Shown here: one piece after another, positions 1 through 64,000 of the stretch
How the letters are laid out: every line of letters starts with the position of its first letter
Numbering within the stretch: position 1 is the stretch's first letter
Sequence record: NC_028957.1
Source: Escherichia phage vB_EcoM_VR26
Length of the DNA stretch: 64,000 bases
Strand: one strand, 5' to 3'
Program-made: the position numbers and the translations under genes
Notes under the pieces: generated by a model
What the model was told of the DNA's origin: nothing
Database searches by the model: none
Seen by the model: only the letters and a program-made list of their open reading frames with translations

Positions 1-2235
1 TTATTCCTTATTGGCCGCTTCCACGGCCTTCATAATTTGAGCAACGTTCTGTACTTGTTCAGTTGACATGGCGTTACGGTTATATAAAAAGTGTGAAACA
101 ATTGGGTGATTCTTTTCAAATTCAAAAACCATTTTATCGCTTGTTACTGAAGCGTTTTTGGTCAGGTCGTCATAAATCTTATTACAAAGGACCAGAGTTT
201 CCTGCATGGTCTTATCAACTGTTCCACTGTTATATGCGTTATAAGCAAAGAACTTATTGAACTGCATTAGTTCGGCATAATCAGTGTTCACATCTTTCTG
301 AACATCTTTTGCATAAAAATACTTGAACATAAAATTCAATTCTGCATATTCAGACAGGATAGGAATATAATAACGCGAACGGCTTGAAGCGGCAATGTAC
401 TGGTCTGCATCAACCAAATCAATCAATTCCACATAACGATTGACTGCAGCTTCAATCAGGCAATCACATTGCGCCAGCTTGGTAACCTTTTTCTGAAGCT
501 GTGGACGAATAACACAGAATTCATTGATTTCCAACAGATTCGCCAGTTTGCACAATGTCTGGGTCCCGAAGTTCGTAACGCCATATTCCTGATTCAACGG
601 GGAAATACTATTGCGGTTAATGAATACAGCATAACCATCGATTTCCTCTGCATCAGCTGCACACGTAAATTCTTCCACAGCCTGCCATCTACCATTAGTT
701 TTAGTCCAACGAATCACGGATGGAGTCTTTGACTTAACACGCTCTTTCGGGTTAGCAACCGGAATCCAGTCTTTTACAAGGGCAGTCAGTTCAGACGTGC
801 GATAGATATTAACTGTATCGCCTTTAAATCGTTCCTGAAGTTGAACCATCAAGCGTGTCTGAATTTCACTGGTCGGGTCAACAAACAATAGACTACTGCC
901 CTGTACTGTTGGAACTTTACCAGATGCTTTGAGCTTTTTGGCTTTCGCACTGGTGTCATACAGCATTGAACTGATGCCCCGAATCATCGCAATTCGCCCT
1001 TTAGCATCGTCAATAACAATGTTCAAGGTATTATTCTGAATACCAAACATGCTCGTCAGACTTGCAGTATTCGTGTTCGAGCTTGAGTTACGCAGACGTT
1101 TCAGACGGGTAGTGGTATAGATATCATAGACAACCCCGGCATTAATCAGGTCTTTGTCCAGCTCGAACATTTCGTACATCTGGTTAAAAGTTAATTGCGA
1201 TTTTGTAAATTTTGTATCAGCATTACGAGCTTTCAAAAAATTACGAGCTTCATAACTCAGACTCTGCAATTCGCGATACGTATGACGAATACATTCTGAT
1301 TCCTGCCATTTCTTACAATCATCTTCCATGACTTTCTTATCAAGGGTTTCAATACGCTCAACGATATTTGCGACCGTACGTTTGTCCAGTGATAATGCTT
1401 CGCGAGAAGGTGCGATATCCAGCGAACCCATCGGGAACTTAATAAAGACGACATCATTTTTGGCAGTCATCCAGGTTTTCTTTGTATAACCATCGGCAAT
1501 CGGATAAACAATGCCACCGTAAATTGCGTAAAGACCATAACGCTCTGGGCTGCTATAATCAATACGCTTTGGAGCATAATAATCATCGAATTCCGGGAAG
1601 TAATTAATTTCGTTAACGCCTTGCACATCAGCCAGACCAGCAAACGGACGCATGATATATGCAATCTCATGACGGAACTTGCCGAAATCATTACTATCGA
1701 CCGGAACAACAACTTCAATCCCTGTACGGTCACCAGGTTTCATTGGTTCGCTGAAGGTTGGCTTAATCTGTGGACCATCACCATCCATATAAGCGACATA
1801 ACCATTAACTTGACCATCATGATATGAAATCAAACTGAAAGTTTCCGTATAACTAAACGGAGATTTAGACCCCAGACCAAAGCCACCGATAAAATCGTTT
1901 GATTCGGCTTTAGATGATGCAAAGAAACTGTTATACAGACCTGGAGTATTTTCATCACCACGAATCTGGAAATCGCTCATACCTGGACCAAAGTCACGAC
2001 ATACAAAACGTGGGTCCAGTTCGCCAGGAGCTTGAACAATGAATTTATCCTGACAACCATTGAGCATATGAGCATCAATCATATTAGTAATCAGCTCACG
2101 AACAACCGCACGCACCTTATTTGTGTAAAGGTCACTGGTCAAAATCTTAAATACTTTTGGTGAGGCCTGGATTGTAAATGCAGATGCCTTTGCGCCATTA
2201 CCAAGGATTGTTTCTTTTTCAGTTTCTAAAATCAT
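1..2235 (-). CDS. rIIA: rIIA protein (N-terminal GHKL/Bergerat-fold ATPase domain)
   Basis: 744-aa ORF; N-terminus MILETEKETILGNG matches recalled T4 rIIA; GHKL-like motifs ELITNMIDAH, GFGLGSKS; lies next to topoisomerase gene as in T4. Confidence 0.88.
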   Translation of the reverse strand: MILETEKETILGNGAKASAFTIQASPKVFKILTSDLYTNKVRAVVRELITNMIDAHMLNGCQDKFIVQAPGELDPRFVCRDFGPGMSDFQIRGDENTPGLYNSFFASSKAESNDFIGGFGLGSKSPFSYTETFSLISYHDGQVNGYVAYMDGDGPQIKPTFSEPMKPGDRTGIEVVVPVDSNDFGKFRHEIAYIMRPFAGLADVQGVNEINYFPEFDDYYAPKRIDYSSPERYGLYAIYGGIVYPIADGYTKKTWMTAKNDVVFIKFPMGSLDIAPSREALSLDKRTVANIVERIETLDKKVMEDDCKKWQESECIRHTYRELQSLSYEARNFLKARNADTKFTKSQLTFNQMYEMFELDKDLINAGVVYDIYTTTRLKRLRNSSSNTNTASLTSMFGIQNNTLNIVIDDAKGRIAMIRGISSMLYDTSAKAKKLKASGKVPTVQGSSLLFVDPTSEIQTRLMVQLQERFKGDTVNIYRTSELTALVKDWIPVANPKERVKSKTPSVIRWTKTNGRWQAVEEFTCAADAEEIDGYAVFINRNSISPLNQEYGVTNFGTQTLCKLANLLEINEFCVIRPQLQKKVTKLAQCDCLIEAAVNRYVELIDLVDADQYIAASSRSRYYIPILSEYAELNFMFKYFYAKDVQKDVNTDYAELMQFNKFFAYNAYNSGTVDKTMQETLVLCNKIYDDLTKNASVTSDKMVFEFEKNHPIVSHFLYNRNAMSTEQVQNVAQIMKAVEAANKE

Positions 2236-2242
2236 GTTTTTC

Positions 2243-2446
2243 TCACTTTATATTACGTTTGAATAAGTCTGCAACTTCAAGAAGTTCATCCTTTGTTGCG
2301 GTGTCTGAAGCTATTTTAATACGGATTTCTTTGAAGCGTTCTTTAAACTCTTCCGCTTCTCTTATATCAAAAAACCGTTGGATAACACGGTATTCTTTAT
2401 GAACGACCTTGTCAAACAGCTCCAGATTCACTTTGAAGTTTGTCAT
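2243..2446 (-). CDS. hypothetical small protein (rIIA.1 position)
   Basis: ATG at 2444-2446 with GGAGA SD upstream; track start at 2452 is a TTG. Confidence 0.45.
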   Translation of the reverse strand: MTNFKVNLELFDKVVHKEYRVIQRFFDIREAEEFKERFKEIRIKIASDTATKDELLEVADLFKRNIK

Positions 2447-2711
2447 TTCCAATCTCCTGCAATATTTTTCTCATACTACGCATGGTAGCTTTATGTTCTT
2501 GGTCATGGTATATCAATGCAAGGAGTGCTTCAATTCGCTCCTCTGGGACCTTCTGACCATCCTTTATGCTCATGGCTGATGTTCTTACAGCCAACAAGTA
2601 ACTTCGCTTCCTGTCGCTATCTGGGAGCTCCTGTACCTTACGAAGACCAGCTTCCATAATGCATCGCGCGACATTCTGCAGATTAACTAAACTTCCGTCA
2701 GACATAATCAT
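2412..2711 (-). CDS. hypothetical protein
   Basis: 99-aa ORF; GAGGTGA SD 5 nt upstream of ATG at 2711; preceded by terminator and TGTACA promoter. Confidence 0.5.
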   Translation of the reverse strand: MIMSDGSLVNLQNVARCIMEAGLRKVQELPDSDRKRSYLLAVRTSAMSIKDGQKVPEERIEALLALIYHDQEHKATMRSMRKILQEIGNDKLQSESGAV

Positions 2712-2728
2712 ATTTTCACCTCAAGGAC

Positions 2729-2757
2729 ATCTTAACACAATTTTTGTGGCTTGTACA
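2729..2757 (-). promoter_or_regulatory. early promoter (TGTACA -35-like, 17 nt, TAAGAT -10)
   Basis: Same element pair recurs at 12359..12387. Confidence 0.45.
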
Positions 2758-2761
2758 TAAT

Positions 2762-2784
2762 AAAAAAGGACCCGAAGGTCCTTT
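2762..2784 (-). terminator. rho-independent terminator (UUCG tetraloop)
   Basis: aggacc-cgaa-ggtcct hairpin flanked by A-run on plus strand, giving a U-tract on the minus-strand transcript. Confidence 0.55.
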
Positions 2785-2981
2785 GGTTACTCAACTTTAT
2801 AGACTTGCCCATACGCGGTATAGTATTCACCATCCCAGGTCTCACACATAATGGTGACAAAGGATGCAAACAAGGGTTTAGTATCGGCCCACAGATAACC
2901 GTATTCGCCATTTGACAACGTAACCCACCACTTTTTCATGGACTTCTCCTATAAGACGGGAGAATATTCTCCCACATCTAT

Positions 2982-4820
2982 TTATAGCGTCGCATTCATC
3001 CAATCTTTACGTGGTTTTGATTCTTTACCGAAAAGCATTTCAAACAGGTCTTTCCAGTTTTCAGGTAATTGAACAACTTCGAATACCGGTTCGAGTAATA
3101 CTCGTTTGTACTCGGAATCTTCCAGAGAACCCAGCCCCTTGATATATCTGATGGTATGCTTCGGAAGTTTATCCTTAGCTTCTTCATAATCGGGAAGAGA
3201 ATAGAACCATTCTTGTTTATCTTTGAGCTGTGCAATAATAACAGGAGTTTTCACAAAGCGAATACGTCCTTCATGGAACAGCTCCGGCCAGTTACTGAAA
3301 AATGCCAATAACGATGGATAGATACTACCGACACCATCCACATCCGCATCTGTCATGATAGCGATATTTCGGTAATTCATATTCTCGGCTGGTTGTCCAA
3401 TCGTTAATCCAGTAATCGCACACACATCAAAGGCTTCTGCGTTTTTCATAACTTCAACAGCTTTCAGACCCCATGTGTTTTTGAACTTACCGCGCAACGG
3501 ATAAGCGCCTTGCAATTCACGGTCACGAACCTTGATAAACGGACCCGTTGCAGAATCCCCTTCGGTCAGGAACAAAGTCGTTTCCAGCTTGTCATTGCCC
3601 CATTCGTTGGCCTTGATATGTTTCTGTACCTTGGCCTTTGAAGCTTTCTTATTCGCCTTAGTCTCTGCTGCTTTCTCTGCAGCCAATTTACGAGCCAATG
3701 CAGCTTCAATAATGGGCATCAGAATAGCTTCTGATTTTAACAACGAACCCGCCAACTTTTTGCCATCAACCTGGATATGTGATTTAATTTCGCCAGCCGG
3801 AGAAGTCAATCGTTCCTTGGTCTGGGAATCAAATCGCATATTTTTCATATTGCGAATAAACATCAACAACGTAATACATTCTTTAACGCGTGCTTTGGTT
3901 ACTTCAATTTTATACTTGCGTTTAATTGCTGGGATTAATACATCACACATTTCATCCATAACACATTCAATATGGTGACCACCATTTTTTGTGTGGATGT
4001 TGTTGACGTAAGTCAGATGTCTAAATCCATCAGGTGACCGACCGAGTGCAATTGAGCAATTATCTTGTTCCTGGATAATGATTTCATCATCATATTGTTT
4101 AGCAAACTTTTTAAACTGACCTTGTACCTTTTTACCATTGAATTTGAATTCAATATCAGGATAAACAACAGCAAGAGTCTGCAGACGGTCAAGAGTAATA
4201 TCCAGATAAATTTTATCAAAACTGTTCATTTCAAAATGGCTAAAGTCTGGAATAAACTCAACCTTGGTGCCATTGGATTTGGTCGGTTTGGTTTTCCATG
4301 ATACATTATCGGCGTTATTTGAACAACTTACACGAAGCTCATTTTTACCGTCAGATGTGGTCCCCGTAAAAAGGATTGAAAAAATATTAGTAAGACTTGA
4401 ACCCACACCATTTTGGCCACCGGTCACACGTTCTTTGTCATCACCGAAATTCCCGCCCGCTTTGGTTTTCGTCCATGCCGCTACGGGCCCAGGTAATTCT
4501 TCACCTTCTGGTGTTACGACAACAGCTTGTGGAATACCGCGGCCATTATCTTCAACAGTAACTTTGCTATCAGTCAGAGAAATATCAACAGAAATTTTAT
4601 TTGCAAATTTGAAATTTGTACGTATGGCTTCATCGACCGAGTTGTCAATAATCTCATCAATCAGTTTTAATACACCCGCCACATAAGATACTTTAGTATA
4701 TTCACCAAATAAAAATCTTTCGTATTCTTCATATGAAACACTTCCTATGTACATTCCCGGACGTTTCAAACAATGGTCTTTATCTGAAAGCAGTTCAATT
4801 TTATTTTCAATCATAATCAA
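2982..4820 (-). CDS. 39: DNA topoisomerase II large subunit (GyrB-like ATPase + Toprim), uninterrupted 39/60 form
   Basis: 612 aa; GHKL motifs IDNSVDE and VEDNGRGIP; Toprim motif LTEGDSA; no gene-60-type interruption. Confidence 0.9.
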   Translation of the reverse strand: MIMIENKIELLSDKDHCLKRPGMYIGSVSYEEYERFLFGEYTKVSYVAGVLKLIDEIIDNSVDEAIRTNFKFANKISVDISLTDSKVTVEDNGRGIPQAVVVTPEGEELPGPVAAWTKTKAGGNFGDDKERVTGGQNGVGSSLTNIFSILFTGTTSDGKNELRVSCSNNADNVSWKTKPTKSNGTKVEFIPDFSHFEMNSFDKIYLDITLDRLQTLAVVYPDIEFKFNGKKVQGQFKKFAKQYDDEIIIQEQDNCSIALGRSPDGFRHLTYVNNIHTKNGGHHIECVMDEMCDVLIPAIKRKYKIEVTKARVKECITLLMFIRNMKNMRFDSQTKERLTSPAGEIKSHIQVDGKKLAGSLLKSEAILMPIIEAALARKLAAEKAAETKANKKASKAKVQKHIKANEWGNDKLETTLFLTEGDSATGPFIKVRDRELQGAYPLRGKFKNTWGLKAVEVMKNAEAFDVCAITGLTIGQPAENMNYRNIAIMTDADVDGVGSIYPSLLAFFSNWPELFHEGRIRFVKTPVIIAQLKDKQEWFYSLPDYEEAKDKLPKHTIRYIKGLGSLEDSEYKRVLLEPVFEVVQLPENWKDLFEMLFGKESKPRKDWMNATL

Positions 4821-5579
4821 TTATTCCTTACTTTGTTTCAAGTATTCTATCGCAGTTTCTAATGAAGCAATATTGTCTTTAAACATTCCTAGTCCTATGT
4901 TGCATTTTGAACATAAAATACCTCGGACTTTACCAGTCGAGTGACAATGGTCTACATTGAACCAAGTGCTTTTTGATAAAGAAGTCGAATTGTTTGTTAG
5001 TTTTATTTTACAAATTTCGCAGTATGGTGTATCCTCAATTAACTTCAGAACATCCCGTCTTTTCATCTTTATAGAATGACTGTATGATAAGTCCAGCAAT
5101 TTGGTATCCCTTGCCTTTTGACAACAAGAATCCGAACAATATTTTTGAGTCCTATTTGTTGCAGTATACTCAATAGCACACACAGGACAAATACGCTCTT
5201 CCTTGAATATTCCACCACCCTGGCATTTAACTGAACAAAATTCATGGTAACCGGTCGCGAATGTATGATAATTAACAGGCTTACCACACTTACACAGGAC
5301 TTTCCCTTTTATATCATGTAAAATACGATAACAGACCTCGTTATACGGATGTTGTTCTCTTTTACCTCCCTGACATTCCAGTGCTTCTGCTCTAAAGGCA
5401 TTTGCTTCCTCAGGATGTTTTTCCCAAAATTTCTTTGCAAATTCTAAATCATTTTTAAATAAATTTCCGTTTAGTCTATTCGGATTTTTAGTTAAAAGAT
5501 TTTCTTCAATAAATTGTTTTAAGTTCATGGAGGTATTATAAGTCACATATTTTAAAGCAAAAAGGCCCGAAGGCCTCAT
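4821..5579 (-). CDS. Cys-rich zinc-finger protein with C-terminal endonuclease VII-like nuclease motif
   Basis: C-terminal VDHCHSTGKVRGILCSKCNIGLG parallels gp49 motif DHDHELNGPKAGKVRGLLCNLCNG; several CxxC pairs; AT-rich; start ambiguous (ATGA-coupled ATG at 5579 inside hairpin, or ATG at 5528). Confidence 0.6.
   Translation of the reverse strand: MRPSGLFALKYVTYNTSMNLKQFIEENLLTKNPNRLNGNLFKNDLEFAKKFWEKHPEEANAFRAEALECQGGKREQHPYNEVCYRILHDIKGKVLCKCGKPVNYHTFATGYHEFCSVKCQGGGIFKEERICPVCAIEYTATNRTQKYCSDSCCQKARDTKLLDLSYSHSIKMKRRDVLKLIEDTPYCEICKIKLTNNSTSLSKSTWFNVDHCHSTGKVRGILCSKCNIGLGMFKDNIASLETAIEYLKQSKE
5556..5577 (-). terminator. rho-independent terminator-like hairpin (UUCG tetraloop)
   Basis: aggcc-cgaa-ggcct with adjacent A-run; overlaps stop of 5576..5836 and first codons of 4821..5579. 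Confidence 0.45.
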
Positions 5580-5836
5580 TCAAATCGGATGGTTGAATTC
5601 TTGAACAACAATCCAGAACAAACAGTTCCTTCAACTTTCTTACCAGTTGGACCCACTGCTATAAAACCAGTATGCTGGAAATCATCTTTGGAGCATCCAA
5701 ACCAGTTATATCCGGTGATTTGGATTTGCTCATTGCCGTTTGCATCTAATACACGAACGGCATTATCTGCGTCAGTACAACCAGCCAATGAAACAGCCAA
5801 AACCAGCGCGGCAATAGAACGATTAATATATTTCAT
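5576..5836 (-). CDS. small lipoprotein
   Basis: 86 aa; signal peptide with lipobox LAGC; stop overlaps next start (ATGA). Confidence 0.6.
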   Translation of the reverse strand: MKYINRSIAALVLAVSLAGCTDADNAVRVLDANGNEQIQITGYNWFGCSKDDFQHTGFIAVGPTGKKVEGTVCSGLLFKNSTIRFE

Positions 5837-6023
5837 ATTTCCTCATTTAAGCAGGTCGTAAAACCCGCCATTAACATGTTTAGGGGCCGAGACTAGCCGA
5901 ACAGCCAGCCGATGGCAATCAGGGCAAACATCATTATCTCTTTCAGAGATTTTCTTGATTTTTTCGTATTCTTTTGCGCAGTCTTTGGATTGACATTTGT
6001 AATCATAAAGTGGCATCTCTAAA

Positions 6024-6383
6024 TTATTCCTTAAAGTGTGCTTTCAACATCTGGAAAACTGACCAGGCTTCTTCATTATTACTAATGGTGATTTTAGTCA
6101 ATGGGAATGCAGTGATTTCTGGAGCTTCAGTTTCTTCATCGCCGTCATCTTTTTCTTCTTCAAAGAAATGGAATTCCTCTTCTGTTATGAATAGACTCTC
6201 CATCCCGCCGGTTGACAATTCTATTTTATACACATCGCCACCTTCAATTTTGACTGGTCTAAACCCTTCGCCATTGATTATAGCATCAGCTATATTATCA
6301 TTATCCGTGCATAACAAACGGAATCTACTTTCAGAAGCATTGTCTTTAAAATAATACCATTTATCAGTTTCAAATTTAGACAT
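6024..6383 (-). CDS. hypothetical acidic protein
   Basis: ATG at 6381-6383 (MSKFETDKW) with AAGGAG SD; track start further upstream is an over-extension. Confidence 0.45.
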   Translation of the reverse strand: MSKFETDKWYYFKDNASESRFRLLCTDNDNIADAIINGEGFRPVKIEGGDVYKIELSTGGMESLFITEEEFHFFEEEKDDGDEETEAPEITAFPLTKITISNNEEAWSVFQMLKAHFKE

Positions 6384-6600
6384 TATAAGTCTCCTTCCAA
6401 AAATCTGTACCATCTTCTGACTCTTCGCGGAACAAAGCATAGCTTGGTAGCTGTGCGTCTTTATTTTCATACACATAAATGATATCAGTTGTGCAAAGAA
6501 ACTCATTGATGTTTTTCTTAACAATCACTTTATCACTTTCAGCGGTGTCCCAAAACTCTTCAGCAGTCAGGGAAGTGGTCACACAATCTTCATTGAACAT
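6376..6600 (-). CDS. hypothetical protein
   Basis: 74-aa ORF with ATG start; promoter-like leader with inverted repeat upstream. Confidence 0.45.
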   Translation of the reverse strand: MFNEDCVTTSLTAEEFWDTAESDKVIVKKNINEFLCTTDIIYVYENKDAQLPSYALFREESEDGTDFWKETYNV

Positions 6601-6650
6601 AATATTCTCCTCATTGATAGGGCAAAATTACCCTATCATTATTTTATAAT

Positions 6651-7142
6651 TTAAGCAAAATGAATATCAGCATACTCAACGATAAAGCTTTCAGGAATTA
6701 CCTTAAAGGTACCAAGGAACACAATATTATACAGTTTAACCCCCTCTTCAACCCATTGGTCTGTGATATAACCAGACATACTAGTGGTTTCATAAGTCGG
6801 ACCATACTTGCAAATGTATTCAAATGGCTTAGGCGAAACAAAAAAGACACCTTTACCTAATTTCCATTTAAAATCAACCCCAACATGAGACTGGTCAATG
6901 GTTTCAACTTCTTCAACTACAGGAGCAATGTATCCAGTGAATTCAGTTGATTCCAGGAATTTAGGATGCACGTAAGCGAATTGAGTTTCAGTCTGACCAT
7001 TTTTAGGAATGATGCGCACTTTAACTTCTTTAATTCCGCCTACTAAATTAGTACGAATACCGACAACCTCAACAAAACGTCCAGCAGCTCTTGAACGAGA
7101 TTTTTTGGATACACGAACGATTTCGCCAGCTTCAACTTTCAT
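6651..7142 (-). CDS. MotB-like protein (by size and position)
   Basis: 163 aa; perfect TATAAT and TGTACA promoter upstream; C-terminal domain paralogous to 7220..7972. Confidence 0.45.
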   Translation of the reverse strand: MKVEAGEIVRVSKKSRSRAAGRFVEVVGIRTNLVGGIKEVKVRIIPKNGQTETQFAYVHPKFLESTEFTGYIAPVVEEVETIDQSHVGVDFKWKLGKGVFFVSPKPFEYICKYGPTYETTSMSGYITDQWVEEGVKLYNIVFLGTFKVIPESFIVEYADIHFA

Positions 7143-7184
7143 AATTTTCTCTCTTGGTTAATAAGTTTATTCTCCAGTGGGACC

Positions 7185-7213
7185 ATTATACTCTGGCCCC
7201 AAGAGTTTGTACA
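7185..7213 (-). promoter_or_regulatory. early promoter (TGTACA, 17 nt, TATAAT)
   Basis: Perfect TATAAT at 7185-7190; GTGTACA at 7208-7213; upstream of 6651..7142. Confidence 0.55.
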
Positions 7214-7219
7214 CTAAAC

Positions 7220-7972
7220 TTAATTAAAAATTTCAACAGCCATGGAACGCGGGACAACAGTAAATTCACCAGCATGGACGACGTTCAGGAGTTCAACACC
7301 ATCTTCAATCCACTGGTCTGTTACCCAACCACAAATGGAACTATTAAATGGACGTTTGATTTGAACTGGTTTGCACAGCAAGTCAACAGGGTCACCCAGT
7401 TCGCTAACTTCTTTCAACAGTACAGATTCACGCGGGTAAAGGATAGCTTCAAGATGCTCGTCTGATTCATTGACTGCAGTAAATTCAAAGATGTTTAAGT
7501 GAGTGCTGTACTTAACTGTTTTTACAGTAAATGGAGCAAAGCCAAAAATACCTTTCAGCACCCGCCAACCGGCATTCAATGCATTAGTATTATCAAAATC
7601 ACCATATCCAACAAGTTGATAGGTTTTGTCAACTTTGATAGGAGCTTCTTCAACTTCTTTGAAGAGCTCAATCTCAGCTTCATAAACCATAATTTTTTCT
7701 ACTTCATTAGTATCCAGGCGGCGGGCATGCAAAATATATGCTTTATCAAACCAGTTACTTTTTACAAAAGTTTCAACAACAAATTCGCCTTCACCTAAAG
7801 CATCAGTCAGAGTATTATACCCAGAAATCATAGCTGCGTTTTGAATAATAGGTTCAATCAGACGATAAGTTTTGTTAGTTTCGATAGTCATATTTTGTTT
7901 CTCAAGTTTTAATTGTTTAATTGGGCGAACATACATGCTTGTGATATCAAAGTCAATAATTTCTGGTTTCAT
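7220..7972 (-). CDS. hypothetical protein with MotB-like C-terminal domain
   Basis: 250 aa; C-terminus GWVTDQWIEDGVELLNVVHAGEFTVVP aligns with GYITDQWVEEGVKLYNIVFLGTFKVIP of 6651..7142. Confidence 0.5.
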   Translation of the reverse strand: MKPEIIDFDITSMYVRPIKQLKLEKQNMTIETNKTYRLIEPIIQNAAMISGYNTLTDALGEGEFVVETFVKSNWFDKAYILHARRLDTNEVEKIMVYEAEIELFKEVEEAPIKVDKTYQLVGYGDFDNTNALNAGWRVLKGIFGFAPFTVKTVKYSTHLNIFEFTAVNESDEHLEAILYPRESVLLKEVSELGDPVDLLCKPVQIKRPFNSSICGWVTDQWIEDGVELLNVVHAGEFTVVPRSMAVEIFN

Positions 7973-8229
7973 TATGCCACCTCGTTGAACATCGCCAGTT
8001 GATTGGGTTGTACAACCATAATTTCACGACGACCTTTTGCGTTTGACACGTTCAGGTAGATGCCTTTGTTCATGTCTGTTTCTTTATCATATACTGCAAC
8101 TTTATTGACAGTAAAGATTTTACCACGAATATTTGTAAATGCACATTCAAACGCTTTGGTCAGACCTGCTTCAGCAGCTTGAATAGCAGACATTTCATAT
8201 TGTTGGCCAATTTTAAAAGAAGTAATCAT
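7972..8229 (-). CDS. hypothetical protein
   Basis: True ATG at 8227-8229 (MITSFKIG) after GAGGAAA SD; track N-terminal extension is translated leader. Confidence 0.5.
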   Translation of the reverse strand: MITSFKIGQQYEMSAIQAAEAGLTKAFECAFTNIRGKIFTVNKVAVYDKETDMNKGIYLNVSNAKGRREIMVVQPNQLAMFNEVA

Positions 8230-8260
8230 TTTGTTTTCCTCATCAGTAGTTGATGAGATG

Positions 8261-8289
8261 ATTATGTCTCTTTCCATTGGCCTTGTACA
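8261..8289 (-). promoter_or_regulatory. early promoter (TGTACA, 17 nt, CATAAT) with ATCAACTACTGATGAGG leader
   Basis: Leader motif 8239-8258 precedes true ATG at 8227-8229. Confidence 0.5.
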
Positions 8290-8296
8290 CTACTTT

Positions 8297-8980
8297 TTAT
8301 CGTTTTTTCGGTAAAGATAACGGGTCTGCATCTTCTTCGGCAGGAACTTCATCTAAACCAAGAGCATAGCGCTGGGCGTACTTCAACATAAGAATATCTT
8401 TCGCACAATCATGCACACTATCGTGCGCTACAAATCCACCCAAAGTCCCCTTCGGTAACGGAGTTTCACACATCTTACGGACGAGTGACAGTGCTTCGAT
8501 TGCTGTTCGGATATCTCGCTGGTTCCAGAATACAACCGGTTCCAGGTCATAGGTATTCAATTCACGCTCAGGGATACCCTCATTACGCTGCAGGTCGCGA
8601 ATAAGGTCGACAAACAACGGGAAGTCAAAAGACATTCCACGACACCACATAAGGCTTTCGTATTTGTTAATTCCATTACCCTTCAGATAATCAATCGCTT
8701 GTTGGATGCCAGTCAGGGTATCGACATCATTTGCAGTTGGCGCCAGGTTAACACGAGCTTCTGGAGATTGTTTTTTCCACCAACCCATGGTTGTTGTGTC
8801 AAACAGACGTTTACCTTTCTGGTATTCTAGGCTGAACTTAATGCGTTTACCGCGATTAACCAGGGTTTCGAATGATTCCACAATAGCAGGGTCAGATTCA
8901 AATGTAATCAGAGCCAGGTCAATAACGGCTCCCTTCGAGCCGTTTCCCAGAGTTTCAAAGTCAATAATAGCATCAATCAT
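8297..8980 (-). CDS. dexA: exonuclease A (DnaQ-like 3'-5' exonuclease)
   Basis: 227 aa; N-terminal IIDFETLG exonuclease motif; size and position match T4 DexA. Confidence 0.82.
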   Translation of the reverse strand: MIDAIIDFETLGNGSKGAVIDLALITFESDPAIVESFETLVNRGKRIKFSLEYQKGKRLFDTTTMGWWKKQSPEARVNLAPTANDVDTLTGIQQAIDYLKGNGINKYESLMWCRGMSFDFPLFVDLIRDLQRNEGIPERELNTYDLEPVVFWNQRDIRTAIEALSLVRKMCETPLPKGTLGGFVAHDSVHDCAKDILMLKYAQRYALGLDEVPAEEDADPLSLPKKR

Positions 8981-9212
8981 CGCACATCTCTTTTAATTTC
9001 TGAATTTCACCAGCAACATAGTCAGAGATAAAAATCCCGGGCTCTTCATTGTTAAAATATTCAATCGCAGCCATACGTTTCTGGATAAGACTCAGTTCCA
9101 GTAAAACGTAATTGCCCTGTTGGACGATAGTCGGATTATCTTCGTAAAATTCAACGGCATCATGAATACCGTAGATAAGATTATCTAAATCTTCTTTATA
9201 TACCTTATACAT
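8973..9212 (-). CDS. hypothetical protein
   Basis: 79-aa ORF overlapping neighbouring genes by 8 nt on each side. Confidence 0.45.
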   Translation of the reverse strand: MYKVYKEDLDNLIYGIHDAVEFYEDNPTIVQQGNYVLLELSLIQKRMAAIEYFNNEEPGIFISDYVAGEIQKLKEMCDD

Positions 9213-10533
9213 AATATGCGTCGTACCTCGCTCGTGTGATTCCTACATAAGCCAACTGGCTCGCTAATGAAGCTTCAGCCATATGGATGCATGGAGTATA
9301 GATGAATGCTTTGTTTACTGAAACACCCTGTGCCTTGTGGATTGTACTGACTGGAAGAGCACGAACTTTCAAGAAGGTCCGGCGTGCTTTCCAGAAGTCT
9401 TTCCACTCTGGACGTTTACCAGCAGCTTTCATCTGTTTGTATGTATCAGCAACTTTCGCCAGATATGCCTGGAATTTTGGTTGCTGGTCTTCTGGTAAAA
9501 CTTTGATACGGTCAACCTGATATTCTTCATCTTCATCAATTGACTCAACTTCCAGGTCCCAGTAATTAATTACCAACTGGTGCGATTCCCCTTTACAACG
9601 GAGAATGGTGGAAGTGTATTTGCAATCCTTGATACGAACCAACTGACCATTATTAAAAATGGTTTCGCTGAATTTCTTACCTTCAAATTCCAGCTCTTTC
9701 ATATGTGGCTCTTGCATAACCAGGACTTCATACGGTAAAAATGCTTTATCCGTTTCATAGAGCTTGCGACGAATAATATTATTCAGTTTTTCAACTGATT
9801 TATTCGTGTACGCATACATCCTATTTTCCATCAACATATCAGCATCTTTTACATGACTGAAATAGTTTACCATGAAATCCTTTAAAGCGGTTTGTGAGGT
9901 GAAACCTTGTACACCATGACCTTCATACATGCAATCACGGAACCAACCACCATTACGAATTTCTGTCGCCACTTCAATGATAGGAGCATTGCTTCGCATG
10001 ACCTCAGTCAGATGAATCTGTTTGAACTTAGGATGCGTAAAGAATGGACTTATCTTTTGCTGTGTGCTTCCTGGGTCAACTGGCTGCAGCTGGTGCATAT
10101 CACCAATCCCAAGAATGGTACACCACTCTGGAACAGAGTTGCAAATAATCTTAAACAGAGACCCGTCATACATACTTGCTTCATCACAAATCAGAACATT
10201 ACATTTTGACATATCAGGCATTTCGCGCTGTTCAAAAATGTTTTGGTCTTCATATGTGGTCGGGTTAATCTTCAGGATGCTATGGATTGTATTCGCTGTT
10301 TGGCCAGACAATTTGGATAAAACCTTTTTTGCCTGGTGAGTTGGTGCAGCAAGCACAATTCCCAAAACTCCATTACGTACCAGGTGGTCAATGACAAATT
10401 TTGTCAGAGTAGTCTTACCTGTACCAGCTGGACCATTCAGAGTGATACATTCCCCTGAACGTCGCTGAATAGCTTGGGTGATATAATCAAAAGCTTCTTT
10501 TTGTCCTGTGTTCAAGTCTTCAAATTTAATCAT
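9205..10533 (-). CDS. dda: Dda DNA helicase (SF1B)
   Basis: 442 aa; Walker A GPAGTGKTTL; N-terminus resembles recalled T4 Dda. Confidence 0.9.
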   Translation of the reverse strand: MIKFEDLNTGQKEAFDYITQAIQRRSGECITLNGPAGTGKTTLTKFVIDHLVRNGVLGIVLAAPTHQAKKVLSKLSGQTANTIHSILKINPTTYEDQNIFEQREMPDMSKCNVLICDEASMYDGSLFKIICNSVPEWCTILGIGDMHQLQPVDPGSTQQKISPFFTHPKFKQIHLTEVMRSNAPIIEVATEIRNGGWFRDCMYEGHGVQGFTSQTALKDFMVNYFSHVKDADMLMENRMYAYTNKSVEKLNNIIRRKLYETDKAFLPYEVLVMQEPHMKELEFEGKKFSETIFNNGQLVRIKDCKYTSTILRCKGESHQLVINYWDLEVESIDEDEEYQVDRIKVLPEDQQPKFQAYLAKVADTYKQMKAAGKRPEWKDFWKARRTFLKVRALPVSTIHKAQGVSVNKAFIYTPCIHMAEASLASQLAYVGITRARYDAYYV

Positions 10534-10829
10534 GCCAATTTTACTCGCTTAACATATAAAGTATCTAAAACCAATTTCAGTTCTCTTGCACGGTCTTCTG
10601 TAGGGAACACAGTTTTGGTTTCCCGCTTATCAAACCACCATTTTCTTGGAATGTACAAAGTTTCAATACGTCCCATACTTAAATATCTTTTTGTGGTGTA
10701 TGAATAGTTGGCAAGTTCATAATCCGCGGCGAACTTTGTGGTATACAAGGTAACCTTCCCATCATACTCCAATGGATGTTCAAATCCATCCTTATCTTTG
10801 TAAACCAATACATAAGCGTAGTACATCAC
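10530..10829 (-). CDS. hypothetical protein
   Basis: 99-aa ORF, operon frame. Confidence 0.45.
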   Translation of the reverse strand: MMYYAYVLVYKDKDGFEHPLEYDGKVTLYTTKFAADYELANYSYTTKRYLSMGRIETLYIPRKWWFDKRETKTVFPTEDRARELKLVLDTLYVKRVKLA

Positions 10830-10830
10830 A

Positions 10831-11577
10831 TTAACCTCTAATCAGTTTAAAAATTGACGCGTTCAAAGGCAGACCACGTTTCAGTTTTAATTTACCAATA
10901 AAACCAATCTTCTCAAAACGCTCAAGACCTTGAATGATTTTATCATAGCAATCAAAAAGCGTTTCAGCATTAGTTAATTTCTTGGTAACTTTCCAGTCAT
11001 TACCCTTGAGCAGGACATTCAATTTAGTAAGCTCATGACCTTCTGCAATACGGGAACCATCAATGCGAGCCTTCAGAGCAACCATTTTTAATTGGTTTTC
11101 TTTTGACTGCTCTGATTTACTCATTTGGGCATAATGCTTAACGCGATTCTCACGTTTGTGCTGGATGTTCTTTATATGGTTGTATGACTTTTTAATCTGT
11201 TCCCATTTCTCTGAAGTCAGATTTAACTTTTCAATCTTCTTGGCAGATGGGCGAGCAATTTTTACAGCAACATCATCACGACGTTGTTTAAGCTCACCCA
11301 GGGACCAATCAGAACGCATGGTATTATATTTCTTTTTAACAGGAATAACATTACCCTTGATATAACCAATATCATTGTTAAAACGTTCTAATGATAACTT
11401 CTCGTCTTCAATAGAGTTATTAAATGCTTCACCGGAATAAGCACAAACTTTTTGGTCAAGAATGTTAACCAAGTAATTGAAATCTAGGTTAAAGTCCTTA
11501 CCACGGCGTTTAGCAGAAGCTTGAGTGTGTTCCAGGCGACGTTTAACTTTCAGCGTTTTGGTTTTTGATAAAGTCAT
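10831..11577 (-). CDS. hypothetical basic protein (srd position)
   Basis: 248 aa; Lys/Arg-rich; lies between dda and the ADP-ribosyltransferases where T4 has srd; no motif recognised. Confidence 0.4.
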   Translation of the reverse strand: MTLSKTKTLKVKRRLEHTQASAKRRGKDFNLDFNYLVNILDQKVCAYSGEAFNNSIEDEKLSLERFNNDIGYIKGNVIPVKKKYNTMRSDWSLGELKQRRDDVAVKIARPSAKKIEKLNLTSEKWEQIKKSYNHIKNIQHKRENRVKHYAQMSKSEQSKENQLKMVALKARIDGSRIAEGHELTKLNVLLKGNDWKVTKKLTNAETLFDCYDKIIQGLERFEKIGFIGKLKLKRGLPLNASIFKLIRG

Positions 11578-11624
11578 GATATTTTTCTCATCTTACGGAC
11601 GATTAAATAACTCAGTATGGAATC

Positions 11625-11652
11625 ATTATACACTATTCATCTTTTATGTACA
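11625..11652 (-). promoter_or_regulatory. early promoter (TGTACA, TATAAT) with CCATACTGAGTTA leader
   Basis: Upstream of 10831..11577. Confidence 0.5.
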
Positions 11653-11712
11653 CTACTTTTTCGCCTTTAACGCTTTTATTTTTACTGTGTATAATGGTTC
11701 TAAGGTCTTTGG

Positions 11713-12327
11713 TTAATTCAAAACAGTTAAATGCCAAACAGTATACAGGTCATTCAATGGGTGTTTCTCAATCAAATCTACGCGAAGCGTAGTCCCAGCG
11801 GGAAACATAAACTCATCCTCATCATTAACCAGGTGTAAGTTTGACTTCCTGGTTGCTTCTGGATATGCACCATTGAACTCTTCAGGAGGAGCACCGCAAA
11901 TCATTTTAAAGATTGCTTCCTGATAGTTATACGCATAAGGTGCATTGTTTATGCAGAAAATATTCCTTGTACCATAGAAGCTATATGATGCGAAATTTCT
12001 TGCAACCTGCCAGTCCCTGGAAAAACTCATCACACGATTGAACTCAATTGTTGCACCAACATATCTTAAATCTTCCAGGTATTCCATGGTTTTCTTTGAT
12101 ATACCACGGAACAATGCTGCAGGCGGTGCAGTGTTCAGATTGTTGCGGATAATCCTGGTTAAGTCTTCTTGAATCAGGTCGGGTTTATTTTCCATACACT
12201 GCCAGAGTACCGATTGCTCATTATCTGTATAAATGGTATCAATCTCTGCTTGACATTGGTCACGAAAAGACTCGCTAGAAGCGGCAGTATCAATAATTCC
12301 ATTCAAAACGTCATCAGTGTACAGCAT
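11713..12327 (-). CDS. ADP-ribosyltransferase (ModA/ModB family)
   Basis: R-S-E type elements (LFRGIS, SFS, acidic NDEDEF); true ATG at 12325-12327 (MLYTDD); upstream track residues are translated leader. Confidence 0.7.
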   Translation of the reverse strand: MLYTDDVLNGIIDTAASSESFRDQCQAEIDTIYTDNEQSVLWQCMENKPDLIQEDLTRIIRNNLNTAPPAALFRGISKKTMEYLEDLRYVGATIEFNRVMSFSRDWQVARNFASYSFYGTRNIFCINNAPYAYNYQEAIFKMICGAPPEEFNGAYPEATRKSNLHLVNDEDEFMFPAGTTLRVDLIEKHPLNDLYTVWHLTVLN

Positions 12328-12358
12328 TTTATTATCCTCATCAGTAGTTGATAGGAAC

Positions 12359-12387
12359 ATCTTAACATGTCTTATTATTCTTGTACA
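12359..12387 (-). promoter_or_regulatory. early promoter (TGTACA, 17 nt, TAAGAT) with ATCAACTACTGATGAGG leader
   Basis: Inside 3' end of 12375..12932; drives 11713..12327. Confidence 0.45.
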
Positions 12388-12932
12388 CAGTCAAGAACAT
12401 AATAATCACCAACAAATCCAGCATCAACTATCACGAATTTCTGGTCAACTGGAACAAACCATTCAAGCTCAGAATCAATCATGTCCATATATTCTTCACG
12501 CCTTAACGTTGCTGCCTGTGCGGAACCAGATGCAGTATTGAAGAATTCCAGCGGAACGTCAAGCGCGAGCTTACGCATCGCATCATGATAACAAAAAGCC
12601 TCGGTCTGATTTAATCTGACAATAGTCCTTGTCACATATTCCATTGCAGCAAAATCCCTGGCAATACCATAGTCTTCTGTAAAGGAAGTTATTCTTCCAA
12701 ATTCAAAAGGTTGCATTAATTCTTTTGCTTCATCTAACAACTCAATCTCTTGATGGGTAACCCCGCGATACAAGACTGTATCAGGTACAGATAACCTTGA
12801 CTTGATGATTGAGTTGACGTTTGAATGCAAGGTTTTGTCAACCTTTGATGTGCGACATTCAAACAATGAAGCTATCTCCATTTCGCTAAATTTTAACTGG
12901 TTGGGTTCGGTATCAGATTTGATGATGTTCAT
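12375..12932 (-). CDS. ADP-ribosyltransferase (ModA/ModB family)
   Basis: 185 aa; LYRGV, SFTEDYGIARDF and EEYMD motifs; paralogous to 11713..12327. Confidence 0.7.
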   Translation of the reverse strand: MNIIKSDTEPNQLKFSEMEIASLFECRTSKVDKTLHSNVNSIIKSRLSVPDTVLYRGVTHQEIELLDEAKELMQPFEFGRITSFTEDYGIARDFAAMEYVTRTIVRLNQTEAFCYHDAMRKLALDVPLEFFNTASGSAQAATLRREEYMDMIDSELEWFVPVDQKFVIVDAGFVGDYYVLDCVQE

Positions 12933-12988
12933 AATGGCCTCTCTGTTGTAAGAAAGACCATTATGTCATTAGGAGGGGAGTAAGTAAA

Positions 12989-13243
12989 CTACTTAAATAC
13001 TCCAAGTGGGACGCCGAAGATAGCGATGTCTGCGGCCATGCCAATTGGGGATTGACATGATGAGTAAGAACTTTTCGATTCTGTTGGTCGTTTGGCTTTA
13101 ATTGTCTCGGATTCAATCTTAAGCCTTTGCACACGATTAATTTTTTGTTGCTCGATTTCCTTATGAGCGTGTTTACGGTCGATATCCTGCGCCGATGTGG
13201 GAATATTTGTTAACCAGTTCATCATTTCCCCCATGGAGCCCAC
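12989..13243 (-). CDS. hypothetical protein
   Basis: 84-aa ORF. Confidence 0.35.
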   Translation of the reverse strand: MGSMGEMMNWLTNIPTSAQDIDRKHAHKEIEQQKINRVQRLKIESETIKAKRPTESKSSYSSCQSPIGMAADIAIFGVPLGVFK

Positions 13244-13397
13244 GGAGGTGGGTCGTCGTAATATGAGGCCAGGTCGCGTAGAACTTCCACTGGGAGACTA
13301 AAACCGTGCTTCTGTATAATCGCATCAAGTTCGTCAACTAGGTCCACACGGGCTTCTGTGTGAGCTTTAGGCTCTTCAAAAAGTTCAAATAAATCCA

Positions 13398-13886
13398 TTA
13401 GTAGCCACCGATAGGACCGTAACCATACATACGAGCACGTACCTTAGTATCATGCAGGGCATCTTCTGTTAAAGTAAAGCGCAAGCCGATATCAAAGTGT
13501 TCCCAAATCTGACGTTCGACTTCGGCAAGGTCTTCGGTAGTGGAAATCAGATAAGTGCGACCTCGAAGACGCTCATTGGCCATTTTATCCCTATCTTTAT
13601 AGAAAATATCTGCGGTTCCTTCGGCGTAAGGGTCTGGATGGCGATAACCTTTGATATGTAGGGCTTCAGACACGCTAAAAGGACAACCTTCGACAACATC
13701 AACGTTTTTTCTATGAAATACCTTCATCATGATGTTTTCGGGCAACTTAATATCTTTTAATCTTGTTTCCAACTCAGTAACCGAATTCGTGCCATTATAA
13801 ACCATGATAAGACAAGCTGTTGCATCGTAAGGTCGTGTTTGTCCGGCAGAATCACGGACATAGAATTCTAATTCATATACTTTCAT
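13398..13886 (-). CDS. hypothetical protein
   Basis: 162-aa ORF. Confidence 0.45.
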
Positions 13887-14028
13887 AATGTTTTCCTCTT
13901 ACCGACTAATGGACCATCAGGAACTTTATTTTCCTTGATGTACTTTTCGTTTTCTTCCATCATTTTACTGCCAATTTTCAAAAGCAAATCCAGTGCTTCT
14001 TTTGCCCGACGTTCAGCATCTTCTTGAG

Positions 14029-14223
14029 TCATGATTTATCTCCGTAGATATCACGCATCAGTTTAAGGGCTGCTCGTTCAGTCTTCTTTTCCTGCATGTC
14101 TTTAAGCCCATTAGCAGCCCATTCTTCGGCTTCACGTTGCATTTCTTCTTCGGCCCGGGCTACCCAGGAATCATCAATTCCTGGAGTAACTAACCAATCT
14201 TTAAGCCAACTTGTAATTCTCAT
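14029..14223 (-). CDS. hypothetical protein
   Basis: 64-aa ORF. Confidence 0.35.
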
Positions 14224-14562
14224 TTAATCACACGAGCTGGAAGACGAATCGCAGCTTCCTGAATCATAGGATGAATAAGACGAATCACCAGTCCACGAAC
14301 TAACTGCAGCCGCAGTCACCACAATCGAAGTAGTATCGATATGACTTGTACGGCGAGCATCCAGATGTTCTTTTAACTTTTTAGAATTCAACGGCAATGC
14401 ACCTACGCCAACATTACCAGCTTTTTCTGGCTGACGAATAACTTCTTCCATCATACCATCACCCATGTAAACATATTCTCTTAGTTTAACATCCGATGGC
14501 GCAATAGGAACTACACCTTCACCTGGTTTAGTCTTGAATAAATTCTTGAGCCAATTAATCAT
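14224..14562 (-). CDS. hypothetical protein, Ser-rich C-terminus
   Basis: 112-aa ORF. Confidence 0.4.
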   Translation of the reverse strand: MINWLKNLFKTKPGEGVVPIAPSDVKLREYVYMGDGMMEEVIRQPEKAGNVGVGALPLNSKKLKEHLDARRTSHIDTTSIVVTAAAVSSWTGDSSYSSYDSGSCDSSSSSCD

Positions 14563-14756
14563 AGGAAACCTCGTTTAAATTCAACTTTACCATCATCACA
14601 ACGGATTTCAATATTGAATTCTAAAGAATCATCATCGTGCATCATGAATGAATGTACGATAACCTCATCAAACACACCCAGACCATACTTAAAATGGACA
14701 TCATGAGCAATAACTTCATCTAAAGCTTTGTTTGGTTTAATCCAATGGTTTAACAT
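14559..14756 (-). CDS. hypothetical protein
   Basis: 65 aa; GAGGAG SD; extended -10 and MotA-box-like element upstream. Confidence 0.45.
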   Translation of the reverse strand: MLNHWIKPNKALDEVIAHDVHFKYGLGVFDEVIVHSFMMHDDDSLEFNIEIRCDDGKVEFKRGFL

Positions 14757-14781
14757 AGTATTCTCCTCTGTAATTGAAATA

Positions 14782-14808
14782 ATTATACCATCTCTATTAA
14801 AAGCAAAA
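14782..14808 (-). promoter_or_regulatory. middle-promoter-like element (MotA-box-like TTTGCTTTTA + extended -10 TGGTATAAT)
   Basis: TGCTT box (14801-14805) separated by 13 nt from TATAAT (14782-14787), upstream of 14559..14756. Confidence 0.4.
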
Positions 14809-14830
14809 AAGGGAACCCGAAGGTTCCCTT
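14800..14830 (-). terminator. rho-independent terminator after soc
   Basis: gggaacc-cgaa-ggttccc hairpin 3 nt after soc stop, followed by U6 on transcript. Confidence 0.6.
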
Positions 14831-14833
14831 TAA

Positions 14834-15067
14834 TTAAACAATAGCAGTCGGCGTAAACATTGCCTCGTTTTTGGTCTTCCAGTCAGCAGCATCAGTGACC
14901 ACAGTTGAGTAGGCCGCTACCGCCGAAGGGAAAGTCTGATAATGAGCATTAGCAATACGATGCGCATTAGAATAGATTTCAAACGGAACTGAAACCTCGG
15001 TACCTTTAACTTCTTTACCTTCACCAGCTGCATGCGTAAAGGTTTTGATATTAACGAAACCACCCAT
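14834..15067 (-). CDS. soc: small outer capsid protein Soc
   Basis: 77 aa; motifs VNIKTF and HYQTFPSAVAAYSTV match recalled T4 Soc; TATAAATA late promoter 30 nt upstream. Confidence 0.85.
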   Translation of the reverse strand: MGGFVNIKTFTHAAGEGKEVKGTEVSVPFEIYSNAHRIANAHYQTFPSAVAAYSTVVTDAADWKTKNEAMFTPTAIV

Positions 15068-15097
15068 AATAACTCCTTTGTTGTTTAATTACAGGTG

Positions 15098-15105
15098 TAT
15101 TTATA
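15098..15105 (-). promoter_or_regulatory. late promoter TATAAATA upstream of soc
   Basis: Plus-strand tatttata = TATAAATA on coding strand, 30 nt upstream of soc ATG; leader carries AAGGAG SD. Confidence 0.6.
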
Positions 15106-15131
15106 TCGGTTTTTATTTGTCTTTAAACAAT

Positions 15132-15818
15132 TTAAATGCCTCTAAATTCATATATTAAAAGTTTAAGTGCACTAGGGGTTGTTTCGTATTTCCCTTTAAG
15201 TGCTTTAACCACGGCAGTTGCCCCACCGGGTTTACCTAATGAAAGCCAAATCTGATAGATTTCACTTTTCAACGGTTCATGCCAATGGGCAGCGGTTCTT
15301 TGAGCTTTAGATGTGGCTTCTGATACGATTTTATTTCCACCATTTGCGTAAAACTCATTCATTGCTTCTGATTGTCTGGATTTGCGTTCAGGCCTATTTT
15401 GAGCGGTGCTTTGAGCTTCCTTCATTTTGGCTTTGGTTTTTGGTTTGTTTAAACGCAATGTTTGGGCCAACTTCATTTCGTCCGTCCATTCGTATCCTTC
15501 ACCACCCTGTCCACCGGGTAAAATATTAATACAATTTGAACCATGTTTAGAATTTAATAATGATATTATATATCTTTCATGTTCAAACATCATTTCCCGA
15601 TTCTGGTGACCTACAAACCAACGAATTTTATATTTGACCCCATATTTTTTATAGATATTCCAAAGTATTTTTCCAGAGCCAGGATATCGGTCTTTATTTG
15701 GGTCTAATACATTGGTCTCATGTTTACCACCATACCAAAAAACGCCTTTCGGCGTTTTAACTTTAATTATATAAGTTCTATAAAATTTTGCCTTAATAGC
15801 CATGGTCCTGGCGCTCAA
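15132..15818 (-). CDS. GIY-YIG homing endonuclease (SegF-like)
   Basis: 228 aa; N-terminal YIIKVKTPKGVFWYGGKH GIY-YIG-like; basic C-terminus; lies between soc and 56 where T4 has segF. Confidence 0.6.
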   Translation of the reverse strand: MSARTMAIKAKFYRTYIIKVKTPKGVFWYGGKHETNVLDPNKDRYPGSGKILWNIYKKYGVKYKIRWFVGHQNREMMFEHERYIISLLNSKHGSNCINILPGGQGGEGYEWTDEMKLAQTLRLNKPKTKAKMKEAQSTAQNRPERKSRQSEAMNEFYANGGNKIVSEATSKAQRTAAHWHEPLKSEIYQIWLSLGKPGGATAVVKALKGKYETTPSALKLLIYEFRGI

Positions 15819-16311
15819 AGTTGGCTTTATTTTTCAGATAATAAAGCTTGAATATTTCTTCTGCTGACATATTAAGACCAATAGCCATGTTGAATACAAA
15901 GTGCATAATGTCAATTAGTTCAAATTTAATTTCAAGCTGGTCTTCAGGAGACATTTCTGAAATTGGTTTAGATTGAGCTTCGGTATAACGAGCTTTCCAT
16001 TTTTTCCACACAGCAGACGCGTCTTTCTCACCTTTAGACATTTCACCGAGAGAGGTCAGAAGCTCACGGAATTCGTCATCAATACAATCTTTTTGTTCGC
16101 GCATCCAGGCAACAACATCACCCGCGGTGGACAGTTTATCTGGATGATAGCAATATTCTCGGTCATTAGCCAAACGAACCTGCAATGATTTCTGCATATC
16201 AAGCATTACTTGCAGTGGGTCTTTATCTTCGTGAATCAGAGCATTAAAATATGCTTCTTCGGCTTTGTCAACACCAGCAATCAGTTGTGAACATTCATTA
16301 AAATGTGCCAT
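15793..16311 (-). CDS. 56: dCTP pyrophosphatase (MazG-like)
   Basis: 172 aa; N-terminus MAHFNEC and overall sequence match recalled T4 gp56. Confidence 0.9.
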   Translation of the reverse strand: MAHFNECSQLIAGVDKAEEAYFNALIHEDKDPLQVMLDMQKSLQVRLANDREYCYHPDKLSTAGDVVAWMREQKDCIDDEFRELLTSLGEMSKGEKDASAVWKKWKARYTEAQSKPISEMSPEDQLEIKFELIDIMHFVFNMAIGLNMSAEEIFKLYYLKNKANFERQDHGY

Positions 16312-16393
16312 TATTTTTCCTTATCAATTCATGTTGTTTGTATGTTAATTATATCATATTGAGTTGAAGCATAAATAAAAGAAAGGAGGATGT

Positions 16394-16591
16394 ATGCTAA
16401 AACTATCTAGTCTAATTCAAGCCATTAAAGGCAGTCGTAAGCGAACGATTCTGGCCCTTTCGATACTCTGTTCAGTTCTTTTATGGAACTTCATTGTCGC
16501 CCCTATTGCATTGGCACATGGTGTTATATTACCAGTCGTCGCGCTCGAATCAGTTGTAGATGTTTCACTGGCATTAATCGGCCTTGTATAG
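16394..16591 (+). CDS. small hydrophobic membrane protein
   Basis: 65 aa; strong SD AAGGAGGA before ATG at 16394; plus strand, convergent with gene 61. Confidence 0.55.
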   Translation: MLKLSSLIQAIKGSRKRTILALSILCSVLLWNFIVAPIALAHGVILPVVALESVVDVSLALIGLV

Positions 16592-16599
16592 GTGGAACT

Positions 16600-16800
16600 A
16601 TGGGAACATTATTCTATCAGATATGGAAATTAACCAGTAAGAAAGACAAGAAGCTTATCATGGGATTTTTAGCTCTTGATATTTTCCTGTGGAACTTACT
16701 GGTTGTACCTATCGCCGCAACACAAGGGGTACACTTACCCCAGGTCACAATGGGGCATATCCATTCCATCATCGGTTACTTTACCGGAATCCCTTCCTAA
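16600..16800 (+). CDS. small hydrophobic membrane protein (paralog of 16394..16591)
   Basis: 66 aa from ATG at 16600 with AGGTGGA SD; LWNLLVVPIAATQGVHLP aligns with LWNFIVAPIALAHGVILP. Confidence 0.55.
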   Translation: MGTLFYQIWKLTSKKDKKLIMGFLALDIFLWNLLVVPIAATQGVHLPQVTMGHIHSIIGYFTGIPS

Positions 16801-17825
16801 ACTTTTGCGTACTTCGAAAGTCGCATTCTTGCCATCAACCCTTGTGCAACGTTATCAGCCATATATGATTCGATTTGTTCAGGGGTTGCCCCTTCTGATT
16901 TAACCATCTCATTTATGTCTTTTGTGTGCCACGGCGCATTATCCCAGAACATAACGGCTTCACCAGCCTCAACGAGTTTCTTCATACGTTTAATCGTATC
17001 AGGATGTCTTGGCTCGTTGTCCATTACCCATACTCTGGTTTCAGCATAAGGAACCGCTTCCAATGACAATGTGCCGCCAGTTATCGCAATGCTGTTAGGG
17101 ATAAACAAACTATCAATCGGACCTTCCATTACCCACACGCGCTTACGCTCATCAATCTTGTCTACCCCGTAGACTTTGGAAGCTTCTGGGTGAGCTTTGA
17201 TGGTGATATATTTTTGTGGTGCATCTTTGCGAAGAGCTCGTCCTTGGAAAGATTCGATTTCTTTTTTGCCGTTGAAGATAGGAATAACCAAGCGTGGTTC
17301 ATTCGTTTCATTCTTATACGTCCCAGGATTAACGGAGTTAACTAATGCAGGCCATTTGTTTGTAAACCATAGCCGGTCCCAAACACCAGCCGGAATACAC
17401 CGACTTTTTACATACTTAACTATCGGATGCGCTTCTGGTAAAGTATCGAGTCTTTCACAAAAAGCAAGCTGCTCGATAACCGGAGTTTTTTCTGGTTCTT
17501 TCGGAGTTTCGGTGACTTCATTGCGTTGTCGACCAAAGGCATTCTCCTTGTACTTCTCGACCATATATTCCCGGTGTAAATCTGGCTCAAACTCTTTTAT
17601 GTATTTGCTTATATGCGTGGAGTAGTCACAGTTAAAACACTTCACATAAACCGCACCATCTGCTGGATTGGTATACGCCCAGAATCGAGCCTTATGTGAA
17701 TCCTTCTGGGAGTCGCCACAAACTTTACATCTGCAGTTTGCCTTAAATGTGCTCCCGGTGACTTCTCTATAACGTGGTTGATACGATAAAGCTCTGACCG
17801 CAAATTCTTTATCAATATATGACAT
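16797..17825 (-). CDS. 61: DNA primase
   Basis: 342 aa; N-terminal zinc ribbon CRCKVCGD...CFNCDY; size matches T4 gp61. Confidence 0.9.
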   Translation of the reverse strand: MSYIDKEFAVRALSYQPRYREVTGSTFKANCRCKVCGDSQKDSHKARFWAYTNPADGAVYVKCFNCDYSTHISKYIKEFEPDLHREYMVEKYKENAFGRQRNEVTETPKEPEKTPVIEQLAFCERLDTLPEAHPIVKYVKSRCIPAGVWDRLWFTNKWPALVNSVNPGTYKNETNEPRLVIPIFNGKKEIESFQGRALRKDAPQKYITIKAHPEASKVYGVDKIDERKRVWVMEGPIDSLFIPNSIAITGGTLSLEAVPYAETRVWVMDNEPRHPDTIKRMKKLVEAGEAVMFWDNAPWHTKDINEMVKSEGATPEQIESYMADNVAQGLMARMRLSKYAKV

Positions 17826-18044
17826 AGTTTCCTCATTTCAATGGTCCCAGAGGACCATTATACTGTAGGTTTATCGTCTTTGTTCTTACGCTTTTTTGAT
17901 GGGATTTGTTCAGGACCTTTATTGACAACTGTCCCGGAAGTGGTACCTGTTGCGATATTAGTTGGGTTTCCGCCAGCGTCACCAGCAACCATATCTTCGT
18001 TGATAAAATCTTTGAATGTTTTCATAACACCCCCTTTCCGCTAT

Positions 18045-18236
18045 TTATACAACGAAGATGGCTTTATCACCATTTGCATCAGTCACTTCATAAGTGTCTT
18101 CATGATACAACGGAATAATCCAGGTAACACCATCATCAGCAATAACATGGATTGCTTCTTGGTCTTGCGACACGATTTCATATTCTTCAAAAATCTCGAA
18201 TACGGAAATCTTAGAGCCCGTACACATTGCACTCAT
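18045..18236 (-). CDS. hypothetical small protein
   Basis: 63-aa ORF. Confidence 0.4.
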   Translation of the reverse strand: MSAMCTGSKISVFEIFEEYEIVSQDQEAIHVIADDGVTWIIPLYHEDTYEVTDANGDKAIFVV

Positions 18237-18432
18237 ATTGTTCCCTTCTTTTAATCAGTTGGCGATGCGCCTTTTTAAGTTTACGAATCTGACGTTTAGT
18301 TGGTCGTGCAACGTAAGCTTGTGTAGTTACTCGTCCGAAAACTCCATACTTGGGAGACGGAGTATCAATGAAGACTTCCCATTGACAAGAGTAGCTATAT
18401 GTTGCTTTAGAAAATTGAGTTAAAACAAACAT
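18211..18432 (-). CDS. hypothetical basic protein
   Basis: 73-aa ORF. Confidence 0.4.
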   Translation of the reverse strand: MFVLTQFSKATYSYSCQWEVFIDTPSPKYGVFGRVTTQAYVARPTKRQIRKLKKAHRQLIKRREQYECNVYGL

Positions 18433-18433
18433 A

Positions 18434-18871
18434 TTAATCTCGCTTCATAAAGGCATTAAAAATTTGGTCGTCAACTGAATAAACGGGGTTTTCCAGAATT
18501 TTCAAAAGACTGTTTTTGATGTACTTACCAGGAATACCCATATTAACGACATCATTATTCAATTCATTGTCTGGATTGATGTCTTTAAATTCAAACCCTT
18601 CAAACTCAACCTTGTCTGGAATACCATCAGCGAAAAAATAAACCAATTGGTGCATTGTATTGCATGAAAATAATTTAGACTTGACTGCAATAAGTTCTTT
18701 CCAATGGTTTAATTCTTTGTTAAGAAGTTTATGAGCAAACGTAATTCTATCATCACTATCAACAAGAAAATAACCCAGATATTGAATCTCGTCGCTCCAA
18801 AACACCCTGTAGGCCTGTGCATTTGGATTTTTACAACGAAGTTTTTTGATAACCAAATTTCTGTTAATCAT
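18434..18871 (-). CDS. hypothetical protein
   Basis: ATG at 18869-18871 (MINRNL) with AGGTGA SD, 1 nt after sp stop; track start overlaps sp and is rejected. Confidence 0.45.
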   Translation of the reverse strand: MINRNLVIKKLRCKNPNAQAYRVFWSDEIQYLGYFLVDSDDRITFAHKLLNKELNHWKELIAVKSKLFSCNTMHQLVYFFADGIPDKVEFEGFEFKDINPDNELNNDVVNMGIPGKYIKNSLLKILENPVYSVDDQIFNAFMKRD

Positions 18872-18872
18872 T

Positions 18873-19166
18873 TTATTCACCTGTAACTTCTTTGACGATG
18901 TTTTCATTTTCAAAGTTAGGGTCACAATACAACACGTAATTATACTGCATAACCCCACCAGATGCCAACTGGTCAGATACTTCTTTGACCTTGTTTGGTT
19001 GGTCACGTTTAGTGATGTTCATGATGTCCGCGTAAATCTGGTGCTCAACTGCTTCCTGGTCAGCGGTCATTGACCACTCGCATAAGTCTTTATCATAACC
19101 AGCAGTAACTGGAGCTGCGTGACACGAAGCGAGGACTAAGATTGCTGCGATAGATAACTTTTTCAT
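18873..19166 (-). CDS. sp: Spackle periplasmic protein
   Basis: 97 aa; signal peptide; GYDKDLCEWSMTADQ and GGVMQYNYVLYCD match recalled T4 Sp. Confidence 0.85.
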   Translation of the reverse strand: MKKLSIAAILVLASCHAAPVTAGYDKDLCEWSMTADQEAVEHQIYADIMNITKRDQPNKVKEVSDQLASGGVMQYNYVLYCDPNFENENIVKEVTGE

Positions 19167-19224
19167 TTGAATCTCCTTAGTAGTTGATAGGGATAATATA
19201 CTGCATTATCCCCTTGTTGTACAC

Positions 19225-19791
19225 TTATTTTTCGTTTAAACGAATTTTTTGTTGATGTTGCTTTGCTGCAATAATATATTTTGCTTTTTCTAATGCCAAT
19301 TGTTTTTCAGTTCCATCCATCACCATAAAGTAAATCTGCCCAGCAACAGTTTGTGGAATTGTGCTTGGTAAATTATCTAAAAAAACTTTTATATTTTTTT
19401 GATGAATTTCATAAGCATTAAAACATTTTTTATAATTTATATAATAAGGGTGTACACCCCAAAATAATATTTTGTTTCCATGTATTGTGTGTTGCTTCAT
19501 TTCAACAGAAACTGGATAATCATTAATTATTATCCGTTTAGATACCAATTTATCAAATGAATATTCCCATTGTTCGGATGTAATTATATTTCCATTTAAT
19601 TTTACAATTTTATCACTTTTTTCAACTATATAATTACCACACACATATTTTGAGTAACCAGGCCTTGAAAATTTTATTGTTTCTTCCGACAATAATTCTG
19701 CTTTTTGCATATAACTATCATATGTACTAATAGAATATGCAGGTTTGGCAAGGCCGCACAATGCAAAAGCAATAATGAATAATTTTTTCAT
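19225..19791 (-). CDS. secreted protein, unknown function
   Basis: 188 aa; N-terminal signal peptide MKKLFIIAFALCGLAKPAYS; markedly AT-rich. Confidence 0.5.
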   Translation of the reverse strand: MKKLFIIAFALCGLAKPAYSISTYDSYMQKAELLSEETIKFSRPGYSKYVCGNYIVEKSDKIVKLNGNIITSEQWEYSFDKLVSKRIIINDYPVSVEMKQHTIHGNKILFWGVHPYYINYKKCFNAYEIHQKNIKVFLDNLPSTIPQTVAGQIYFMVMDGTEKQLALEKAKYIIAAKQHQQKIRLNEK

Positions 19792-20082
19792 TTAGATTTC
19801 CTCACAAAAGGCCCATTCAGCGTGATAAACTGTTGCGCCAGGGGTTGCATTCATTTGAACCAAGTCTACAGGTGAAATCACACGATATAGCTTAGGTTCT
19901 CCTCCAATTGAACGTGCTGCACGTCCAGCATAAATCTTCGCCAAACCAATGTCTTCAGTAAAGAAAACACGATTTAGATTTTTCTTACGACCAGTTTCTG
20001 ACAGGACTCCAGTTTCTTCTGGAGGACAAAGCATGTTATTGATATTTGCCAGGCTGCATGACCCATGATAGAAAGTTTTCAT
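19792..20082 (-). CDS. hypothetical protein
   Basis: 96 aa; TATAAT and TGTACA promoter upstream. Confidence 0.45.
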   Translation of the reverse strand: MKTFYHGSCSLANINNMLCPPEETGVLSETGRKKNLNRVFFTEDIGLAKIYAGRAARSIGGEPKLYRVISPVDLVQMNATPGATVYHAEWAFCEEI

Positions 20083-20108
20083 TTTATTCTCCAGTAGTTG
20101 ATAGGGTC

Positions 20109-20146
20109 ATTATACTATAAAGAAAAAGGGGTGTACACCCCTTTTA
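20109..20146 (-). promoter_or_regulatory. early promoter whose -35 TGTACA lies in terminator palindrome GGGGTGTACACCCC
   Basis: TATAAT 20109-20114; TGTACA 20132-20137; palindrome 20128-20141 followed by U-run. Confidence 0.5.
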
Positions 20147-20150
20147 TCAC

Positions 20151-20453
20151 TTATGCCAACTCATAATTGTGCATTGTCAGACAACGAATTTTTCCAGTAG
20201 TTGGGTGCATAACAGTCACACTAATTGTGCAATCATCACACACGTTAACAAAAGGTTCCGCGATAACAAATACTTCACCGCCTGCCAACAGATACTCACG
20301 AAGGCTTGAGCGAACCGCTGAAGGGTGAACATCGCTTTTGAGCTTTATTAATTTACCGGTTTGAATGCCAGATGCGATAAGAGCAGCACAGGTTTCATCA
20401 CGGCGAGCGAATTGTCCAAAGTAGTAACGATTCATGTCGGTTTGATTAAACAT
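20151..20453 (-). CDS. hypothetical protein
   Basis: 100 aa; AGGAAA SD; promoter cassette upstream. Confidence 0.45.
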   Translation of the reverse strand: MFNQTDMNRYYFGQFARRDETCAALIASGIQTGKLIKLKSDVHPSAVRSSLREYLLAGGEVFVIAEPFVNVCDDCTISVTVMHPTTGKIRCLTMHNYELA

Positions 20454-20504
20454 ATGGTTTTCCTTTTTAGTGGGTTGGTTTATTGTGTAACTCAGTATGG
20501 AATC

Positions 20505-20533
20505 ATTATGCCCTAGTAGAATTCAGTTGTACA
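20505..20533 (-). promoter_or_regulatory. early promoter (TGTACA, 17 nt, CATAAT) with CCATACTGAGTTAC leader
   Basis: Immediately after gene 41 terminator; upstream of 20151..20453. Confidence 0.5.
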
Positions 20534-20540
20534 CCCTTTT

Positions 20541-20569
20541 TAAAATAAAAAAGGACCCGAAGGTCCTTG
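20541..20569 (-). terminator. rho-independent terminator after gene 41
   Basis: aggacc-cgaa-ggtcct directly after gene 41 stop, followed by U-run. Confidence 0.6.
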
Positions 20570-22009
20570 TTAGAATTTCATCTGCGCCGCGAGGTCGTCC
20601 AGGTCGCTCCTGTTGACCCTGGTTTGTCTATTCATTTCAGCCTGACGATTCATCTCACCAGTGGCTTCTTTCACCGTAGGGCCTTGTTTAGGAGCTGAAT
20701 CATCATCAACCTCATACCAGCGCTGATTACCTTTCTTAACACCCATCTTGAATTTATTATAGTAGTTCTTATCGCCATAACGAGACTTAAGCTGTTTGAT
20801 TAACTGCAGTCCCATTTGAGCGAATTCTTCGGTCTCAACAACACCCAACATAAAGTCGGCCGTGTGAGCAATACCAAAGGATTCTGCGATGTCAGCCATG
20901 TCAATCTCAGCTGCAACGTTTGCACCCCTGGTTGTCTGTGCTGCAGTCCACAGGACCACATTTTTCTCGACCGCCAGACCACGAAGTTCTTCTGCAACCA
21001 TCTTAATCAGGCCGTAACTGTTTTCGGTAAACGTTTTCAGTCTTGAGCTTGCACAGATTGCCAGGTAGTCAACAATAATCACATCCGGCACAAATCCTTG
21101 CTTCAGTTTGTACTCGTTCAGTAATGCACGGAACGTATCCGCATGAGCACCACCAGTTGGATATTGTTTTATCTTCAGAGTTCCAAGAGTCCCGGAAGCG
21201 CGCCATTTTTCCATCTTACTTTTGTATTCTGCCCATGATATATGACCTTCATCAATATCATCCAGAGATACATCCAGCAAGTTGGCATCAATACGTTTGG
21301 CACATACTTCTTCAGCCATTTCCATGCTTATATAAAGAACGTTATGACCAGTCTGAAGATAGTCAGCCGCTAACGAACAAAGTCCCAGAGATTTGCCGAC
21401 GTTTGTTCCGGCCAGTAAAACGTTCTCTGTTCCATACTCAACTCCACCCTTCGTGATTTTATTCAGGATGTTAATACGGAACGGAACTTTCTTCGATTTG
21501 TTTAGATAAGTCTGGAATCGAGCTTCGTAATCGTTTAACCAGTCATGACCCAGAGCAGAGTCAAAACAAATAGACAATGCATCGCGCATGATGTCAGGAA
21601 TAGCACCAATATCCGGGATTCGTTTATCACGTTTATCTTTCGGAAGTTCGGCATTACTCTGAATTTCGATAATCCTGGATGTTGCATTGAACATCGCAGA
21701 CTTCTGCACATACTTCTCGGTTTCTTTGACCAGCCATTCCTGGTCTTCTGGAGTATCAACCAGGACTCCTAAGAGTTTCTTTGTACCTTCGTATTCAACT
21801 TCAGAAAGGTCAGAACCGTCGAGTGCGATATCAAGTGCAGTCTTAGTTGGAACTGCTTGATATTCTTTTACATGTTCATTAATCGTATTAAAAAGGGTCT
21901 TCGCAGGACCCTTTTCAAAATATGTGTTATTCAGATATGGCCAGACTTTAACAAAATATTCCTTGTTAAAGAGTAGCTGGGATAAAATAGTTTCTACCAC
22001 TTCCACCAC
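20570..22009 (-). CDS. 41: replicative DNA helicase (DnaB-like)
   Basis: 479 aa; Walker A AGTNVGKS; N-terminus MVEVVETILSQLLF resembles recalled T4 gp41. Confidence 0.9.
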   Translation of the reverse strand: MVEVVETILSQLLFNKEYFVKVWPYLNNTYFEKGPAKTLFNTINEHVKEYQAVPTKTALDIALDGSDLSEVEYEGTKKLLGVLVDTPEDQEWLVKETEKYVQKSAMFNATSRIIEIQSNAELPKDKRDKRIPDIGAIPDIMRDALSICFDSALGHDWLNDYEARFQTYLNKSKKVPFRINILNKITKGGVEYGTENVLLAGTNVGKSLGLCSLAADYLQTGHNVLYISMEMAEEVCAKRIDANLLDVSLDDIDEGHISWAEYKSKMEKWRASGTLGTLKIKQYPTGGAHADTFRALLNEYKLKQGFVPDVIIVDYLAICASSRLKTFTENSYGLIKMVAEELRGLAVEKNVVLWTAAQTTRGANVAAEIDMADIAESFGIAHTADFMLGVVETEEFAQMGLQLIKQLKSRYGDKNYYNKFKMGVKKGNQRWYEVDDDSAPKQGPTVKEATGEMNRQAEMNRQTRVNRSDLDDLAAQMKF

Positions 22010-22338
22010 CTCTTTTTCATTTTAATCTTATCAATTTCATCTTGTATTTGCATTGTAACACACTTTTCTACATGCACTGCAAGCTCCGCTTTGCGGTCTT
22101 CAGAAGGGGTGCCGAAATCAACTGAAACTTTTCCAGATGGTTCAATTTTAATTCCGGTTACGTACACAATGTGACTGGACCCATCGGGAAGTGATAACAG
22201 AATTTCCTGTCGTACAGTTCCCATGGATTGCCGGATAATCTCCAAACTTTTTTCGTAGTAAGGTACAGAAGGAGCCTTAGCTCCCTCCGCATCTTTCTCG
22301 AAATTATCTAAATCAGATAAATCGATATCACTCATCAA
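21994..22338 (-). CDS. gp40-like protein (by position between uvsX and 41)
   Basis: 114-aa ORF in T4 gene-40 position. Confidence 0.5.
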   Translation of the reverse strand: MMSDIDLSDLDNFEKDAEGAKAPSVPYYEKSLEIIRQSMGTVRQEILLSLPDGSSHIVYVTGIKIEPSGKVSVDFGTPSEDRKAELAVHVEKCVTMQIQDEIDKIKMKKRWWKW

Positions 22339-23506
22339 GGTCTTCCATCATATCTAAATCGTTTTCGATGTCTGCCGCAGATGGTTTTGATTTGCCTTCT
22401 GGTGCAGAATATTTTTCAACTTTCGAACTAATAAGCTCATCAACTTCGGCATCAACAACAGCATTGCTATCGATTGCACCCAGCTGGTAATGGCGTTTGA
22501 TTGCATCACGGAAAGGTTCGTGCTTGAACAGTGGGCCCCAGAATTCGGTGCAGTTAGTATCTTTTGCGCGCCATGATTTTTCTTCGCGGACCATTTCACC
22601 GGTCTCAACATCAAGATATTCACGGTTATACCAACCAACTTTCGGCTTCACCACAAATCCGATTTCCATTGCCATATCAAGCAGGCCGGAATACGGGTCA
22701 ATACCACCATCGAATTTTACATCAATGAAGAATTTACTTTTCTCTTTGACCATGCGAGATTTTTCGGCGTTCAGTACAAATTGGAAACCTTCAAGCTCTT
22801 TACCGGTTTCTTTAATCTGGCGTTTACCGATAATGAATACGGTGTCCGCAGAATACATAACACCAGTACCACCGGTCATAACTGTTTTGCTGTACATCTC
22901 AATCGTCTCGATTGTATGGTTAACCGCGACACAAGGAATATCCTTGATACTAAAGAACGGGGTTACAATACGGAACAGAGATTTCAGGGATTTAGCGCGA
23001 GTCATATCGCCGACGACTTTTTCGTTCAATGCATCTTCTGTTTCTTTTTTCGATGCCATGTTACCGATTGAGTCAATAAAGATAATGACTTTTTCGCCAC
23101 GCTCAATTGCTTCAAGCTGGTTAACCATATCAACTTTCAATTGTTCAACCGACTGGATTGGTGTGTGGATAACACGTTCCGGGTCTACTTTCATTGCACG
23201 AAGATATGCTTCTGTGATACCAAATTCTGAATCATAGAACAAACAGATTGCTTCGGGGTATTTGTTCATATATGCAGAGACCATCGTTAAACCCATATTG
23301 GATTTAAAGTGTTTTGACGGACCAGCAAAAATAGTCAAACCTGACTGCATACCACCATCTAGTGCACCGCTGATTGCAATGTTCAGCATCGGGATTTTTG
23401 TACGAACTACATCTTTATCATTAAAGAACTTGGACTTGGTAAGAGTCGCGGTCATTTTGGATGTAGAAGCTTTAATCAAACGGGATTTCAAATCTGCAAT
23501 AGACAT
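22328..23506 (-). CDS. uvsX: UvsX recombinase (RecA-like)
   Basis: 392 aa; long conserved stretches match recalled T4 UvsX (FAGPSKHFKS, YDSEFGIT). Confidence 0.9.
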   Translation of the reverse strand: MSIADLKSRLIKASTSKMTATLTKSKFFNDKDVVRTKIPMLNIAISGALDGGMQSGLTIFAGPSKHFKSNMGLTMVSAYMNKYPEAICLFYDSEFGITEAYLRAMKVDPERVIHTPIQSVEQLKVDMVNQLEAIERGEKVIIFIDSIGNMASKKETEDALNEKVVGDMTRAKSLKSLFRIVTPFFSIKDIPCVAVNHTIETIEMYSKTVMTGGTGVMYSADTVFIIGKRQIKETGKELEGFQFVLNAEKSRMVKEKSKFFIDVKFDGGIDPYSGLLDMAMEIGFVVKPKVGWYNREYLDVETGEMVREEKSWRAKDTNCTEFWGPLFKHEPFRDAIKRHYQLGAIDSNAVVDAEVDELISSKVEKYSAPEGKSKPSAADIENDLDMMEDLDE

Positions 23507-23747
23507 TCATTTTTTCCATAGGCACCATTATATTTTTCTCACAGGTTTAAGATAGGATAATTATATCACTGTATTTTTAGAGCAATTAACGATTGAATCC
23601 ACGATTAATTGCACGTTCAACAATCTTCCGGGTCTGACGTTTGTCCCACCAGTACATAAAGCCAATACCAAATGCAGACAACAGCCATAGACTAATCAAT
23701 AGCATACCAATCATAATATTTTTCTCTCGGTTGTTTAGAAATTAATG

Positions 23748-24251
23748 TTAGTTAATACCTTGACGAGCTTTCTCTTTAGCTACACATTTATTAATATAGC
23801 TCAGACGGTTTTGAGCAGAACGCTGATACATATCGCGATACTCATTAGCCTTAGGAGAACCTGTCTCTGCTGCCTGATAAGCTTCCGCACGCATGATGTT
23901 TATCTGCATATTGATGTATGACATGCAAACCTGTGAAATCTGGTTAACAGTATCCAGGTCATTTTGTCGCTTGGTTTCTGCTTCCAGTTTGGCAATGATT
24001 TCGTCATGCTTCGCAGCTTGTTCGCGTTTGTACTCAATTTCACGTTGAGCATATTTTGCGCAATTGTTTCCACATTGATTATTGGCGCGTTTGTAGATAA
24101 GTCCAGTGCCACCTTTGAAATCAAAGGAACCATTATGCACCTGACGGTCTGCAGCAATTCGCGCTTTACCAATCTCACTGGCATTAACTACATCACCCTG
24201 GTAAGCACAACCAGATAGCAGCATAACAGCTGCGATAGCTAACTTTTTCAT
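23748..24251 (-). CDS. lipoprotein, unknown function
   Basis: ATG at 24249-24251 (MKKLAIAAVMLLSGC) with AGGAAA SD; lipobox LSGC; occupies T4 beta-gt/42 locus. Confidence 0.5.
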   Translation of the reverse strand: MKKLAIAAVMLLSGCAYQGDVVNASEIGKARIAADRQVHNGSFDFKGGTGLIYKRANNQCGNNCAKYAQREIEYKREQAAKHDEIIAKLEAETKRQNDLDTVNQISQVCMSYINMQINIMRAEAYQAAETGSPKANEYRDMYQRSAQNRLSYINKCVAKEKARQGIN

Positions 24252-24399
24252 TTTATTTCCTAATTGAAACATTCATAACGGGCTTGGAGCCCCAAAAATA
24301 CCCAACCCAAAATTAAAGTTGGAATCATATGCGGAGTCATTATTGCCCAATAGATTGACATACAAAAAAATGCAATCAGTACAATAATTGTAATTATCT

Positions 24400-24642
24400 T
24401 CATTTGGTTTCCTTGATGATAATTACTTGTGCGTTTGATTTACGTTCAGCAACGAGTGCCCAGATAAATGCAATAAACCATCCAACCATTGTCCAACCTA
24501 ACAGAAGGTTAACAAAGAAGATTCCGCAATTACTTTTGGTACCACGCAGTAGCGCGATAATCCACGGCAGAAAATATGCCAATGCGGCCAAGAATAAAGA
24601 ACCAGCGCCAAGAACAAAAGTACCCGCAATTATTGTTTCCAT
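24400..24642 (-). CDS. Imm-like small membrane protein
   Basis: 80 aa, two hydrophobic segments; directly upstream of gene 43 as T4 imm. Confidence 0.55.
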   Translation of the reverse strand: METIIAGTFVLGAGSLFLAALAYFLPWIIALLRGTKSNCGIFFVNLLLGWTMVGWFIAFIWALVAERKSNAQVIIIKETK

Positions 24643-24719
24643 TTTAATATCCTCAAGTTTGTCTAGTCATCAGTAGTTGATGAAAGAATAATACGGCAAT
24701 CCATTGCCGTTGTAAACAC

Positions 24720-27434
24720 TTAAAAGTCAAACATATCAAAAAGAGTTGCTTTCTTTTCGTAATCAACCTTAGCAGCTTCAGAGAAACCTGTCAATGGCTT
24801 AACAAAAGTCTTCTGGAACAGTGTGTTGTAGTCCATCCATTGCAAGACCTGGTCGCGGATTTCAATCGGGAGTTCAATCCCTGATGGCCATGCAATCACA
24901 GTTTCACCAAACGGGTTACCGACTTTAAGAGGAAGCACATACACTTTTTCCCCTTCCATGATTTGCGGAACAGTCTTCAGACCTTTAGTTGCACGCATAT
25001 AAGCGAGCACACCTTTGATATGAGCCGGGCACTTAAATCCAGGGAAACCACCTTCGTTATATTTCTGGATGTTGTTAACCGATGATACACCCGCGATGGT
25101 CATGTAGTTAAGCTCATTAAATTCCTTGTTGAATTCCTTGAAGTATGTCTGCAGAGATTCTTCGCCTTCTTGCAACATACGACGGATACATTCTTTCAGG
25201 GCTTTCTGACATGCCTTTGGAGTACTCGACTTTTGAGTTTCCAGACCCATGATTTTTAGTTTCGGAACAGCATATCGTGTGCCTTCCATATCATACACAT
25301 TCAGGGCATAACGCTTCTTCGCTGTCCAGAAACCACCAACACCCTTAGAACCCAGCGGAGGACATGCAATAGCTTCACGGTCCATAAACATAAGGTGCTG
25401 TTTGTTGTTCATGTATTCAGCCAGTTCACGGAAAGCTTTATCGATTGCCGGTTCCAGACGGTCTTTTGCAAACTTGTCCATGAAGTCAACCAGGTGGTTT
25501 GTATCACGGAATTTAGATTCGCCACCAACCTTTTTAATCAGGTTATCGCACTGGATATAAATGGAGTCAGTATCACCATAGAATACGTAAGTCCCACCAC
25601 TTGTACCACAAACACCATCAAAGTATTCGTTAACTTTACGTTCAATCCACTGCAATGCTAACTGTCCGAAAGATGTAATCGCAGTTGCATTTCGCAGGTC
25701 AAAGTAACGGAACCAGATATTGCCCAGAGCACCATAACAGCTATTGATAAGCAGTTTACGGTTAATCTGTGCGGTCATACCAGCAACTTCTTCCATCTGT
25801 GCTTTATACAGCATACCGTTCAGGACGGTTTGATTCAGACCATGTAAGGTTGTTTTCATATTGTCATCAAAGTCATGACGATAATCAACTTCTGGTTCGG
25901 TTGTGCCGGTTCCTGGATTACTCAGAGCTTCCTTAATCAGTTCACCATTACGTTGGGCAGCAAGCATATAACCTTTGTGTTCTTTTCGTTGATTAAAAAC
26001 TTTCTCAACTTCTGTCGGAATAATACCCGCAACATCTTTAAAATACATCATACCATTTGGCGCACAACTAAATGCATCAGATGGACGGTCAGCAGTTCCT
26101 GCGATGTATTCGTGCATCTGGGCTGGTGCAAATGACCCGGCAATCGTTTCTGGACTGATGTTAATCTGTCGGATGATGCTCGGATACAGAGATGTTAAGT
26201 CACAGCTCATTACATATTTGTATGCGTTCGGAATCGGTTCCTTAACAAATGCACCAGGGAACGATTGACGAACATGTGATTTGGTTTCCGGGATAACCTT
26301 GTTTTGAGTCTTCAGACTGTTAAAGATAATCGCATCCCAAGTTTTGATTGGGCTGAATACAGACTGAATCTGCATCTTTGCATAATAACCCATCGATTGG
26401 CTCAGGTTAATGAACTGTCGCTTACGGTCAATCTGTACAACACGATAAACGTCAATGATGTTATAGCTGATGTAACGTTGGTGATTGGATTCACGCAGTT
26501 TAGAAATCGGGCCATCATACGGGAGTTTACCAACACCCAGCTCAGATTCCGCAACATAGTCCAACGAGTAAGATGGTTGGTTTGTGAAGCTGAACTTTTT
26601 GTACAGGTCCAGATAATCCAGAACAGAGATACCCAGAATCTGAATGATTTCTTGTTCTTCACCAAAGCCGTTGTTAATGACCTTAACTTTTGTACGACGA
26701 TGTGGGCTCAGACGTTTTGCTGTAGCTTCACCAAATACATTTTTAAGGCGGTTGTAGATATATGGAATATCAAATTTCTCGATGTTCCAACCAGTTAACA
26801 TAACCGGAGTTTTCTCGTTCCAGAATACCAAATACTGCTGGAGCATTTCTTCTTCTGAATCGAAAGCCATATAAACAATTTTTTCCAGGATTTCACTCGG
26901 GACTTCATCACCACCATCTTCCTGCAGCTTAGCAGCAATATCAATAGACCATTGCTCCACAGTAGCGTATGGTGAGCCCAAAAGGTCAAAGACATAGAAT
27001 TTATCGTCTACCGAATCATAGTGCGTCAGGGCATCAATAGGGTGACGTGCTTCAGACGGCTCAGGGAACCCATCAGGAGATGTCACCTCGATATCGAAGT
27101 TAGCCACACGGATTTTACTTGAATCGTATTTGATTTCATGTGGGTAACGGTCGCTCAGGTATGCGAGTTTGAAATCGTCCATACCCATAGCTTCGAGGCC
27201 CATATCGTTCATGCGCTTCATCCATTGCGAAGCATCACGCATGGAATCAAACTCTTTTTTCACACAGCCTTTATTATAGATGTCTGAATATTTTGTTGCT
27301 TGGCCTTCACGAGCGTGCATAAAGAGACAAGGAGTATATGGAATTTCACGGGTTCGCTCATTACCATTCTTGTCAATATAACGTTCGTGAAGATTATCGC
27401 CGATTTGTTCGATAGTTAAATAAAATTCTTGCAT
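24720..27434 (-). CDS. 43: DNA polymerase (family B)
   Basis: 904 aa; collinear with recalled T4 gp43 (FDIE exo motif, YGDTDS polymerase motif). Confidence 0.92.
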   Translation of the reverse strand: MQEFYLTIEQIGDNLHERYIDKNGNERTREIPYTPCLFMHAREGQATKYSDIYNKGCVKKEFDSMRDASQWMKRMNDMGLEAMGMDDFKLAYLSDRYPHEIKYDSSKIRVANFDIEVTSPDGFPEPSEARHPIDALTHYDSVDDKFYVFDLLGSPYATVEQWSIDIAAKLQEDGGDEVPSEILEKIVYMAFDSEEEMLQQYLVFWNEKTPVMLTGWNIEKFDIPYIYNRLKNVFGEATAKRLSPHRRTKVKVINNGFGEEQEIIQILGISVLDYLDLYKKFSFTNQPSYSLDYVAESELGVGKLPYDGPISKLRESNHQRYISYNIIDVYRVVQIDRKRQFINLSQSMGYYAKMQIQSVFSPIKTWDAIIFNSLKTQNKVIPETKSHVRQSFPGAFVKEPIPNAYKYVMSCDLTSLYPSIIRQINISPETIAGSFAPAQMHEYIAGTADRPSDAFSCAPNGMMYFKDVAGIIPTEVEKVFNQRKEHKGYMLAAQRNGELIKEALSNPGTGTTEPEVDYRHDFDDNMKTTLHGLNQTVLNGMLYKAQMEEVAGMTAQINRKLLINSCYGALGNIWFRYFDLRNATAITSFGQLALQWIERKVNEYFDGVCGTSGGTYVFYGDTDSIYIQCDNLIKKVGGESKFRDTNHLVDFMDKFAKDRLEPAIDKAFRELAEYMNNKQHLMFMDREAIACPPLGSKGVGGFWTAKKRYALNVYDMEGTRYAVPKLKIMGLETQKSSTPKACQKALKECIRRMLQEGEESLQTYFKEFNKEFNELNYMTIAGVSSVNNIQKYNEGGFPGFKCPAHIKGVLAYMRATKGLKTVPQIMEGEKVYVLPLKVGNPFGETVIAWPSGIELPIEIRDQVLQWMDYNTLFQKTFVKPLTGFSEAAKVDYEKKATLFDMFDF

Positions 27435-27487
27435 TTGGTTTCCTTTATAGTCGAGTGATTGACTTTTGTTTGTATGGCTATTATACT

Positions 27488-27510
27488 ACAAAAGGGACCG
27501 AAGTCCCTTA
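27488..27510 (-). terminator. hairpin between regA and gene 43 (terminator or translational operator)
   Basis: aagggac-cgaa-gtccctt; weak U-tract; about 55 nt upstream of gene 43 ATG. Confidence 0.4.
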
Positions 27511-27520
27511 ACGCTTTAAA

Positions 27521-27889
27521 TCAATTACCAATTGTGTATTTGGCTACGAGTTTCCAATCATCTTTTTGTTTGAAGGAGATAACACGGAAGTTGTTTGTTA
27601 CTGCGAACAATTCATTATGCTCTTCTTCTTTGATAGCGATTAAGCCCCAGTCTTCGAGCAGTTGGGCGATGGAATCACGGCGCTGATAATCTTCGCCATC
27701 AATATCCACCTGGCGACCATCCATGCGCAGCATTTCTTTGAAGTGAACAATATAGTAACGACCTTGCTTCTGGAGGATGTGGCAGCTCTGGTACAGCACA
27801 CGGTCTTTATTATTCGCGATGCCCATACGGGTCAGAGTTTCTTTAACTTTCAGGAAGTCTTCAGGTTGCTTTAATGTAATTTCAATCAT
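27521..27889 (-). CDS. regA: translational repressor RegA
   Basis: 122 aa, near-identical to recalled T4 RegA. Confidence 0.9.
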   Translation of the reverse strand: MIEITLKQPEDFLKVKETLTRMGIANNKDRVLYQSCHILQKQGRYYIVHFKEMLRMDGRQVDIDGEDYQRRDSIAQLLEDWGLIAIKEEEHNELFAVTNNFRVISFKQKDDWKLVAKYTIGN

Positions 27890-27890
27890 T

Positions 27891-28469
27891 TTACCATTCC
27901 AATATTTGTTTTTTAATTTCTTTTTGTTCTTTCACATTACTGGTAACGGTCTTTAAGAATTCATCCGTTACCAGACCTTTTGTCTTTTTCAAAACATCTT
28001 TAAGACTGCCTTTAACTTTCAATGTTTCCATATACATCAAAGCATCATCTGCATTAATTGTATAATATTTCATTAGAAGCTTAATCACTAGCTGGACGTT
28101 GACCGCATCGGGTTCAGCCTTTGCCCATTTGCCATATCGCTTACCTTGCGGGACCGCGTGCAACAGATAATTATAATGCTGCTGGTCTGTTAACCCGGCA
28201 CCGATTAAGTTCATCACATTGACCTGCATAATACAATCAACATGTTGGCTCAGAGCATTGTCCAACCAAAATTTATTATAGTTTTCCGATTGAATCAAGC
28301 ACCGAGGCTTTTTACTCACGGTGACATCATTAAGAATTGCAAACAATTCATTTTCGGCTTTCTCTTTGTATGAATCGGACAATTCCTGAATTTTGTTAAA
28401 GTCGCGTGATTTCCACGCAACCTCATGTTCGTTTAATTGAACGTCATCATCAAAGAGACTTACAGCCAT
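27891..28469 (-). CDS. 62: clamp loader small subunit
   Basis: 192 aa; similar to recalled T4 gp62; overlaps gene 44 by 10 nt. Confidence 0.85.
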   Translation of the reverse strand: MAVSLFDDDVQLNEHEVAWKSRDFNKIQELSDSYKEKAENELFAILNDVTVSKKPRCLIQSENYNKFWLDNALSQHVDCIMQVNVMNLIGAGLTDQQHYNYLLHAVPQGKRYGKWAKAEPDAVNVQLVIKLLMKYYTINADDALMYMETLKVKGSLKDVLKKTKGLVTDEFLKTVTSNVKEQKEIKKQILEW

Positions 28470-29419
28470 TTCATTTCCCCAGCCAGTTGAGCAAACAAGT
28501 AGGTCAGGTGAACTTCGGTGTTCGCCGCCAGCCCGTGATACTGATTGTTCTCACCCACAATTTCATACATACGGATGATGCTTGCACCGGTCAGTTTGCC
28601 GTACATTTCATCAGCGAGCTTGGCAATGAAGTTTGAATAATCATTTGCAAATTTCGGCGCCAGACCACGAAGAACTTTAAAGTTACGGTCTTTAAGGGCA
28701 TCAATCACATCATCGATTGGAGTGCGATTATTTGTCACGATACTTAAGATACCAGAATCGATAACACCCTTCGCAGAGTAACGGTCAAGCTCGTTAATTG
28801 TCTTACGCAAGTCCGGGAAGTTATGCTTAACCAGGGCAGCAACAACTTTCAGGTCTTCGATTTCAACACCTTCGTTCTTACAGATAGCCACTGAACGATG
28901 AATCATCTGCTTAAGCATGGAGGTACGGTCTTCATCGGTTGACTCACCGAATTTAATCACACGACAACGGGACTGTAATGGAGTGATGATACCATCGATG
29001 TTGTTCGCGGTCATAATGATAGAACAGTTACTTGAATAAGCTTCCATGAAACTACGAAGATGTCGCTGGGATTCCGCCAGACCCGCCCGGTCAAACTCAT
29101 CGATAACGATTACCTTACGGCGCCCTTCGATTGATTTGGATGATGCAAAGCGAGTCAATTCATTACGCACAAAGTCAATTCGGCAATCGGAGCCGTTAAC
29201 AAACAGCATATCAGAATTCGTATCCGCGCACATAGCTTTCGCAACTGTTGTCTTACCAGTGCCAGGGGAACTACTGACCAGAATCAAGTTAGGAATCAAA
29301 CCTTTTTTAACAATCGCCTCTAACGTTTCTTTATCATGAGCCGGTAGAATACACTCTGATAATGTACCTGGGCGGTATTTTTGTTCCCACATGAATTCTT
29401 TGTCATTAACCGTTAACAT
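28460..29419 (-). CDS. 44: clamp loader ATPase subunit
   Basis: 319 aa; Walker A SPGTGKTT; close to recalled T4 gp44. Confidence 0.9.
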   Translation of the reverse strand: MLTVNDKEFMWEQKYRPGTLSECILPAHDKETLEAIVKKGLIPNLILVSSSPGTGKTTVAKAMCADTNSDMLFVNGSDCRIDFVRNELTRFASSKSIEGRRKVIVIDEFDRAGLAESQRHLRSFMEAYSSNCSIIMTANNIDGIITPLQSRCRVIKFGESTDEDRTSMLKQMIHRSVAICKNEGVEIEDLKVVAALVKHNFPDLRKTINELDRYSAKGVIDSGILSIVTNNRTPIDDVIDALKDRNFKVLRGLAPKFANDYSNFIAKLADEMYGKLTGASIIRMYEIVGENNQYHGLAANTEVHLTYLFAQLAGEMKWL

Positions 29420-29452
29420 ATATTTTCCTCATTAGTTTCTACTCAATACTCC

Positions 29453-29470
29453 ATGGGGCCGAAGCCCCAT
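29453..29470 (-). promoter_or_regulatory. stable hairpin between genes 45 and 44 without U-tract
   Basis: atggggc-cgaa-gccccat 4 nt after gene 45 stop, followed by leader/SD of gene 44. Confidence 0.4.
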
Positions 29471-29473
29471 TTA

Positions 29474-30169
29474 TTAATCTTGGAATTCGTGGCTAGAGCC
29501 TTGTTCCATTGCAATCACATAACTTGCTTGTGTGCCTTCAAACTTCGTAGCAAATTTATCATCTTTCGCCCAAAGCATAACACGGTAATCAGCCGGAATC
29601 ATTTTCATGTTCAGTTTGTTAATGATAAATTTAAACGCTGCATCGCCTTCGTAATCACCACACACTAGGGAATACAATGGGCGCGCTAATTCTTTATCTT
29701 CGAGCTGGTTATAACCATGGATAACAATCTTACCATCTTTGTTGGTGATAGCAAAAGTATCCAGAGACAAACCGCCAGCCACACGCAGAAGCTGCTGCAG
29801 GTCACTACCTTTCAGGTCAAAGATAACCTTAGCTACCGGGAAAGGAATCTTCTTAGCAGGGAACACGATAGTGCTCGGGTCAGCTGCAGGCCAGTGAATC
29901 GTTGAACGTTGGTCTTTGATAATGATGTTTGATGCATCTTCAGCCAGAGATACTTCAGCTTGGTCAGTTACCAGGCCCAGGATACTTAAGAAGCCGTTCA
30001 GGTCATAAATTGCAGCTTCAAAGTCAATTGTATCATTGATTTCAGATTCACCATATGACGCTCCAGTTACGGAACGAGTCAGGATGGTATTACCTGGTTT
30101 AAGCATAATGCCAGAGTAGATGGAGGTGAAGTTTTTCAGAACTGCGATGGTGTCACGACTAAATTTCAT
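29474..30169 (-). CDS. 45: sliding clamp
   Basis: 231 aa; collinear with recalled T4 gp45. Confidence 0.9.
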   Translation of the reverse strand: MKFSRDTIAVLKNFTSIYSGIMLKPGNTILTRSVTGASYGESEINDTIDFEAAIYDLNGFLSILGLVTDQAEVSLAEDASNIIIKDQRSTIHWPAADPSTIVFPAKKIPFPVAKVIFDLKGSDLQQLLRVAGGLSLDTFAITNKDGKIVIHGYNQLEDKELARPLYSLVCGDYEGDAAFKFIINKLNMKMIPADYRVMLWAKDDKFATKFEGTQASYVIAMEQGSSHEFQD

Positions 30170-31053
30170 TTCATTTTCCTATTAACATAATAATTTGACC
30201 AGGACCGGATTGCACCCTGATAATTTTCATCATTAAACCCATGTTCAATGGCGTGTTTTCTAAACGTAATATACCCCGGTTGTCCTAAAGCATTCCACAA
30301 TGTTTTAAGTTCATCTTCATACTGCAACCAGGTTCCCCTTGCTTTGGATTTCCTAAATTTTTCTTTAAATTCAGGACTAGCATTTCTTTCAGTTGCTCGT
30401 TTTGAAGCCTTTATTCTATTATCTGAATTATTCCAATATTCAGTAATTGATTTTAAATATTTTTCGTATACTTCAGATGTATTCATTATAGCTTTGAATT
30501 TTAAAGCATACTCGGCATCTTTATAACGATTTTTGACTTCAATAGACCTTGCTTGTCGAGCTTCGGCAGTCCAATATTCTTTTTGAAAGTCTTTAATTGC
30601 TTGAATGTGCTTATCCGAAATTGAGCAATCTTTACGAACACCAACATAATCAGATGTAAGTTCGGATGGATGCAATTTAACAACTTTACCTGTTTTCAAG
30701 TTTCGGTATGGAGCATATCCAGGAGCATCATACCGGCTTTGGTCGTGAGCATACGTTTTATTAAAGTACTTCTCATTGGTTACAGCTTTAACTGACATTT
30801 GAAAAATATTTTCTATTTTTCTTGGGTCCTGCTTTGTTTCCCCAATGATAGTAACGATATAGTCGCCGCTATCAATCAATTCATTATACAACTTAGTGTA
30901 TTTTGAATTCGGCGAACCTGTATAAATTTTATTATTTTTGTCGAGAATATTTTGACCGTTAAATGTCGCATCAACCTTTGAACCAATATAATAACAAGGG
31001 AATTCGTTATTTTGTTCCCTTGTTATAAAGGTTATTTTATAAATCAAATTCAC
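30166..31053 (-). CDS. GIY-YIG homing endonuclease (Seg-like)
   Basis: 295 aa; N-terminal IYKITFI...YYIGS GIY-YIG motif; AT-rich; stop overlaps gene 45 start (ATGA). Confidence 0.6.
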   Translation of the reverse strand: MNLIYKITFITREQNNEFPCYYIGSKVDATFNGQNILDKNNKIYTGSPNSKYTKLYNELIDSGDYIVTIIGETKQDPRKIENIFQMSVKAVTNEKYFNKTYAHDQSRYDAPGYAPYRNLKTGKVVKLHPSELTSDYVGVRKDCSISDKHIQAIKDFQKEYWTAEARQARSIEVKNRYKDAEYALKFKAIMNTSEVYEKYLKSITEYWNNSDNRIKASKRATERNASPEFKEKFRKSKARGTWLQYEDELKTLWNALGQPGYITFRKHAIEHGFNDENYQGAIRSWSNYYVNRKMK

Positions 31054-31475
31054 GCAACAACTGCCATTTGTTTGCGGATAGCTTCCGGAAGAGATTCAAT
31101 ATACTCTGGAAGTTGCGCAGCAATAATAGAACCAGCTTGGACCAGGTGGTCATCGAAGTCAACACAGTAATCATCTTCGAGACGTTCGGAGCCGTCACGG
31201 TCGATAACCAGTTTAGCACCAGCTGCCAGAGATTCGGTGTAATGACGTTGCATCAGTTCAATCCACTTATCAGATACATCAGTATCGATAACACCATACA
31301 GCATAAATTTAACTTCTTGAGGAAGTGATTTCAGACGGGTAGCCGATACTTCATCACATGCCAGGACCCAGGATTTACGGATGCGGTTTTGGTTATGTGG
31401 GTTAGCGTCAGTGCGGATGGTTTTAACTTGGATATCTTTAGCAGTTACGTTGTTCATAATATTCTCTCTATTCAA
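31050..31475 (-). CDS. hypothetical protein (rpbA position)
   Basis: 141-aa ORF between 45 and 46; synteny only. Confidence 0.4.
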   Translation of the reverse strand: MNRENIMNNVTAKDIQVKTIRTDANPHNQNRIRKSWVLACDEVSATRLKSLPQEVKFMLYGVIDTDVSDKWIELMQRHYTESLAAGAKLVIDRDGSERLEDDYCVDFDDHLVQAGSIIAAQLPEYIESLPEAIRKQMAVVA

Positions 31476-31480
31476 TTCAA

Positions 31481-31732
31481 TTAATCAAAGTATTCATATG
31501 CGAACCAGGCTTTGTGTCTGTTCGCGATTATTTTAACATATTCTTCACCGAAAGCGTTTTGCAAGTCACGTTCAGTAACTAGGTGTTCATCTTTCGAAAA
31601 GGTATTAACTAACACATATCGTTTAATTTCGGGGACAGCTAGTAAATGCTGCCCGGTTAAGAAGTCAGCCATAGCAGCCTCTATTATAACATCCTTGTTT
31701 AAAGCATTATTCCATAACAGTGAATCGACCAA
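31481..31732 (-). CDS. hypothetical protein
   Basis: 83-aa ORF. Confidence 0.4.
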   Translation of the reverse strand: MVDSLLWNNALNKDVIIEAAMADFLTGQHLLAVPEIKRYVLVNTFSKDEHLVTERDLQNAFGEEYVKIIANRHKAWFAYEYFD

Positions 31733-33401
31733 CTTTTTTCATCTGGAGATGTTGCCCGTATGCTTCCGGGTCATGGTCTCGGTGACTGATAATAAAGATG
31801 TTGGTGTCTTCCAATTTGTTCAGGATGGTAGCAATTGCTTTAACACCCTCTACATCAGTAGCTGAATCGAAAACTTCGTCCAGAATCAATGTGTTGATAT
31901 TGACACCAGATACTTTTGCAGCAATATCACGCCATGTAAACAGCAATGCAATATCGATACGAGCTTTTTCACCCTGGCTAAATGATGCATAGCTAAAGTC
32001 TTCACGCCCACGAGATTTAATCGTTTCGTTGAATTCTTCATCAAGCGTAAAACTATAATCAGCTTCCATAACTTTCAGATAAGCATTAATTTGCTTATTA
32101 AAGATAGGAATATATTTCTTAATAATCGCGCCTTTGATTCCAGAATCTTTCAACATATCCGTTAAGATACCACGTTGATATTTTTCCATAACAAGGTTTG
32201 ATTTCTGTTTGACTATTTTATCAAGCTGGTCTTGAAGCGTTTTAATATCATCGGCATGGTCAATGAATTCAGACTTAGCTTGTTCAATTAACGTCTTAAC
32301 CTTTTTAGCTTTATCCACAGTCTGGATTAACGTTTGTTTCTTAGTTTGAATCTCTTGAGCTATTGTACGTTGGTTTTGTCTTGCTTCAGCGTACGCATCA
32401 AATCGTTCCTGAATGGAGGCCTGGAGAGCTTTATGGCTATCAGACTCACGATTATACTCTTCAATCTTTGTCTCAATCCTGGGGACTATGGAGTCTCCTG
32501 GCGACAATTGACTCAAACACGTTTGGCAACAACCGCCTTTCTCGTACAAACCGATTACCTTACGGAAGCTATCGATTTTCGATTTAATCAGGAACGATTC
32601 TTGCTTGACTTTCGTCAGTTCCTGTTCAGGGTCTTCACCCAAAATAATCTCGGTCAATCTTGTCGTTGCTTCATCAATCGTTGATTTGATATCACGAGCT
32701 TCTGAAGCCAAATCATCATACATCGTTTGCAGTCGTAGCAGATTATCACCGGATAATTTTTTCTGCTTTTCAACGTTGTCCTGGTAGATTTTAATCTGTT
32801 GCACAACACCATCATGCTGAACGTCAATCACCTGGATTTGACTGTTGACTTCACGGATAAGAGATTTGTTGAGCTTATCCATATCAGCCAGTACAGAAAC
32901 CTCTAGCAGGTCTTCGACGAGTTTTCTTCTTGCAGGAGTGGATAGGCCCATGAAAGGGGTATATCCAGCTGTGCCGAGTACGACAATCTGTTTGAAACTG
33001 GCGTATGACATTCCGATAAGCTGTTCAAATTCTGCTTGGAAGTCTTTACTGCTGGCAGATTCATCAAGACGTTCACCGCCACAAGAGATTTCAAAAACAT
33101 TGGGTTTTTGCCCACGTTTGATATAGTATTCTTTGCCATCATATTCCATCCACAATTCAACGAGCATATCTTTTTTGTTGCTCGAGTTAATCAACTGCCC
33201 TTTCTTAACATCACGAAAAGGCTTACCAAACAATGCAAATGTAACGGCTTCAAGGAAGGTTGATTTACCTGCACCGTTCTTACCGGTCACCAGAGTTTTC
33301 TGGACCTTATCGAGTTGAACCGTAATTGCTTGTGCTCCAACTGACATAATATTTTTATAGATAACTTTCTTTAGCTTAAAAGTCTTCATCGTAATAAGCA
33401 T
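31707..33401 (-). CDS. 46: recombination nuclease ATPase subunit (Rad50/SbcC-like)
   Basis: 564 aa; Walker A GKNGAGKST; collinear with recalled T4 gp46. Confidence 0.9.
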   Translation of the reverse strand: MLITMKTFKLKKVIYKNIMSVGAQAITVQLDKVQKTLVTGKNGAGKSTFLEAVTFALFGKPFRDVKKGQLINSSNKKDMLVELWMEYDGKEYYIKRGQKPNVFEISCGGERLDESASSKDFQAEFEQLIGMSYASFKQIVVLGTAGYTPFMGLSTPARRKLVEDLLEVSVLADMDKLNKSLIREVNSQIQVIDVQHDGVVQQIKIYQDNVEKQKKLSGDNLLRLQTMYDDLASEARDIKSTIDEATTRLTEIILGEDPEQELTKVKQESFLIKSKIDSFRKVIGLYEKGGCCQTCLSQLSPGDSIVPRIETKIEEYNRESDSHKALQASIQERFDAYAEARQNQRTIAQEIQTKKQTLIQTVDKAKKVKTLIEQAKSEFIDHADDIKTLQDQLDKIVKQKSNLVMEKYQRGILTDMLKDSGIKGAIIKKYIPIFNKQINAYLKVMEADYSFTLDEEFNETIKSRGREDFSYASFSQGEKARIDIALLFTWRDIAAKVSGVNINTLILDEVFDSATDVEGVKAIATILNKLEDTNIFIISHRDHDPEAYGQHLQMKKVGRFTVME

Positions 33402-33639
33402 CCTTGATGCAAGATTCTGCCATATGAATTAATGTCTCTGGTGTATCATCTTCCATTACATTAAAGCTAAATTCTACAGCCCAATCAGTGACTACATAGA
33501 CTTTGATAAGTTGACCGGTTTCCCGGTCAGTAATGGCTTCAAACCAATACTTAATAGTATTCGGTTGGTTATCATCGTCAACCACATCACATTCGCGGAT
33601 ATGTTCAAGACCCGCTTCATTAAAATCATAAAGTCTCAC
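33376..33639 (-). CDS. hypothetical protein (46.1 position)
   Basis: 87-aa ORF between 46 and 47. Confidence 0.45.
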   Translation of the reverse strand: MRLYDFNEAGLEHIRECDVVDDDNQPNTIKYWFEAITDRETGQLIKVYVVTDWAVEFSFNVMEDDTPETLIHMAESCIKDAYYDEDF

Positions 33640-34655
33640 GGTTGCACCTCAAGGTATAATTTGTTGGCCAATGCTTTAAGAGCTTTTGATTCTTTTTCAT
33701 TGGCATCAGGTAATGCATCGATATATTCTGCCATCATATCCGTTAAGCGTTTTATGTCTAGCTCTTCATCAGCATCTGTTGTGTCTACACTATTGTCAAC
33801 CTTATTGACAATACGCAAGTCATGCACGCGCTTTTCTAATTCAGATTCAAACTTGGTCAGTTCTTTATCGACTTTTTCTACAATAACACGGACTGATAAG
33901 TCTTTGAAGTCGTCGTAGTTAATAGTTTCGTTTGGATAGAAAATCTTCCGATGCCAGGTGGTTTCATTTGGAATAAATTTCATCTCTTCGGTTTCTGTAT
34001 CGAATTCCCAGAACCCGCGAGGGTCGTTCTCATCGCCTGCTGTTAATGTCCATGGTGTACCGATGTACTTAACGTTTGCAGCTTCTGAAATGGTATGGAA
34101 GTGTCCAGACCAAACTTGCTTGTACTTCTTAAGGAAATCAGGCTCAAGCCCGTGTGATTTCAATCCTTTATAGAAATAAAACCCGGTTAATTCCCAGTGA
34201 CCAATGCAATATTCAGCACCAGAAGTTTTGATGTGTTGATGAATGTCAGTTGCGTTCTCATCGCACATCCATGGAATCATATCGATGGATACACCATCAA
34301 AATCAACAGTTGTTGGCTTATCGTAGATTTTAACATGGTCATACTTATTCAGGAGTTCGGTGATAGCGTTAGGATGAATCTTATTCTTTAGATTCATGTC
34401 ATGGTTCCCGATTATCGTGTGCAGAGTAATTCCTGCTTCACGAAGGAGTTCCATAATCTCACGGCTGAATTCCATCGTCTTATGCGTCACGGCCTTACGG
34501 ACATCAAAGATATCACCGTATTGAATCCAGACTTTAATTCCATTCGCCTTAGAATATGCAATCGCCTGTAAAATACCATCGCGTTGAATGTTTTGAGCCC
34601 ATGGGTCGTCAGCTTTGACACCCAAGTGCCAATCACCTAAATTTAAAATTTTCAT
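33636..34655 (-). CDS. 47: recombination nuclease subunit (Mre11/SbcD-like)
   Basis: 339 aa; phosphoesterase motifs DWHLG, GNHD, GHWE. Confidence 0.9.
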   Translation of the reverse strand: MKILNLGDWHLGVKADDPWAQNIQRDGILQAIAYSKANGIKVWIQYGDIFDVRKAVTHKTMEFSREIMELLREAGITLHTIIGNHDMNLKNKIHPNAITELLNKYDHVKIYDKPTTVDFDGVSIDMIPWMCDENATDIHQHIKTSGAEYCIGHWELTGFYFYKGLKSHGLEPDFLKKYKQVWSGHFHTISEAANVKYIGTPWTLTAGDENDPRGFWEFDTETEEMKFIPNETTWHRKIFYPNETINYDDFKDLSVRVIVEKVDKELTKFESELEKRVHDLRIVNKVDNSVDTTDADEELDIKRLTDMMAEYIDALPDANEKESKALKALANKLYLEVQP

Positions 34656-34696
34656 ATACTCTCCTCAGTTGGTTCATTTTATCATCCCGATTATAA

Positions 34697-34725
34697 AGCA
34701 AAAAAGGAAGCACTAGGCTTCCTTT
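34697..34725 (-). terminator. rho-independent terminator upstream of gene 47
   Basis: aggaagc-actag-gcttcct hairpin with A-run on plus strand. Confidence 0.45.
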
Positions 34726-34972
34726 CCAATTAATACACCGTACAGAGGTTCATGAGAAGACTTGAACTTGATGGGCTTATAGGTAATAGTACCTTCATTT
34801 TCTGCTTTAATACGAGCGGCTTCAAATTGAAGCATCATCTCATTTTTGTCAGATTTAATCTTATCAAAATCCGTCGAACTCGTCATTCATACGCCCTCTT
34901 AAACCTTTTCGTATTCGTCGTTCAATCTATTAAAAATCCGGATGTTCGTCATTCATTAACCTTCTCCAAATC

Positions 34973-35176
34973 CTACCATCGCATCCACCACTTCTTAAGC
35001 TGATGTGAATCTACCCAAACCTTGACTACAGGCTCAATCTGAAAAATACCATCAGACTGACGGCCAATCATTTTGTATTCGGTTTCGGTCTGCTTAATAC
35101 AGATATTACCATATGAGCGAAGTCTGAAAGCGGCTCCAACAAGAAGCCGTTTAAAAGGTTTATTTACTAATGCCAT
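34973..35176 (-). CDS. hypothetical small protein
   Basis: 67-aa ORF in the interval where T4 has alpha-gt. Confidence 0.3.
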   Translation of the reverse strand: MALVNKPFKRLLVGAAFRLRSYGNICIKQTETEYKMIGRQSDGIFQIEPVVKVWVDSHQLKKWWMRW

Positions 35177-35471
35177 TTACGATTTCCCAAATTTGCTTGC
35201 GAGTAGTTTCCCACATCAACTTAATCAGGTCTTCCGTAACTGGTTGGCGGTAAATTCCACGCAGTTTAACTAAAGCATATTTGTATGCTTCAAAATTGTT
35301 TTCCAGCACTGCCCCTTGAGCATGCTTATTCAGTCGTTCAATTTCACGAGCATTCTTTTTCAGAATCTTTGCTGCCTGGCTGGTAGCTTCGAGTGCGTTC
35401 GCTTCTTCGAGACGTTCCTGTGCTTCTTCAATCTGCTTATCGGTCAGTTGAGAAATATCTGGAGCTTGCAT
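35160..35471 (-). CDS. hypothetical protein
   Basis: 103-aa ORF. Confidence 0.45.
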   Translation of the reverse strand: MQAPDISQLTDKQIEEAQERLEEANALEATSQAAKILKKNAREIERLNKHAQGAVLENNFEAYKYALVKLRGIYRQPVTEDLIKLMWETTRKQIWEIVNGISK

Positions 35472-35472
35472 A

Positions 35473-35724
35473 TTAATCCTTGGGAGTTAACTCAATTGTA
35501 AAATATAGATTAGCATTATCCACATGATAACGGTAATCAACGTTATTATCCGGTGAAGTAAATTCCAGATTCCGGACGTTTAAAGGGTCGATATCAATTG
35601 GAAGACCTTTTATGTCTCGCAGATAAAGTTTAATGAAATATGGGAGCGCTGTAAAGTCTTCCTCGATTTTATCTAAAAAATCGGTAATATCAAATTGATG
35701 TTCCATATAAAAAATCCAAATCAC
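35473..35724 (-). CDS. hypothetical protein
   Basis: 83-aa ORF. Confidence 0.4.
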
Positions 35725-36247
35725 CTTCTTTATCTTTGGCGCTCTTATCAGACCCTGGCGCTTTAACTAAGGAGGATTCGTACTGTGTCATTTTGTCATA
35801 GATGTCCTGGATAAATGTTTCGTCAGCCAGAGCCACCATATCGTCGTCACGTGAATCATACACGTTATGGACGAAGTAGCTATATTTCTTTGCCATTTCT
35901 TTACGTTCTTTTTTGATACGCTGAACGAAAGCATTGAAGCAAGCCATTGTTATGTAAGCATGTGGATTATCGTATTTTGTTTCGTCGAAGTTATGAAGAC
36001 CTTTTATTGCGGCCTCAATTCCGTCCGCTATCATTTCCTGCTTCCAAGATTGGGTATATCCTGAAAAGTTGAAACGTTTAGACAGACCTTCGGCTATAAG
36101 CATAATCGCCAGACCAATAACATCGTTCTGGCGAATAATTTTATTTGGGTCGGTATTTGCATTCAGCTTCTGTTTCCACTCCGAAATAGCTTTCAGAAGC
36201 TCTTTATTATTTACATAGTTATTCTTGGTTAATTTAATTTCGTTCAT
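35690..36247 (-). CDS. 55: late-transcription sigma factor
   Basis: 185 aa; long conserved block matches recalled T4 gp55. Confidence 0.88.
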
Positions 36248-36295
36248 ATCGCCTCACTTAGTATATGAATATTATATCATCCTTGATACAAAGCG

Positions 36296-36562
36296 TTAGC
36301 GAAGTAAACAGTAAGCCTGGAAGACCTTCTCCATAATTGCCTTAAATTCGTGGATGTCAATATAAGGGATAACCTCAGCATCACTAATGAATTCCATCAG
36401 CCGGTCATGCTCTTCACGATAATAAGCTTCATTCAGCTTGCTGATATGAGATTCCCAGGAGCCATACCCTTCTGCACGTGGGAAGAATGTTATTTTCATG
36501 AATTCATCCACCCAAAACGTTCCCAGGTCCTGGACGGATATCATTGTATGATTGATGTGCAT
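36296..36562 (-). CDS. hypothetical protein
   Basis: 88-aa ORF. Confidence 0.4.
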   Translation of the reverse strand: MHINHTMISVQDLGTFWVDEFMKITFFPRAEGYGSWESHISKLNEAYYREEHDRLMEFISDAEVIPYIDIHEFKAIMEKVFQAYCLLR

Positions 36563-36828
36563 CAGTGCACCAATTGGGCAGCTTCTAAAACATCATCAAG
36601 CTTATCAAACTGGTCAACATAATCAATCCCGCCAACTTCATCTTTGGCATACAACCAATACTGCTTGAATTCGTATTCAATAATAAAGTGGTCGCCTTCA
36701 ATCTGGAGGGCACCAACATCATTAAATTGAACTGCATAACCCGTAAAGCGGATATCATTCAGGAGTTCTTCTTTCATAGTAATCATTTCCAGGTTTTTCT
36801 CATAATGAGAGAGTTTAATTTTAATCAT
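36562..36828 (-). CDS. hypothetical protein
   Basis: 88-aa ORF. Confidence 0.4.
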   Translation of the reverse strand: MIKIKLSHYEKNLEMITMKEELLNDIRFTGYAVQFNDVGALQIEGDHFIIEYEFKQYWLYAKDEVGGIDYVDQFDKLDDVLEAAQLVH

Positions 36829-37169
36829 TTCGCGCCCTTAACAATTTTCAGGTCAACAAAACCTTTCTTACGCTGGGAATTCATGCGCTTGATGGCTTTG
36901 TCAGAAACTTCTTTGTTTTCACGTGGGAGCGGCAGACCAAACGCTACTACATCAAATTCATTCAGGATATACTGGACAAGGCTTTCACGAATACGCGCTT
37001 TACCCATTGTCTGACCTTCTGCAATAATCAACTTCTGTACATCACCTTCCCACTGGTCCAGAATCTCAGGAGTAACGAAACCAGATTTCATCAGAGTGTT
37101 AACTTTAGCAAATGCGAAATTAGCGATGGTGTTAGTGATAGATGCAGTCATGATATATTCCTCAGTCAA
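36825..37169 (-). CDS. hypothetical protein
   Basis: 114-aa ORF. Confidence 0.45.
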   Translation of the reverse strand: MTEEYIMTASITNTIANFAFAKVNTLMKSGFVTPEILDQWEGDVQKLIIAEGQTMGKARIRESLVQYILNEFDVVAFGLPLPRENKEVSDKAIKRMNSQRKKGFVDLKIVKGAK

Positions 37170-37223
37170 TTAAATTAAAATTTTATTATCCTTGGGGTCA
37201 TTATACCATGACCCCGTTGGTTT

Positions 37224-37421
37224 TTACTGCGCTTTAGCACCTTTCCAGCCTTCGTACATCAATGCGGCCGATAATAATATTGTCCCTGCACATTTTGAAT
37301 AATAGAGATTCCAAAACCAGTTCAGAAAAACTTCATCATCAATACCTTGAGCTATCATATTTTCAAAGAACTGACGACGAGATTCAGCAATTCGCTGTGA
37401 TAATTTAGATTCAGGATTCAT
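37224..37421 (-). CDS. hypothetical small protein
   Basis: 65-aa ORF. Confidence 0.35.
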   Translation of the reverse strand: MNPESKLSQRIAESRRQFFENMIAQGIDDEVFLNWFWNLYYSKCAGTILLSAALMYEGWKGAKAQ

Positions 37422-37646
37422 TTAAATTTTCCAGTTACCGTTTTCATCAATAAATTTAATCCAGTCATTTACTGACCACTTAGTTGTATCGCCTTTTGGA
37501 GCAGAATTTAAAGTGTATAATCCTTGTTTAAAAAGCATTCGTTTAATATTCATGTTTTCCTCAGCTGTAACGATAACATTCGTTTGATTTACGCTTTGCA
37601 ACACGGTGAGAAGTATTATAATCCAAATCATCCTCAACGTATACAT
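37422..37646 (-). CDS. hypothetical small protein
   Basis: 74-aa ORF; overlaps 37561..37878, so one of the two starts is wrong. Confidence 0.3.
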   Translation of the reverse strand: MYTLRMIWIIILLTVLQSVNQTNVIVTAEENMNIKRMLFKQGLYTLNSAPKGDTTKWSVNDWIKFIDENGNWKI

Positions 37647-37878
37647 CTTTTTTCAACTGACGAACTTCTTTACGCAGTTGACGATTCATCTCATTCTTAA
37701 CTTCTGAATCAACACCACGCATACGCTTCCATTTGTCGGAACGGAAGATATTTTCGTTCAAAGTTTCTTCTGATACACCATCAGGCGCTTTACGTCTAGC
37801 TATGCAATTAAAATCTTTAGAAGACAAATCTTTACGACGAATAGTTTTACCCATAGTTACCTCAGCAGTTAGCGTCAA
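37561..37878 (-). CDS. hypothetical basic protein
   Basis: 105-aa ORF; start uncertain. Confidence 0.35.
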   Translation of the reverse strand: MTLTAEVTMGKTIRRKDLSSKDFNCIARRKAPDGVSEETLNENIFRSDKWKRMRGVDSEVKNEMNRQLRKEVRQLKKDVYVEDDLDYNTSHRVAKRKSNECYRYS

Positions 37879-38137
37879 TAAGATTTTTGATATACTGGAT
37901 ATCTTTGATACCCAAATCCAACTTAAGGTCTTCCAGACGTTCGCCCAGGGACAAAAAGGTTACATGCTTCCAATTTTTTATTGGGCAACAATAAGTCTTA
38001 GGACCATTTGCAATTTCAATATTCTTATCAGCGATGGTGAGAAAAATCAGACGCTCATCATCCAGATTAAGGGTAATGATATTTTTCATTGCGTGTAATT
38101 TAAGGCTCATGATTTGATTTCCTCTGCTACTGCACAA
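37862..38137 (-). CDS. hypothetical protein
   Basis: 91-aa ORF. Confidence 0.4.
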   Translation of the reverse strand: MCSSRGNQIMSLKLHAMKNIITLNLDDERLIFLTIADKNIEIANGPKTYCCPIKNWKHVTFLSLGERLEDLKLDLGIKDIQYIKNLIDANC

Positions 38138-38289
38138 AACACGCTACGGTCACACACCATCTGTGGGGCATCAGGCCAATTCAAAGGTTGATACCATACA
38201 TCCAGACTTGATATTTTAGTTACTTGAACAGGATAGCCATTTACAGAATAATACCGGTCAACTTTAATTTCTTTATCTTGAACAACCAT
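38107..38289 (-). CDS. hypothetical small protein
   Basis: 60 aa; ATG directly after conserved leader CATCAACTACTGATGAGGAAAAC. Confidence 0.5.
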   Translation of the reverse strand: MVVQDKEIKVDRYYSVNGYPVQVTKISSLDVWYQPLNWPDAPQMVCDRSVFCAVAEEIKS

Positions 38290-38320
38290 TTTGTTTTCCT
38301 CATCAGTAGTTGATGGGATA

Positions 38321-38360
38321 ATGATACATCATTCAAAGGGGCTTGTACACCCCTTTTTAA
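38321..38360 (-). promoter_or_regulatory. early promoter with TGTACA in hairpin loop, ATCAACTACTGATGAGG leader
   Basis: aaagggg-cttgtacac-cccttttt hairpin 38335-38360 after nrdH-like stop; leader runs into ATG at 38289. Confidence 0.5.
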
Positions 38361-38674
38361 TCTTCAATTAAGTCCTGGTCATACCCCAAGGATATCAGTT
38401 TTGTTTTAAAGGCAGGAATATTGGTCATTTTTTCATCATTGACAAAAATCACCGGGTAACGAATGTTAAGGGTAGGATATCCAGCACGCTTAGCCAGAGA
38501 CACGATTAAAGGCCTGTCATAAGCGATTTCAGAGCCTTGTTTGTTAAGGACTGAATAGAATGTATAGGGAAGGTTTAAGGAGCCCAGAAGGCTCCTGATG
38601 TGCATACAACCAGGGCATCGACCGACTTCTTCGGGAATGCCATAGATTTCAATTTTAGTCGAGTTTTGGCCCAC
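38357..38674 (-). CDS. glutaredoxin/thioredoxin-fold protein (NrdH-like)
   Basis: 105 aa; redox motif CPGC near N-terminus. Confidence 0.55.
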   Translation of the reverse strand: MGQNSTKIEIYGIPEEVGRCPGCMHIRSLLGSLNLPYTFYSVLNKQGSEIAYDRPLIVSLAKRAGYPTLNIRYPVIFVNDEKMTNIPAFKTKLISLGYDQDLIED

Positions 38675-38954
38675 AGGAAATTACTCCTTGGTAGTTCCAG
38701 GTTTTAATAACTTCTTCATCACTGGTAGTTTCATACGGAATGTAAACCTGTACAAGGAAACCAGTGTCATCGAAAGAGAAATAAACTGTCGGTTTGATTC
38801 CATGAATCTCGGATTGGGCATAGATATCTTTAAGGTCTTCTTCCTTATCAGCAAAGAATTCCGGGTTCAGGTCACAGTCATGGAAGTACCATTCATCACC
38901 GAACTTGTCCCACGCGGTCCAATTAGTAGCTACATATTCTTCAAAACGTTTCAT
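38655..38954 (-). CDS. hypothetical acidic protein
   Basis: 99-aa ORF. Confidence 0.4.
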   Translation of the reverse strand: MKRFEEYVATNWTAWDKFGDEWYFHDCDLNPEFFADKEEDLKDIYAQSEIHGIKPTVYFSFDDTGFLVQVYIPYETTSDEEVIKTWNYQGVISCGPKLD

Positions 38955-39166
38955 TCTTTCACCTTCATCATTTTAGCAATAACACTATGGACAGCCTGGA
39001 TTCGTTTGTCGAACTCAGAGCTTTCGAGGCCAGGATTGGTGCTCAACCAACCAATGATAACAAACAGCAAACCAAACGGGATAGCCAGAATAAGCAGACA
39101 AACGATGAACAACACAAGCGTTATGTTTGCCAGAATATCTGCTGCTGCATTACGAAAATTATTCAT
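38951..39166 (-). CDS. small membrane protein
   Basis: 71 aa with one long hydrophobic segment. Confidence 0.4.
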   Translation of the reverse strand: MNNFRNAAADILANITLVLFIVCLLILAIPFGLLFVIIGWLSTNPGLESSEFDKRIQAVHSVIAKMMKVKE

Positions 39167-39287
39167 AGAATAGCCCAGGTATTATTAACAACAAATAACC
39201 ATAGAGAAGGATATTCTACACCCATGCGGCGGATAATATCATTCATAGATTCAGCTAAAGCATAAAATGTGTAGCCATAAAAATTAA

Positions 39288-39761
39288 TCATTTGAGCGAT
39301 TTCCTCAGTTGTTTTTTAAATGAAGCTTGTAGTTTAGGCTTCGTATCAGATTCATTATAAGTCATACCGTTCAAAAGCATTTCCTGAATCATTTCTTCTT
39401 TTCCCAGGCGACCAAACTCTTTGGCTTTGTCTGTCACAAAATTGGGGTGAATATTGTTTTCGGTATAATCAGATTTCAGATAGACAAGCAAACTCTCTAA
39501 CCATTCCAGGTAGTCAACATCGCGACCTTTCAGACCCGAGCGGCTGAACTTATGCTTCATTTGTCCTTCTGTTCCATTGCACAGATTGCATAGTAACCCA
39601 CGAACCTTACCGGCTTTTGGCCCGTTCAATTCGTGGTCATGGTCAAGATGGTTGGCCTGAACATCGGAGTCCAAATCACGGTGGCAAATTGGACACTTAC
39701 CAGCTTGTGCATCATAAAGTTTTTGTTTTTCTTCTTTGTATAATTTGCCAGTCAACAACAT
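39288..39761 (-). CDS. 49: recombination endonuclease VII
   Basis: 157 aa; nearly collinear with recalled T4 gp49, including HLDHDHELNGPKAGKVRGLLCNLCNG. Confidence 0.92.
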   Translation of the reverse strand: MLLTGKLYKEEKQKLYDAQAGKCPICHRDLDSDVQANHLDHDHELNGPKAGKVRGLLCNLCNGTEGQMKHKFSRSGLKGRDVDYLEWLESLLVYLKSDYTENNIHPNFVTDKAKEFGRLGKEEMIQEMLLNGMTYNESDTKPKLQASFKKQLRKSLK

Positions 39762-39972
39762 AATAAACCCTTACCATTATTAGATAAGGGTATTTATTAA
39801 ATATTATAGAACGAGCGATGCAACCGTTTAAATTGACGAATCATCTTTTTGGTAGGACGAGTATACAATCCCACACAGGTGGCCATAAACTGGTCAGTAG
39901 GACTTCCCTTGATAAAAAGTTTCCAGACCTTACCACCATTTAACTTTTCAGTATAGACTAATTCAGTTTTCA

Positions 39973-40242
39973 TTAAACAATCCTAAAACAAGGGTATTCA
40001 CATTCAACGTTACCATTATCAATTATCATATACTCTGTGATACAAGTCCATGACCCTTCAATTTCTATGGTATCAAAAAGGTATTCATCTGTTTCAACAA
40101 CGTCCCAAACATTACATTTAACATCAGGGTCAAAACGTTGTCTTAACGCCTGGATAACATCGCCATTTTTAAATCCTGTGTCTTGAAGCTCTTTCATAAA
40201 ACCTGATTGAGCAGCATGAATATTAACAATTTCTAAAAACAT
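39973..40242 (-). CDS. hypothetical protein
   Basis: 89-aa ORF. Confidence 0.4.
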   Translation of the reverse strand: MFLEIVNIHAAQSGFMKELQDTGFKNGDVIQALRQRFDPDVKCNVWDVVETDEYLFDTIEIEGSWTCITEYMIIDNGNVECEYPCFRIV

Positions 40243-40433
40243 TAAAAGGCCTCATCAGAATAGCGAAGTTGAGCTTCAAGCCAATGAATATAATCTGCTG
40301 CGGCAAAAATTAAAGCCGATTCTTCATCGGGTAACTTACGAGAATCCGACAGCTCGTAAAGAGAATGTTCAATTAAACGACCTTTATGTCGACCTACTTC
40401 AATTTTGGTACTCATACCCAAACTCCATATCAA
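40242..40433 (-). CDS. hypothetical small protein
   Basis: 63-aa ORF. Confidence 0.35.
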   Translation of the reverse strand: MIWSLGMSTKIEVGRHKGRLIEHSLYELSDSRKLPDEESALIFAAADYIHWLEAQLRYSDEAF

Positions 40434-40531
40434 TTAAATCATTGTTTGAAGGTTCATTATACTCTATTTCGGAATCGTTGTAAACCGGTTCCTCTGGCTC
40501 GACAGTTTCCCATCGAGCGGTATACCATGGC

Positions 40532-40840
40532 TTAACGGTCACACCAATAACTACTTACTTCAAAATCAGGCTCACCGTCGTCCCAATACCAAGGACCAAC
40601 CGGATGCCAATCGCCATGCTTATCTTCTTCATATTCTTCAGATTCAAGCCCGACATATTGCCATTGGACTTCATAAGCAGTGCCACCAATTACAACCGTG
40701 TTTTCGCCGTACGGGTTAGCAACAGCAAAGTCAATACCTTCTTCTTTCGCCAGGGCTACCATGTATTCATAGAGTTTATATTCCAGGTCGTCTTCTGTAC
40801 CGTCACCTAGAAAAATGGTCTGTTCGTTTAATTCAATCAT
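40532..40840 (-). CDS. hypothetical acidic protein
   Basis: 102-aa ORF. Confidence 0.4.
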   Translation of the reverse strand: MIELNEQTIFLGDGTEDDLEYKLYEYMVALAKEEGIDFAVANPYGENTVVIGGTAYEVQWQYVGLESEEYEEDKHGDWHPVGPWYWDDGEPDFEVSSYWCDR

Positions 40841-41025
40841 AATTCCACCATAAATTCAAATAGCTGGTCACGTACACAAGTATCAGTCCAACCCCATTCG
40901 TTGGCTTCTTCTTTTAACCAATCCGGGAGATTTGCCAATACGGTTTCTTTACTAGGCGCAGGAGTATCAAACTCTCTTGCAAACTCTCTTGCGCAGGTTT
41001 CATAAGCTGTATCAAATTCGGTCAT
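40837..41025 (-). CDS. hypothetical small protein
   Basis: 62-aa ORF. Confidence 0.35.
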   Translation of the reverse strand: MTEFDTAYETCAREFAREFDTPAPSKETVLANLPDWLKEEANEWGWTDTCVRDQLFEFMVEL

Positions 41026-41185
41026 TTAAAGTTCCAGAATGAAGCACCAACCAGAAATAAAGGCCAACAAATCATAGACGTCAGCCACCAACAAAAATCA
41101 CCTGCACCAAAATCATCTAATTTAGCTAGGGTCTTAGCATACCCAATACCAATGATAATATACAAAACACCCAACATTAATTCAA

Positions 41186-41449
41186 TCATTTGAAATATTC
41201 TCGCAGTTCAGTGAATCCGCCAATATGACTTCCGTCAGGAGCAAACACTTGTGGCATAGTCAAACCAATTTGAGATTCGCGACCAAGTGCAGCCAGGAGT
41301 TGAGCAATCTTCTCATCATCAAACACACCTTTTTCTGGCATGACGTTGATGAATTCGTAAGGTTGTTTTTTAACATCCAAAAAACGTTTTACATTATCGC
41401 AGAATACACAGCGATGGATAGATGAATCATAACCATATACTTTAAACAT
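41186..41449 (-). CDS. nrdC: thioredoxin
   Basis: 87 aa, near-identical to recalled T4 NrdC (MFKVYGYDS, CVFC, GGFTELREYFK). Confidence 0.9.
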   Translation of the reverse strand: MFKVYGYDSSIHRCVFCDNVKRFLDVKKQPYEFINVMPEKGVFDDEKIAQLLAALGRESQIGLTMPQVFAPDGSHIGGFTELREYFK

Positions 41450-41450
41450 A

Positions 41451-41708
41451 TTATTCCTTAATTCCTAATACTTGTTTGAAGGTCTCAGTATAATCGGAGT
41501 ATTGACCGGTTTGTTCTTTATGTTTGTCCATAATATCATAAACTTCTGAACGCATATTATTATACGAACGGGTTAAAGCGGATTTCAATACTGAATAACT
41601 ATCCGGAAATTTACCGTGTTCTTTATAATAGGCCAGAGTTAATTCACGGACCGCCTTATCAGCAGTCTCAAGATATTCTTTACGCTTTGCCATTTTCTTC
41701 TCGCTCAA
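41451..41708 (-). CDS. hypothetical protein
   Basis: 85-aa ORF. Confidence 0.4.
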
Positions 41709-41901
41709 ATTTGTGTTTACAATGACGGCATTTATATTGAAGCGGAGAGCTACGCCAATAAGTCAATTGGACCTGTTCAGTTCCGCATTCAGGGCAGTTC
41801 GGAACATTCTTAGAAGCTTGTTCACGTCGTTCGACAATTTTAATAATTTGGTTCCAATCAGGAATAGTTTCTGCAATGTCTTCTCTTAAACGTTGTTTCA
41901 T
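41680..41901 (-). CDS. zinc-ribbon protein
   Basis: 73 aa; CPECG...CRHCKH four-Cys ribbon. Confidence 0.45.
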
Positions 41902-42875
41902 TTCAACAGCTCCAGAGCCTGTTCCAGTTTATCCAGACGATTGGTTGATTCTTCCCAGAGCTTTTTAGCTTTAGTGTAGGCCTCAGTTAAGATTTTATTA
42001 TGTTCAAGAGCTTCCGAGTAAGCCTTTTCTAAGGCGATAACTTCAGGGCGTACATTATCAGGAACATTATTAATGGCTTCAGCCCATTTAACTTCTTGCG
42101 GTGCATTCATAATTTCCTCACTTTTCTTTTTATAGATTTCTGCATCAGTTGGTTGCTTTGCACATTTAACTTCGCGCAGTGTCACCACAATTTTATAACC
42201 TTTCCAACCATGAGAACTGGTGATAGGGTCAACTTTAATTTTTTCAACAGTGTGCATATAATTAAGTGCACACTGCAGCTGATGAGTGAGCGTGCACGCA
42301 ACATCAAGATACTTTTTGATATTTTCAGGCGTAGCCTCTGGAGTATAGAACTCACGCTTAACTGTAATAATTACCTGATTTTCACCAGAATCTTTAACCT
42401 TTACCATGTGCTCAGCCAGATGGTAGATAGTGCGAAAATCCCCACCCATCAATTTTGTTGCTGATTTTATGATAGACATTTTGTTATTTCTGAATTCACG
42501 TGACCAACTGTTTGCGAATTCAGAAACAGTATAGCCTTGTTTATCAAGATAGTATTTTTCAACATCACCAAACCAATGATATCCAATTGTACCTTTACCA
42601 CGTCTGGATTCAACACCAAACTTATTAAGAAGGTCTTTATTAACCAGGTATGCCAGGACTCTGGAACCTTTAAAAGTTTTCTTGATATCATCATTACCTG
42701 CGCGATTCGCAATAGCCGCGATGTCTTTCTCAAAGTGACAGGATGCAATAATCGTCGAGTCAATCTGATTTAACCAGGAATTGATAATTGAAAGGATAGC
42801 CGATTCACCTATTAATGGTTTTACTTTTGTATCGATAGTGGTGTTAAAGGCCTGAATATATTCGTTACGTGTCAT
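41898..42875 (-). CDS. hypothetical protein, coiled-coil C-terminus
   Basis: 325-aa ORF; no recognised motif. Confidence 0.5.
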   Translation of the reverse strand: MTRNEYIQAFNTTIDTKVKPLIGESAILSIINSWLNQIDSTIIASCHFEKDIAAIANRAGNDDIKKTFKGSRVLAYLVNKDLLNKFGVESRRGKGTIGYHWFGDVEKYYLDKQGYTVSEFANSWSREFRNNKMSIIKSATKLMGGDFRTIYHLAEHMVKVKDSGENQVIITVKREFYTPEATPENIKKYLDVACTLTHQLQCALNYMHTVEKIKVDPITSSHGWKGYKIVVTLREVKCAKQPTDAEIYKKKSEEIMNAPQEVKWAEAINNVPDNVRPEVIALEKAYSEALEHNKILTEAYTKAKKLWEESTNRLDKLEQALELLK

Positions 42876-42932
42876 AGTGTTCTCCTCATAAAGTAGGAAT
42901 CATTATATTCCCTCCATCCTTGGAAGTAAACA

Positions 42933-43868
42933 TTATTTTAATGCTTTGATTGCAGCTTGCAATTTATTGCGTTGCTTTTCCATGTTCTTGATGCGATTCA
43001 GAACATCCTGGATACCCTTCTTCTCATCTTCAATCAGACCATTTAAGCGGTTGACTGATTCCTTGATAGCATCCGCATGATAGCTCTCAATAGGCTTCAT
43101 CGCAGGGTTAAAGATTTCAATAGAGCTGGCTGGCTTCATTGACGGGTTAAAGCCGGCTGGCTGGATTTTCCACTGATACGTATTTTTAACGTCCAGGGGT
43201 GAAATAGATGGTGATGTATATTGACCTGCAAATGCTGGGCCATATGATGCAGTAGGGATACGTTCCATTTCTGGTTCCTTTTTCTCTTGATAAGGTGCAT
43301 AAGACAAAAGATATTCCTTTGTCAGTTTAATATCGATAGTTACGGTTTTAAGGAATTTTTCCGTTTGGTGGATATAATTTGTATCTTCATCAAACGTGTA
43401 CGATTCAACAGCATGGCGCATATAAAACAGCGCAATACCCATAACCTCTTTAAAGTTATGACAAAGAGCAACATCGCCCTTGGTGGTTGGTTTGAACTTA
43501 ATCTGTACACCATCATTCTTGATATTGATAATCAAGTTGTCAGAGTTAAAATTATAGTTCTTGATGTTAACCGGAGCTTTGCGAATACGAAATCCGCCGG
43601 CCAGAATTTCCTTGATACTCTTACGAACCGTGGCACCAAACAAAAACGCTGGGCGGCGGCAGTAATCATTCAGAGAGTTAATTCTTACAATACGTTGGCC
43701 ATACCCCTGGGTAGCAGAACCTGATTTGATTTTGCCAAAGTTAACCAAAGAATTCATTGCGATAAGACGAGTCACACGACCGTCATGTGGTTCATAACTA
43801 CTAGCATATTCAGCGCGAGTTTTAATTTTCATATCATAGTCCAAATAATTTTTCATAAAATTTAGCAA
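42933..43868 (-). CDS. hypothetical protein, coiled-coil C-terminus
   Basis: 311-aa ORF; no recognised motif. Confidence 0.5.
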   Translation of the reverse strand: MLNFMKNYLDYDMKIKTRAEYASSYEPHDGRVTRLIAMNSLVNFGKIKSGSATQGYGQRIVRINSLNDYCRRPAFLFGATVRKSIKEILAGGFRIRKAPVNIKNYNFNSDNLIINIKNDGVQIKFKPTTKGDVALCHNFKEVMGIALFYMRHAVESYTFDEDTNYIHQTEKFLKTVTIDIKLTKEYLLSYAPYQEKKEPEMERIPTASYGPAFAGQYTSPSISPLDVKNTYQWKIQPAGFNPSMKPASSIEIFNPAMKPIESYHADAIKESVNRLNGLIEDEKKGIQDVLNRIKNMEKQRNKLQAAIKALK

Positions 43869-44049
43869 TAGGCCAAAACACCATCATAATTGCCCAAACA
43901 AACCAAAGCAGAGGCCATACTAGTGTAATGAATACTGCATCATAACTTGACTCAATTTCGACTGGATTCCAATCACCAGATTTATGAATGAGTATGGTCG
44001 TTATGAATCCTAATACAAAGTAAAGGAAAATAAAACCTACTATTTCCAT
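43834..44049 (-). CDS. small membrane protein
   Basis: 71 aa, two hydrophobic segments. Confidence 0.4.
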   Translation of the reverse strand: MEIVGFIFLYFVLGFITTILIHKSGDWNPVEIESSYDAVFITLVWPLLWFVWAIMMVFWPIAKFYEKLFGL

Positions 44050-44133
44050 ATTAACCTACAATATTTGAGAATATAAGCCACAAAATACCTGTGGCAACGA
44101 ATACATAACCGAGAACGGCGAGCCATTCCATCA

Positions 44134-44982
44134 TTAATCCTTAAGCAACTCAATAACGTTCATCAGTTTCTGACGTTCAGCTTTCGCTGCATTGTTCAGT
44201 CCTGACAGACGGAAAATTTCATCATCTTGCTGCTGGATGGTGATGTTAAGCTCTTCAATCTGTTTAGTGAAAAGCTCAATTTGCTCTGAATATTTTTCAT
44301 TGCTTCGCACTGGAACAGGTTCCATTTTAGGAGCTTGCTCTGAAGGACTATCAACTACAACTCGGTCTTTAATTTGACATAATTTAATACGCTGGACGCC
44401 TCCAGTTTTAACATCATAAAATACAAGAATTCCATGGGTCTCTAGTTCAGACAAAGCCAAACGGAGGTGGAATTTCCAGTTTTCGTATTGACATCCGCTA
44501 AAAGAAGAAATACTGTATTCGCCTTCATTTTGACCTTTAATAACATTAAATAGTTTGTAATCTAAAGAATTATTGGTTTTAAAGGTCATTTGTTTATCTT
44601 GACCGCTTGCTAAACGAGCACCTAATGCCAATAAACGGCGTTGGTTAGTATGAAGGTCTTTGACCACTTCATCAAATGTCATGGTGCTAATCGCACGACC
44701 ATAAAGGTCATAACCTTTATTATAATTTTTAAGTAAAATTTTGGCATTAGCACGAGACAACATACCTGAACGTTGAAGAGATTTCATGACTCGGTCTTCT
44801 AATGTAAGCAAGCCCGTTGTTTTATTAAAGATTTTAGTGAATTCAGCAGAATTAGTACAAACATTGAACTTATTCCACATCATATATAGAACATTTAAAA
44901 CAACATCTTTAGTGCTTGGAATACTGTTAAATTTAACAACTTTTTTAACTTCAGAACGAATTTCATTAATTGCTTGTGACAT
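44134..44982 (-). CDS. hypothetical protein, coiled-coil C-terminus
   Basis: 282-aa ORF; no recognised motif. Confidence 0.5.
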   Translation of the reverse strand: MSQAINEIRSEVKKVVKFNSIPSTKDVVLNVLYMMWNKFNVCTNSAEFTKIFNKTTGLLTLEDRVMKSLQRSGMLSRANAKILLKNYNKGYDLYGRAISTMTFDEVVKDLHTNQRRLLALGARLASGQDKQMTFKTNNSLDYKLFNVIKGQNEGEYSISSFSGCQYENWKFHLRLALSELETHGILVFYDVKTGGVQRIKLCQIKDRVVVDSPSEQAPKMEPVPVRSNEKYSEQIELFTKQIEELNITIQQQDDEIFRLSGLNNAAKAERQKLMNVIELLKD

Positions 44983-45045
44983 ATTATTTTCCTCAATAGA
45001 TTAATCAAAGGTCAGAACCATTATACCATCCTTGGGATAAAGCGT

Positions 45046-45570
45046 TTATGCGTGAACCGTCTTTAAACGCTCTTCAAATTTCAGAAGGAGTACCTGGCGC
45101 TCTGCTCTTTGTTTGGTATAGGTTTCAATACGCTCTGAAGTGAGATTGTATTGTTCATTAACTGATTCCCGCATGAATTCAGGAATCTCTTTACATGCTT
45201 TGATTTCATTGAACTTATCAAGCACTGCTTGTTGTTCAGCAATCAGACCATCATAATATTGGATATCTGATTTGATGTTCTGTACATCAGATTCAGTTGG
45301 CATATTTTTCTTTGCTCTTGCCGCTTGATACTCAGCATTAGTCTCTCTTGACCAGAACAAAGAGCGGTTTTTGTTAGTGTTTTTATACACATCAACAATA
45401 CCAACTGAATCAACAGTCACAATCCAGTTCCAGGCGTTTTTATAAGTTTGACCACCTGATACTGTAATCTCACCTGCACAAGCAACATCATTAAAGAACT
45501 TGCTTTGTGCTTCTGATTTAAAATTACCATTATTGTAATTAATCAGATTAAAGATTGATTTGACTTCCAT
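45046..45570 (-). CDS. hypothetical protein
   Basis: 174 aa; GGGAGAA SD; promoter with inverted repeat upstream. Confidence 0.5.
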   Translation of the reverse strand: MEVKSIFNLINYNNGNFKSEAQSKFFNDVACAGEITVSGGQTYKNAWNWIVTVDSVGIVDVYKNTNKNRSLFWSRETNAEYQAARAKKNMPTESDVQNIKSDIQYYDGLIAEQQAVLDKFNEIKACKEIPEFMRESVNEQYNLTSERIETYTKQRAERQVLLLKFEERLKTVHA

Positions 45571-45596
45571 TTTATTCTCCCGTTTGTTTGGTAACT

Positions 45597-45637
45597 CAGT
45601 ATAGGAACATTATGTCACGCTCCCATACTGGTGTACA
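45597..45637 (-). promoter_or_regulatory. early promoter with 10-bp inverted repeat bracketing the -10
   Basis: TGTACA 45632-45637; -10 45609-45614; arms cagtatagga (45597-45606) and tcccatactg (45621-45630), one mismatch. Confidence 0.5.
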
Positions 45638-45640
45638 CAT

Positions 45641-45943
45641 TTAATTAAAAGTTCTTTCAGTATTTTCACCACTGAACCAGGCGCTCTTAACAGCTTGCTG
45701 TGCGCGATGAATCTGTTCAGCCATATAAACACCAAGGGCCTCTGCCTTTCTTGTCCTGTGGGCTTCTGCGGCGACCATTTGCAGCTTATCCATCATGATA
45801 AGAGCTTTACATTTCTCCTTCAGAGCATAACGTTTCTTCTCTTCTGGAGGTTTGACCATTCCTCTTAACTTGTGCATTTTCAACTTAAAATGGTCAGCAG
45901 ATTTAAGACATGCATCAATCATGTCAATTTCATACTTTTTCAT
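45641..45943 (-). CDS. hypothetical protein
   Basis: 100-aa ORF. Confidence 0.45.
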   Translation of the reverse strand: MKKYEIDMIDACLKSADHFKLKMHKLRGMVKPPEEKKRYALKEKCKALIMMDKLQMVAAEAHRTRKAEALGVYMAEQIHRAQQAVKSAWFSGENTERTFN

Positions 45944-45949
45944 AATTCC

Positions 45950-46156
45950 TCACTTGCGACGACGTTTTGGTAATGGTTTAGGGAAGAACATTGCTTTACC
46001 TGCAGGGGTCAAAGTCACACGCAAAGCATTACCAATACCAAGGGATGATTTAACCAGACCTTTGGCTTTTAACTCACCAAATGCTTGGCGTTGTTCAGGG
46101 TCACGTGTGTTAACCATCAGACCTTTTTCACCAGCAGCTTTGATTAATTCTAACAT
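45950..46156 (-). CDS. hypothetical basic small protein
   Basis: 68 aa; basic C-terminus KPLPKRRRK; promoter with inverted repeat upstream. Confidence 0.45.
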   Translation of the reverse strand: MLELIKAAGEKGLMVNTRDPEQRQAFGELKAKGLVKSSLGIGNALRVTLTPAGKAMFFPKPLPKRRRK

Positions 46157-46184
46157 TTTATTCTCCAGTTTTTATTTGGTAACT

Positions 46185-46225
46185 CAGTATGGGAACATTA
46201 TACGTCTATCCCATACTGATGTACA
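46185..46225 (-). promoter_or_regulatory. early promoter with perfect 10-bp inverted repeat bracketing the -10
   Basis: TGTACA 46220-46225; TATAAT 46197-46202; arms cagtatggga (46185-46194) and tcccatactg (46209-46218). Confidence 0.5.
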
Positions 46226-46461
46226 TCTATTTTATATAATTTTTAATATCAATTCTACCCTGGTAGTGCTTGGCGGTTTCCTTCATCTTTTCTACGTCAA
46301 TACCAACAATAACCTCACATGATTGACTTCCATGATGGTGTTTAAAATGTTCAATCGCTTCCTCTCGCGTTTGTTTGGATACGCGCGGTCTCATATGATT
46401 CATAAGGGCTCCTTAGTAAAAATTCATTATGCATCAACAGAGACAAGTTTGTATACCTTTA

Positions 46462-46493
46462 AAATAAAAAAAAAAGGACCCCGAAGGGTCCTT
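46462..46493 (-). terminator. rho-independent terminator (UUCG tetraloop, long U-tract)
   Basis: aaggaccc-cgaa-gggtcctt preceded on plus strand by A14. Confidence 0.6.
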
Positions 46494-46687
46494 AGATTGC
46501 ACTCCAAAAATTATGGAATCTTATAGTATTGATAGCCCAGTTAACAAAACGCCTGGTTTGTTTGGAAGTTGGTTTACACGTGTACTTAATGTTGATTCGT
46601 CTGCCAGTTTCCCGACAGACTGCTTCGAGATACCAGCGCCGACCTTTATTGGGTCTTCCATATGATAAGAAGACCTTCATTTCTTCA

Positions 46688-47698
46688 TTAACGATAATAG
46701 GAATTGTGGTTGTCAAGATATACCTCTTCAACAAACTTGTCCCAGAACTTCATGTCTACCTTATCAGGCATACCGTTCTTGGCCGCCCAGACGGCATTGG
46801 TTTCGACTTCATCGACGATTGCTTCAAGTTCAGCTTGTACATCTTTAAAAGCGTGTAGGCCTTGTTTGATTTCAAGGATAAATGGAGCCGTACGTAAAGG
46901 ATATTGAAGGTCACCGGTCATATAAATTTCCTTCAGCTGATATCCAGCTCGATAAGCATGACTCAATGCTTTCCAGTCAATACCTTCATTCGCTTCGGCC
47001 TTACGAGCGCGTTCACCATATTCGGCATCAAGTTTATTCAGAGATTGCTTAAGCTCGATTAATGACAAAGTAGTTTGGTATTTGCGACCGAGAACAGTAT
47101 AAAACGTTTGAGGACCGGTTTTCTCATGGTTATGGAACACCCATTCGCAAAATTCGTTCTCTGGAAGACGATGCTTAATATCTTCAACTTTAGTACGACG
47201 TTGTTTAGTCGTACCATCTTCTTGGTAGTCAACCCACTGTTCAGGAATCTGGTTAACAATTGCCAGTACACCACGTAAAGCAGCCAGTCTAGAACCTTTA
47301 ACACCATATTTTGAAGCTTGCTTACGGACATACCCCAAATATGCTTTCATGTTGGTCGTATAGAACCGTGAACGGTTGTCTTGGATAAATTTCCATACAT
47401 CTGGTAAATCGGATTTGACTACCAGGTTAGCCGGAGTGTGAATCATGTCCAGAGCAACAGTTTCACCTTCAGCCGCCAGTTTAAAGAAATATTTCAGGCT
47501 ATAAAGCTCGTGGTCAACATCGTCTTTAGTGTTTTTGGATGCCGTGTTATTCGTGTTCAAGTTTGTATGATTCATAGCCGTACCTAACAGAATGTCACGT
47601 GGGTGTGGAACAAAGATTTCCTTAAAATCGACATCAGATTCAGGAGTACTTGTTCCATAAAGATGTGAGCCAAAATAGCCCTTCATAACTGTTCTCAT
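46688..47698 (-). CDS. nucleotidyltransferase-fold protein (Pol-beta superfamily)
   Basis: 336 aa; N-terminal FGSHLYGTSTPESDVDF fits the G[SG]-x9-13-D-x-[DE] pattern; later acidic VALDMIH. Confidence 0.5.
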   Translation of the reverse strand: MRTVMKGYFGSHLYGTSTPESDVDFKEIFVPHPRDILLGTAMNHTNLNTNNTASKNTKDDVDHELYSLKYFFKLAAEGETVALDMIHTPANLVVKSDLPDVWKFIQDNRSRFYTTNMKAYLGYVRKQASKYGVKGSRLAALRGVLAIVNQIPEQWVDYQEDGTTKQRRTKVEDIKHRLPENEFCEWVFHNHEKTGPQTFYTVLGRKYQTTLSLIELKQSLNKLDAEYGERARKAEANEGIDWKALSHAYRAGYQLKEIYMTGDLQYPLRTAPFILEIKQGLHAFKDVQAELEAIVDEVETNAVWAAKNGMPDKVDMKFWDKFVEEVYLDNHNSYYR

Positions 47699-48501
47699 TA
47701 TTCGCCTCTTTCATAGTCTTCAATAAATTGCATAATTAAACGTTGATAGTTAGATTTACGGTATCCTAATTTACTAATATGAGTACCAAAAGCTCCACGC
47801 TTAGGCCTATTTAATTTAACCCATAAAGAATAAAGCAAATCATAATCTTGCCAATGTTTTCCTATTCTTTGCTTTGCTTTAGAAGCGTCGGACTGCCTCT
47901 TTTTAGTCTCTGGATTATTTAGAGATTTCTTAACAGCATTTGAATGTCTTTCTCTAACACCCGGGCGTTTAAATGCTTCTTTAACAGATTTAGAAATTTT
48001 CTCTTTAACTTCAGGACGGTTTTGAGCTTCTATTTGAGCCGCCGACATTTTATCTTTTATTTCGGATAGACTCATAGTTATAGAACGTTTATTTCTATAC
48101 TCTTTGGTCTTCCATAGTTCTTTCATCGTATTTGAATGAATTTCTGAAAATTTTTCTCTAACTAATTGGTAGCCCCTAGAAGTTAGTTTAAGATTTCTTC
48201 CTAGAGAATCCTCGCCGAAGTTATAAAATGACCACCAGGCATAAATTAATCCAGAAGAATCAGAATGAATTCTGGCTAGAAGCCAGTGTGCTATAAAATG
48301 TTCTCTGGCCGTCAGCAGAACTAAATTATTAGGTTCATCACTCCCACCAATACATGATGGGAGTATATGATGGGACTCTGTATAAAAATTTAATTTGGAT
48401 TTGTCTAATCCTCTGAATTTACCTCTTTGGATTAGACTATCATAAAGCTTTGTATAATTCATTATTATTTTGTTTTGTCCTCGAAGTGAATTACCGGACA
48501 C
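47698..48501 (-). CDS. HNH homing endonuclease (Mob-like)
   Basis: 267 aa; HNH core ESHHILPSCIGGSDEPNNLVLLTAREHFIAH; repeated basic C-terminal modules; AT-rich. Confidence 0.7.
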   Translation of the reverse strand: MSGNSLRGQNKIIMNYTKLYDSLIQRGKFRGLDKSKLNFYTESHHILPSCIGGSDEPNNLVLLTAREHFIAHWLLARIHSDSSGLIYAWWSFYNFGEDSLGRNLKLTSRGYQLVREKFSEIHSNTMKELWKTKEYRNKRSITMSLSEIKDKMSAAQIEAQNRPEVKEKISKSVKEAFKRPGVRERHSNAVKKSLNNPETKKRQSDASKAKQRIGKHWQDYDLLYSLWVKLNRPKRGAFGTHISKLGYRKSNYQRLIMQFIEDYERGE

Positions 48502-48920
48502 ATCTTAGATTTACGAGCTTTAATGTATTGGACGACAAGGTTTTCTTTAATTTCCTTTCCTTCACGCTCAGCTTTAATTCGTTTCCATTCTTTTTCTTCT
48601 TTATGTAAATCGTACCAGGTCCATAAATTCATTAGACCATACATTAAACCAAATGCTACCGCCAGAATAAGAGCCAGTGTAGATAGCCCCAAAATAAAAC
48701 CTAACCCCAAACCAACAGGAGTACTTAATACAAAGAACTGCTCCAATACACCAGCACCTGCAACAGTTAAGGCGAAAATAGTACTACCTGCAACCACAGA
48801 AAAAACAAAACAGGCCCATACAATTTTCCAGAAGTAAGCACACAATGAGTGTGGTCGAGAATGACGGTCATAAAAACGGTCGTGTAATTTAGCGTGCCAA
48901 GCGTTTGTATTGATAATCAT
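48465..48920 (-). CDS. membrane protein
   Basis: 151 aa with hydrophobic segments and charged C-terminal tail. Confidence 0.45.
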   Translation of the reverse strand: MIINTNAWHAKLHDRFYDRHSRPHSLCAYFWKIVWACFVFSVVAGSTIFALTVAGAGVLEQFFVLSTPVGLGLGFILGLSTLALILAVAFGLMYGLMNLWTWYDLHKEEKEWKRIKAEREGKEIKENLVVQYIKARKSKMCPVIHFEDKTK

Positions 48921-48929
48921 AATAATTCC

Positions 48930-49484
48930 TTATGCGTTCATAGTTGGGATAACAGTGTTCAGGTATTTTACCAGAACTTTTAATTCGTCTTTAGCGAATA
49001 CTACTTCAGCTTCACCATCGTGGGTCTGGATGATAGATAACATATCGCGACCTTGATGTTGGCAGACACTGAATTCAGTATTATAATCACCTTCTTCATC
49101 ACCTTCAAAGGTTTCGCTTGAATGCATAATAGCATCACAACCAGGGATTTTCCACTCGAGCTCAGGTACGCACTCTTCTTGGAAGAGTTTAAAAATTTTC
49201 TCTAAAAATTCTGAACGGTTTTTAATGGATAAACAAGCCCATTCGGTTTCCAGATTAAAGCCATTTTCACCTCGATACAACCAAGCCACAACTTCATCGT
49301 TAATTTTAAAGACACGATTATTAGTTCGAATATACTGCTCTGCATCAATAACAGACAACTCGTACAGGTTCTGAATATCTTGAATGGTCAAAACGACTGT
49401 ATCATCTTCTTGTTTAAGCACGATTGCATTATCAATTACATCAGCAGTCAGGTCACCAAACAACCCAGATTTTTCAATAATCAT
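48930..49484 (-). CDS. hypothetical acidic protein
   Basis: 184-aa ORF. Confidence 0.45.
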   Translation of the reverse strand: MIIEKSGLFGDLTADVIDNAIVLKQEDDTVVLTIQDIQNLYELSVIDAEQYIRTNNRVFKINDEVVAWLYRGENGFNLETEWACLSIKNRSEFLEKIFKLFQEECVPELEWKIPGCDAIMHSSETFEGDEEGDYNTEFSVCQHQGRDMLSIIQTHDGEAEVVFAKDELKVLVKYLNTVIPTMNA

Positions 49485-49496
49485 TTTAATTTCCTC

Positions 49497-49787
49497 TTAA
49501 CGGTTATGTTTTAAAATACTATAAAGAGCTTCTACTTGGCTTGCATCCAGGTAAATAACATCATCATCTTGCTCAATGGAAATCCCACCGGTATTTCCTT
49601 CAACGAAATTACATTCACACACTTCAATTGTCCTGTACACATCACCAGTCGGATGCTCAGGTTCCAGAACAATAATACCATTTTCAGAATTACCACTAGG
49701 GTCATATAACATTACAGTTTCCTCGCTAACCATGAAAAGAATAAACCAATTAAAACAGGCCCTACAGCCATTATTAACCAAGCCCAA
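49497..49787 (-). CDS. hypothetical protein
   Basis: 96-aa ORF. Confidence 0.4.
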   Translation of the reverse strand: MGLVNNGCRACFNWFILFMVSEETVMLYDPSGNSENGIIVLEPEHPTGDVYRTIEVCECNFVEGNTGGISIEQDDDVIYLDASQVEALYSILKHNR

Positions 49788-49803
49788 GGTTCAAGATAGT
49801 AAA

Positions 49804-50061
49804 TCATCTCATGCTCCTGTGCCAACAGTTACGTGGCTCACGTTTAAAAACTTTATCATGCATTGATTGACAACCAACACAATATATCACACCTTTAATC
49901 GCTTGTCTCCGCGCTTCAGGAATTTTTTCGTCGCAGTCAAAACAGAATTCAGCAGACTCCCTTTCAACTGCAACCTGTGCTCTCGCATGGGTGATAGCGG
50001 CTTGTACAACCGCTTCCATCTCTAACTGTTCAGCGCCATCTTTTGCAAATCCAACAGCCAT
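49804..50061 (-). CDS. TraR/DksA-type C4 zinc-finger protein
   Basis: 85 aa; CFDC...(17)...CVGC four-Cys finger. Confidence 0.5.
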   Translation of the reverse strand: MAVGFAKDGAEQLEMEAVVQAAITHARAQVAVERESAEFCFDCDEKIPEARRQAIKGVIYCVGCQSMHDKVFKREPRNCWHRSMR

Positions 50062-50243
50062 TATGCTTTCAACTCGTTTAGATAAGCGACTAATTTTTCT
50101 TTAGAACCATTTAAATCACGTTTGCACTGCTCTATCCCAGAATATGAATATCCTTCGCAATGTTCAACAGCTAGTTCATATGAGTCAATTTCAATATCGC
50201 GAGCGAGTTTAATAATTTTTTCAATTTGTTCTAAAGTAATCAT
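50061..50243 (-). CDS. hypothetical small protein
   Basis: 60-aa ORF. Confidence 0.35.
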   Translation of the reverse strand: MITLEQIEKIIKLARDIEIDSYELAVEHCEGYSYSGIEQCKRDLNGSKEKLVAYLNELKA

Positions 50244-50246
50244 ATG

Positions 50247-50483
50247 TCACCAGTATTTGTTAATGGTAGAAATTAATTCTTGGACTTGAGTATTTTTCAG
50301 TTTACACCCGCAACTTTTTAATGTTTCTTTAAAAAGCTCAACATCTTTAAGCTGTTCCTTTTCCAGGCGGATTCTGTATCCCCTGTAATCAGCAAATATA
50401 CTTCTGTCATCAAATATCTTAATTTCAAGAATATGATTGTTGGTTTCATATTCCAATGAAACCATAGTATTTGTAAGTTTCAT
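50247..50483 (-). CDS. hypothetical small protein
   Basis: 78-aa ORF. Confidence 0.4.
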   Translation of the reverse strand: MKLTNTMVSLEYETNNHILEIKIFDDRSIFADYRGYRIRLEKEQLKDVELFKETLKSCGCKLKNTQVQELISTINKYW

Positions 50484-50686
50484 TATTCCACCACATATGA
50501 TAATGAGAAAATTGCTGATGAAAGATGAGTGGCATCTTCTTCACACAGTTCAAATGGAGCTTTCTGCAAGAGCTCAACCACTTCTTCATCAGTGGCACTG
50601 TCCATAAAGATTGCATAATCATTAAGATAGATAACAACCTCATCACCAGTATTAACTGCATCAATCTTGATGTTCTTAATTCTCAT
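50483..50686 (-). CDS. hypothetical small protein
   Basis: True ATG at 50684-50686 (MRIKNIK) after leader; track GTG start at 50767 reads through the promoter. Confidence 0.45.
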   Translation of the reverse strand: MRIKNIKIDAVNTGDEVVIYLNDYAIFMDSATDEEVVELLQKAPFELCEEDATHLSSAIFSLSYVVE

Positions 50687-50754
50687 TGTATTCTCCTCAG
50701 TAGTTGATGGGATAATAGTACACCCTTTTGATGAGGATGTAAACCCCCTAAATG

Positions 50755-50784
50755 AAAAAAGGTCCACCCGAAGGCAGACCTTTT
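50755..50784 (-). terminator. rho-independent terminator
   Basis: ggtc...cgaa...gacc imperfect hairpin plus A6 run, directly after stop of 50788..51171. Confidence 0.5.
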
Positions 50785-50787
50785 GAA

Positions 50788-51171
50788 TTACTCTAATGTT
50801 AACAGGTACTTGGTTTGAAAGAAAACGCCAACGATATCGTCCAGAGTCGATTGAATAGCCTTTGGTACAACTTTATAGACTCTTTCAGAGCTTTTAATCA
50901 TTTCATCTAAAAACAAAATTGTATCTTTCGGCAAGTCCGAGGCGGACGGTAATGCAGCTTTGTATTGTTTCCCGCTGTAACCTAACCATTGTTCACTGAA
51001 CTGGTCGAGTGGACCTTGGATTTCTGTGAAGTAGAAATCATAAGCTTTATGGCGGGCATAACTTTTGGTTTCAAGATGGGCAGATTTAAAATAAGCCAAA
51101 GAGACTAATAGCCACCCAATGTATGAATCCACCTCAGACCCACGACCTGTTACGAAATCATCGAATTTCAT
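50788..51171 (-). CDS. hypothetical protein
   Basis: 127-aa ORF followed by terminator hairpin. Confidence 0.45.
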   Translation of the reverse strand: MKFDDFVTGRGSEVDSYIGWLLVSLAYFKSAHLETKSYARHKAYDFYFTEIQGPLDQFSEQWLGYSGKQYKAALPSASDLPKDTILFLDEMIKSSERVYKVVPKAIQSTLDDIVGVFFQTKYLLTLE

Positions 51172-51502
51172 CTTCCAATTTTACCTTCATTAATTTAGCG
51201 TATTCGACTGCAGCAGCCCGGCCATCAATTTGACATGTGATTTCATTTACACATTGACTCTTATTGTTCCATTCAGTTTTAATAAAAGCCCAAAATTGTT
51301 CGGACTGCTCGACGCTGGGTTCTTTGAATTGCGAATAGATTTGCATCGCACTATCTGCGTACTGGGTAAATTTACCATCTGTAGCAGAGGACAGATTTGG
51401 GCCTAAACAGCCCATTAGTAATAGACTTAGAGAAAGTCCTCGAATAAGGTCCATAAAGGACTCCTTATTGTTGGTCATGATTACGCTTTGCAGCCTTAAC
51501 AT
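51158..51502 (-). CDS. putative secreted protein or lipoprotein
   Basis: 114 aa; hydrophobic N-terminal segment LSLLLMGCLG. Confidence 0.4.
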   Translation of the reverse strand: MLRLQSVIMTNNKESFMDLIRGLSLSLLLMGCLGPNLSSATDGKFTQYADSAMQIYSQFKEPSVEQSEQFWAFIKTEWNNKSQCVNEITCQIDGRAAAVEYAKLMKVKLEDEIR

Positions 51503-51528
51503 AGCGGAATACTAGTTAGTATCTGTAT

Positions 51529-51804
51529 TTATAATCTTTTAAACTTGAAACAATATATTGCAAATAAATCAGAAAAATGTCTATCAACCCATATTCTTTG
51601 CACTGGACTAGTAACAGTCAGCATATAATGTGCTTTTTGTAAATTTATTCCATTTTTATTCGGGCATTCTTTATTAACAGAATGGTACGTGCTTGCTACT
51701 ATTTCAATTTCCCTTTCATATCTCTCGCTATCTGTTTGCGTGGGGATAAATGCAATTCCAGCAATAACAAAAATAGAGATATAAGTCCAAATCTTATATA
51801 TCAT
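51529..51804 (-). CDS. small membrane protein
   Basis: 91 aa with N-terminal hydrophobic segment. Confidence 0.4.
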   Translation of the reverse strand: MIYKIWTYISIFVIAGIAFIPTQTDSERYEREIEIVASTYHSVNKECPNKNGINLQKAHYMLTVTSPVQRIWVDRHFSDLFAIYCFKFKRL

Positions 51805-51811
51805 AAGGACC

Positions 51812-52384
51812 TCAGCTTGTCAATTCGAGCCAATGTTTCCTGCATAAAGATACGTACGATTCATTCCCACCGACTAACACTTGCTCGCCGTCCTTTACAG
51901 CAGCACCGTCGATTACTCGAGCGGTCATGGTTGCTTTCCGGCCGCAATGGCAGACGCCCTTTAATTCAACCAGTTTATCCGAAATAGCCAGAAGTCTGGC
52001 TGAACCGGGAAATAATTGACCCCGAAAATCTGTTCTTAACCCGTAACACATAACGGGGATATTGTAATTATCAACCACTCGTGCTAACTGGTCAATTTGC
52101 TCTGGTAACAAAAATTGAGCTTCATCAACCAGGACACAATGGATATCCTTTTGAGACTCGGCCCATTTATAGAATTCAAACAGGTTCATGTCGGCCGTTA
52201 CCAGGTTTGCTTCCTGGCTAATACCAATACGTGATTTAATTTCAGATTCCGAGTCCCGATTATCAATAACAGGTTTTAGCAAAAGCACACTCATTCCACG
52301 CTCTTTATAGGAATAAGCTGCAGTCAGCAATGAAGCTGTTTTGCCTGCATTCATTGCTGCGTAATGATAAATTAAACTCGCCAT
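51812..52384 (-). CDS. tk: thymidine kinase
   Basis: 190 aa; P-loop AAMNAGKT and C-terminal zinc ribbon CHCG...C..H. Confidence 0.9.
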   Translation of the reverse strand: MASLIYHYAAMNAGKTASLLTAAYSYKERGMSVLLLKPVIDNRDSESEIKSRIGISQEANLVTADMNLFEFYKWAESQKDIHCVLVDEAQFLLPEQIDQLARVVDNYNIPVMCYGLRTDFRGQLFPGSARLLAISDKLVELKGVCHCGRKATMTARVIDGAAVKDGEQVLVGGNESYVSLCRKHWLELTS

Positions 52385-52393
52385 ATCACCTTC

Positions 52394-52597
52394 TTAAAGA
52401 GTATTCACATAAGCAATTAATTCGTTTTCTTTCTCATCAAACTGTTCAGCGATTTTTTCGTAATCTTCGGCGCTCACAGGACCCCATTCATCGTATGATT
52501 GCATTCCAGAATTCTCTTCTAGAAGCTCATGGATAAGCTCAAACAATTTATCTTTTTGTTCTTTACTTAGGCTCATAACCATTGCACCTTTAAACAA
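52394..52597 (-). CDS. hypothetical acidic small protein
   Basis: 67-aa ORF. Confidence 0.4.
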   Translation of the reverse strand: MFKGAMVMSLSKEQKDKLFELIHELLEENSGMQSYDEWGPVSAEDYEKIAEQFDEKENELIAYVNTL

Positions 52598-52791
52598 TAT
52601 TCATCTACGTGTTGGACACGTTTGTTTTTGTCAATAAAAGTATATTCAACATACTCGCCGATATACCACTTATCTACATTGTGCGGACTTTTTATAGGAC
52701 ACTTGGTTGCCCGTGTTTCGGACCAGTGTCGAATAATTGTAGCTTTGTTTTTAGGGTCAAATGGGTGTGGATAATGTGCTTTCATAATCAA
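52573..52791 (-). CDS. hypothetical small protein
   Basis: 72-aa ORF. Confidence 0.4.
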   Translation of the reverse strand: MIMKAHYPHPFDPKNKATIIRHWSETRATKCPIKSPHNVDKWYIGEYVEYTFIDKNKRVQHVDEYCLKVQWL

Positions 52792-53236
52792 CTACCACCA
52801 AATCAATATCAGGAGTAAACATATCAATTAACCGGGAAACCTTATCCCAATCACCACCTGCAATACCACATCCAATCCTGGGAATATAAATCACAGGCTT
52901 GAACAAAAGGGATTCTGCTTGTCGATTTAATTCTATCATACAATTTACTAAAGCGCCATAATCCAGATTTGGACCCGGTTCATACTGGGTATAAAGGTTA
53001 TAGCACATACCAAATCCAGTTGGCTTATGTTTAAAAACGATAGACATATCACCGAGTTTTTCTCGGGAACCGTATTCAGTTGATGTTTTATCCATTTCTA
53101 AAATTTTTGGGTAAGCCTTTGCCAGTTGGCCAGCAACGCCTGACCCCATTGTATGGAAACAATTACAGCCATGAGCTATGATGTTTCCTTCAAGAAAGAG
53201 GGCGACAATATCGCCCTTAATATAGTTAACAATCAT
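52757..53236 (-). CDS. macro-domain protein (ADP-ribose binding/processing fold)
   Basis: 159 aa; glycine-rich motifs HGCNCFHTMGSGVAGQL and IGCGIAGGDW typical of macro domains. Confidence 0.55.
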   Translation of the reverse strand: MIVNYIKGDIVALFLEGNIIAHGCNCFHTMGSGVAGQLAKAYPKILEMDKTSTEYGSREKLGDMSIVFKHKPTGFGMCYNLYTQYEPGPNLDYGALVNCMIELNRQAESLLFKPVIYIPRIGCGIAGGDWDKVSRLIDMFTPDIDLVVVDYESTLSTPI

Positions 53237-53592
53237 TTAGAGTTCAATCCTCTGTTATAGGAATCGACTAACCTGTCAACCATACTGGTGCAGGCCGCTT
53301 TATATTTGGCACTCGACAGAATACAATCCATTTCAAATAGTTTCTTTTCATATTTGTTGGATAAAATACTCTTTTTCATAAGAGTGTGTTCAACATCATT
53401 TTGACCGTCTTTATATGCAGCAGTGAGTTTGGCACTGAACTGGATTACACAATCCACATTGCTTGATGCGCAATAATCTTTGGCCGTCCTCGTTGCATAT
53501 TCTATGATGCTATTATTATCATCGCTCTGTACTGAAGCTATTCCTCCCGTGCTGAATACTAACCCTATGGCTAAAGTTATGACTCTTACCAT
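53233..53592 (-). CDS. putative secreted protein
   Basis: 119 aa; N-terminal signal-like segment. Confidence 0.4.
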   Translation of the reverse strand: MVRVITLAIGLVFSTGGIASVQSDDNNSIIEYATRTAKDYCASSNVDCVIQFSAKLTAAYKDGQNDVEHTLMKKSILSNKYEKKLFEMDCILSSAKYKAACTSMVDRLVDSYNRGLNSK

Positions 53593-54135
53593 TTAATCCA
53601 CCGTTTTTAATAGGCCTCGTGATTTTAAGTAGTTAGCTTTTTCTAGGACTTGCGAAGCATACGTATTTCCAGCTTTCACATTCCACCCTGCGTTATATGA
53701 TGATAGTGTTTTTCTTATGTCCCCCTTGTGGATGTTCAACCAGTATGAAAGCTCAATATAAGCCCAGCGTGCACTGTTCTCTCTCTTGCTTATCATCTTG
53801 ATTATTTCTTTATCTGTCATTGTCCACCCAACCTGTTTTACGCGCTCGCGCACGGTTGGAAGATAATTTTGGAATATACCATATGCATGATGCTTATCTT
53901 TATTTAATCCTGTATTAACGCCAGCAGATGATTCCTGCCAGGTTAAACCAGCCATGATATATCCCAAACCATTATGTTGGTGCGGATTTTCTTTGTACTT
54001 ACCATTTTTCTGGAACTGTTCTCCAAACGCATAAGCATATTGGAGGTTCTCCATTTGTTCATTACTGAAAGTAGGCTCTACGCTATGGGCAGACATACTA
54101 ACTGTCAATAGTAAAGTGGCTATTACTTTTTTCAT
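53593..54135 (-). CDS. periplasmic lytic transglycosylase-like protein
   Basis: 180 aa; signal peptide; ES...GIFQ...YNAG motif order typical of Slt-type domains. Confidence 0.55.
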   Translation of the reverse strand: MKKVIATLLLTVSMSAHSVEPTFSNEQMENLQYAYAFGEQFQKNGKYKENPHQHNGLGYIMAGLTWQESSAGVNTGLNKDKHHAYGIFQNYLPTVRERVKQVGWTMTDKEIIKMISKRENSARWAYIELSYWLNIHKGDIRKTLSSYNAGWNVKAGNTYASQVLEKANYLKSRGLLKTVD

Positions 54136-54145
54136 GAATTCCCCA

Positions 54146-54604
54146 TTAGATATAAATCACTTTTGTGCTAATTTTTCCTTCCAGACGATTAGAGTTAACA
54201 AACGCCATACGACAACACATGGTTGGAGACTTCCCAGGAAGAGCTGGGTTAACTGTCATTCCTAACCATAAGTTCTTGTCTGTGATTTCCAGACGAAGTG
54301 GACGGTAGTTCACATTCGGGTCAATTTGTGCTTCAACTTCCGGGAGTGGTTTCATCTCCAGGAATTCAACAATTTCTTTTACATGTGGTGTGATTTTTCC
54401 AAACAAGTCAAAAACATATTGTTCGTCAATTTCACGTTGGATTGCACGGTCCAACAGGTGTGGACTGTACTTAATGAAGAATGCTTCAAGGCCTGCTTCT
54501 TTACAAGCCTTGTTGATAGCATTATTAATTTTGAGGAACTCCGTTTCAAAAATACGACGAAGTTTATTGCGGCGAATGTAAACACTTGAATCGATAGTAG
54601 TCAT
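54146..54604 (-). CDS. regB: endoribonuclease RegB
   Basis: True ATG at 54602-54604 (MTTIDSSVYIRRNKLRR) with AAGGAGA SD; collinear with recalled T4 RegB. Confidence 0.85.
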   Translation of the reverse strand: MTTIDSSVYIRRNKLRRIFETEFLKINNAINKACKEAGLEAFFIKYSPHLLDRAIQREIDEQYVFDLFGKITPHVKEIVEFLEMKPLPEVEAQIDPNVNYRPLRLEITDKNLWLGMTVNPALPGKSPTMCCRMAFVNSNRLEGKISTKVIYI

Positions 54605-54631
54605 GATTATCTCCTTTTGTTTGATGGGATA

Positions 54632-54660
54632 ATCATAACTCATTTCAACCTGCTTGTACA
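54632..54660 (-). promoter_or_regulatory. early promoter upstream of regB
   Basis: TGTACA 54655-54660, 17-nt spacer, TATGAT -10; leader with AAGGAGA SD. Confidence 0.45.
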
Positions 54661-55008
54661 CTATTCTTTAAAACGAATTAGCTTATTTAATGACTGTGAG
54701 ACTTCAGCACGAACAGCGTGTAAATTCTTAAGCTGTTCAAGGCGTTGCTCGTAGTAAGCAATTTCATCTTCTTCAAGACAGTCGTTTGAATCTTCTTTAA
54801 GATAGTTCCCGTAGTCCTGAAAGGCCTTACGAATAACTTCCTGGAAATCGTCTAGACTTTGAATTTTTGGCTGTTTCGGTGTGAATCCAAACGGATTGGA
54901 ATCATTTATGCGGCGATGAGAAGCGGTTGATAACTCATAACCAAAACCAGAATTAATCTGCGCCATTAGTATTTTTCCTCGGATCGAAATACTGCACGAC
55001 ATGCCCAC
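54661..55008 (-). CDS. hypothetical protein
   Basis: 115-aa ORF. Confidence 0.4.
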
Positions 55009-55286
55009 ATGCTGGCTTCTTTTAGATGTTGCTTAGCATACTTAAGAGCCTGCACTGCATCCATATCTTCTTTGGTTTGTTGCTCTGTTTCATTTTCTTT
55101 CAAGATATATGCTTCTTCAATCAGAGCATCAAACATCAATCCAAGACGGACTTCTGCATCTTTAATAGCGTTCACTTTACCGATTTTATCGTCGGTGTGC
55201 GGCTTGTAACCTTTGATATCTTCAATCATTTCACTTCCTCGCCAGTTGCGATATCGTATTCTACCAAACGAAGGCCATCGGTCCAA
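54966..55286 (-). CDS. hypothetical protein
   Basis: 106-aa ORF; start uncertain. Confidence 0.35.
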
Positions 55287-55459
55287 CCCTGAACGGAGAT
55301 ATAAGTGCTAGGATAAACCAGTTCTTTACCGTTCCACTGACCACCGTCCCAAACTTCCAGAAAGTCTTGTTCACCCGGACCATTAAACCATTCAACGAAT
55401 CTTTTCAAGGCTGCATCAGAGCCTTCAATCGTCAGTTTAGACATATTTTTTCCAGTCAC
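55226..55459 (-). CDS. hypothetical small protein
   Basis: 77-aa ORF. Confidence 0.35.
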   Translation of the reverse strand: MTGKNMSKLTIEGSDAALKRFVEWFNGPGEQDFLEVWDGGQWNGKELVYPSTYISVQGWTDGLRLVEYDIATGEEVK

Positions 55460-55733
55460 TAATTAATCGCACATCCTGGTCATACGTCAGGAGGCTACGA
55501 GTTATAATACCCTTACATGGTCCAGAAATAAATTCCAGAGTAAAGTAAGGAACCAACTTCATCAAGCGAATACTCGGAGCAGTGCAACGAAATCTGGACC
55601 CAATAAAAGGTCCAGACAAAAACACGTACTCAAAGAAATTTGCTTTATTAAAGATTTCAAAATTCTTTACGAAATCTTCAGACCTAACCTTTGGAATAAA
55701 ATAGATTTGGTCAAAAAGCTCTTCATGAGTCAT
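55437..55733 (-). CDS. hypothetical protein
   Basis: 98-aa ORF. Confidence 0.4.
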   Translation of the reverse strand: MTHEELFDQIYFIPKVRSEDFVKNFEIFNKANFFEYVFLSGPFIGSRFRCTAPSIRLMKLVPYFTLEFISGPCKGIITRSLLTYDQDVRLISDWKKYV

Positions 55734-56260
55734 TATTGCATTCCTATCACAAAGAATAGCGGTAAAGGCTTAGCGCCTTGACACATAAATTTATTCATCA
55801 TTACCTGATAAGCTTCATAGAACTTATCCATCGCTGGAAGTCGCATGGGCTCTTCGATAATAATCAATAATCGAGTAACAGATAATCCACGATACTTATG
55901 GAAGTTATCTTCGTCTAAAAATGAACGAACGGTATCATAGGCGATAAATCCAGGGCGTTCTACTTGAAGATGTGGTTGTGCCTTAGAAACCTGTTTTATT
56001 ACATTACAGATTTCTCGTGAGCGATGTGAAGAACTCGACATAACAATCACATCATTACCCTTAGAAACCCAATCTGCTGCAAACTGCGCAAGGGCACTTG
56101 TTTTACCTGTTTGACGACCACCGTCAAGTCGAAGAGTACCAAACTCTTGCATTCTTGAAGCAGGTTCATACCAGGTGTATTGGTCTGAATCTAAGCGTTC
56201 AATGGCGCGTTCAGCGAAGGCGTGCATTAAGGTTAGATAAATTGGAGTTAAAAATTTCAT
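55733..56260 (-). CDS. P-loop NTPase-like protein
   Basis: 175 aa; Walker A-like GGRQTGKTSAL; hydrophobic IIIEEP resembling Walker B. Confidence 0.45.
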   Translation of the reverse strand: MKFLTPIYLTLMHAFAERAIERLDSDQYTWYEPASRMQEFGTLRLDGGRQTGKTSALAQFAADWVSKGNDVIVMSSSSHRSREICNVIKQVSKAQPHLQVERPGFIAYDTVRSFLDEDNFHKYRGLSVTRLLIIIEEPMRLPAMDKFYEAYQVMMNKFMCQGAKPLPLFFVIGMQ

Positions 56261-56421
56261 AGTTGTCTCTTAGTTGTAGGGCCATTCCTTGGCACATTAA
56301 TTCGTCCATGTATCCGAATGTAAACCCCTTACCGCACTCGGGCTCGACCTTATTACAGGTAGGGAAAGGTCCATCACTCAGAGGACACGACGTTCATGAG
56401 GAGAGGGTCGGTTTGCCTTTA

Positions 56422-56724
56422 TTAAAAAGAACCAGAGCCTTTAATTGTGTTCTGGCGACCTTTATTTTCTACTTCAGAATGGTCGATTTCGTATGCTTGT
56501 GCTACGCCAAAGGCCTTTTTAACTTTAGCTAAAGAACCTTTAGATGTAACAATATTAAAAGTATTGCCTTTGGTAAAATCAACCAAATCCACTTGCACCC
56601 CTTGTTTACCGAGGCTTGCTACAATAGCATCAACATATTGTTGGTCTAAATTGCCTTGAACCCCAATTTGAAATGCTTTAGGAACTTTAGCAGATTCAGT
56701 AATAAATTCTTGATATGTTTTCAT
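56422..56724 (-). CDS. capsid internal protein (IP family)
   Basis: 100 aa; N-terminal capsid-targeting sequence MKTYQEFITES. Confidence 0.7.
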   Translation of the reverse strand: MKTYQEFITESAKVPKAFQIGVQGNLDQQYVDAIVASLGKQGVQVDLVDFTKGNTFNIVTSKGSLAKVKKAFGVAQAYEIDHSEVENKGRQNTIKGSGSF

Positions 56725-56737
56725 ATTGTTTCTTTAA

Positions 56738-57052
56738 TTAAGCTTTAGGGAAATCGCGCAAAAACGCATCATAAAGTTTATTACCAATGCGACGGAATGC
56801 TTTTGCCGCATGAACGTTATCTGGGTTTGCAATTTTAATCTGCATTACATGACTACCAGCCCATGATTTAGCTTCGTCATAATAACCTTTAATTTCTTTA
56901 ATAGTCTTGCGTTTTCCACCAGGACCATCGACAGTAATTTTCCACGAACCAGTGCTTGTTTCACTTGGTGGGGTTAACTGTTCAATCCAGACATAACCAC
57001 CTTCAACACGTTGTTGAGTAGATTCAGTAATAAATTCTTGATAAGTTTTCAT
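56738..57052 (-). CDS. capsid internal protein (IP family)
   Basis: Starts at internal ATG 57050-57052 giving MKTYQEFITES; track N-terminal 13 residues are leader. Confidence 0.7.
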   Translation of the reverse strand: MKTYQEFITESTQQRVEGGYVWIEQLTPPSETSTGSWKITVDGPGGKRKTIKEIKGYYDEAKSWAGSHVMQIKIANPDNVHAAKAFRRIGNKLYDAFLRDFPKA

Positions 57053-57100
57053 TTTATATTCCATTGTTTGGTTGATAAAATCATTATACAACCTTTTTAG

Positions 57101-57517
57101 TTAAGCGTACACAGCTTTCCCATAGTATTTGTACCAGGTAGGCTTTTGAGAAATTTTCTCATTCAGTCTGGATTGACTGATTTCAATTGACCAGATTGAT
57201 GGTTGATAATCATTCTTCCATTCATCAGGAATATCATTTAAATCTTGGGTAGAAATATCTTTTATATTAAACCCTCGCTTTAAACATTCAGCAATAAGTT
57301 CTTGATGACGGTTTTTAAGGAACAAAAGCTTATCATAAAAGAAGGTGACATGACCAGTTCCTAAAAGAAAAGATGATGGGATTTTAAAGTCAGACACCTT
57401 TTTACCATTTTGCACATGCTTACGAACAGCACCAAACACGCGAGGAAGCTCACGATATTCAGCCATAAGGTGTTGGTCGGCAAGTTCAGATACCAGGGTT
57501 AAATTAATGCGAGTCAT
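57101..57517 (-). CDS. denV: endonuclease V (pyrimidine-dimer DNA glycosylase)
   Basis: 138 aa, near-identical to recalled T4 DenV. Confidence 0.92.
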
Positions 57518-57572
57518 GTTTGTTCTCCGTAGTTGATAGGGTCATTATAACCCTATCGTTTGGAGATGTAAA

Positions 57573-58061
57573 CTAATAAGCGTCAAAAGTTCCAGTACGG
57601 AAAGTTTCAATAACTCGTTTGGCCCGGTTTGGAGTCTGGACTTTATACCATCTTGAGTCAGCCAGTTCCTTAGCAGCAGCTTCCCATGATTTAGCCTTGA
57701 GCAATCGCAGCCCCTTAGGAAAACCAGCAACACCAGCTACACCCATTTGGAATACCATATTAATGAGTGCACAACGACGAACTTCATCCAGTACATCATA
57801 AACAGGCTTTAAGACAGGATGTTTCAAGATTCCGGCTTTAGCTTTTTCGACCGAACGGTTAAACAATGTTTCGGCTTCGTGCTGGGTTATACGACCATTA
57901 CAGATACGACCCATGAGCTTGTCGAGCTCAGCACGAGCAACATCTTTCGATGGGTTCTTAGTTATCAATTGCCCGATACCAATGGTCCAATAACCTTCGG
58001 TATCTTTATACAAATCCAACTTACAACCTTCATCTATGCGTAACATTTCGAATATATTCAT
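57573..58061 (-). CDS. e: lysozyme (endolysin)
   Basis: 162 aa; [12 protein letters not shown], catalytic E11/D20/T26 context and [12 protein letters not shown] match recalled T4 lysozyme. Confidence 0.92.
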
Positions 58062-58085
58062 AATACCCCCTTATATAGGGGTATT
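58062..58085 (-). promoter_or_regulatory. RNA hairpin sequestering the lysozyme (e) ribosome-binding site
   Basis: 8-bp stem aatacccc/ggggtatt with 8-nt loop ending exactly at the e ATG; the SD-like AAGGGGG lies within the stem. Confidence 0.5.
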
Positions 58086-58087
58086 TA

Positions 58088-58549
58088 TTATCCGAAAATT
58101 TGAGTCAAAACCTTGTACATCGATTTACCCATTACGTATTGCCATTGACTCGGTTTAATCAGAGCAAATGCATCAAACTCTGGGACCAAACTACCATCCG
58201 GGAATGTATGATATGCGGAGCATTTACTATGTCTGAATTGCTCATGCTCGACCGGGACCGTGTACAAAAACAGGTGAAGGTTTTTGTTATCTGAATAACG
58301 GAACTCGCCTAGGTCTTTTAAGAATGCCGGGTCATACTGGGTAAAGCCTGTTTCTTCTTCGCATTCACGTATAGCCGCTTCAATCGGGGATTCACCGGCT
58401 TCAACATGACCCTTAGGGATATCCCATTTATGTGCAGGCATACCCGGTTTGCGAGAACCAGTCACGCGACCCATGAATAGCTCTTTATCTTCAGTCATGA
58501 AAATAATACCAGCAGATAATTCTTTCACCACGTTTTTCTTACTCATCAT
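58088..58549 (-). CDS. nudE: Nudix hydrolase
   Basis: Nudix box GHVEAGESPIEAAIRECEEETG; likely start MMSKKN at 58547-58549 (153 aa). Confidence 0.8.
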   Translation of the reverse strand: MMSKKNVVKELSAGIIFMTEDKELFMGRVTGSRKPGMPAHKWDIPKGHVEAGESPIEAAIRECEEETGFTQYDPAFLKDLGEFRYSDNKNLHLFLYTVPVEHEQFRHSKCSAYHTFPDGSLVPEFDAFALIKPSQWQYVMGKSMYKVLTQIFG

Positions 58550-58775
58550 CACGTTCCCACGATTTTTTAAAGATTTCAGCCATAATAATTTCAATACGTG
58601 TTTCTGTTGATGGCGATTCACTACTAGAAGTTTGAACTCTGTATTCAGAAATCGGGCGGAACAAGTCCAGGTCAATTTCTAAATCATCTTTGATTTCAAC
58701 TTCGGGCGTACCTTTATCATAGGAATACAGGTAAGAATCACATGACTCTGATTTAATATAAATTGCAATACTCAT
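58539..58775 (-). CDS. hypothetical acidic small protein
   Basis: 78-aa ORF. Confidence 0.4.
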   Translation of the reverse strand: MSIAIYIKSESCDSYLYSYDKGTPEVEIKDDLEIDLDLFRPISEYRVQTSSSESPSTETRIEIIMAEIFKKSWERDDE

Positions 58776-59353
58776 TTACGGCATTCCTCAATAAAAGAGT
58801 TTAATGTATTTTTCTTTGTAACATCATCATATACCTTTTTAACTTTAGAAATACGAAAAGGTACTTCAATAACAGAGGTCCATAAAAATGATGCGATAAG
58901 TCCTGAGATAGCCGCAGACATAGCTGACGCGAATACAGAAATAGGCAGGTCATTATCTGTTGTCAGGAAAAAACCCAGGATTGGAAAAAACAGTATCCCC
59001 ATCCAAACATAGAACCTGGAGCACACCAACTTGTCATATTCATCGCTCCATGTACGAAAACCATATTTTTCACTATAACAAATCAATGGGTCAGGTGTTT
59101 GTTCTTTATGCGGTTCTGGTTGCCAACCTTTAACGATGTGCTTCATTTTATATTCCTCAATTAAAAGCTCTTTCATATGCCGGTTACAATGCGACCAATC
59201 AACGTTTTCCACCTTGATTCCTTCATCACCATCATCAAGGTTTGCCCAATATCTTTTGGTAATCATAAATTCATCTCTTGGAACTGGAATACCTGCACAT
59301 CCTTGTGGACCTTTCATATCACCCATGCAACCGGGTTCATACATCATTACCAT
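58772..59353 (-). CDS. membrane protein with C-terminal FIEECRK tail
   Basis: 193 aa; hydrophobic segments; C-terminal tail resembles 63255..63608 and 63595..63978. Confidence 0.45.
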   Translation of the reverse strand: MVMMYEPGCMGDMKGPQGCAGIPVPRDEFMITKRYWANLDDGDEGIKVENVDWSHCNRHMKELLIEEYKMKHIVKGWQPEPHKEQTPDPLICYSEKYGFRTWSDEYDKLVCSRFYVWMGILFFPILGFFLTTDNDLPISVFASAMSAAISGLIASFLWTSVIEVPFRISKVKKVYDDVTKKNTLNSFIEECRK

Positions 59354-60033
59354 CCCTCCATAGGGAATTCTAGATATACTTGGGCATTAACGCGGATTTC
59401 ATTGGTAATATTTTTAACACGGTCAGTGTTACGAGATACACGACCAAACCAACGCCAGCCATTGCGCACTGTCTGGGAACCAGTATGCCAGGTATGACAA
59501 TTAAACTGCAGGAGTGTGCGGTCAGGAGCTTCCCATTGCTCTAATTCACCTGATTCAATTTTAGTCAGAACTTCTTTATGCCATTGGCGATAAATCAATT
59601 CACCTTCCGGGATTTCACTAAAGGTAGCTTCGCCTGTAGCAAAATGGGTAGGACACACATCAGCGTTAACAAGACCAAGAATGTGTTCAGACATATAGCG
59701 AGGATTGTCATAATCTGGTTGACCCGCAGTAATAAAATGTTGTCCAGTTGGAATGGGTGGACGCGGAACATCATCATGATGATAGCCAGGGATAGCTGGA
59801 TACCAACCCGGCATTAACATATGCACACGTGAATCAAACACAACATGTTGATTAGTCCAATCAATTGGGAGATTGGCAATAAAGCTACGAGTGATTGGGC
59901 CACCATTATCCCAAGCAAAACTCAAATCACAGTTAAAGAACATTGGTTCATTTTTGATTTGGTCATTTTGTACGTTATGTGCAAAACCACCTACTGCACG
60001 AGCTTGACTATTAAAAGTTTTAGGACCGTTCAT
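59347..60033 (-). CDS. hypothetical protein
   Basis: 228 aa, His/Trp-rich; no recognised motif. Confidence 0.45.
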   Translation of the reverse strand: MNGPKTFNSQARAVGGFAHNVQNDQIKNEPMFFNCDLSFAWDNGGPITRSFIANLPIDWTNQHVVFDSRVHMLMPGWYPAIPGYHHDDVPRPPIPTGQHFITAGQPDYDNPRYMSEHILGLVNADVCPTHFATGEATFSEIPEGELIYRQWHKEVLTKIESGELEQWEAPDRTLLQFNCHTWHTGSQTVRNGWRWFGRVSRNTDRVKNITNEIRVNAQVYLEFPMEGW

Positions 60034-60092
60034 AATATTTTCCTCATTGATTGTGGGACCATTATGTCATAGCCCCATTTGGTTGTACACAC

Positions 60093-60743
60093 TTATTTTT
60101 GTCTATTATAATATTTCAATTCAGCGGCGCGACGTCTTTCCATTGCTTCGTCACGAGAATCACCATAGTAAAGTTGGATTTCTTTATGATTAACAGTAAT
60201 ATATGATATCCATTTACCTCTGTCTTTTCTAAACTTGACACCTGTAATTGGACCAGGTGAATCTTTTCGGGTATCCTGGTCAAATGACTGTATTGATGAT
60301 GAAGCCCATTCGCAAGTTTCTTTACTGTATAGCTTACATGAATTTATCCGATTAATGCTTGTACCTGCTGGACGAATACCCATATCTTCAACAAAATTCA
60401 AATAACCAGTTTTTCCCTTTGGTAGCCACCTATCACATATTTGTACACCAGCGCCACCATACTGCTTCCAACGATGATGGTTAGGATTTGTACACCTTTC
60501 AATCATGGCAGCATACGATGAATATGTAGGTTTGTCAGAAATAAATGAATAATGATATTTCTGACAGCCGCATGATTTGGTTTTACCTGATTTTATACGA
60601 GCGGCGGCTGTGACAAACTCTTTACCACAATGACAAATACAATTCCATTTAGTAGAAACTCCAGCGGTTTTATATGCTACCGAAACAAATTTGATTCCAT
60701 TAATAATTTTACCAGTCAAATCTTCTAATGGTCTTCCCATCAT
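60093..60743 (-). CDS. zinc-finger/AP2-like DNA-binding protein (homing-endonuclease-like)
   Basis: 216 aa; N-terminal CICHCG...CGC; central NPNHHRWKQYGGAGVQICDRW; C-terminal AP2-like segment. Confidence 0.45.
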   Translation of the reverse strand: MMGRPLEDLTGKIINGIKFVSVAYKTAGVSTKWNCICHCGKEFVTAAARIKSGKTKSCGCQKYHYSFISDKPTYSSYAAMIERCTNPNHHRWKQYGGAGVQICDRWLPKGKTGYLNFVEDMGIRPAGTSINRINSCKLYSKETCEWASSSIQSFDQDTRKDSPGPITGVKFRKDRGKWISYITVNHKEIQLYYGDSRDEAMERRRAAELKYYNRQK

Positions 60744-61705
60744 TCATCCTTTTTGAATGGTTTAATTAAATGCTGGTTAGCCTTAAAACGTTTAATATAA
60801 TCGTCATGACCTAAAGCATTATACATACTTATAATTTTACCATAATTTTCATATGCGAAGGTGCGGAACCATCCAGAAGTAATGGAGGTGCAGACTTTTT
60901 CCAGAGCCATATGGAAGCTATGGCTTGCAGGGATAATAAAATCATTAGGAACCTGTGAACGCTCCAGAGCGAGTACACATGCTTCTTCATAAACCCCTGC
61001 CAGTTTAATAACATCAGGGAGTGCTTCAAATTTTTCGCGTGAGGTCATGACTTCTGAATCATCCTTCATATAGAACTTATATGCGGGCTTATCAGCAAGC
61101 GCCACGGCCTCGTGGATGGAGTCATGGTCAAGGGTATAGATTGTATCATTAAAGAAAGTTTTCTTGCCCACGTCTAGTTTAGGGTGGCTATATGACAGTG
61201 TTTCTGCCTGGCGTTGTTGCATAATTTTCTGCAGTTCATCATTAAGAACAACACCCTTATTGCGAAGGTAATTAATATGACTCATGGTCTTCAGGAAGAA
61301 TGGATTGTTCTTCAGGTAACGATGAGATAATTTAATTGCCAGACAAATATCAGGAGTCGCCCAGTAAAAACCTGTAAGACGGTCCTTTTTAATATGATTT
61401 TCAGCATATTTCAGGAGACGATAACTTGAGGTGAAATCTTCGTCTTGAAGCTCGCCAGTAATTTCTCGTACGTTGGTCAGGGCACGGACAATATAAGCTT
61501 CAAAATAGGTTTCTTTGCCATTGTACATACATTTAAAAGCTTGGACATCAGGGTTATCCACAGGAACATGAGCACCGAACATACGTGCTTTAAAGTGGTT
61601 CCATGAGCCTTGGTCGGCAATGAAATCCCAATCAGAGTTTTCAATTTTCTGACTTTCAATCAGACCAGCGTTATGTAATGCACGAGAACCAATAACTAAC
61701 ATCAT
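60740..61705 (-). CDS. hypothetical protein
   Basis: 321-aa ORF; no recognised motif. Confidence 0.45.
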   Translation of the reverse strand: MMLVIGSRALHNAGLIESQKIENSDWDFIADQGSWNHFKARMFGAHVPVDNPDVQAFKCMYNGKETYFEAYIVRALTNVREITGELQDEDFTSSYRLLKYAENHIKKDRLTGFYWATPDICLAIKLSHRYLKNNPFFLKTMSHINYLRNKGVVLNDELQKIMQQRQAETLSYSHPKLDVGKKTFFNDTIYTLDHDSIHEAVALADKPAYKFYMKDDSEVMTSREKFEALPDVIKLAGVYEEACVLALERSQVPNDFIIPASHSFHMALEKVCTSITSGWFRTFAYENYGKIISMYNALGHDDYIKRFKANQHLIKPFKKDE

Positions 61706-61989
61706 AATATTTTCCTCATTAGTAAAGACGAGTTACTTCATATTTTCCAAGTGCCGATTTTTTCGCTTCAATTCGTGAGGCAGCAAGATTGGCGGCCTCT
61801 AGTGAAGAAAATTGAACCACTTGAGAAGTATTCTGTCTTACTCCACCTTGCGGGTGAGTGACAAAAACAATAAGAACATTATACATAATATTTTCCTCAT
61901 TAGTTGACGAGATAATGATACTACGTTTCTTTAGGCTTGTACACTAAATTTCTGCACATAAGTCCTCCTATCACATCCTTGTGATAATT

Positions 61990-62223
61990 TTAGCAGCTAC
62001 TCGGATACCAGATTTTACCATCGGCACGAGCAACGAAGGTACGACCAGCTTCTTCACCATAACAAGAGCTGTTCAACCAGTCTTCAAGACGGACTTCGCC
62101 GTCATAATCATCAAGCTCAACACCAAAATCTTGAGCAGAAGCCATATCTTTTACTTTCTTATACAGTGCAGCCAGTTCAAGGGCGGCTTTTTCTAATTCA
62201 GCATGTTCAACAGCAGTAGTCAT
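61990..62223 (-). CDS. small protein of the C-terminal SS-C paralog family (copy 5)
   Basis: 77 aa ending ...KIWYPSSC; GGTGA SD. Confidence 0.55.
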   Translation of the reverse strand: MTTAVEHAELEKAALELAALYKKVKDMASAQDFGVELDDYDGEVRLEDWLNSSCYGEEAGRTFVARADGKIWYPSSC

Positions 62224-62232
62224 TTTATCACC

Positions 62233-62460
62233 TTAGCAAGACATAGAGGAGTTAAACCAGAAACCTTTACCATCTGGGATACCGTAATCACCACGAATCC
62301 AGTCATACTCTTCGTATTCTGGACAACCCGCGGGAATATATCGTTGAAGACTGTCAGCATATACATGAAAGTATTCACCAGTTTTATCGGCCAGTTGTTC
62401 ACCTTCACAGATTAGTGCACGGATTTGGTCTTCAATTTCTTTAACAGTTTTAGCAGTCAT
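62233..62460 (-). CDS. small protein of the C-terminal SS-C paralog family (copy 4)
   Basis: 75 aa ending ...GFWFNSSMSC. Confidence 0.55.
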   Translation of the reverse strand: MTAKTVKEIEDQIRALICEGEQLADKTGEYFHVYADSLQRYIPAGCPEYEEYDWIRGDYGIPDGKGFWFNSSMSC

Positions 62461-62469
62461 TTTATTTCC

Positions 62470-62667
62470 TTAGCATTCGTAAGAGGAGGACACCCAAGAG
62501 GTACCACTAATAGTAATACAGCCATTATAAAGCGTGATATGTCGTTCTAGGTCACGCTGACCATCAATATAGATATCAGCTTCTTCACGTTCTTCTTTAC
62601 AAATCTGGATAACGTTTTCAATAGCTGCCGCGGCAGTACGGATTGCACAATCTAATTCACGAGACAT
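62470..62667 (-). CDS. small protein of the C-terminal SS-C paralog family (copy 3)
   Basis: 65 aa ending ...SWVSSSYEC; GGAAA SD. Confidence 0.55.
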   Translation of the reverse strand: MSRELDCAIRTAAAAIENVIQICKEEREEADIYIDGQRDLERHITLYNGCITISGTSWVSSSYEC

Positions 62668-62676
62668 AATAGTTCC

Positions 62677-62958
62677 TTAACATTCAGAAGAGGAGGACAC
62701 CCAACCGCCTTTTTCCAGGCTGGTAGTGTAATCATGTTGGTTTACAATAGCCCATTCAGGATGACCATGTTCTTCCCAATGAGCAAGGTCAGCTTTCAGG
62801 GCGCCAGGAGAATAATAGTCACCGCCCATACCGCGAGCAGGGTATATATTAAAATGAGTCTCATATTTGTCTGCAATTTCCTCGGCACGACGAATAGCTT
62901 TATGGATGTCATTTACTGCGTTAGCCAGTTCTTTATTTTTACGGTAATCATTCATCAT
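62677..62958 (-). CDS. small protein of the C-terminal SS-C paralog family (copy 2)
   Basis: 93 aa ending ...GGWVSSSSEC. Confidence 0.55.
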   Translation of the reverse strand: MMNDYRKNKELANAVNDIHKAIRRAEEIADKYETHFNIYPARGMGGDYYSPGALKADLAHWEEHGHPEWAIVNQHDYTTSLEKGGWVSSSSEC

Positions 62959-62967
62959 AGCGTTTCC

Positions 62968-63258
62968 TTAGCACATTGCCGAAGAGGAGACCCAAGCACC
63001 AACTGTAACGACACCGTTTTCAACTTCACCGCCGCTGTTTTCAATTTCATCTTTAAACCACTGGGAGCATTCATAACCGACAGGATAATATGTACGGCCC
63101 GAACCATAATCACCGGTACCAAATTGGATACCATATTCATCTGCGATTTCTTCACAGTGTTTTTCAATTTCAGAGGTCTTATTTAGAAGAGAATAGATAG
63201 CTTTTTCTGCAGATTTCTCATCATAATACTTGGGGATAGCAATTTCAATTTTATTCAT
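62968..63258 (-). CDS. small protein of the C-terminal SS-C paralog family (copy 1)
   Basis: 96 aa ending ...GAWVSSSAMC; start overlaps upstream stop (ATGA). Confidence 0.55.
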   Translation of the reverse strand: MNKIEIAIPKYYDEKSAEKAIYSLLNKTSEIEKHCEEIADEYGIQFGTGDYGSGRTYYPVGYECSQWFKDEIENSGGEVENGVVTVGAWVSSSAMC

Positions 63259-63608
63259 GATTTACATTCCTTAATAAAGGTTTCAAGGTCATTACGTTTT
63301 GTTTTGTCTAGGAACTTATTATACTCAGCCATTGCTGAAGCGTATCTCTTCCGACTAGGAGCATTCACGGCATTTGTGTGGCAAATATCATACACAACAG
63401 GGATAAAATAAGACACAACAGCCGGAGCGATTATCATAAAGAAACCCATCTCAATGGGCATCACTCCCTCGATTGCAGCCATAACCGTGGTCATTACCAG
63501 ACCAACCAAGCCGCCAAGCATGGCGGTGACAATCCCTAATAATAAATTGGCACCAATATCATATTCAGCCAATTGATAAACATGTGATGCAAGACTAGGC
63601 CGTTCCAT
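63255..63608 (-). CDS. two-pass membrane protein with C-terminal FIKECKS tail
   Basis: ATG at 63606-63608 (MERPSLASH) with AAGGAGG SD; two hydrophobic segments. Confidence 0.5.
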   Translation of the reverse strand: MERPSLASHVYQLAEYDIGANLLLGIVTAMLGGLVGLVMTTVMAAIEGVMPIEMGFFMIIAPAVVSYFIPVVYDICHTNAVNAPSRKRYASAMAEYNKFLDKTKRNDLETFIKECKS

Positions 63609-63978
63609 TACGAACCTCCTTAATAAATTCTTCGGCACATTTAATTTTGTGCTCTTCTTGCAGGGAAACACATTTTTGTTCCCACTCTTTAACTCGTCCA
63701 CGATATCCTTTATTCATATGATTTTGATGCCACACGTTTATCAATAACATGCTCAGGACTGTAATAAAAGGTGCTGCAATTATTAGTGACCAGGCGACTC
63801 CAACACTAATGATATTCATATCCCCACAAAGCACCATCATTATAACCCCAACGATGCACATGGACAGAGCTCCAAACGCAGGCATAAGGTCTTTATCAAT
63901 CTTGTCTGCATATACAAATTTTTCTGGTTTACTTGGCAGATATAGCGTTCGCATTTTGAACCTCTTTAGCGTATTCAC
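63595..63978 (-). CDS. two-pass membrane protein with C-terminal FIKEV tail (paralog)
   Basis: 127-aa ORF; start near window edge uncertain; same architecture as 63255..63608. Confidence 0.45.
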   Translation of the reverse strand: MNTLKRFKMRTLYLPSKPEKFVYADKIDKDLMPAFGALSMCIVGVIMMVLCGDMNIISVGVAWSLIIAAPFITVLSMLLINVWHQNHMNKGYRGRVKEWEQKCVSLQEEHKIKCAEEFIKEVRNGTA

Positions 63979-64000
63979 GACATTCAGTAATAAAACGATT

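Follow-up and report, generated by a model that had tools for sequence, protein, structure and literature searches.

We consider it likely that, in the T4-like coliphage Escherichia phage vB_EcoM_VR26 (Gaprivervirus; genome of 171,541 bp), the coding sequence of dmd was replaced by an acquired gene, here called ORF188, whose product is probably exported, and that the promoter-like palindrome GGGTGTACACCC within this gene is a half-cassette, not a promoter of sp, most likely brought in by templated conversion. The analysis covered a stretch of 64,000 nucleotides (the window), whose nearest relatives by DNA are the gapriverviruses VR25, VR7, VR20 and SP18. On its minus strand, the genes follow one another in the order gp41, ORF100, ORF96, ORF188, sp, several small ORFs and gp61:

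20570-22009, minus strand: gp41 helicase.
20151-20453, minus strand: ORF100 (phrog_17014).
19792-20082, minus strand: ORF96, VR7 gp044-like, upstream of ORF188 (phrog_2110).
19225-19791, minus strand: ORF188, 188 aa, 100% identical to AVV66_gp039 (VR26 gp039), a hypothetical protein.
18873-19166, minus strand: sp (Spackle), periplasmic superinfection-exclusion protein, downstream of ORF188 (PF25676, E 3e-42).
16797-17825, minus strand: gp61 primase.

The VR26 paper (PMC8307508) mentions neither ORF188 nor dmd.

ORF188 had been singled out in the initial annotation as strongly AT-rich, more so than its flanks, and its composition indeed deviates from the average of the window. Its GC content is 27.2%, against 39.4% for the window and 42-43% for the flanking genes (ORF96, 41.9%; sp, 42.5%). 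It ties for the lowest GC among 63,433 sliding windows of 567 nt (fraction of windows with an equal or lower value, 0.0003), ranks first for low GC among 112 non-overlapping ORFs (z -3.35) and has the lowest GC3 of these ORFs (16.9%, mean 35.1%; z -2.66). The VR7 gp039-like gene located 3' of sp (18434-18907; 157 aa from the ATG at 18907) has 32.7% GC, the sixth lowest value among the 112 ORFs; unlike ORF188, it is also found in VR25 and VR7.

ORF188 is a true orphan, for which one other homolog was found. Neither DNA search nor tblastn detected it in 50,697 phage records (the tblastn matches were spurious, with E >= 0.01), and a plasmid search returned no homolog. Comparison with Pfam, PHROGs, NCBIfam, PADLOC and PDB gave no significant match, the best E-values (0.017-0.1) staying below the cut-offs; a match to eL33 in the PDB profile search (E 0.069) was taken as chance. 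A word-indexed search of 5.8 billion proteins retrieved two proteins only, VR26's own and P0002. The latter is 87% identical to ORF188 at the amino acid level and is encoded on a 972-nt metagenomic Logan contig (L002) of run SRR7532897, a run of which no mention was found in the literature searched. An exhaustive HMMER search of 1.84 billion representatives recovered ORF188's own cluster only, and pattern scans of IMG/VR, JGI metagenomes and GTDB genomes revealed no relatives.

Comparison of the two alleles nevertheless indicates that ORF188 is a real gene. They differ at 47 of 567 nt, with the frame intact in both, and dN/dS calculated from these two alleles is 0.31, or 0.28 when a variable patch described below is left out. 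A dN/dS of about 0.3 indicates that the gene is under purifying selection. Homologs in no more than two phages, an extreme AT content and the lack of a confident fold could all be expected if ORF188 were non-functional, either a decaying AT-rich remnant or non-coding recombination filler. Indeed, AlphaFold2 run on the two-sequence alignment gave an unusable model (pLDDT 42, pTM 0.29); the protein contains no internal duplication. Such an origin is nonetheless very improbable. By our calculation, an open frame of 188 codons at 27% GC would occur by chance with a probability of about 1e-7 (stop frequency of about 8.5% per codon). Moreover, the frame survives the 47 substitutions in both alleles, the dN/dS value is low, a conserved SD serves the start codon, and the features of a signal peptide are conserved.

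These features argue that ORF188 probably encodes an exported protein. By sequence inspection, a Sec signal is predicted at residues 1-20, in agreement with the earlier description of ORF188 as a signal-peptide protein. The N-terminus reads MKK-LFIIAFALCGLA-KPAYS/ISTYD (the slash marks the predicted cleavage point), with a charged n-region, a 12-residue hydrophobic core and small residues at -3 and -1, as in a type I signal peptide, and it is conserved in P0002. A lipoprotein reading based on Cys12 was rejected, the preceding residues, F-A-L, not forming a lipobox. The predicted mature protein has 168 aa, a mass of 19.7 kDa, a basic pI of 9.1 and two cysteines.

dmd is gene 61.5 of T4-like phages and encodes an antitoxin directed against RnlA and LsoA. 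All close relatives of VR26 carry dmd between genes 61 and 41. In SP18, dmd lies directly upstream of sp; in VR25 and VR7, the slot corresponding to ORF188 holds two small ORFs and dmd, and the flanks are about 95% identical to those of VR26. Judged from these alignments, ORF188 stands where the relatives have dmd. When region 19167-19850 was compared with all phages by BLAST, matches were obtained at the ends of the query only. A tblastn search with three Dmd proteins revealed no dmd homolog in the 64-kb window of the ~171.5-kb genome (best E 0.36), and VR26 is not among the named members of two Dmd clusters, which include VR5, VR7, VR20, VR25, SP18 and JS98. ORF188 itself has no sequence homology to the Dmd of T4, SP18 or VR25.

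The boundaries of the exchange can be placed as follows:

19789-19806, minus strand: left junction (SD-ATG), ...TGTGAGGAAATCTAAATG common to VR26 and dmd-carrying relatives through the ATG.
19225-19237, minus strand: last codons AAACGAAAAATAA (N-E-K-stop), with which SP18-type dmd also ends; on the 3' side, the coding swap extends to this point.
19237-19189, minus strand: stop region and sp promoter -35/-10, identical to SP18 at 46/49 positions and to VR25 at 27/49.
19189-19224 (hexamers 19223-19195), minus strand: sp early promoter TGTACA-17-TATATT, of SP18/TH15/L002 type, not VR25 type.
19179-19188, minus strand: leader ATCAACTACT, right crossover zone, 10/10 identical to SP18/TH15 and VR25; invariant in the five sequences compared.
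19178-19120, minus strand: sp SD and first codons, 58/60 identical to VR25 and 43-44/59 to SP18/TH15.

On the left side, VR26 is identical to VR25 through ...TGTGAGGAAATCTAAATG and departs from dmd directly after the ATG. The SD of ORF188 lies within the 3' end of ORF96, whose stop codon abuts the ORF188 start. On the right side, VR26 again resembles SP18 and TH15 from ACGAAAAATAA onward, so that ORF188 and SP18 Dmd end with the same codons, N-E-K-stop. The locus thus shares with dmd its slot, SD, ATG and last codons, and, as dmd does in SP18-type relatives, it adjoins sp on the upstream side. The products differ: ORF188 does not resemble Dmd in sequence, has three times its length and possesses a predicted export signal. 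T4 Dmd acts in the cytoplasm, and because of this signal ORF188 would not be able to replace it there.

A 14-nt palindrome, TTCGTTTAAACGAA, lies at 19231-19244, just before the ORF188 stop and beside the 3' junction, in both alleles; it may be due to chance, since 34% of codon shuffles contain an AT-rich 12-nt palindrome. The SD-to-start regions of sp (19154-19177), ORF188 (19779-19802) and ORF96 (20070-20093) are 75-83% identical over 24 nt, and sp and ORF188 both start with ATGAAAAARTTA (MKKL). These similar regions are possible substrates for a short-homology deletion of ORF188.

The right flank changes its affinity within a short distance. Upstream of the invariant leader the sequence follows SP18, and downstream of it VR25. 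Because of this switch, ORF188 and the sp promoter form the unit that sets VR26 apart from its backbone relatives, and the type of the promoter suggests that it travelled with ORF188. The metagenomic contig provides a second view of this unit. VR26 and L002 are 91.7% identical in ORF188 and 88% in the sp promoter, yet only about 62% in the sp gene, a contrast which argues that the cassette moved between divergent T4-like phages. The sp gene of L002 (contig positions 655-969) has at most 74% DNA identity to any of the 50,697 phage records, which suggests that the contig comes from an unsequenced T4-like lineage. Recent acquisition, which had been proposed from composition, is therefore supported at the level of sequence comparison: ORF188 is absent from the phage records, including those of VR25 and VR7, its sole other copy is a close one beside a distant sp, and the relatives hold other genes in its slot.

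We propose that ORF188 is a horizontally acquired accessory gene of the hyperplastic region bounded by genes 41 and 61. It would have replaced the dmd coding sequence, using dmd's own SD and ATG and ending in dmd's last codons, and would have recombined together with the SP18-type sp promoter, as a module, into a VR25-like backbone. The left crossover would have occurred at the SD-ATG, the right one within ATCAACTACT, the invariant leader of the sp promoter cassette.

The sp promoter belongs to a family of cassettes. At least 18 intergenic sites of the minus strand correspond to T[GT]TACA-N17-TAnnAT; downstream of most of them come a leader, (C)CCATCAACTACTgAGGAG or CCCATACTGAGTT, and a start codon:

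2757, 7213, 8289, 12387, 19223, 20137, 20533, 24716 and 38349, minus strand: first bases of cassette -35 hexamers.
40484, 42930, 45637, 46225, 50743, 54660, 57572, 60089 and 61943, minus strand: first bases of cassette -35 hexamers, continued.
20109-20145, minus strand: PeSL-type cassette upstream of ORF96; the hairpin AAAAGGGGTGTACACCCCTTTT embeds the -35 TGTACA and is followed, after 17 nt, by TATAAT.

In the cassettes at 20137, 38349 and 50743, a G4/C4 hairpin encloses the -35 hexamer. The AAAAGGGGTGTACACCCCTTTT hairpin (20145-20124) has a predicted RNA folding energy of -12.3 kcal/mol (z -2.2), and a similar cassette hairpin near 38350 one of -13.6 kcal/mol (z -3.2). The 20109-20145 cassette very probably drives ORF96 and ORF188, which are probably transcribed together, with translation of ORF188 coupled to that of ORF96. 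The promoter of sp (19223-19195) is conserved in SP18, in TH15 and in the metagenomic allele; only a weak AT-rich palindrome is found upstream of its cassette (19189-19224). An inverted repeat, GGGATAAT(N7)ATTATCCC (19190-19212), brackets the -10 of this promoter and is conserved in SP18, TH15 and L002. GGG...CCC arms also surround the -10 of other cassettes, for instance those at 57572, 46225 and 7213.

This organization resembles that of the promoter-early stem-loop (PeSL) cassettes known in RB49/phi1, T4/PST and KVP40/nt-1, which have been associated with the formation of mini-circles and with orphan-gene indels and replacements (PMC2839356, PMC4122927). PeSLs are described as combining a terminator hairpin, a sigma-70-like early promoter and an SD, between small genes of the hyperplastic region (Arbiol et al., 2010, PMC2839356; PMC4122927). 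A promoter, a leader with SD, a small gene, a stem-loop and variable gene content are likewise recognized, from the DNA letters, at 20109-20145 and 19189-19224. As in the PeSL shuffling reported in these papers, the exchange in VR26 brings in an orphan gene, is bounded by a cassette and would involve a crossover in the conserved stretch from -10 to SD. Two features differ from the published description. The -35 TGTACA lies inside the G4/C4 stem-loop in VR26, while the stem-loop of the published PeSLs is upstream of the promoter; and the left crossover is located at the SD-ATG common to dmd, not in a second cassette. The ORF188 exchange appears to fit PeSL-type modular shuffling, with its right breakpoint in the leader of the sp cassette and its left one at an SD-ATG without cassette. 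Since the left crossover is not in a full cassette, the term PeSL-mediated applies strictly to the right side alone.

Inside ORF188, the initial annotation had noted a palindrome at 19448-19459 followed by a TATAA-like sequence. Both are present, the coding strand reading ...GGGGTGTACACCCTTATTATATAAATTATAAAAAATG, and the 12-nt palindrome GGGTGTACACCC stands exactly at these positions, with a second exact copy at 20129-20140. Two features have to be considered here:

19447-19460, minus strand: internal GGGGTGTACACCC(T), -35/stem core, coding for W-G-V-H-P (codons 111-115).
19440-19465, minus strand: hypervariable patch of 26 nt, containing 12 of the 47 differences between the alleles.

The sequence does not support the proposal that sp is transcribed from an internal promoter at this site. 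On its coding strand, TTTTGGGGTGTACACCCTTATTATATAAATTATAAAAAATG, the site has the -35 hexamer TGTACA of the VR26 early promoters, and at a spacing of 16 nt the -10 position is occupied by TATAAA, from which the final T is missing; at the 17-nt spacing of the family, the -10 position reads ATAAAA. With a weight matrix built on 15 of VR26's own promoters, the site scores 4.3 bits, about 3.5 standard deviations above background (-26 ± 9) but below every genuine site (11-29 bits, leave-one-out). A generic sigma-70 scan does not call it, no ATCAACTACT leader follows it, and it is located inside ORF188, whereas 18 of the 18 strong sites are intergenic. Moreover, it is absent from the second allele despite the same arrangement of ORF188 and sp, and sp has its own conserved promoter (19223-19195) 230 nt downstream of the site.

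Recognition by the late transcription machinery has also to be considered. The sequence TATAAATT (first base 19441, minus strand) is one mismatch away from the T4 late consensus TATAAATA (7/8) and no other variant of this kind occurs on the window's minus strand, where four sites have the exact consensus; in a sequence so AT-rich, however, such a variant is unremarkable. In view of all this, it is very unlikely that the palindrome, together with TATAAA or TATAAATT, forms a working promoter, either sigma-70 early or gp55 late, for the 3' part of ORF188 and sp. Two other candidates were rejected: an intrinsic terminator, the internal hairpin having a folding energy (-5.7 kcal/mol, z +0.42) reached by 125 of 200 shuffles, and a MotA-box middle promoter, TAATGCTTAT at 19417, which has no properly spaced -10. 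With respect to the PeSL features, the internal site 19447-19460 has neither a stable stem-loop, nor a complete promoter, nor a leader and start, nor an intergenic position.

The resemblance of the site to a cassette is nonetheless close. It is identical at 13 of 13 nt to the core of the cassette located 681 nt upstream, and at 18 of 20 nt when the comparison is extended (20128-20147); the 20-mer GGGGTGTACACCCTTATTAT has no exact match in IMG/VR. Degraded "half" PeSLs, which kept the -35 and the stem and lost the -10, have been described (Comeau et al., 2014, PMC4122927). In VR26, the half-cassette is in frame, mid-way in an intact coding sequence, an arrangement not found described in the parts of PMC2839356 and PMC4122927 that bear on such elements.

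The palindrome coincides with the region in which the two alleles diverge most. Their identity is 54% inside the 26-nt patch and 93.5% outside, and none of 50,000 permutations reached 12 differences in a segment of this size. In L002 the patch reads CTTCGGCGAGGTGAACCGCATTATG, without palindrome, and encodes LLRRGEPHYV in place of VR26 LFWGVHPYYI. Synonymous differences amount to about 4 in 10 codons of the patch, compared with 15.5 in the other 177, and non-synonymous differences are also elevated. The increase of both classes of change suggests that mutation or recombination, and not just selection, has acted on the patch. Seven of the 12 differences (gene positions 331-345) bring, by our reading, VR26 to the sequence of the cassette. 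The other five, which are G/C in L002 and A/T in VR26, are not explained by a cassette template and count against conversion. Over the whole gene, the VR26 allele shows a drift toward AT, with which these five agree, 27 sites being G/C in L002 and A/T in VR26 and 14 the opposite. Since two alleles are available, the direction of change at the patch is not established, and L002 may have lost an ancestral palindrome.

The palindrome is probably either the scar of a short conversion or a coincidence in a variable loop. According to the latter explanation, the codons for G-V-H-P would happen to spell the cassette core in a fast-evolving surface loop. The low-confidence structural model places the patch between two strands, 8 of about 12 substitutions in it are non-synonymous, and both alleles are locally GC-rich owing to Gly, Pro, Arg and Trp codons; the five differences that do not match the cassette would also be accommodated. 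When the codons of ORF188 were shuffled, however, a 12-nt palindrome containing 8 or more G/C appeared in just 0.17% of cases, and a shared 13-mer including the -35 hexamer of one of 15 early promoters in just 0.3%, although both tests were picked after the match had been seen. The extension of the match to 18/20 and the raised synonymous change in the patch are not expected either from a coding coincidence, which we regard as a possible but rather unlikely origin. We favor, with somewhat better than even chances, a short templated conversion as the most likely one: the internal GGGTGTACACCC would be a half-cassette copied from the cassette 681 nt upstream or a similar one, and the conversion would have landed in a tolerant surface loop of the ORF188 protein.

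As to expression and function, ORF188 would be expressed early from the cassette promoter at 20137-20109, coupled to ORF96. After export by Sec and cleavage behind AYS, its product would function in the periplasm as a basic protein of 19.7 kDa. Like Spackle, the product of the adjacent early gene, it would be made early and be a small exported protein, with a predicted Sec-type signal beginning MKKL; unlike Spackle and other T-even periplasmic accessory proteins, it shows no sequence similarity to these proteins and has no Pfam or PHROG match. Adjacency to sp, which is the sole support, suggests a role at the envelope. If a guess, and a weak one, is to be made, its target would most likely be the cell envelope, with a function in superinfection exclusion or in protection from envelope-level attack.

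A joint reading of these observations can be formulated, though it is unlikely to hold in full. According to this reading, conversion would have put a cassette core in an intact gene, PeSLs would seed new hot-spots of recombination, and points at which genes might be split, within coding regions, and VR26 would represent a T-even-type phage that naturally lacks dmd and has a new, envelope-acting exported orphan. If this were true, the birth of a module boundary would have been caught in the act, and a recombination event joining 19447-19460 to 20128-20141 would release a 681-bp circle that contains ORF96 together with the part of ORF188 encoding the N-terminal half.

The swap of orphan genes at PeSL-type cassettes in the hyperplastic region of T4-like phages is a known phenomenon, of which VR26 is a new, well-resolved case. 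It offers an example, resolved to the base pair, of accessory-gene exchange in T4-like phages, delimited by a ribosome-binding site held in common and by a conserved promoter leader; the ORF188 module is also present in a far more divergent phage (L002). Two points are of modest interest, the apparent natural loss of dmd and the presence of a cassette core in frame within a coding sequence. The internal half-cassette, known from two alleles of the gene of which one carries it, bears on the spread of regulatory cassettes. The ORF188 protein, for which about 1.8 billion representative sequences contain no relative, may represent a new phage function at the level of the envelope. As for dmd, the antitoxin it encodes lets T4 grow on hosts with RnlA or LsoA. 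VR26 has been proposed for the biocontrol of STEC O26:H11 (PMC8307508), and the apparent loss of dmd may affect its host range on toxin-bearing strains.

Follow-up and report, generated by a model that had tools for sequence, protein, structure and literature searches.

Promoter-early stem-loops (PeSLs) have been described in the T4-like phages RB49 and phi1 as intergenic cassettes of about 70-100 bp, in which a stop codon within an A/T-rich region is followed by a sigma70-type promoter (-35, N17, -10), a stem-loop that is often of the polyG...polyC kind, a Shine-Dalgarno sequence and an ATG (Arbiol et al. 2010, Genome Biol Evol 2:140, PMC2839356). They occur many times over in early or hyperplastic regions and flank small ORFs that have been gained or lost between close relatives. 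Five positional subclasses were distinguished, including one in which the stem-loop overlaps the -35 box. One PeSL stem-loop cut lacZ like rrnB T1, whole PeSLs drove about 13,000 Miller units, and one crossover was mapped to the loop of a PeSL stem-loop (PMC2839356). Recombination between cassettes, yielding mini-circles, is also among the features of PeSLs. PeSLs were later extended to the phage pairs T4/PST and KVP40/nt-1 (Comeau et al. 2014, Genome Biol Evol 6:1611, PMC4122927). The early promoters of T4 itself carry GTTTAC at -36 to -31, and those of its relatives prefer C at -3 to -1 (Nolan et al., PMC1524935); a strong -10 and an UP element belong to the same type (PMC2988021; PMC1524935).

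Here we analysed two elements of this kind in a 64,000-nucleotide stretch of Escherichia phage vB_EcoM_VR26 (NC_028957.1), referred to below as the window. The window belongs to a T4-like coliphage, and by megablast its positions 19000-22000 are 97.5% identical to Escherichia phages vB_EcoM_VR25 and VR7 (Straboviridae, Tevenvirinae, Gaprivervirus), a lineage that lies outside the PeSL papers. The genes around site 1, namely uvsX, gp40, gp41 and small early ORFs, lie without exception on the minus strand, and the GC skew is negative throughout. Its upstream gene encodes a 100-residue protein like VR7 gp045 (phrog_17014; 20151-20453, stop codon TAA at 20151-20153) and its downstream gene a 96-residue protein like VR7 gp044 (phrog_2110; 19792-20082, ATG at 20080-20082). 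Site 2 lies between an nrdH-like glutaredoxin gene (38357-38674), whose TAA stop codon (38357-38359) shares bases with the A-run of the hairpin, and a gene for a 60-residue gp55.6-like protein (phrog_2283; 38107-38289, ATG at 38287-38289). As the flanking genes of both sites are on the minus strand, both elements are to be read as the reverse complement, and all features of the two sites given below are on that strand unless stated otherwise. In the region of site 1 the GenBank record of VR25 contains CDS features only.

The intergenic gap at site 1 is 68 nt and reads, in the sense direction, TAA, GTGAT, AAAAGGGG-TGTACA-CCCC-TTTTTCTTTATAG, TATAAT, GACCCTATCAACTACTGGAGAATAAA, ATG. The stem-loop is a perfect 22-nt palindrome, AAAAGGGGTGTACACCCCTTTT, at 20124-20145, with a 9-bp stem, a GUAC loop and a predicted energy of -11.6 kcal/mol for the stem-loop alone; folded with its flanks, the RNA reaches -13.6 kcal/mol (z=-3.55), and none of 200 shuffles was as stable. 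The -35 hexamer TGTACA (20132-20137), preceded by a G at -36 to give GTGTACA, sits at the apex of the hairpin. It is followed by a sense-strand T-run, TTTTTCTTT (20119-20127), within the 17-nt promoter spacer, and by the -10 hexamer TATAAT at 20109-20114. The 26-nt leader between the -10 and the ATG, gaCCCTATCAACTACTGGAGAATAAA (20083-20108), contains a repeated motif, ATCAACTACTG, at 20092-20102 and the Shine-Dalgarno sequence GGAG at 20089-20092. A sequence-only reading of the window had reported this palindrome and that of site 2 as terminator hairpins with the next promoter's -35 in their loop. Both sequences are present, with the coordinates one base off, and TGTACA does lie at the apex, except that at site 1 the outer T and A pair with each other to close the stem, leaving GUAC as the loop.

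At site 2 the gap is 67 nt. On the plus strand the element reads AAAGGGG-CTTGTACA-CCCC-TTTTT (38335-38358), and its sense order is GAAGAT-TAA, overlapping AAAAAGGGG-TGTACA-AGCCCC-TTTGAATGATG, then TATCAT, TATCCCATCAACTACTGATGAGGAAAACAAA and ATG. The stem-loop AAAGGGGU-GUACAA-GCCCCUUU (38335-38356) has 8 bp including one G-U pair, and its RNA folds at -12.4 kcal/mol (z=-3.07; 2 of 200 shuffles as stable). The -35 hexamer TGTACA at 38344-38349 occupies the loop and the closing pair, and the -10 hexamer is TATCAT at 38321-38326. The spacer is again 17 nt, and the earlier statement that TGTACA stands at the right distance from the -10 thus holds at both sites. The leader tatCCCATCAACTACTGATGAGGAAAACAAA (38290-38320), which places the promoter 31 nt before the ATG, carries ATCAACTACTG at 38304-38314, and a small hairpin, CAUCA/UGAUG, adjoins its Shine-Dalgarno sequence GAGGA. 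An exact 16-mer search of IMG/VR returned only the VR25 contig and three unrelated contexts, one of them in a high-GC phage, and so carries no information on distribution; an Rfam scan of the whole window yielded no curated covariance model at the gathering threshold. A third candidate hairpin, GGGGTGTACACCC at 19447-19460, was rejected: it lies inside a coding sequence (FWGVHPYY), lacks a T-run and is no more stable than shuffled sequence (z=0.17).

The -35 hexamer of the two sites recurs across the window. TGTACA is found 35 times against 16.4 expected, a count reached by none of 100 shuffles. A generic sigma70 scan did not discriminate (55 promoter-like sites in the window, 53.7 in shuffled sequence), which means that a bare consensus match proves little; we therefore restricted promoter calls to -35/-10 pairs (spacer N16-18) directly before a minus-strand ORF start, mostly with one of two repeated leader motifs, ATCAACTACTG and CCATACTGAGTTA. 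This identified 19 early promoters in the 64 kb, each on the minus strand and immediately preceding the start of an ORF, with the consensus aaaa...G TGTACA a-N17-TATaAT gaTCCcATcaac. The -35 is TGTACA in 14 of them and TTTACA or TTTACT in the other five, and in the 14 the distance to the -10-like hexamer is 17 nt, apart from one promoter with 16 nt. The leader motif matched 11 times in the window against 1.09 expected, eight of the matches being on the minus strand in promoter leaders, and a further leader-motif count gave 4 matches against 0.04 expected. On these counts and positions, TGTACA (GTGTACA) is the early-promoter -35 box of this lineage. For annotation, TGTACA-N17-TATAAT with a ATCAACTACTG or CCATACTGAGTTA leader provides a ready early-promoter model for phages of the VR7, VR25 and SP18 type.

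Listing the best simple stems between -40 and +75 of each of the 19 promoters, which are named here by their -35 positions, placed the stem-loops before the promoter, on the -35, within the spacer, across the -10 or in the leader, five positions in all. Stem-loops upstream of the promoter accompany 2757, 20533 and 50743. The cassette after gp41 (20505-20568, minus strand) contains a canonical terminator, AAGGACCTTCGGGTCCTTTTTT, at 20551-20568, followed by 14 nt and TGTACA(20528-20533)-N17-CATAAT; its promoter also retains a half hairpin, AAAAAGGG, on the 5' side only, with no 3' arm. In the cassette at 2729-2784 (minus strand) a separate terminator, AAAGGACCTTCGGGTCCTTTTTT, ends 4 nt before the -35 TGTACA (2752-2757), and that at 50715-50783 (minus strand) combines a canonical upstream terminator with TTTACA-N17-TACTAT and a second stem in the spacer. 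Stems that straddle the -10 and have their 3' arm among the first transcribed bases are found at 7213, 19223, 45637, 46225, 57572 and 60089; they reach 14 bp and -21 kcal/mol, as in TGTACA-N17-CATAAT at 45597-45637 (minus strand). Many of the stems over the -10 or in the spacer lack any U-run. Leader stem-loops occur at 8289, 12988, 24716 (cassette 24688-24716, minus strand) and 38349. At 12988 (TTTACT-N17-CATAAT; 12930-12988, minus strand) the -10 region pairs, at -20 kcal/mol, with the Shine-Dalgarno sequence and ATG of the next gene. A stem-loop on the -35 is found at 20137 and 38349 and, in weak form, at 12387. With a strong -35 hairpin in only 2 of the 19 early promoters, the arrangement first noticed at sites 1 and 2 does not extend to a general rule of the genome.

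These cassettes share the layout of the RB49/phi1 PeSLs outlined above, from their length to the order of their signals. At both sites an early promoter precedes a co-oriented ORF; a stable GGGG...CCCC stem-loop (-11.6 and -12.4 kcal/mol) is centred on the -35; the stop codon lies in an A/T-rich region (TAA-GTGAT-AAAA... and GAT-TAA-AAA...); and GGAG or GAGGA and the ATG stand at the 3' end. The motif family is repeated and conserved through the window, with 19 cassettes in 64 kb. Differences from RB49/phi1 are that the -35 there is a near-perfect TTGACA rather than TGTACA, and that here the commonest stem position is over the -10, with stems on the -35 in the minority (2/19). The stems of nt-1, A3-4 G3-loop-C3 T3-4, resemble AAAAGGGG-loop-CCCCTTTT here. 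T4/PST likewise have composite terminator/promoter motifs next to indels (-35 TTTACW, N17, TAYWAT), but their stem-loops lie just upstream of the promoter (PMC4122927), whereas at sites 1 and 2 they enclose the -35. The likeness to T4 early promoters (PMC2988021; PMC1524935) covers the G at -36, the C-rich positions -3 to -1, the A/T-rich upstream region and the location before small early genes: GTGTAC matches GTTTAC at five of six positions, the -10 is TATAAT or TATCAT, and gaCCC or tatCCC precedes the presumed +1 A. The one difference in the -35 is at -34, which is G here and T in T4, and this G is what makes the hexamer TGTACA palindromic.

PeSLs are further characterized by their location at the boundaries of indels and replacements, and the same is seen here. 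In TH57, UPEC07 and ECML-359 the sequence shared with the window at site 1 is the cassette alone (query positions 115-187), from the first hairpin base to slightly beyond the ATG; there it follows gp41 at a distance of 7 nt, and the phrog_17014 gene is absent. The window, VR25, VR7 and SP18 have this additional ORF, with a cassette of its own, between gp41 and site 1. Elsewhere, dmd, 041 and 040 of VR25 are replaced in the window by a 188-residue ORF, and the edge of the replacement at 19231 adjoins the promoter at 19223. A replacement of the site 1 downstream gene in SP18-type phages was also considered, as the blastn match ends 7 nt into the ORF, and was rejected: the proteins are 79% identical and belong to the same PHROG. 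Taken with the layout, these comparisons make it probable that sites 1 and 2 are PeSL-type cassettes, each a composite of early promoter and stem-loop, and that they belong with those whose stem-loop overlaps the -35. Such an arrangement is a published subclass of a published cassette family and is therefore ordinary for this phage group; it leaves the general understanding of these phages unchanged, and it extends to another genus the PeSL picture of cassettes at the boundaries of gene gain and loss.

With the hexamer held fixed and the 15-nt flanks shuffled, an apex hairpin of -11.5 kcal/mol or lower arose with p=0.00135 per promoter. About 0.03 such hairpins would be expected among 19 promoters, and the two observed are thus unexpected. 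The stem of site 1 is GGGGT-GTAC-ACCCC in the alignment of the window with VR25, and GGGGC-TTACA-GCCCC in SP18, TH57 and ECML-359, the inner pair having changed from T-A to C-G. In the SP18 type the -35 reads CTTACA, and a compensating 1-nt deletion further on holds the spacer length at 17 nt; the double change together with this deletion indicates that stem and promoter geometry have both been maintained. We also compared the regions upstream of phrog_2110 homologues in IMG/VR. In Acinetobacter phage vB_AbaM_Kimel the region upstream of the homologous gene reads AAGGGAATCAGT-TTAC-ACTGGTTCCCTT-TTTGTGG-TATAAT, with GTTTACA at the apex of a 12-bp stem, TTTT after the stem and 17 nt to TATAAT. 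Since this stem is unrelated to that of site 1, the layout with the -35 in the loop has arisen at least twice. Judged by the shuffling statistic and these substitutions, the hairpins are selected and are not products of chance.

At the same junction, the terminator of Dhakavirus- and Mosigvirus-type phages has a UUCG loop and stands apart from the promoter, 8-14 nt before the -35, and in the group L028-L031 the terminator tail runs into the -35, giving a continuum across genera in which the terminator is separate, abutting or fused. The nrdH/55.6 junction was compared in annotated phage records, IMG/VR having given only two loci with gp55.6 relatives. The element is fused in Gapriverviruses; in RB69 a separate terminator directly follows nrdH and the promoter lies further on; and the Dhakaviruses JS10, IME08 and ESCO10 carry the promoter, GTTTACT...TATAGT, with no hairpin, which indicates that the hairpin is dispensable there. 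The sequence-only reading had the hairpin supplying TGTACA to the promoter. This runs against the distribution of the hexamer, which is the standard -35 in 14 of the 19 promoters and stands free of a surrounding hairpin in 12 of those 14, and against the hairpin-less form of the same nrdH/55.6 promoter in Dhakaviruses. It is the hairpin that is built around a promoter element already in place.

Terminator quality was assessed with a score of the d'Aubenton-Carafa type, combined with ViennaRNA energies, so that its absolute threshold is approximate; on this scale site 1 scored d=+16 in the sense direction, its SP18 version d=+29 and the Kimel element d=+4.5, compared with d=+25 to +41 for four canonical terminators of the window. 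Site 2 scored d=-21 in the sense direction, below the terminator threshold, and d=-9 in the antisense direction. The transcript of site 1 continues after GGGGU-GUAC-ACCCC with UUUUUCUUU, the combination of stem and U-rich tail expected of an intrinsic terminator, and a T-run follows the stem directly on the sense strand in site 1, SP18 and Kimel. At site 2 the sense tail is UUUGAAUGAUG, with only UUU, which falls short of an intrinsic terminator, and the five-T run that had been quoted for it is antisense; the proposed U-run on the transcript accordingly stands for site 1 and fails for site 2. By stem, tail and score, site 1 is a credible, moderately strong intrinsic terminator, and the terminator label for site 2 is weak. 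Site 1 resembles bidirectional intrinsic terminators in its G/C-rich stem, 4-nt loop, 3' T-run and 5' A-run; it differs from them in that no convergent gene needs the antisense direction and in that its release point would lie inside a promoter spacer. The idea of a compact device that insulates and restarts transcription within 60-70 bp is essentially right for site 1 and doubtful for site 2. Each of the two elements joins a stem-loop behind the upstream gene to a sigma70-type early promoter within about 67 bp, and relatives conserve the spacing and the -10 box as well as the leader and the hairpin. Insulate-and-restart parts of 67 bp could be useful in synthetic biology.

We propose that host sigma70 RNA polymerase would recognize GTGTACA, the 17-nt spacer and TATAAT or TATCAT, and would begin transcription with a short leader (ATCAACTACTG...GGAG/GAGGA...AUG) ahead of the small early gene that follows. 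Read-through from the upstream gene would form an RNA hairpin with the -35 hexamer as its loop. The promoter spacer would encode its 3' arm (CCCC) and U-run; the 5' arm and A-run would come from DNA just after the upstream stop codon (site 1) or overlapping it (site 2). Overlap of the two signals is possible since the sequence of a terminator loop is nearly free and a promoter spacer has mainly to be of the right length. The sites offer a clean natural case of two transcription signals in one 45-bp stretch, each signal's constrained part being housed in the free part of its partner. At site 1 the hairpin with UUUUUCUUU would act as a moderate intrinsic terminator or as an attenuator of read-through, in which case the downstream gene would depend on its own promoter. 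Given its poor U-run, the site 2 hairpin is more likely a weak attenuator or a structure protecting the 3' end. Promoter firing and termination themselves, like any role in recombination, are inferred.

Were the sites promoters only, the G4/C4 arms would be a scar or hot spot of PeSL-mediated recombination, or neutral sequence around a palindromic hexamer. Site 2, with no sense-strand U-run, and the same promoter in Dhakavirus, with no hairpin, are in keeping with this; the promoter at 20533 keeps the 5' half alone (AAAAAGGG-TGTACA), which is what a crossover at the -35, inside the element, would leave, and the loop of a PeSL stem-loop is the site of one mapped crossover (PMC2839356). Against it, the compensatory double change keeps the stem in SP18-type phages, a T-run directly follows the stem on the sense strand in site 1, SP18 and Kimel, flank shuffling rarely recreates such a stem (p=0.00135 per promoter), and a PeSL stem-loop terminates efficiently in vivo (PMC2839356), and we regard this explanation as unlikely. 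The converse, that the sites are terminators whose likeness to TGTACA-N17-TATAAT is incidental, would accord with the generic sigma70 scan (55 sites against 53.7), but the architecture of -35, -10 and leader occurs 19 times, on the coding strand only and directly before ORF starts. The leader motif is likewise in excess (11 against 1.09 expected, eight in minus-strand promoter leaders), the 17-nt spacing survives an indel in SP18, and Dhakavirus keeps the promoter and not the hairpin, all of which leave this view very improbable.

The conserved pairing also bears on whether the palindrome is a signal in the DNA itself, either a site bound by a dimeric regulator or a cruciform that modulates how sigma70 reaches the -35. 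The 22-nt palindrome of site 1, perfect and with the -35 at its centre, would fit this, as would TGTACA, itself palindromic and over-represented. Yet the stems differ by lineage with their pairing kept (GGGGT/ACCCC, GGGGC/GCCCC, AAGGGAATCAGT/ACTGGTTCCCTT), which is the signature of a structure and not of a sequence-specific protein site; the flanks of the 12 hairpin-less TGTACA promoters are not palindromic, their consensus being G-TGTACA-a, and the palindrome of site 2 is imperfect. A signal of this sort is hardly to be expected. A hairpin whose main role is to protect or define the 3' end of the processed upstream mRNA, as a barrier to 3' exonucleases and not through release of polymerase, would suit the stable stem and poor U-run of site 2 and the many PeSL-class stems over the -10 or in the spacer that have no U-run. 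The canonical U-runs at site 1 and in its relatives speak against it, and by sequence such a barrier looks the same as attenuation; as the main function of the hairpin we find it rather improbable. The reading we prefer remains that of PeSL-type cassettes combining an early promoter with a stem-loop, which at site 1 would terminate or attenuate read-through.

Counted from the next start site, RNA release at site 1 would fall at about -20 to -13, and terminating and promoter-bound polymerases would compete for the same DNA. This shared DNA makes an interplay conceivable in the form of occlusion, a roadblock or polymerase hand-over. The coupling of termination efficiency to promoter use, as originally suggested, is speculation. 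In a hand-over, core polymerase that was released, or retained on the DNA, at the U-run would already be positioned on the following early promoter and could re-initiate after sigma70 had rebound; the downstream promoter would then be fed by read-through instead of being occluded, and termination and initiation would be truly coupled. That a release point in the spacer of the next promoter is such a hand-over device, selected independently in Gaprivervirus and in Acinetobacter T4-like phages, is a conjecture to which we give little credence. Promoter and terminator signals are reported to coincide (bioRxiv 10.64898/2026.08.19.745784), and T7 class II terminators are reported to act as E. coli promoters (bioRxiv 10.64898/2026.02.12.705533). 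Both reports place initiation and termination signals on the same or adjacent DNA, as here, with other organisms and other signals.

The hairpin arms also bear on the promoters that they enclose. The A+T fraction in the 10 nt upstream of the -35 is 0.6 at sites 1 and 2, compared with 0.7-1.0 in most of the other promoters. Because the G4/C4 arms take the place of A/T-rich bases on either side of the -35, directly before it and in the first part of the spacer, they may weaken the promoters of both sites.

The early promoters of the VR26 lineage carry a -35 element of the form (G)TGTACA, which differs both from the GTTTAC(A) of T4 and from the TTGACA of the host. It is present at 14 sites in the window, five of which, all on the minus strand, are 7208-7213, 8284-8289, 11647-11652, 46220-46225 and 60084-60089. 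TGTACA as a hexamer is over-represented, with 35 occurrences in the window versus 16.4 expected. At 60084-60089, the palindromic hexamer is accompanied by CATAAT at 17 nt on the minus strand and by a perfect TATAAT at 17 nt on the plus strand (60055-60089). This region is possibly a divergent (antisense) promoter pair using one -35, or, the upstream region being A/T-rich, the plus-strand TATAAT may match by chance.

The promoter following gp41 (20528-20545) retains the 5' half of a hairpin (TTTTAAAAAGGG-TGTACA), with the 3' arm absent. The sequence to its left agrees with the single fused cassette found after gp41 in phages UPEC07 and TH57 (compared with positions 620-640 of the UPEC07 locus). 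Together, the half hairpin and this shared context would fit a crossover at the -35 that inserted the phrog_17014 ORF, which lies between gp41 and the cassette at 20124-20145. The promoter at 19218-19223 adjoins the edge, at 19231, of a gene replacement: dmd and two neighbouring ORFs of the close relative VR25 are replaced in the window by a 188-aa ORF (19225-19791, minus strand) whose N-terminus resembles a signal peptide and which matches no PHROG. No Dmd homologue was found by tblastn anywhere in the 64-kb window.

Upstream of a phrog_2110 homologue in Acinetobacter phage vB_AbaM_Kimel (MN732883.1, locus positions 473-512, within record coordinates 30803-31887), we found GTTTACA at the apex of a 12-bp stem that is followed by a TTTT run, and TATAAT separated from the -35 by 17 nt. 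This cassette is an independent instance of the design that places the -35 at a hairpin apex.

Strong stems of up to 14 bp and -21 kcal/mol straddle the -10 box, at 45597-45630 and near the -35 positions 46225, 57572, 60089, 19223 and 7213, their 3' arm lying within the first transcribed bases. These stems, which lack a U-run, correspond to the '-10 overlap' class of PeSL, the composite early-promoter/stem-loop cassette of T4-like phages, and are predicted to be able to form solely in upstream read-through RNA, not in the promoter's own transcript. On the minus strand, a -20 kcal/mol hairpin at 12930-12965 pairs the -10 region (CATAATGGTCTTTCT) of the promoter whose -35 lies at 12983-12988 with the Shine-Dalgarno sequence and start codon (AGAGAGGCCATTATG). 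The ribosome-binding site would be closed in read-through transcripts and open in promoter-proximal ones, an arrangement resembling what has been described for the control of translation of the T4 genes e and soc.

Two conserved leader families, both on the minus strand, begin directly after the -10. The first, CCcATCAACTACTG(A)(T)GAGGA, has eight copies (8244-8254, 12342-12352, 19178-19188, 20092-20102, 24671-24681, 38304-38314, 50698-50708 and 57527-57537) and its conservation extends to Mosigvirus and Tequatrovirus ahead of the homologous gene, as seen in the alignment of the 20124-20145 region across relatives; the second, CCATACTGAGTTAC, has four (11608-11620, 20488-20500, 45592-45604 and 46180-46192). 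Possible roles include promoter escape, translation or a RegB/RNase context. A small leader hairpin at 8238-8258 (CUCAUCA-ACUAC-UGAUGAG, -8.3 kcal/mol) overlaps the Shine-Dalgarno GAGG with its 3' arm, as do those at 24668-24684 and 38301-38315.

What the first reader, a model, noticed from the sequence alone, without database searches (positions are those of the whole stretch)
23507..24719. The uvsX-to-43 interval lacks beta-glucosyltransferase and gene 42; a lipoprotein gene sits there instead
In T4 the order is uvsX, beta-gt, 42 (dCMP hydroxymethylase), imm, 43. Here uvsX is followed only by a 167-aa lipoprotein (lipobox LSGC) and an 80-aa Imm-like membrane protein before gene 43. No ORF in the window resembles a thymidylate-synthase-fold hydroxymethylase, yet dCTPase 56 is retained at 15793..16311. 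Either cytosine-modification genes were relocated, or this phage uses a different DNA chemistry.
Basis: partly seen in the sequence, partly recalled or inferred. Interest (0 to 1): 0.6.

Follow-up and report, generated by a model that had tools for sequence, protein, structure and literature searches.

The report
T4-like phage without hydroxymethylcytosine genes
This T4-like coliphage (genus Gaprivervirus) has no genes for making or sugar-coating hydroxymethylcytosine, and its close relatives carry a thymidylate synthase with the one active-site change known to make that enzyme methylate dCMP, so the DNA most likely holds 5-methylcytosine in place of cytosine.

Summary
Between uvsX and gene 43 the window holds only a 42-aa membrane ORF, a 167-aa lipoprotein, gp42.1 and Imm. 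Gene 42, beta-gt and alpha-gt are absent, and dCTPase gene 56 is kept. The window is 98% identical to Escherichia phage vB_EcoM_VR7. A profile search of the whole VR7 genome finds one thymidylate-synthase-fold gene, td, so relocation is excluded for VR7.

The lipoprotein is not a replacement. It belongs to the T4 Imm.1 family and also sits beside imm in Dhakavirus JS10. JS10 carries a 4.6-kb cytosine-modification module at the empty site.

Papers from 2021 and 2025 already note that Gaprivervirus lacks gene 42, and they call the base unknown. Published restriction data describe VR7 DNA as having modified, unglycosylated cytosines.

My explanation is inferred and the td gene lies outside the window. 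All Gaprivervirus Td proteins carry Asp at the Asn177 position, and 116 other T4-like Td proteins carry Asn. This substitution turns thymidylate synthase into a dCMP methylase. Acinetobacter phages 133 and ZZ1, published as lacking gene 42 (I confirmed this for 133), also carry Asp. The control phage DLP3 carries Asn. The likely product is 5-methylcytosine DNA, as in phage Xp12. Confidence is about 0.65.

The parts
22328..23506 (-). uvsX recombinase; one flank of the empty locus
   Evidence: The 392-aa ORF matches Pfam T4_UVSX_C (3.6e-39) and RecA. It is annotated uvsX in VR7.
23571..23958 (.). The 388-bp stretch that occupies the place of the 4.6-kb cytosine-modification module of Dhakavirus JS10 (and of segA/b-gt/42 in T4)
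   Evidence: blastn homology to JS10 runs over window 22848-23570 and resumes at 23959-27500. JS10 positions 730-5308 of L007 (genes 0038-0042) have no counterpart in the window.
23586..23714 (-). 42-aa ORF with one predicted transmembrane segment; function unknown
   Evidence: The ORF is. It is identical in VR7 but not annotated there. Its C-terminal half has a weak match just after uvsX in JS10. It has no Pfam or PHROG family.
23748..24251 (-). 167-aa Imm.1-family lipoprotein (VR7ORF049c). It has lipobox LSGC, Ala at +2 and four conserved Cys
   Evidence: phrog_1754 at 3e-47. T4 Imm.1 and JS10_0043 fall in the same PHROG (6.1e-43 and 1.5e-52). It is 55% identical to JS10_0043. The AlphaFold model has pLDDT 71.5 and no significant fold match.
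24260..24403 (-). gp42.1, a 47-aa membrane peptide
   Evidence: phrog_3610 at 1.9e-26. It matches T4 sequence between genes 42 and imm. It is annotated 42.1 in VR7.
24400..24642 (-). imm, the superinfection immunity membrane protein
   Evidence: Pfam PF14373 at 9.8e-18 and phrog_1039 at 2e-30. It is 51% identical to T4 Imm.
24720..27434 (-). gene 43 DNA polymerase; the other flank of the locus
   Evidence: 904-aa ORF, annotated 43 in VR7. It is 78.5% identical to JS10 gp43 and 60% identical to T4 gp43.
15793..16311 (-). gene 56, dCTPase/dUTPase. It is the only hallmark of cytosine exclusion that lies inside the window
   Evidence: VR7 annotation, phrog_173 at 5.4e-41 and Pfam dUTPase_2 at 4.6e-6.
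34656..34712 (.). Junction of gene 47 and a-gt.2. T4 has 47.1, alpha-gt and mobB here; this phage has nothing
   Evidence: T4 gp47 maps to 33645-34655 and T4 a-gt.2 maps to 34725-34883. T4 alpha-gt has no hit at E<=1 in the window or in VR7.

Best explanation
The window comes from a Gaprivervirus, a sister genus of Dhakavirus within the T-even subfamily.

Shown: this lineage has no nucleotide-level cytosine-modification module between uvsX and imm. T4 has b-gt and 42 there. Dhakavirus has a 5-hydroxy-dCMP-synthase plus arabinosylation module there. The alpha-gt locus is also empty. The remaining genes (a small TM ORF, an Imm.1-family lipoprotein, gp42.1 and Imm) are the ordinary neighbours of that locus.

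Inferred: cytosine is still excluded from the DNA, but it is replaced by 5-methylcytosine rather than hydroxymethylcytosine. The proposed pathway runs as follows.
1. gp56 hydrolyses dCTP and dCDP to dCMP.
2. The phage's only thymidylate-synthase homologue, annotated 'Td', methylates dCMP to 5-methyl-dCMP. It keeps every catalytic residue but has Asp in place of Asn177 (E. coli numbering). It uses methylene-tetrahydrofolate, which Frd recycles.
3. gp1 dNMP kinase and host NDP kinase convert 5-methyl-dCMP to 5-methyl-dCTP.
4. gp43 incorporates it into DNA.
5. dTMP would come from deamination of 5-methyl-dC nucleotides by the conserved Cd, from residual dUMP activity of Td, or from host ThyA.

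On this model Alc, DenA and DenB act only on host cytosine DNA. The td, cd, frd, gene 1, alc and den genes lie outside the 64-kb window. They are known only from VR7 and other relatives.
For: 1. Identity. The window is 98.0% identical to VR7 over 5.2 kb, and 31 records share this interval.

2. No other TS-fold gene. A TS-family profile HMM and tblastn find only td in the complete VR7 genome, and nothing in the window.

3. Specificity residue. VR7 Td reads PFDIGSY where T4 Td (PDB 1TIS) reads PFNIASY. Among 120 cluster representatives, the four Gaprivervirus-clade proteins have Asp and the other 116 have Asn.

4. Rest of the active site. The Gaprivervirus Td keeps R21, E58, W80, Y94, R126, R127, L143, C146, H147, Q165, R166, S167, D169, G173, H207 and Y209. 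Published diagnostics: N177D means a dCMP substrate, L143D/E means a hydroxymethyl product, and D169N means a 5-hydroxy product (PMC13326640). The signature D177 + L143 + D169 therefore predicts a methyl product.

5. Precedent. Changing Asn177 to Asp switches TS to a dCMP methylase (papers cited in PMC8670742). Xp12-type phages make 5mdCMP with an Asp177 TS homologue. Five of seven predicted enzymes were confirmed in vivo together with T4 gp1 (bioRxiv 10.1101/2024.12.05.627091).

6. Accelerated divergence of Td only. For gp43, RegA, gp62 and Imm, JS10 and Gaprivervirus are each other's closest relatives. For Td the identities are T4-JS10 82.5% and JS10-Gaprivervirus 68.1%.

7. Independent lineages. 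Acinetobacter phage 133 has a single TS-fold gene in its whole genome, and it carries Asp177. Phage ZZ1 Td also carries Asp177. Both phages are reported to lack gene 42 while keeping alc, denB and dCTPase. The control phage DLP3 has a separate 5hodCMP synthase, and its Td has Asn177.

8. Experiment. Restriction analysis describes VR7 DNA as carrying modified cytosines, while the same legend calls the T4147 control hydroxymethylated. VR7 is classed with the unglycosylated phages (PMC6326788 main text and supplement).

9. Supporting enzymes. VR7 keeps frd overlapping td, cd about 85% identical to T4 Cd with its catalytic motifs intact, and gene 1.
Against: - No nucleoside analysis of any Gaprivervirus was found, and the restriction figure itself could not be viewed.
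- The td gene lies outside the window, so the Asp177 allele is inferred for this phage from relatives.
- Natural dCMP-modifying TS homologues (T4 gp42, the Xp12-like enzyme) also differ at His147. Gaprivervirus Td keeps His147, so it resembles the laboratory N177D mutants more than the established natural enzymes. Its real dCMP/dUMP preference is unmeasured.
- 5mC DNA should be a substrate for E. coli McrBC, McrA and Mrr. VR7 has no annotated arn gene, yet one Gaprivervirus record lists K-12 MG1655 as host.
- It has not been tested whether Alc and DenB spare 5mC DNA.
Confidence: 0.65

Rival explanations
1. The phage makes a so-far unknown non-canonical cytosine derivative using an uncharacterised enzyme. 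The Asp177 Td would then be incidental or would make a precursor. This is the position of the published genus surveys.
For: PMC8056088 and PMC12115623 propose an unknown base or protein. VR7 has about 30 ORFs with no homologue. The restriction data say only 'modified cytosines'.
Against: The larger genus-specific ORFs I examined are HNH homing endonucleases or DUF proteins that Dhakavirus also has. No candidate modification enzyme was found. The Asp177 Td accounts for the data, and the same change recurs in two other lineages reported to lack gene 42.
Confidence: 0.15
2. Td(Asp177) acts as a dCMP hydroxymethylase, so the DNA carries unglycosylated 5-hydroxymethylcytosine. That would be T4 chemistry with a recruited enzyme and no sugars.
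For: Asp177 is shared with T4 gp42. Csp6I, whose cutting indicates no glycosylation, does not distinguish methyl from hydroxymethyl (legend).
Against: Leu143 is retained. Hydroxymethylases carry Asp or Glu at that position to admit water. Laboratory Asn-to-Asp mutants give the methyl product. The BREX supplement, which used T4 beta-glucosyltransferase treatment, labels T4147 'hydroxymethylated' and labels VR7 only 'modified'.
Confidence: 0.08
3. Gene 42 and the glycosyltransferases exist elsewhere in this particular phage's genome, outside the 64-kb window. That would be a simple rearrangement.
For: Only 64 kb of roughly 170 kb can be seen.
Against: The complete genome of the 98%-identical VR7 has no second TS-fold gene and no homologue of b-gt, a-gt or the JS10 module. 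Published pan-genome surveys score the whole genus negative.
Confidence: 0.02
4. The DNA contains ordinary cytosine. gp56 would serve only as a dUTPase, as in Krischvirus (RB49-like) phages.
For: gp56 homologues occur in T4-like phages that use cytosine DNA (table).
Against: Gaprivervirus also keeps alc, denB, denA and ndd, which cytosine-DNA genera lack. VR7 DNA resists cytosine-methylation-sensitive enzymes.
Confidence: 0.03

Closest known systems
Xanthomonas phage Xp12 / Pseudomonas phage PaMx74: complete 5-methylcytosine substitution
   Same: There is a single thymidylate-synthase homologue with Asp at the Asn177 position, together with a dCMP-deaminase-family enzyme and DHFR. 5mdCMP is made at the nucleotide level and thymidine nucleotides come from deamination.
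   Different: Xp12-type phages are siphoviruses. Their TS homologue is only about 28% identical and also differs at positions 142, 143, 147 and 165. Here the enzyme is a barely altered T4-type Td, set in the full T-even machinery for host shutoff and cytosine exclusion (56, alc, denA, denB). Its product has not been measured.
T4 glucosyl-hydroxymethylcytosine system (56, 42, 1, alpha-gt, beta-gt, alc, denA, denB)
   Same: Gene 56 is in the window. Genes 1, alc, denA, denB, ndd, cd, td and frd are in VR7. The overall logic of excluding dCTP and attacking cytosine DNA is the same.
   Different: gp42, alpha-gt and beta-gt are absent from both of their T4 loci. Arn is not annotated.
RB69 / DLP3 / Dhakavirus arabinosyl-5-hydroxycytosine system (PMC13326640)
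   Same: It sits in the same genomic slot. JS10 carries its module between uvsX and the Imm.1-like lipoprotein.
   Different: All five JS10 module genes are missing here. They are the TS homologue with N177D+L143E+D169N, a kinase-like gene, an isomerase-like gene, a nucleotidyltransferase-kinase and phrog_3891.
Engineered thymidylate synthases, E. coli N177D and L. casei N229D
   Same: The Gaprivervirus Td has the same single specificity substitution on an otherwise intact TS active site.
   Different: The Gaprivervirus enzyme is natural. It carries 33 further lineage-fixed changes, including A179G and A182G next to the site. Its kinetics are unknown.
T4 Imm.1 (for the lipoprotein)
   Same: Both fall in phrog_1754. 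Both have a lipobox, share three of the family's conserved Cys and sit adjacent to imm.
   Different: The gene lies on the other side of imm. It is 42 aa longer and only about 23% identical overall. Neither protein has a known function.

Membership tests
T-even glucosyl-hmC DNA system | dCMP hydroxymethylase gp42 (TS fold with Asp177 and an acidic residue at 143) | tested here: not met
   There is no TS-fold ORF in the window. Only td is found in whole VR7.
T-even glucosyl-hmC DNA system | alpha- and/or beta-glucosyltransferase | tested here: not met
   tblastn with T4 b-gt and a-gt finds no hit in the window or in VR7, and both loci are closed up.
T-even glucosyl-hmC DNA system | dCTPase gp56 | tested here: met
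   Window 15793-16311.
T-even glucosyl-hmC DNA system | Alc, DenA and DenB, the functions that act against cytosine DNA | tested here: inconclusive
   These genes are annotated in VR7 and scored present for the genus. They lie outside this window.
Arabinosyl-5-hydroxycytosine system (RB69/DLP3/Dhakavirus) | 5hodCMP synthase (TS homologue with N177D, L143E and D169N) | tested here: not met
   JS10_0039 has this signature. It has no homologue in the window or in VR7.
Arabinosyl-5-hydroxycytosine system (RB69/DLP3/Dhakavirus) | Sugar-activation and transfer genes (nucleotidyltransferase-kinase and others) | tested here: not met
   JS10 0038 and 0040-0042 have no hit at E<=0.05.
5-methyl-dCMP synthase (Asp177 thymidylate-synthase homologue, Xp12 type) | TS fold with the catalytic Cys146 and the phosphate- and folate-binding residues | tested here: met
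   Shown for VR7, SP18 and three further Gaprivervirus-clade Td proteins. This was not tested in the window phage itself.
5-methyl-dCMP synthase (Asp177 thymidylate-synthase homologue, Xp12 type) | Asp at the Asn177 position | tested here: met
   Asp in 5 of 5 Gaprivervirus-clade sequences, against Asn in 116 of 116 other T4-like Td proteins.
5-methyl-dCMP synthase (Asp177 thymidylate-synthase homologue, Xp12 type) | No hydroxymethylase (L143D/E) or hydroxylase (D169N) signature | tested here: met
   Leu143 and Asp169 are retained. The criteria come from PMC13326640.
5-methyl-dCMP synthase (Asp177 thymidylate-synthase homologue, Xp12 type) | Demonstrated conversion of dCMP to 5mdCMP, and 5mC in virion DNA | not testable with these tools
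   Only indirect evidence exists: the restriction phenotype of VR7 DNA.
5-methyl-dCMP synthase (Asp177 thymidylate-synthase homologue, Xp12 type) | The gene is present in this very phage | not testable with these tools
   td maps to about 142 kb in VR7. The window corresponds roughly to the first 64 kb of VR7.
Imm.1 lipoprotein family (phrog_1754) | Profile match plus a lipoprotein signal peptide | tested here: met
   The window protein scores 3e-47, T4 Imm.1 6.1e-43 and JS10_0043 1.5e-52. The lipobox LSGC is invariant in the alignment.
Imm superinfection immunity protein (PF14373) | Pfam domain above the gathering score | tested here: met
   64.2 bits against a cut-off of 27.9.

The most novel reading that the evidence does not exclude
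T4-like phages have swapped their cytosine chemistry at least twice independently, once in Gaprivervirus and at least once in Acinetobacter phages 133 and ZZ1. They did so by losing gene 42 and converting their own thymidylate synthase into a dCMP methylase through a single Asn177Asp change. These phages would then run the whole T-even programme of host shutoff and cytosine exclusion on 5-methylcytosine DNA. They would have no true thymidylate synthase of their own, and would make dTMP by deaminating 5-methyl-dC nucleotides or by relying on host ThyA.
Probability: 0.5. Interest if true: 0.7.

Novelty: new variant of a known kind. Interest (0 to 1): 0.6.

Why it matters
Two recent surveys list Gaprivervirus as a T-even genus whose DNA base is unknown. 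For that reason they decline to judge its safety for phage therapy.

A specific hypothesis, 5-methylcytosine made by an Asp177 Td, can be checked in a day by LC-MS or with methyl-dependent restriction enzymes.

If it holds, three things follow.
- A one-residue change plus one module loss is enough to move a T4-type phage from one cytosine modification to another.
- This would be a natural counterpart of the classic TS N177D and N229D mutants.
- It would predict how these phages fare against defences. They would be sensitive to BREX, as already observed, and to 5mC-dependent type IV enzymes. They would resist many type II enzymes.

It also warns annotators that 'td' is not always a thymidylate synthase.

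Tried and rejected
- Relocated gene 42. I ran tblastn (word size 2) and a TS-family HMM with --max over every six-frame ORF of the window and of the whole VR7 genome. Only td came up.
- Other modification enzymes among genus-specific ORFs. Window 4821-5579 and 60093-60743 are HNH homing endonucleases. Window 59347-60033 and 60740-61705 (DUF7277+DUF7275) match only PHROG or DUF families of unknown function, and the VR7 annotation notes homologues in RB69 and JS98. VR7ORF147c, annotated 'deaminase-like', shows no obvious deaminase motif on translation. I did not pursue it.
- Function of the lipoprotein. It has no Pfam family. The word-indexed search found only 9 homologue clusters. The AlphaFold model (pLDDT 71.5, pTM 0.44) shows a disordered tether, a small hairpin and a long helical hairpin. 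Foldseek against the PDB gave nothing better than E = 1.9. It is not the o-spanin, because VR7 has pseT.2 and pseT.3.
- Cd as a retuned 5mC deaminase. VR7 Cd is about 85% identical to T4 Cd and shows no sign of accelerated change. This neither supports nor refutes the idea.
- Conflict in the literature. Petrov 2010, Table 4, lists phage 133 as having gene 42. I fetched the whole 133 genome and found only td.
- The original VR7 papers (Arch Virol 2010 and 2011) are not held in the library. One literature query was badly designed and returned noise.
- The promoter and terminator scan of the interval showed nothing beyond what shuffled sequence gives.
Full report
**What the window is.** A 5.2-kb query spanning uvsX to gene 43 is 98.0% identical to Escherichia phage vB_EcoM_VR7 (genus Gaprivervirus, Tevenvirinae). 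Thirty-one phage records cover at least 80% of it in one place, all at 90-99% identity. The window is collinear with roughly the first 64 kb of VR7, from rIIA to e.4.

**The observation.** On the minus strand, uvsX (22328-23506) is followed by four ORFs and then gene 43 (24720-27434).
- A 42-aa single-TM ORF at 23586-23714. It is identical in VR7 but unannotated there.
- A 167-aa lipoprotein at 23748-24251.
- gp42.1 at 24260-24403.
- Imm at 24400-24642.

T4 has uvsX, segA, b-gt, 42, imm, imm.1 and 43. The window has no TS-fold ORF: the best tblastn E is 0.23 and the best profile-HMM E is 0.52. It has no homologue of b-gt or a-gt. At the T4 a-gt locus, gene 47 directly abuts a-gt.2. Gene 56 is present at 15793-16311.

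**The lipoprotein is not a substitute.** The window protein, JS10_0043 and T4 Imm.1 all fall in phrog_1754, with E-values of 3e-47, 1.5e-52 and 6.1e-43. The family has an invariant lipobox and conserved cysteines.

In Dhakavirus JS10 the order is uvsX, 0038-0042, lipoprotein, 42.1, imm, 43. blastn homology between the window and JS10 stops about 60 nt after uvsX (window 23570) and resumes inside the lipoprotein gene (window 23959). About 390 bp therefore stand where JS10 has 4.6 kb.

The JS10 module contains a TS homologue with the 5-hydroxy-dCMP-synthase signature (N177D, L143E, D169N). It also holds a thymidylate-kinase-like protein, a phosphoheptose-isomerase-like protein, a nucleotidyltransferase-kinase fusion and an unknown protein. 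This matches the arabinosyl-5-hydroxycytosine clusters described in PMC13326640. None of these genes has a homologue in the window or in VR7.

The function of the lipoprotein remains unknown. Its model has moderate confidence and no significant structural neighbour. My guess is an envelope or superinfection-related role, based on a predicted outer-membrane lipoprotein encoded next to imm. This is a guess only.

**Relocation is excluded; the absence is already published.** I read the full VR7 annotation and searched its DNA. It has no gene 42, a-gt or b-gt, and td is its only TS-fold gene. It does have 56, gene 1, cd, td, frd, alc, denA, denB and ndd.

PMC8056088 (2021) and PMC12115623 (2025) state the same for the genus. 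They conclude that these phages may have an unknown non-canonical base, because this gene set would not allow replication with ordinary cytosine.

The E. coli BREX paper (PMC6326788) reports restriction analysis. It describes VR7 DNA as carrying modified cytosines and classes it as unglycosylated. In the same legend the T4147 control is called hydroxymethylated.

**The lead: Td carries the substrate-specificity switch.** VR7 Td reads ...QRSVDVFLGLPFDIGSY... where T4 Td (PDB 1TIS, 66% identical) and E. coli ThyA read PFNIASY. The changed residue is Asn177 in E. coli numbering.

Of 120 cluster representatives most similar to VR7 Td, the four Gaprivervirus-clade proteins have Asp. These are SP18, Yersinia phage vB_YenM_P8 and two metagenomic sequences. 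The other 116 have Asn.

All other active-site residues are retained, including Cys146, His147, Leu143 and Asp169. The literature gives the following rules.
- Asn177 to Asp switches TS from dUMP to dCMP and gives 5-methyl-dCMP.
- An acidic residue at 143 marks hydroxymethylases.
- Asn at 169 marks 5-hydroxy-dCMP synthases.

The Gaprivervirus signature therefore predicts a dCMP methylase. Xp12-type phages use such an enzyme for complete 5mC substitution, and they derive thymidine nucleotides by deaminating 5-methyl-dC nucleotides. In the published in vivo assay T4 gp1 phosphorylates 5mdCMP. An Xp12-like Xanthomonas phage shows the TS(Asp177)-deaminase-DHFR cluster.

**Supporting comparative evidence.**
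- Rate. JS10 and Gaprivervirus are each other's closest relatives for gp43, RegA, gp62 and Imm. For Td the identities are T4-JS10 82.5%, JS10-Gaprivervirus 68.1% and T4-Gaprivervirus 65.3%. Thirty-four positions are fixed-different in the Gaprivervirus clade.
- Recurrence. Acinetobacter phages 133 and ZZ1 are the other T4-like phages reported to lack gene 42 while keeping alc, denB and dCTPase. Their Td proteins also have Asp177, Leu143 and Asp169. Petrov 2010 lists 133 as having gene 42. I therefore fetched the whole 133 genome and found a single TS-fold ORF, td. Phage DLP3 has a separate, experimentally verified 5hodCMP synthase, and its Td has Asn177. Gaprivervirus Td is nearer to enterobacterial T4-like Td proteins (65-69%) than to the Acinetobacter Asp177 proteins (53%). 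The substitution therefore arose independently.
- Wider occurrence. Six of 149 diverse TS cluster representatives also combine Asp177 with otherwise canonical TS motifs.

**Proposed mechanism.** The gene content is shown. The pathway below is inferred.
1. gp56 converts dCTP and dCDP to dCMP.
2. Td(Asp177) methylates dCMP using methylene-THF, and Frd recycles the folate.
3. gp1 and host NDP kinase produce 5-methyl-dCTP.
4. gp43 incorporates it.
5. dTMP comes from Cd acting on 5-methyl-dC nucleotides, from residual dUMP activity of Td, or from host ThyA. VR7 Cd is about 85% identical to T4 Cd with intact catalytic motifs.

**Caveats.**
- td lies outside the window.
- No mass-spectrometric analysis of the base was found.
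- Td keeps His147, which natural dCMP-modifying homologues usually lack.
- 5mC DNA should be attacked by McrBC, McrA and Mrr. VR7 has no annotated arn gene, and one Gaprivervirus record lists K-12 MG1655 as host.
- The original VR7 papers could not be read. Prior publication of this idea outside the open literature therefore cannot be excluded. Targeted searches of the held library found none.

**Verdict.** The finding is real. As an absence of genes it is already known, and the reading of the lipoprotein is mistaken. Following it up gives a concrete, testable answer to a question the literature still lists as open. The chemistry would be a new variant of a known kind: Xp12-like 5mC substitution running inside a T-even framework. 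Interest is 0.6. Confidence in the 5mC/Td mechanism is about 0.65.

Noticed in passing
window 30166-31053 (-): A 295-aa homing-endonuclease ORF (phrog_7504, 6.5e-15; weak match to T4 SegA) lies between gene 45 and rpbA. In VR7 these two genes are adjacent, so this is an insertion relative to the closest relative.
   Followed up: partly
window 23586-23714 (-): An unannotated 42-aa ORF with one transmembrane segment lies directly after the lipoprotein gene. It is identical in VR7. Its C-terminal half has a weak match just downstream of uvsX in JS10.
   Followed up: partly
window 4821-5579 (-) and 60093-60743 (-): Two HNH homing endonucleases (phrog_1271 at 1.1e-32 and phrog_374 at 1.8e-59) correspond to VR7ORF006c and ORF135c. 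The VR7 annotation gives them no T4 or JS98 homologue. SegF also sits beside gene 56 at 15132-15818.
   Followed up: partly
window 60740-61705 (-): A 321-aa protein with DUF7277 and DUF7275 (Pfam 3.6e-26 and 3.9e-74) has no known function. It is shared with JS98-type phages.
   Followed up: no
window 34656-34712: The alpha-glucosyltransferase locus is cleanly closed. Gene 47 abuts a-gt.2, with no trace of T4 47.1, a-gt or mobB.
   Followed up: yes
L010:22517-23464 (phage 133 td); whole genome in L017, L014, L015, L016, L019, L010, L018: Petrov et al. 2010, Table 4, lists Acinetobacter phage 133 as carrying gene 42. The deposited genome has only one TS-fold ORF, td with Asp177. Its uvsX-43 interval holds an HNH endonuclease, a phosphoesterase-like ORF and small hypothetical ORFs.
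   Followed up: yes
L003:17137-17562 (VR7ORF147c, outside the window): This ORF is annotated as similar to a cytidine/deoxycytidylate deaminase. The 141-aa translation shows no obvious zinc-deaminase motif (HAE or PCxxC), so the annotation looks doubtful.
   Followed up: no
L005 (VR7 160192-161707): VR7 keeps arn.1 to arn.4 but has no annotated arn, the McrBC inhibitor. That is unexpected for a phage whose cytosines are modified but not glycosylated.
   Followed up: no

Follow-up and report, generated by a model that had tools for sequence, protein, structure and literature searches.

The window analysed here is a 64,000-nucleotide stretch of the genome of Escherichia phage vB_EcoM_VR26 (NC_028957.1). 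VR26 is a VR7-like phage of the genus Gaprivervirus; in megablast, positions 29000-32000 matched VR7 with 98% identity, and VR25, VR20, SP18, and others were also matched. All of the genes and features discussed lie on the minus strand (Table 1), where the annotated local order in VR7 is 46, 45.2, rpbA, 45, 44, 62, regA, 43. In VR26, the junction between rpbA and gene 45, the sliding-clamp gene, is filled exactly by an additional ORF, which we call seg. An earlier note, made by a model from the letters of the window, had reported this ORF, its ATGA overlap with the start of gene 45, and the motifs IYKITF and YYIGS in its product. All of these are present, residues 4-5 of the protein (Seg) forming the IY and residues 22-24 the YIG, and the ATGA overlap is kept in all homologs examined.

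Table 1 Features of the rpbA-45 region and other endonuclease-like genes of the VR26 window
Feature	Position	Strand	Remarks
rpbA (RNA polymerase binding protein)	31050..31475	minus	141 aa; 100% aa identity to VR7 RpbA
GTGA overlap, rpbA stop/seg start	31050..31053	minus	seg GTG 31053-31051 and rpbA TGA 31052-31050
seg-like gene	30166..31053	minus	295 aa, 888 bp; free-standing, predicted SegG-type GIY-YIG; exactly fills the rpbA|45 junction
Predicted GIY-YIG catalytic domain (~aa 1-105)	30739..31053	minus	Key residues Y5, Y22-I23-G24, K26, Y44, S47, E81, N98
C-terminal helical region (aa 146-295), presumed DNA-binding	30169..30618	minus	AlphaFold2 all-helical from residue 147, pLDDT mostly >80
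Middle-promoter-like motif 1	30485..30508	minus	MotA box TGCTTTA, 11 nt, TATAAT; 341 nt upstream of gene 45
Middle-promoter-like motif 2	30268..30292	minus	TGCTTTA, 12 nt, TATATT; 125 nt upstream of gene 45
SegA-like segment (residues 247-278)	30220-30315	minus	Resembles the C-terminus of T4 SegA
AGGA Shine-Dalgarno of gene 45	30177..30180	minus	Within seg codons N-R-K; 7 nt from ATG
ATGA overlap, seg stop/gene 45 start	30166..30169	minus	Gene 45 ATG 30169-30167 and seg TGA 30168-30166
Seven substitutions in 13 nt, gene 45 codons 3-7	30149..30161	minus	seg-linked allele; proposed immunity variant
Gene 45 (sliding clamp)	29474..30169	minus	231 aa; 99.6% aa identity to VR7 gp45
Endonuclease VII/HNH-type gene	4821..~5528 (listed 5579)	minus	PF02945, E 5e-18; upstream of gene 39
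segF homolog (GIY-YIG)	15132..15803 (listed 15818)	minus	65% identical to T4 SegF; downstream of gene 56
mobD homolog (HNH)	47698..48462 (listed 48501)	minus	79% identical to T4 MobD; between mobD.1 and nrdC.11
Cys-cluster/AP2-like gene	60093..60743	minus	PHROG family 374 'HNH endonuclease', E 1.8e-59

A second overlap, GTGA, joins seg to the rpbA stop codon and had not been mentioned in the earlier note. Inspection of the sequence upstream of the GTG revealed no Shine-Dalgarno. The GTG start is nevertheless supported by the seg homologs in other genera, which begin MNL[IV]Y with an ATG at the equivalent position. The join with rpbA takes other forms in these homologs: in Tequatrovirus it is an ATGA overlap, and in Mosigvirus the ATG lies 5 nt past the stop.

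The insertion of seg upstream of gene 45, as proposed in the earlier note, was borne out by comparison with related genomes. Indeed, VR7, VR20, VR25, and others (about 30 Gaprivervirus records) carry just 28-30 bp of spacer between rpbA and gene 45 (TAATTAATTTTGATTTGAATAAAAGGTAATTAAATG) in place of the 888 bp of VR26, and 1 of 32 close Gaprivervirus records, that of TH15, shares the gene (98.6% protein identity). The exact VR26 Seg protein is also encoded, in the same context, on one short Logan contig. A tblastn search retrieved 36 records with full-length Seg homologs; in every annotated record, the match is located at gene 45 or overlaps it, and in most cases the same is true of rpbA. Besides TH15, the homologs belong to Mosigvirus (10 records, 61-63% identity) and Tequatrovirus (~25 records, 54-56% identity). 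In the latter genus, seg is present in 25 of ~505 records with closely similar flanks (~5%). The homologs at this junction in Tequatrovirus (GiZh, PaulHMueller/Bas45, SHBML-50-1), Mosigvirus (FL31, AV109), and TH15 have the same length as VR26 seg and share with it the junction, the gene 45 overlap, and the C-terminal peptide. Split, frameshifted, or truncated copies are found in AV111, G2285, JM17, FL18, AV115, ESh24, and EC121. Annotations of the homologs range from hypothetical protein to putative homing endonuclease and '24.6 kDa protein', and the gene is unannotated in the RefSeq genome of GiZh. In IMG/VR, a gp45 search yielded nine loci, none with seg, and a pattern for the seg 3' end had no match; a pattern for the seg-linked gene 45 allele described below had one match, which was dismissed as an unrelated chance match. 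Our literature searches turned up no account of a homing endonuclease encoded between rpbA and gene 45.

The dN/dS values of seg were 0.07 in the comparison with TH15, 0.12-0.24 among Tequatrovirus copies, and 0.17-0.22 across genera, which indicates that the whole ORF, and not just its 3' end, is under purifying selection. Identity between genera is similar for Seg (55-63%), gp45 (~60%), and RpbA (49-66%). This parallel divergence points to a long residence of seg within each genus and argues against recent transfer between genera; together with the low frequency of the gene in every genus, it shows that seg is not sweeping.

The earlier note had assigned Seg to the GIY-YIG class. Pfam and NCBIfam scans of the protein gave no relevant match, GIY-YIG included, and neither PF01541 nor PF19835 matched it even at an E value of 10. 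PHROG 7504 ('homing endonuclease'), on the other hand, matches residues 1-103. When Seg was compared by BLASTP with all of the Seg, Mob, and I-Tev proteins of the T4 record, residues 1-102 aligned with residues 1-100 of SegG (34% identity, E 5e-12), and no similarity to SegG was detected past residue 102. In the same comparison, residues 247-278 resembled SegA residues 176-207 (38% identity over 32 residues, E 6e-5). The similarity to SegA is confined to this C-terminal helical segment, and the nuclease domains of the two proteins fall into different Seg subgroups.

An exhaustive HMMER search with residues 1-145 returned 128 cluster representatives, and T4 SegG fits the consensus of the family built from them. 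In the 99 representatives that were aligned, Y22, G24, K26, Y44, S47, and N98 are invariant, and Y5, P19, I23, S25, E81, and F97 are at least 90% conserved. Alignment of the Seg family profile with a profile of I-TevI, I-TevII, and SegA-F using hhalign gave a probability of 95.9% (E 5.5e-9) and paired YIG with YIG, E81 with E75 of I-TevI, and N98 with N90 of I-TevI. The assignment to the GIY-YIG class therefore holds despite the silence of Pfam, given the similarity to SegG and this alignment of the YIG, E75, and N90 positions. It should be noted that no arginine of Seg aligns at the position of I-TevI R27, so that an equivalent cannot be placed by alignment; T4 SegA-E likewise have no arginine there in the same alignment. 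In the Seg family, the invariant K26 follows YIG, and R12 is common. The spacing between the GIY and YIG elements is ~5 residues longer in Seg than in I-TevI (PDB 1LN0) and the GIY-YIG superfamily, and unlike the I-TevI gene, seg is not intron-encoded.

An AlphaFold2 model built with the 99-sequence alignment had a pLDDT of 89, and its catalytic domain has the alpha/beta fold of the GIY-YIG superfamily; Foldseek had found nothing with a first model (six sequences, pLDDT 68). The C-terminal 150 residues are helical and are presumed to bind DNA. They have neither the NUMOD3 nor the zinc-finger modules typical of most relatives: NUMOD3 motifs were found in 73 relatives, and Pfam detected no NUMOD3-like linker in VR26 Seg. 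PF19835 (SegE_GIY-YIG) was reached by 6 of the 99 relatives, with a best E value of 3e-4. A phmmer search of Seg against PDB sequences gave nothing relevant, and the sole match of a profile search against the PDB was the NUMOD3-like linker of I-TevI. Taken with the alignments above, the N-terminal domain is a divergent nuclease of the SegG type, as predicted from its conserved residues and fold.

The start of gene 45 differs between phages with and without seg. Codons 3-7 read TTC TCT AAA GAC ACT in the relatives of VR26 and TTT AGT CGT GAC ACC in VR26 itself. Between VR26 and VR7, gene 45 has 20 mismatches in 696 nt, and seven of them fall within positions 30149-30161, a degree of clustering that was reached by 1 of 200000 permutations (p ~5e-6). 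The genomes without seg in four phage groups keep ATG AAA YTS TCT AAA GAY ACT at the start of the gene. The alleles of the seg-bearing genomes differ between genera: TTT AGT CGT GAC ACC in Gaprivervirus, CTT AGC CGT GAA ACC GTA AAT in Mosigvirus, and TTA TCT AAA GAC in Tequatrovirus. Fixed differences, defined as alignment positions at which genomes with and without seg share no base, were found at nt 9, 10, 11, 13, 14, 15, and 21 of gene 45 in Gaprivervirus; at nt 9-15, 18, 21, 22, 24-26, 42, 45, and 57 in Mosigvirus; and at nt 7, 9, and 18 in Tequatrovirus. In all three genera these differences lie within the first 57 nt and mostly within nt 7-26, with no fixed difference elsewhere in gene 45 and none in rpbA of Gaprivervirus. 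The 48-nt seg-linked allele was found only in records that carry seg (Gaprivervirus 1/1, Mosigvirus 10/10, and Tequatrovirus 20/20, exact or near-exact), and the 49 nearest Tequatrovirus records without seg differ from it at exactly nt 7, 9, and 18.

Such an association would be expected of an enzyme that recognises the conserved start of gene 45 together with the spacer, which the insertion destroys, and of carriers that have been recoded to resist it. The target of Seg would thus most likely include nt 7-21 of gene 45, ATGAAAYTSTCTAAAGAYACT, a stretch that is conserved in the seg-less genomes of the four groups, and the recoding of these codons would make the carrier immune. It is important to note that known free-standing Seg enzymes, SegG among them, often cut hundreds of base pairs away from their own genes (PMC2988022), so that a cluster of changes close to the junction is no proof of the position of the cut. 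Alternatively, the changes may have hitch-hiked with seg as a donor tract, or may have adapted the translation start of gene 45 to the sequence that now precedes it.

The expression signals of gene 45 are embedded in seg: the coding sequence contains both its Shine-Dalgarno and the 26 nt that precede its ATG. The sequence AATAGGAAA is conserved in the seg-bearing genomes of the three genera, and the peptide SNYYxNRKxK is kept in all homologs. Since gene 45 has its own conserved AGGA, it need not depend on the translation of seg, and its translational coupling to seg can only be inferred. A more plausible candidate for coupling is seg, whose start codon overlaps the rpbA stop and is not preceded by a Shine-Dalgarno. 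A search of seg for a T4 late promoter (TATAAATA) and for an excess of sigma-70-like sites detected neither, and a promoter of its own was therefore rejected. The most likely route of expression would be co-transcription within rpbA-45-44-62 and weak re-initiation at the rpbA stop, with low-level translation from the GUG. In the 5' part of the seg coding sequence, a 12-bp hairpin was noticed but set aside, as its register is not conserved among genera.

Two middle-promoter-like motifs of the MotA type lie within seg and are found at the same positions in the Mosigvirus homolog. At the position of motif 2, TGCTT...TATA(A/T)T is present in all three genera and is recognisable in Tequatrovirus, although its conservation may also reflect constraint on the protein. 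The pattern TGCTTNA-N10-14-TANNNT occurs 13 times in the window, against an expectation of 5.1 +/- 2.2, and 11 of these occurrences are on the coding strand. T4 has a MotA-type promoter in the rpbA-45 spacer, and it is this spacer that seg replaces in the seg-bearing Tequatroviruses. Edgell et al. (2010, PMC2988022) described seg cassettes that have no promoter, as well as promoters of essential genes located within a seg gene (in segG, for gene 32). In phage RB69, a RegA-protected stretch of gene 45 runs from the Shine-Dalgarno to the AUG (PMC3014915); the corresponding stretch of VR26 is derived from seg.

Taken together, these data led us to propose, with a probability of roughly 70%, that seg encodes a free-standing homing endonuclease of the T4 SegG type and constitutes a promoter-less cassette that has exactly replaced the rpbA-45 spacer. 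During mixed infection, Seg would cleave the DNA of a co-infecting relative that has no seg, at or close to the rpbA|45 junction, as suggested by the association of seg with the gene 45 alleles. By analogy with SegF and SegG, recombinational repair of the cut genome would then transfer seg to it along with a short flank, by intronless homing. The carrier would itself be immune, because it has lost the spacer and has a recoded sequence at codons 3-7 of gene 45; the link between seg and the recoded allele is observed, and its protective role is what we propose. Expression of gene 45 would be kept through the Shine-Dalgarno in the last codons of seg and possibly through the embedded MotA-type motifs. 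The frameshifted and truncated copies are the stages of decay expected of the life cycle of a homing endonuclease.

Other readings of the gene were weighed. The seg ORF might be a retained, domesticated cassette whose product is no longer a mobile nuclease and whose deletion would harm the phage. It would then persist because its 3' end supplies the ribosome-binding site of gene 45, because it may contain promoters for that gene, and because it displaces the RegA operator region; a variant of this reading is that Seg could act as a DNA-binding regulator. The position of the gene 45 Shine-Dalgarno inside seg, the SNYYxNRKxK peptide conserved across genera, the embedded MotA-type motifs, the protection of the corresponding stretch by RegA in RB69, and a divergence that parallels that of gp45 and RpbA, suggesting long vertical residence, all fit this proposal. 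However, Y22, G24, and N98 are invariant and Y5 and E81 are at least 90% conserved across the 99 relatives, with all of them present in VR26 Seg, and purifying selection extends over the entire ORF. Moreover, relatives without seg express gene 45, and the patchy distribution (at most 5% of the Tequatrovirus and Gaprivervirus records sampled) and the degenerate copies are better explained by a selfish element. We therefore consider domestication improbable. That the VR26 ORF is a decaying, functionless relic is less probable still: several homologs are indeed broken and the GTG start has no Shine-Dalgarno, but the VR26 copy is full length, with 295 residues like the intact homologs and all of the conserved residues, its dN/dS against TH15 is 0.07, and the AlphaFold2 model is confident.

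A further question is whether the cluster at codons 3-7 reflects immunity at all, or whether it is a co-converted donor tract or a compensation for altered translation initiation or mRNA structure, with the cut made elsewhere. The changes fall in the ribosome footprint of gene 45, and the Gaprivervirus and Mosigvirus alleles share AGY CGT ... ACC, which common descent of the cassette with its flank could explain; the distant cleavage by known Seg enzymes fits as well. Yet, within the same 12-nt stretch, the Tequatrovirus alleles show different changes (CTG to TTA, GAT to GAC), and fixed differences are confined to this end of gene 45. In addition, a carrier has to be resistant, and the cluster is the sole candidate change. 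We regard this explanation as possible but not the one to be favoured, and it should be noted that a co-conversion tract and immunity are compatible and do not exclude each other. Slightly less likely in our judgement is that the Seg lineage is an old gene 45 specialist that has co-diverged with the three T4-like genera at one junction while remaining at low frequency. If this were true, Seg could be a weapon in mixed infection, as a cut at the start of gene 45 would disable both the replication and the late transcription of a rival.

Among known systems, the closest to seg as a homing-endonuclease cassette is T4 SegG (gp32.1), a free-standing GIY-YIG protein encoded between genes 59 and 32, with a nuclease domain homologous to that of Seg (34% identity over 100 aa). 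The two proteins share the pattern MN[IL]VY..F..R......PxYYIGSK...Y.xS...E...YFN. Both genes directly precede an essential replication gene of the same orientation, have no promoter signal of their own, and contain the expression signals of the downstream gene within their coding sequence (PMC2988022). They differ in the C-terminal half of the protein, which is unrelated, in length (295 aa for Seg and 210 aa for SegG), in locus (rpbA|45 and 59|32), and in the presumed target, which would be gene 45 for Seg and is gene 32 for SegG. The activity of SegG and its marker exclusion have been shown experimentally, whereas a nuclease activity of VR26 Seg is a prediction.

As a genetic element, seg is of an ordinary kind for phages and leaves the picture of phage homing endonucleases unchanged, but the family it belongs to is previously uncharacterised. 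It adds a family of SegG-related homing endonucleases for which a specific and testable target can be predicted, namely the first ~20 nt of gene 45 in T4-like phages that have no seg, and the natural alleles that would be resistant are on hand in three genera for comparison. The locus is also a clear case of a mobile gene that has absorbed the translation signals of an essential gene. For annotation, the family is relevant in that it is missed by Pfam and is unannotated in at least one RefSeq genome.

The earlier note had listed four further endonuclease-like genes in the window. Three of them were recognised as it had described them: a SegF-like gene (65% identity to T4 SegF), an HNH gene of the Mob type (79% identity to T4 MobD), and an endonuclease VII-like gene (PF02945). 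For the fourth, at 60093..60743, the zinc-finger/AP2-like label agrees with a CxCxC...CGC cluster and an AP2-like C-terminus in the sequence, but Pfam, NCBIfam, and the PDB offered no match in its support. All four are patchily distributed among relatives. Among the close relatives, the segF homolog occurs in VR7, where it is annotated as segF, and in P479 only; the mobD homolog, which lies at the T4 locus nrdC.11|mobD.1, in TH40 and E33 only; and the Cys-cluster gene in VR7 and phage 212 only. The endonuclease VII-type gene is present in RZ, VR7, and apparently TH15, whose record ends inside the region, and is absent from VR20, VR25, and others. Universal presence at the same sites, which the earlier note had named beforehand as the observation that would speak against it, was thus seen for none of the five genes. 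Its description of the endonuclease genes as AT-rich is correct in direction, as their GC content (33-37%) is below the mean over genes (39.2%, sd 3.4), but the shift is modest (z -0.6 to -1.8). Finally, the listed 5' ends of three of these genes are probably over-extended, with the true starts at 15803 (segF), 48462 (mobD), and ~5528 (endonuclease VII-like); in the last case, the first 17 listed codons consist of a terminator hairpin and a MotA-type promoter.

The surroundings of gene 45, the sliding-clamp gene, are an insertion hot spot, since other Gapriverviruses carry homing-endonuclease genes different from seg less than 2 kb from the window's seg site: a seg-like gene in VR20-type phages and an HNH gene in TH15 (see table).

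In the gene 45 of seg-less slur03-type Tequatroviruses (49 records), nt 19-33 read ACA CTG AAT ATT TTG, as in seg+ genomes, but CTG...GAT is retained at nt 7-18. The allele could be a recombinant or the footprint of a past conversion.

Annotation and integrity of the seg homologs vary among the relatives. The homolog present in the RefSeq record of GiZh (NC_054903) is not annotated, and that of Lv5cm is named "24.6 kDa protein in Gp32-Gp59 intergenic region", which is the old name of SegG. The gene is frameshifted in AV111 and in several more Mosigvirus records, and the EC121 homolog is missing its first 17 codons.

The 5' coding region of the window's seg contains a perfect inverted repeat, and the RNA fold of this region gave a z of approximately -2.6 to -2.8. 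The hairpin of the Tequatrovirus homolog differs, being 10 bp long and located a few codons earlier, and the Mosigvirus homolog lacks one.

MotA-type motifs are enriched over the whole window (13 found vs 5.1 expected), and three of them lie in or next to other endonuclease-like genes (see table). In the endonuclease VII-like ORF as listed, codons 1-17 (5529-5579, minus strand) include a GC-rich hairpin with a T run after it (GGCCTTCGGGCCTTTTT) and, beyond that, TGCTTTA-N12-TATAAT. Because this arrangement resembles a terminator with a promoter behind it, the true start of the gene is probably near 5528.

Features in the window and in related phages (L001, L003 and L004 are loci with their own coordinates)
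Feature	Position	Strand	Location
Perfect 12-bp inverted repeat, 12-nt loop	window 30991-31002 / 31015-31026		seg codons 10-21
MotA-type middle-promoter-like motif	window 4844-4869	minus	3' part of endonuclease VII-like gene
MotA-type middle-promoter-like motif	window 47813-47837	minus	3' part of mobD
MotA-type middle-promoter-like motif	window 60794-60818	minus	directly upstream of 60-kb endonuclease-like gene
seg-like gene, PHROG 314	L003 (VR20) 3421-4011		between 44 and 45
HNH gene, PHROG 655	L001 (TH15) 5711-6430	opposite	between 45.2 and 46
seg homolog	L004 (GiZh) 2501-3388		

A 188-aa ORF at 19225-19791 (minus strand) is the most GC-poor of the window (27% GC), and PHROG comparison gave no match for it. 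VR7ORF053c, a small ORF of approximately 210 bp, is absent from the window between gene 43 (DNA polymerase) and regA (at approximately 27435-27520); it is present between these genes in VR7, VR20, and TH15.
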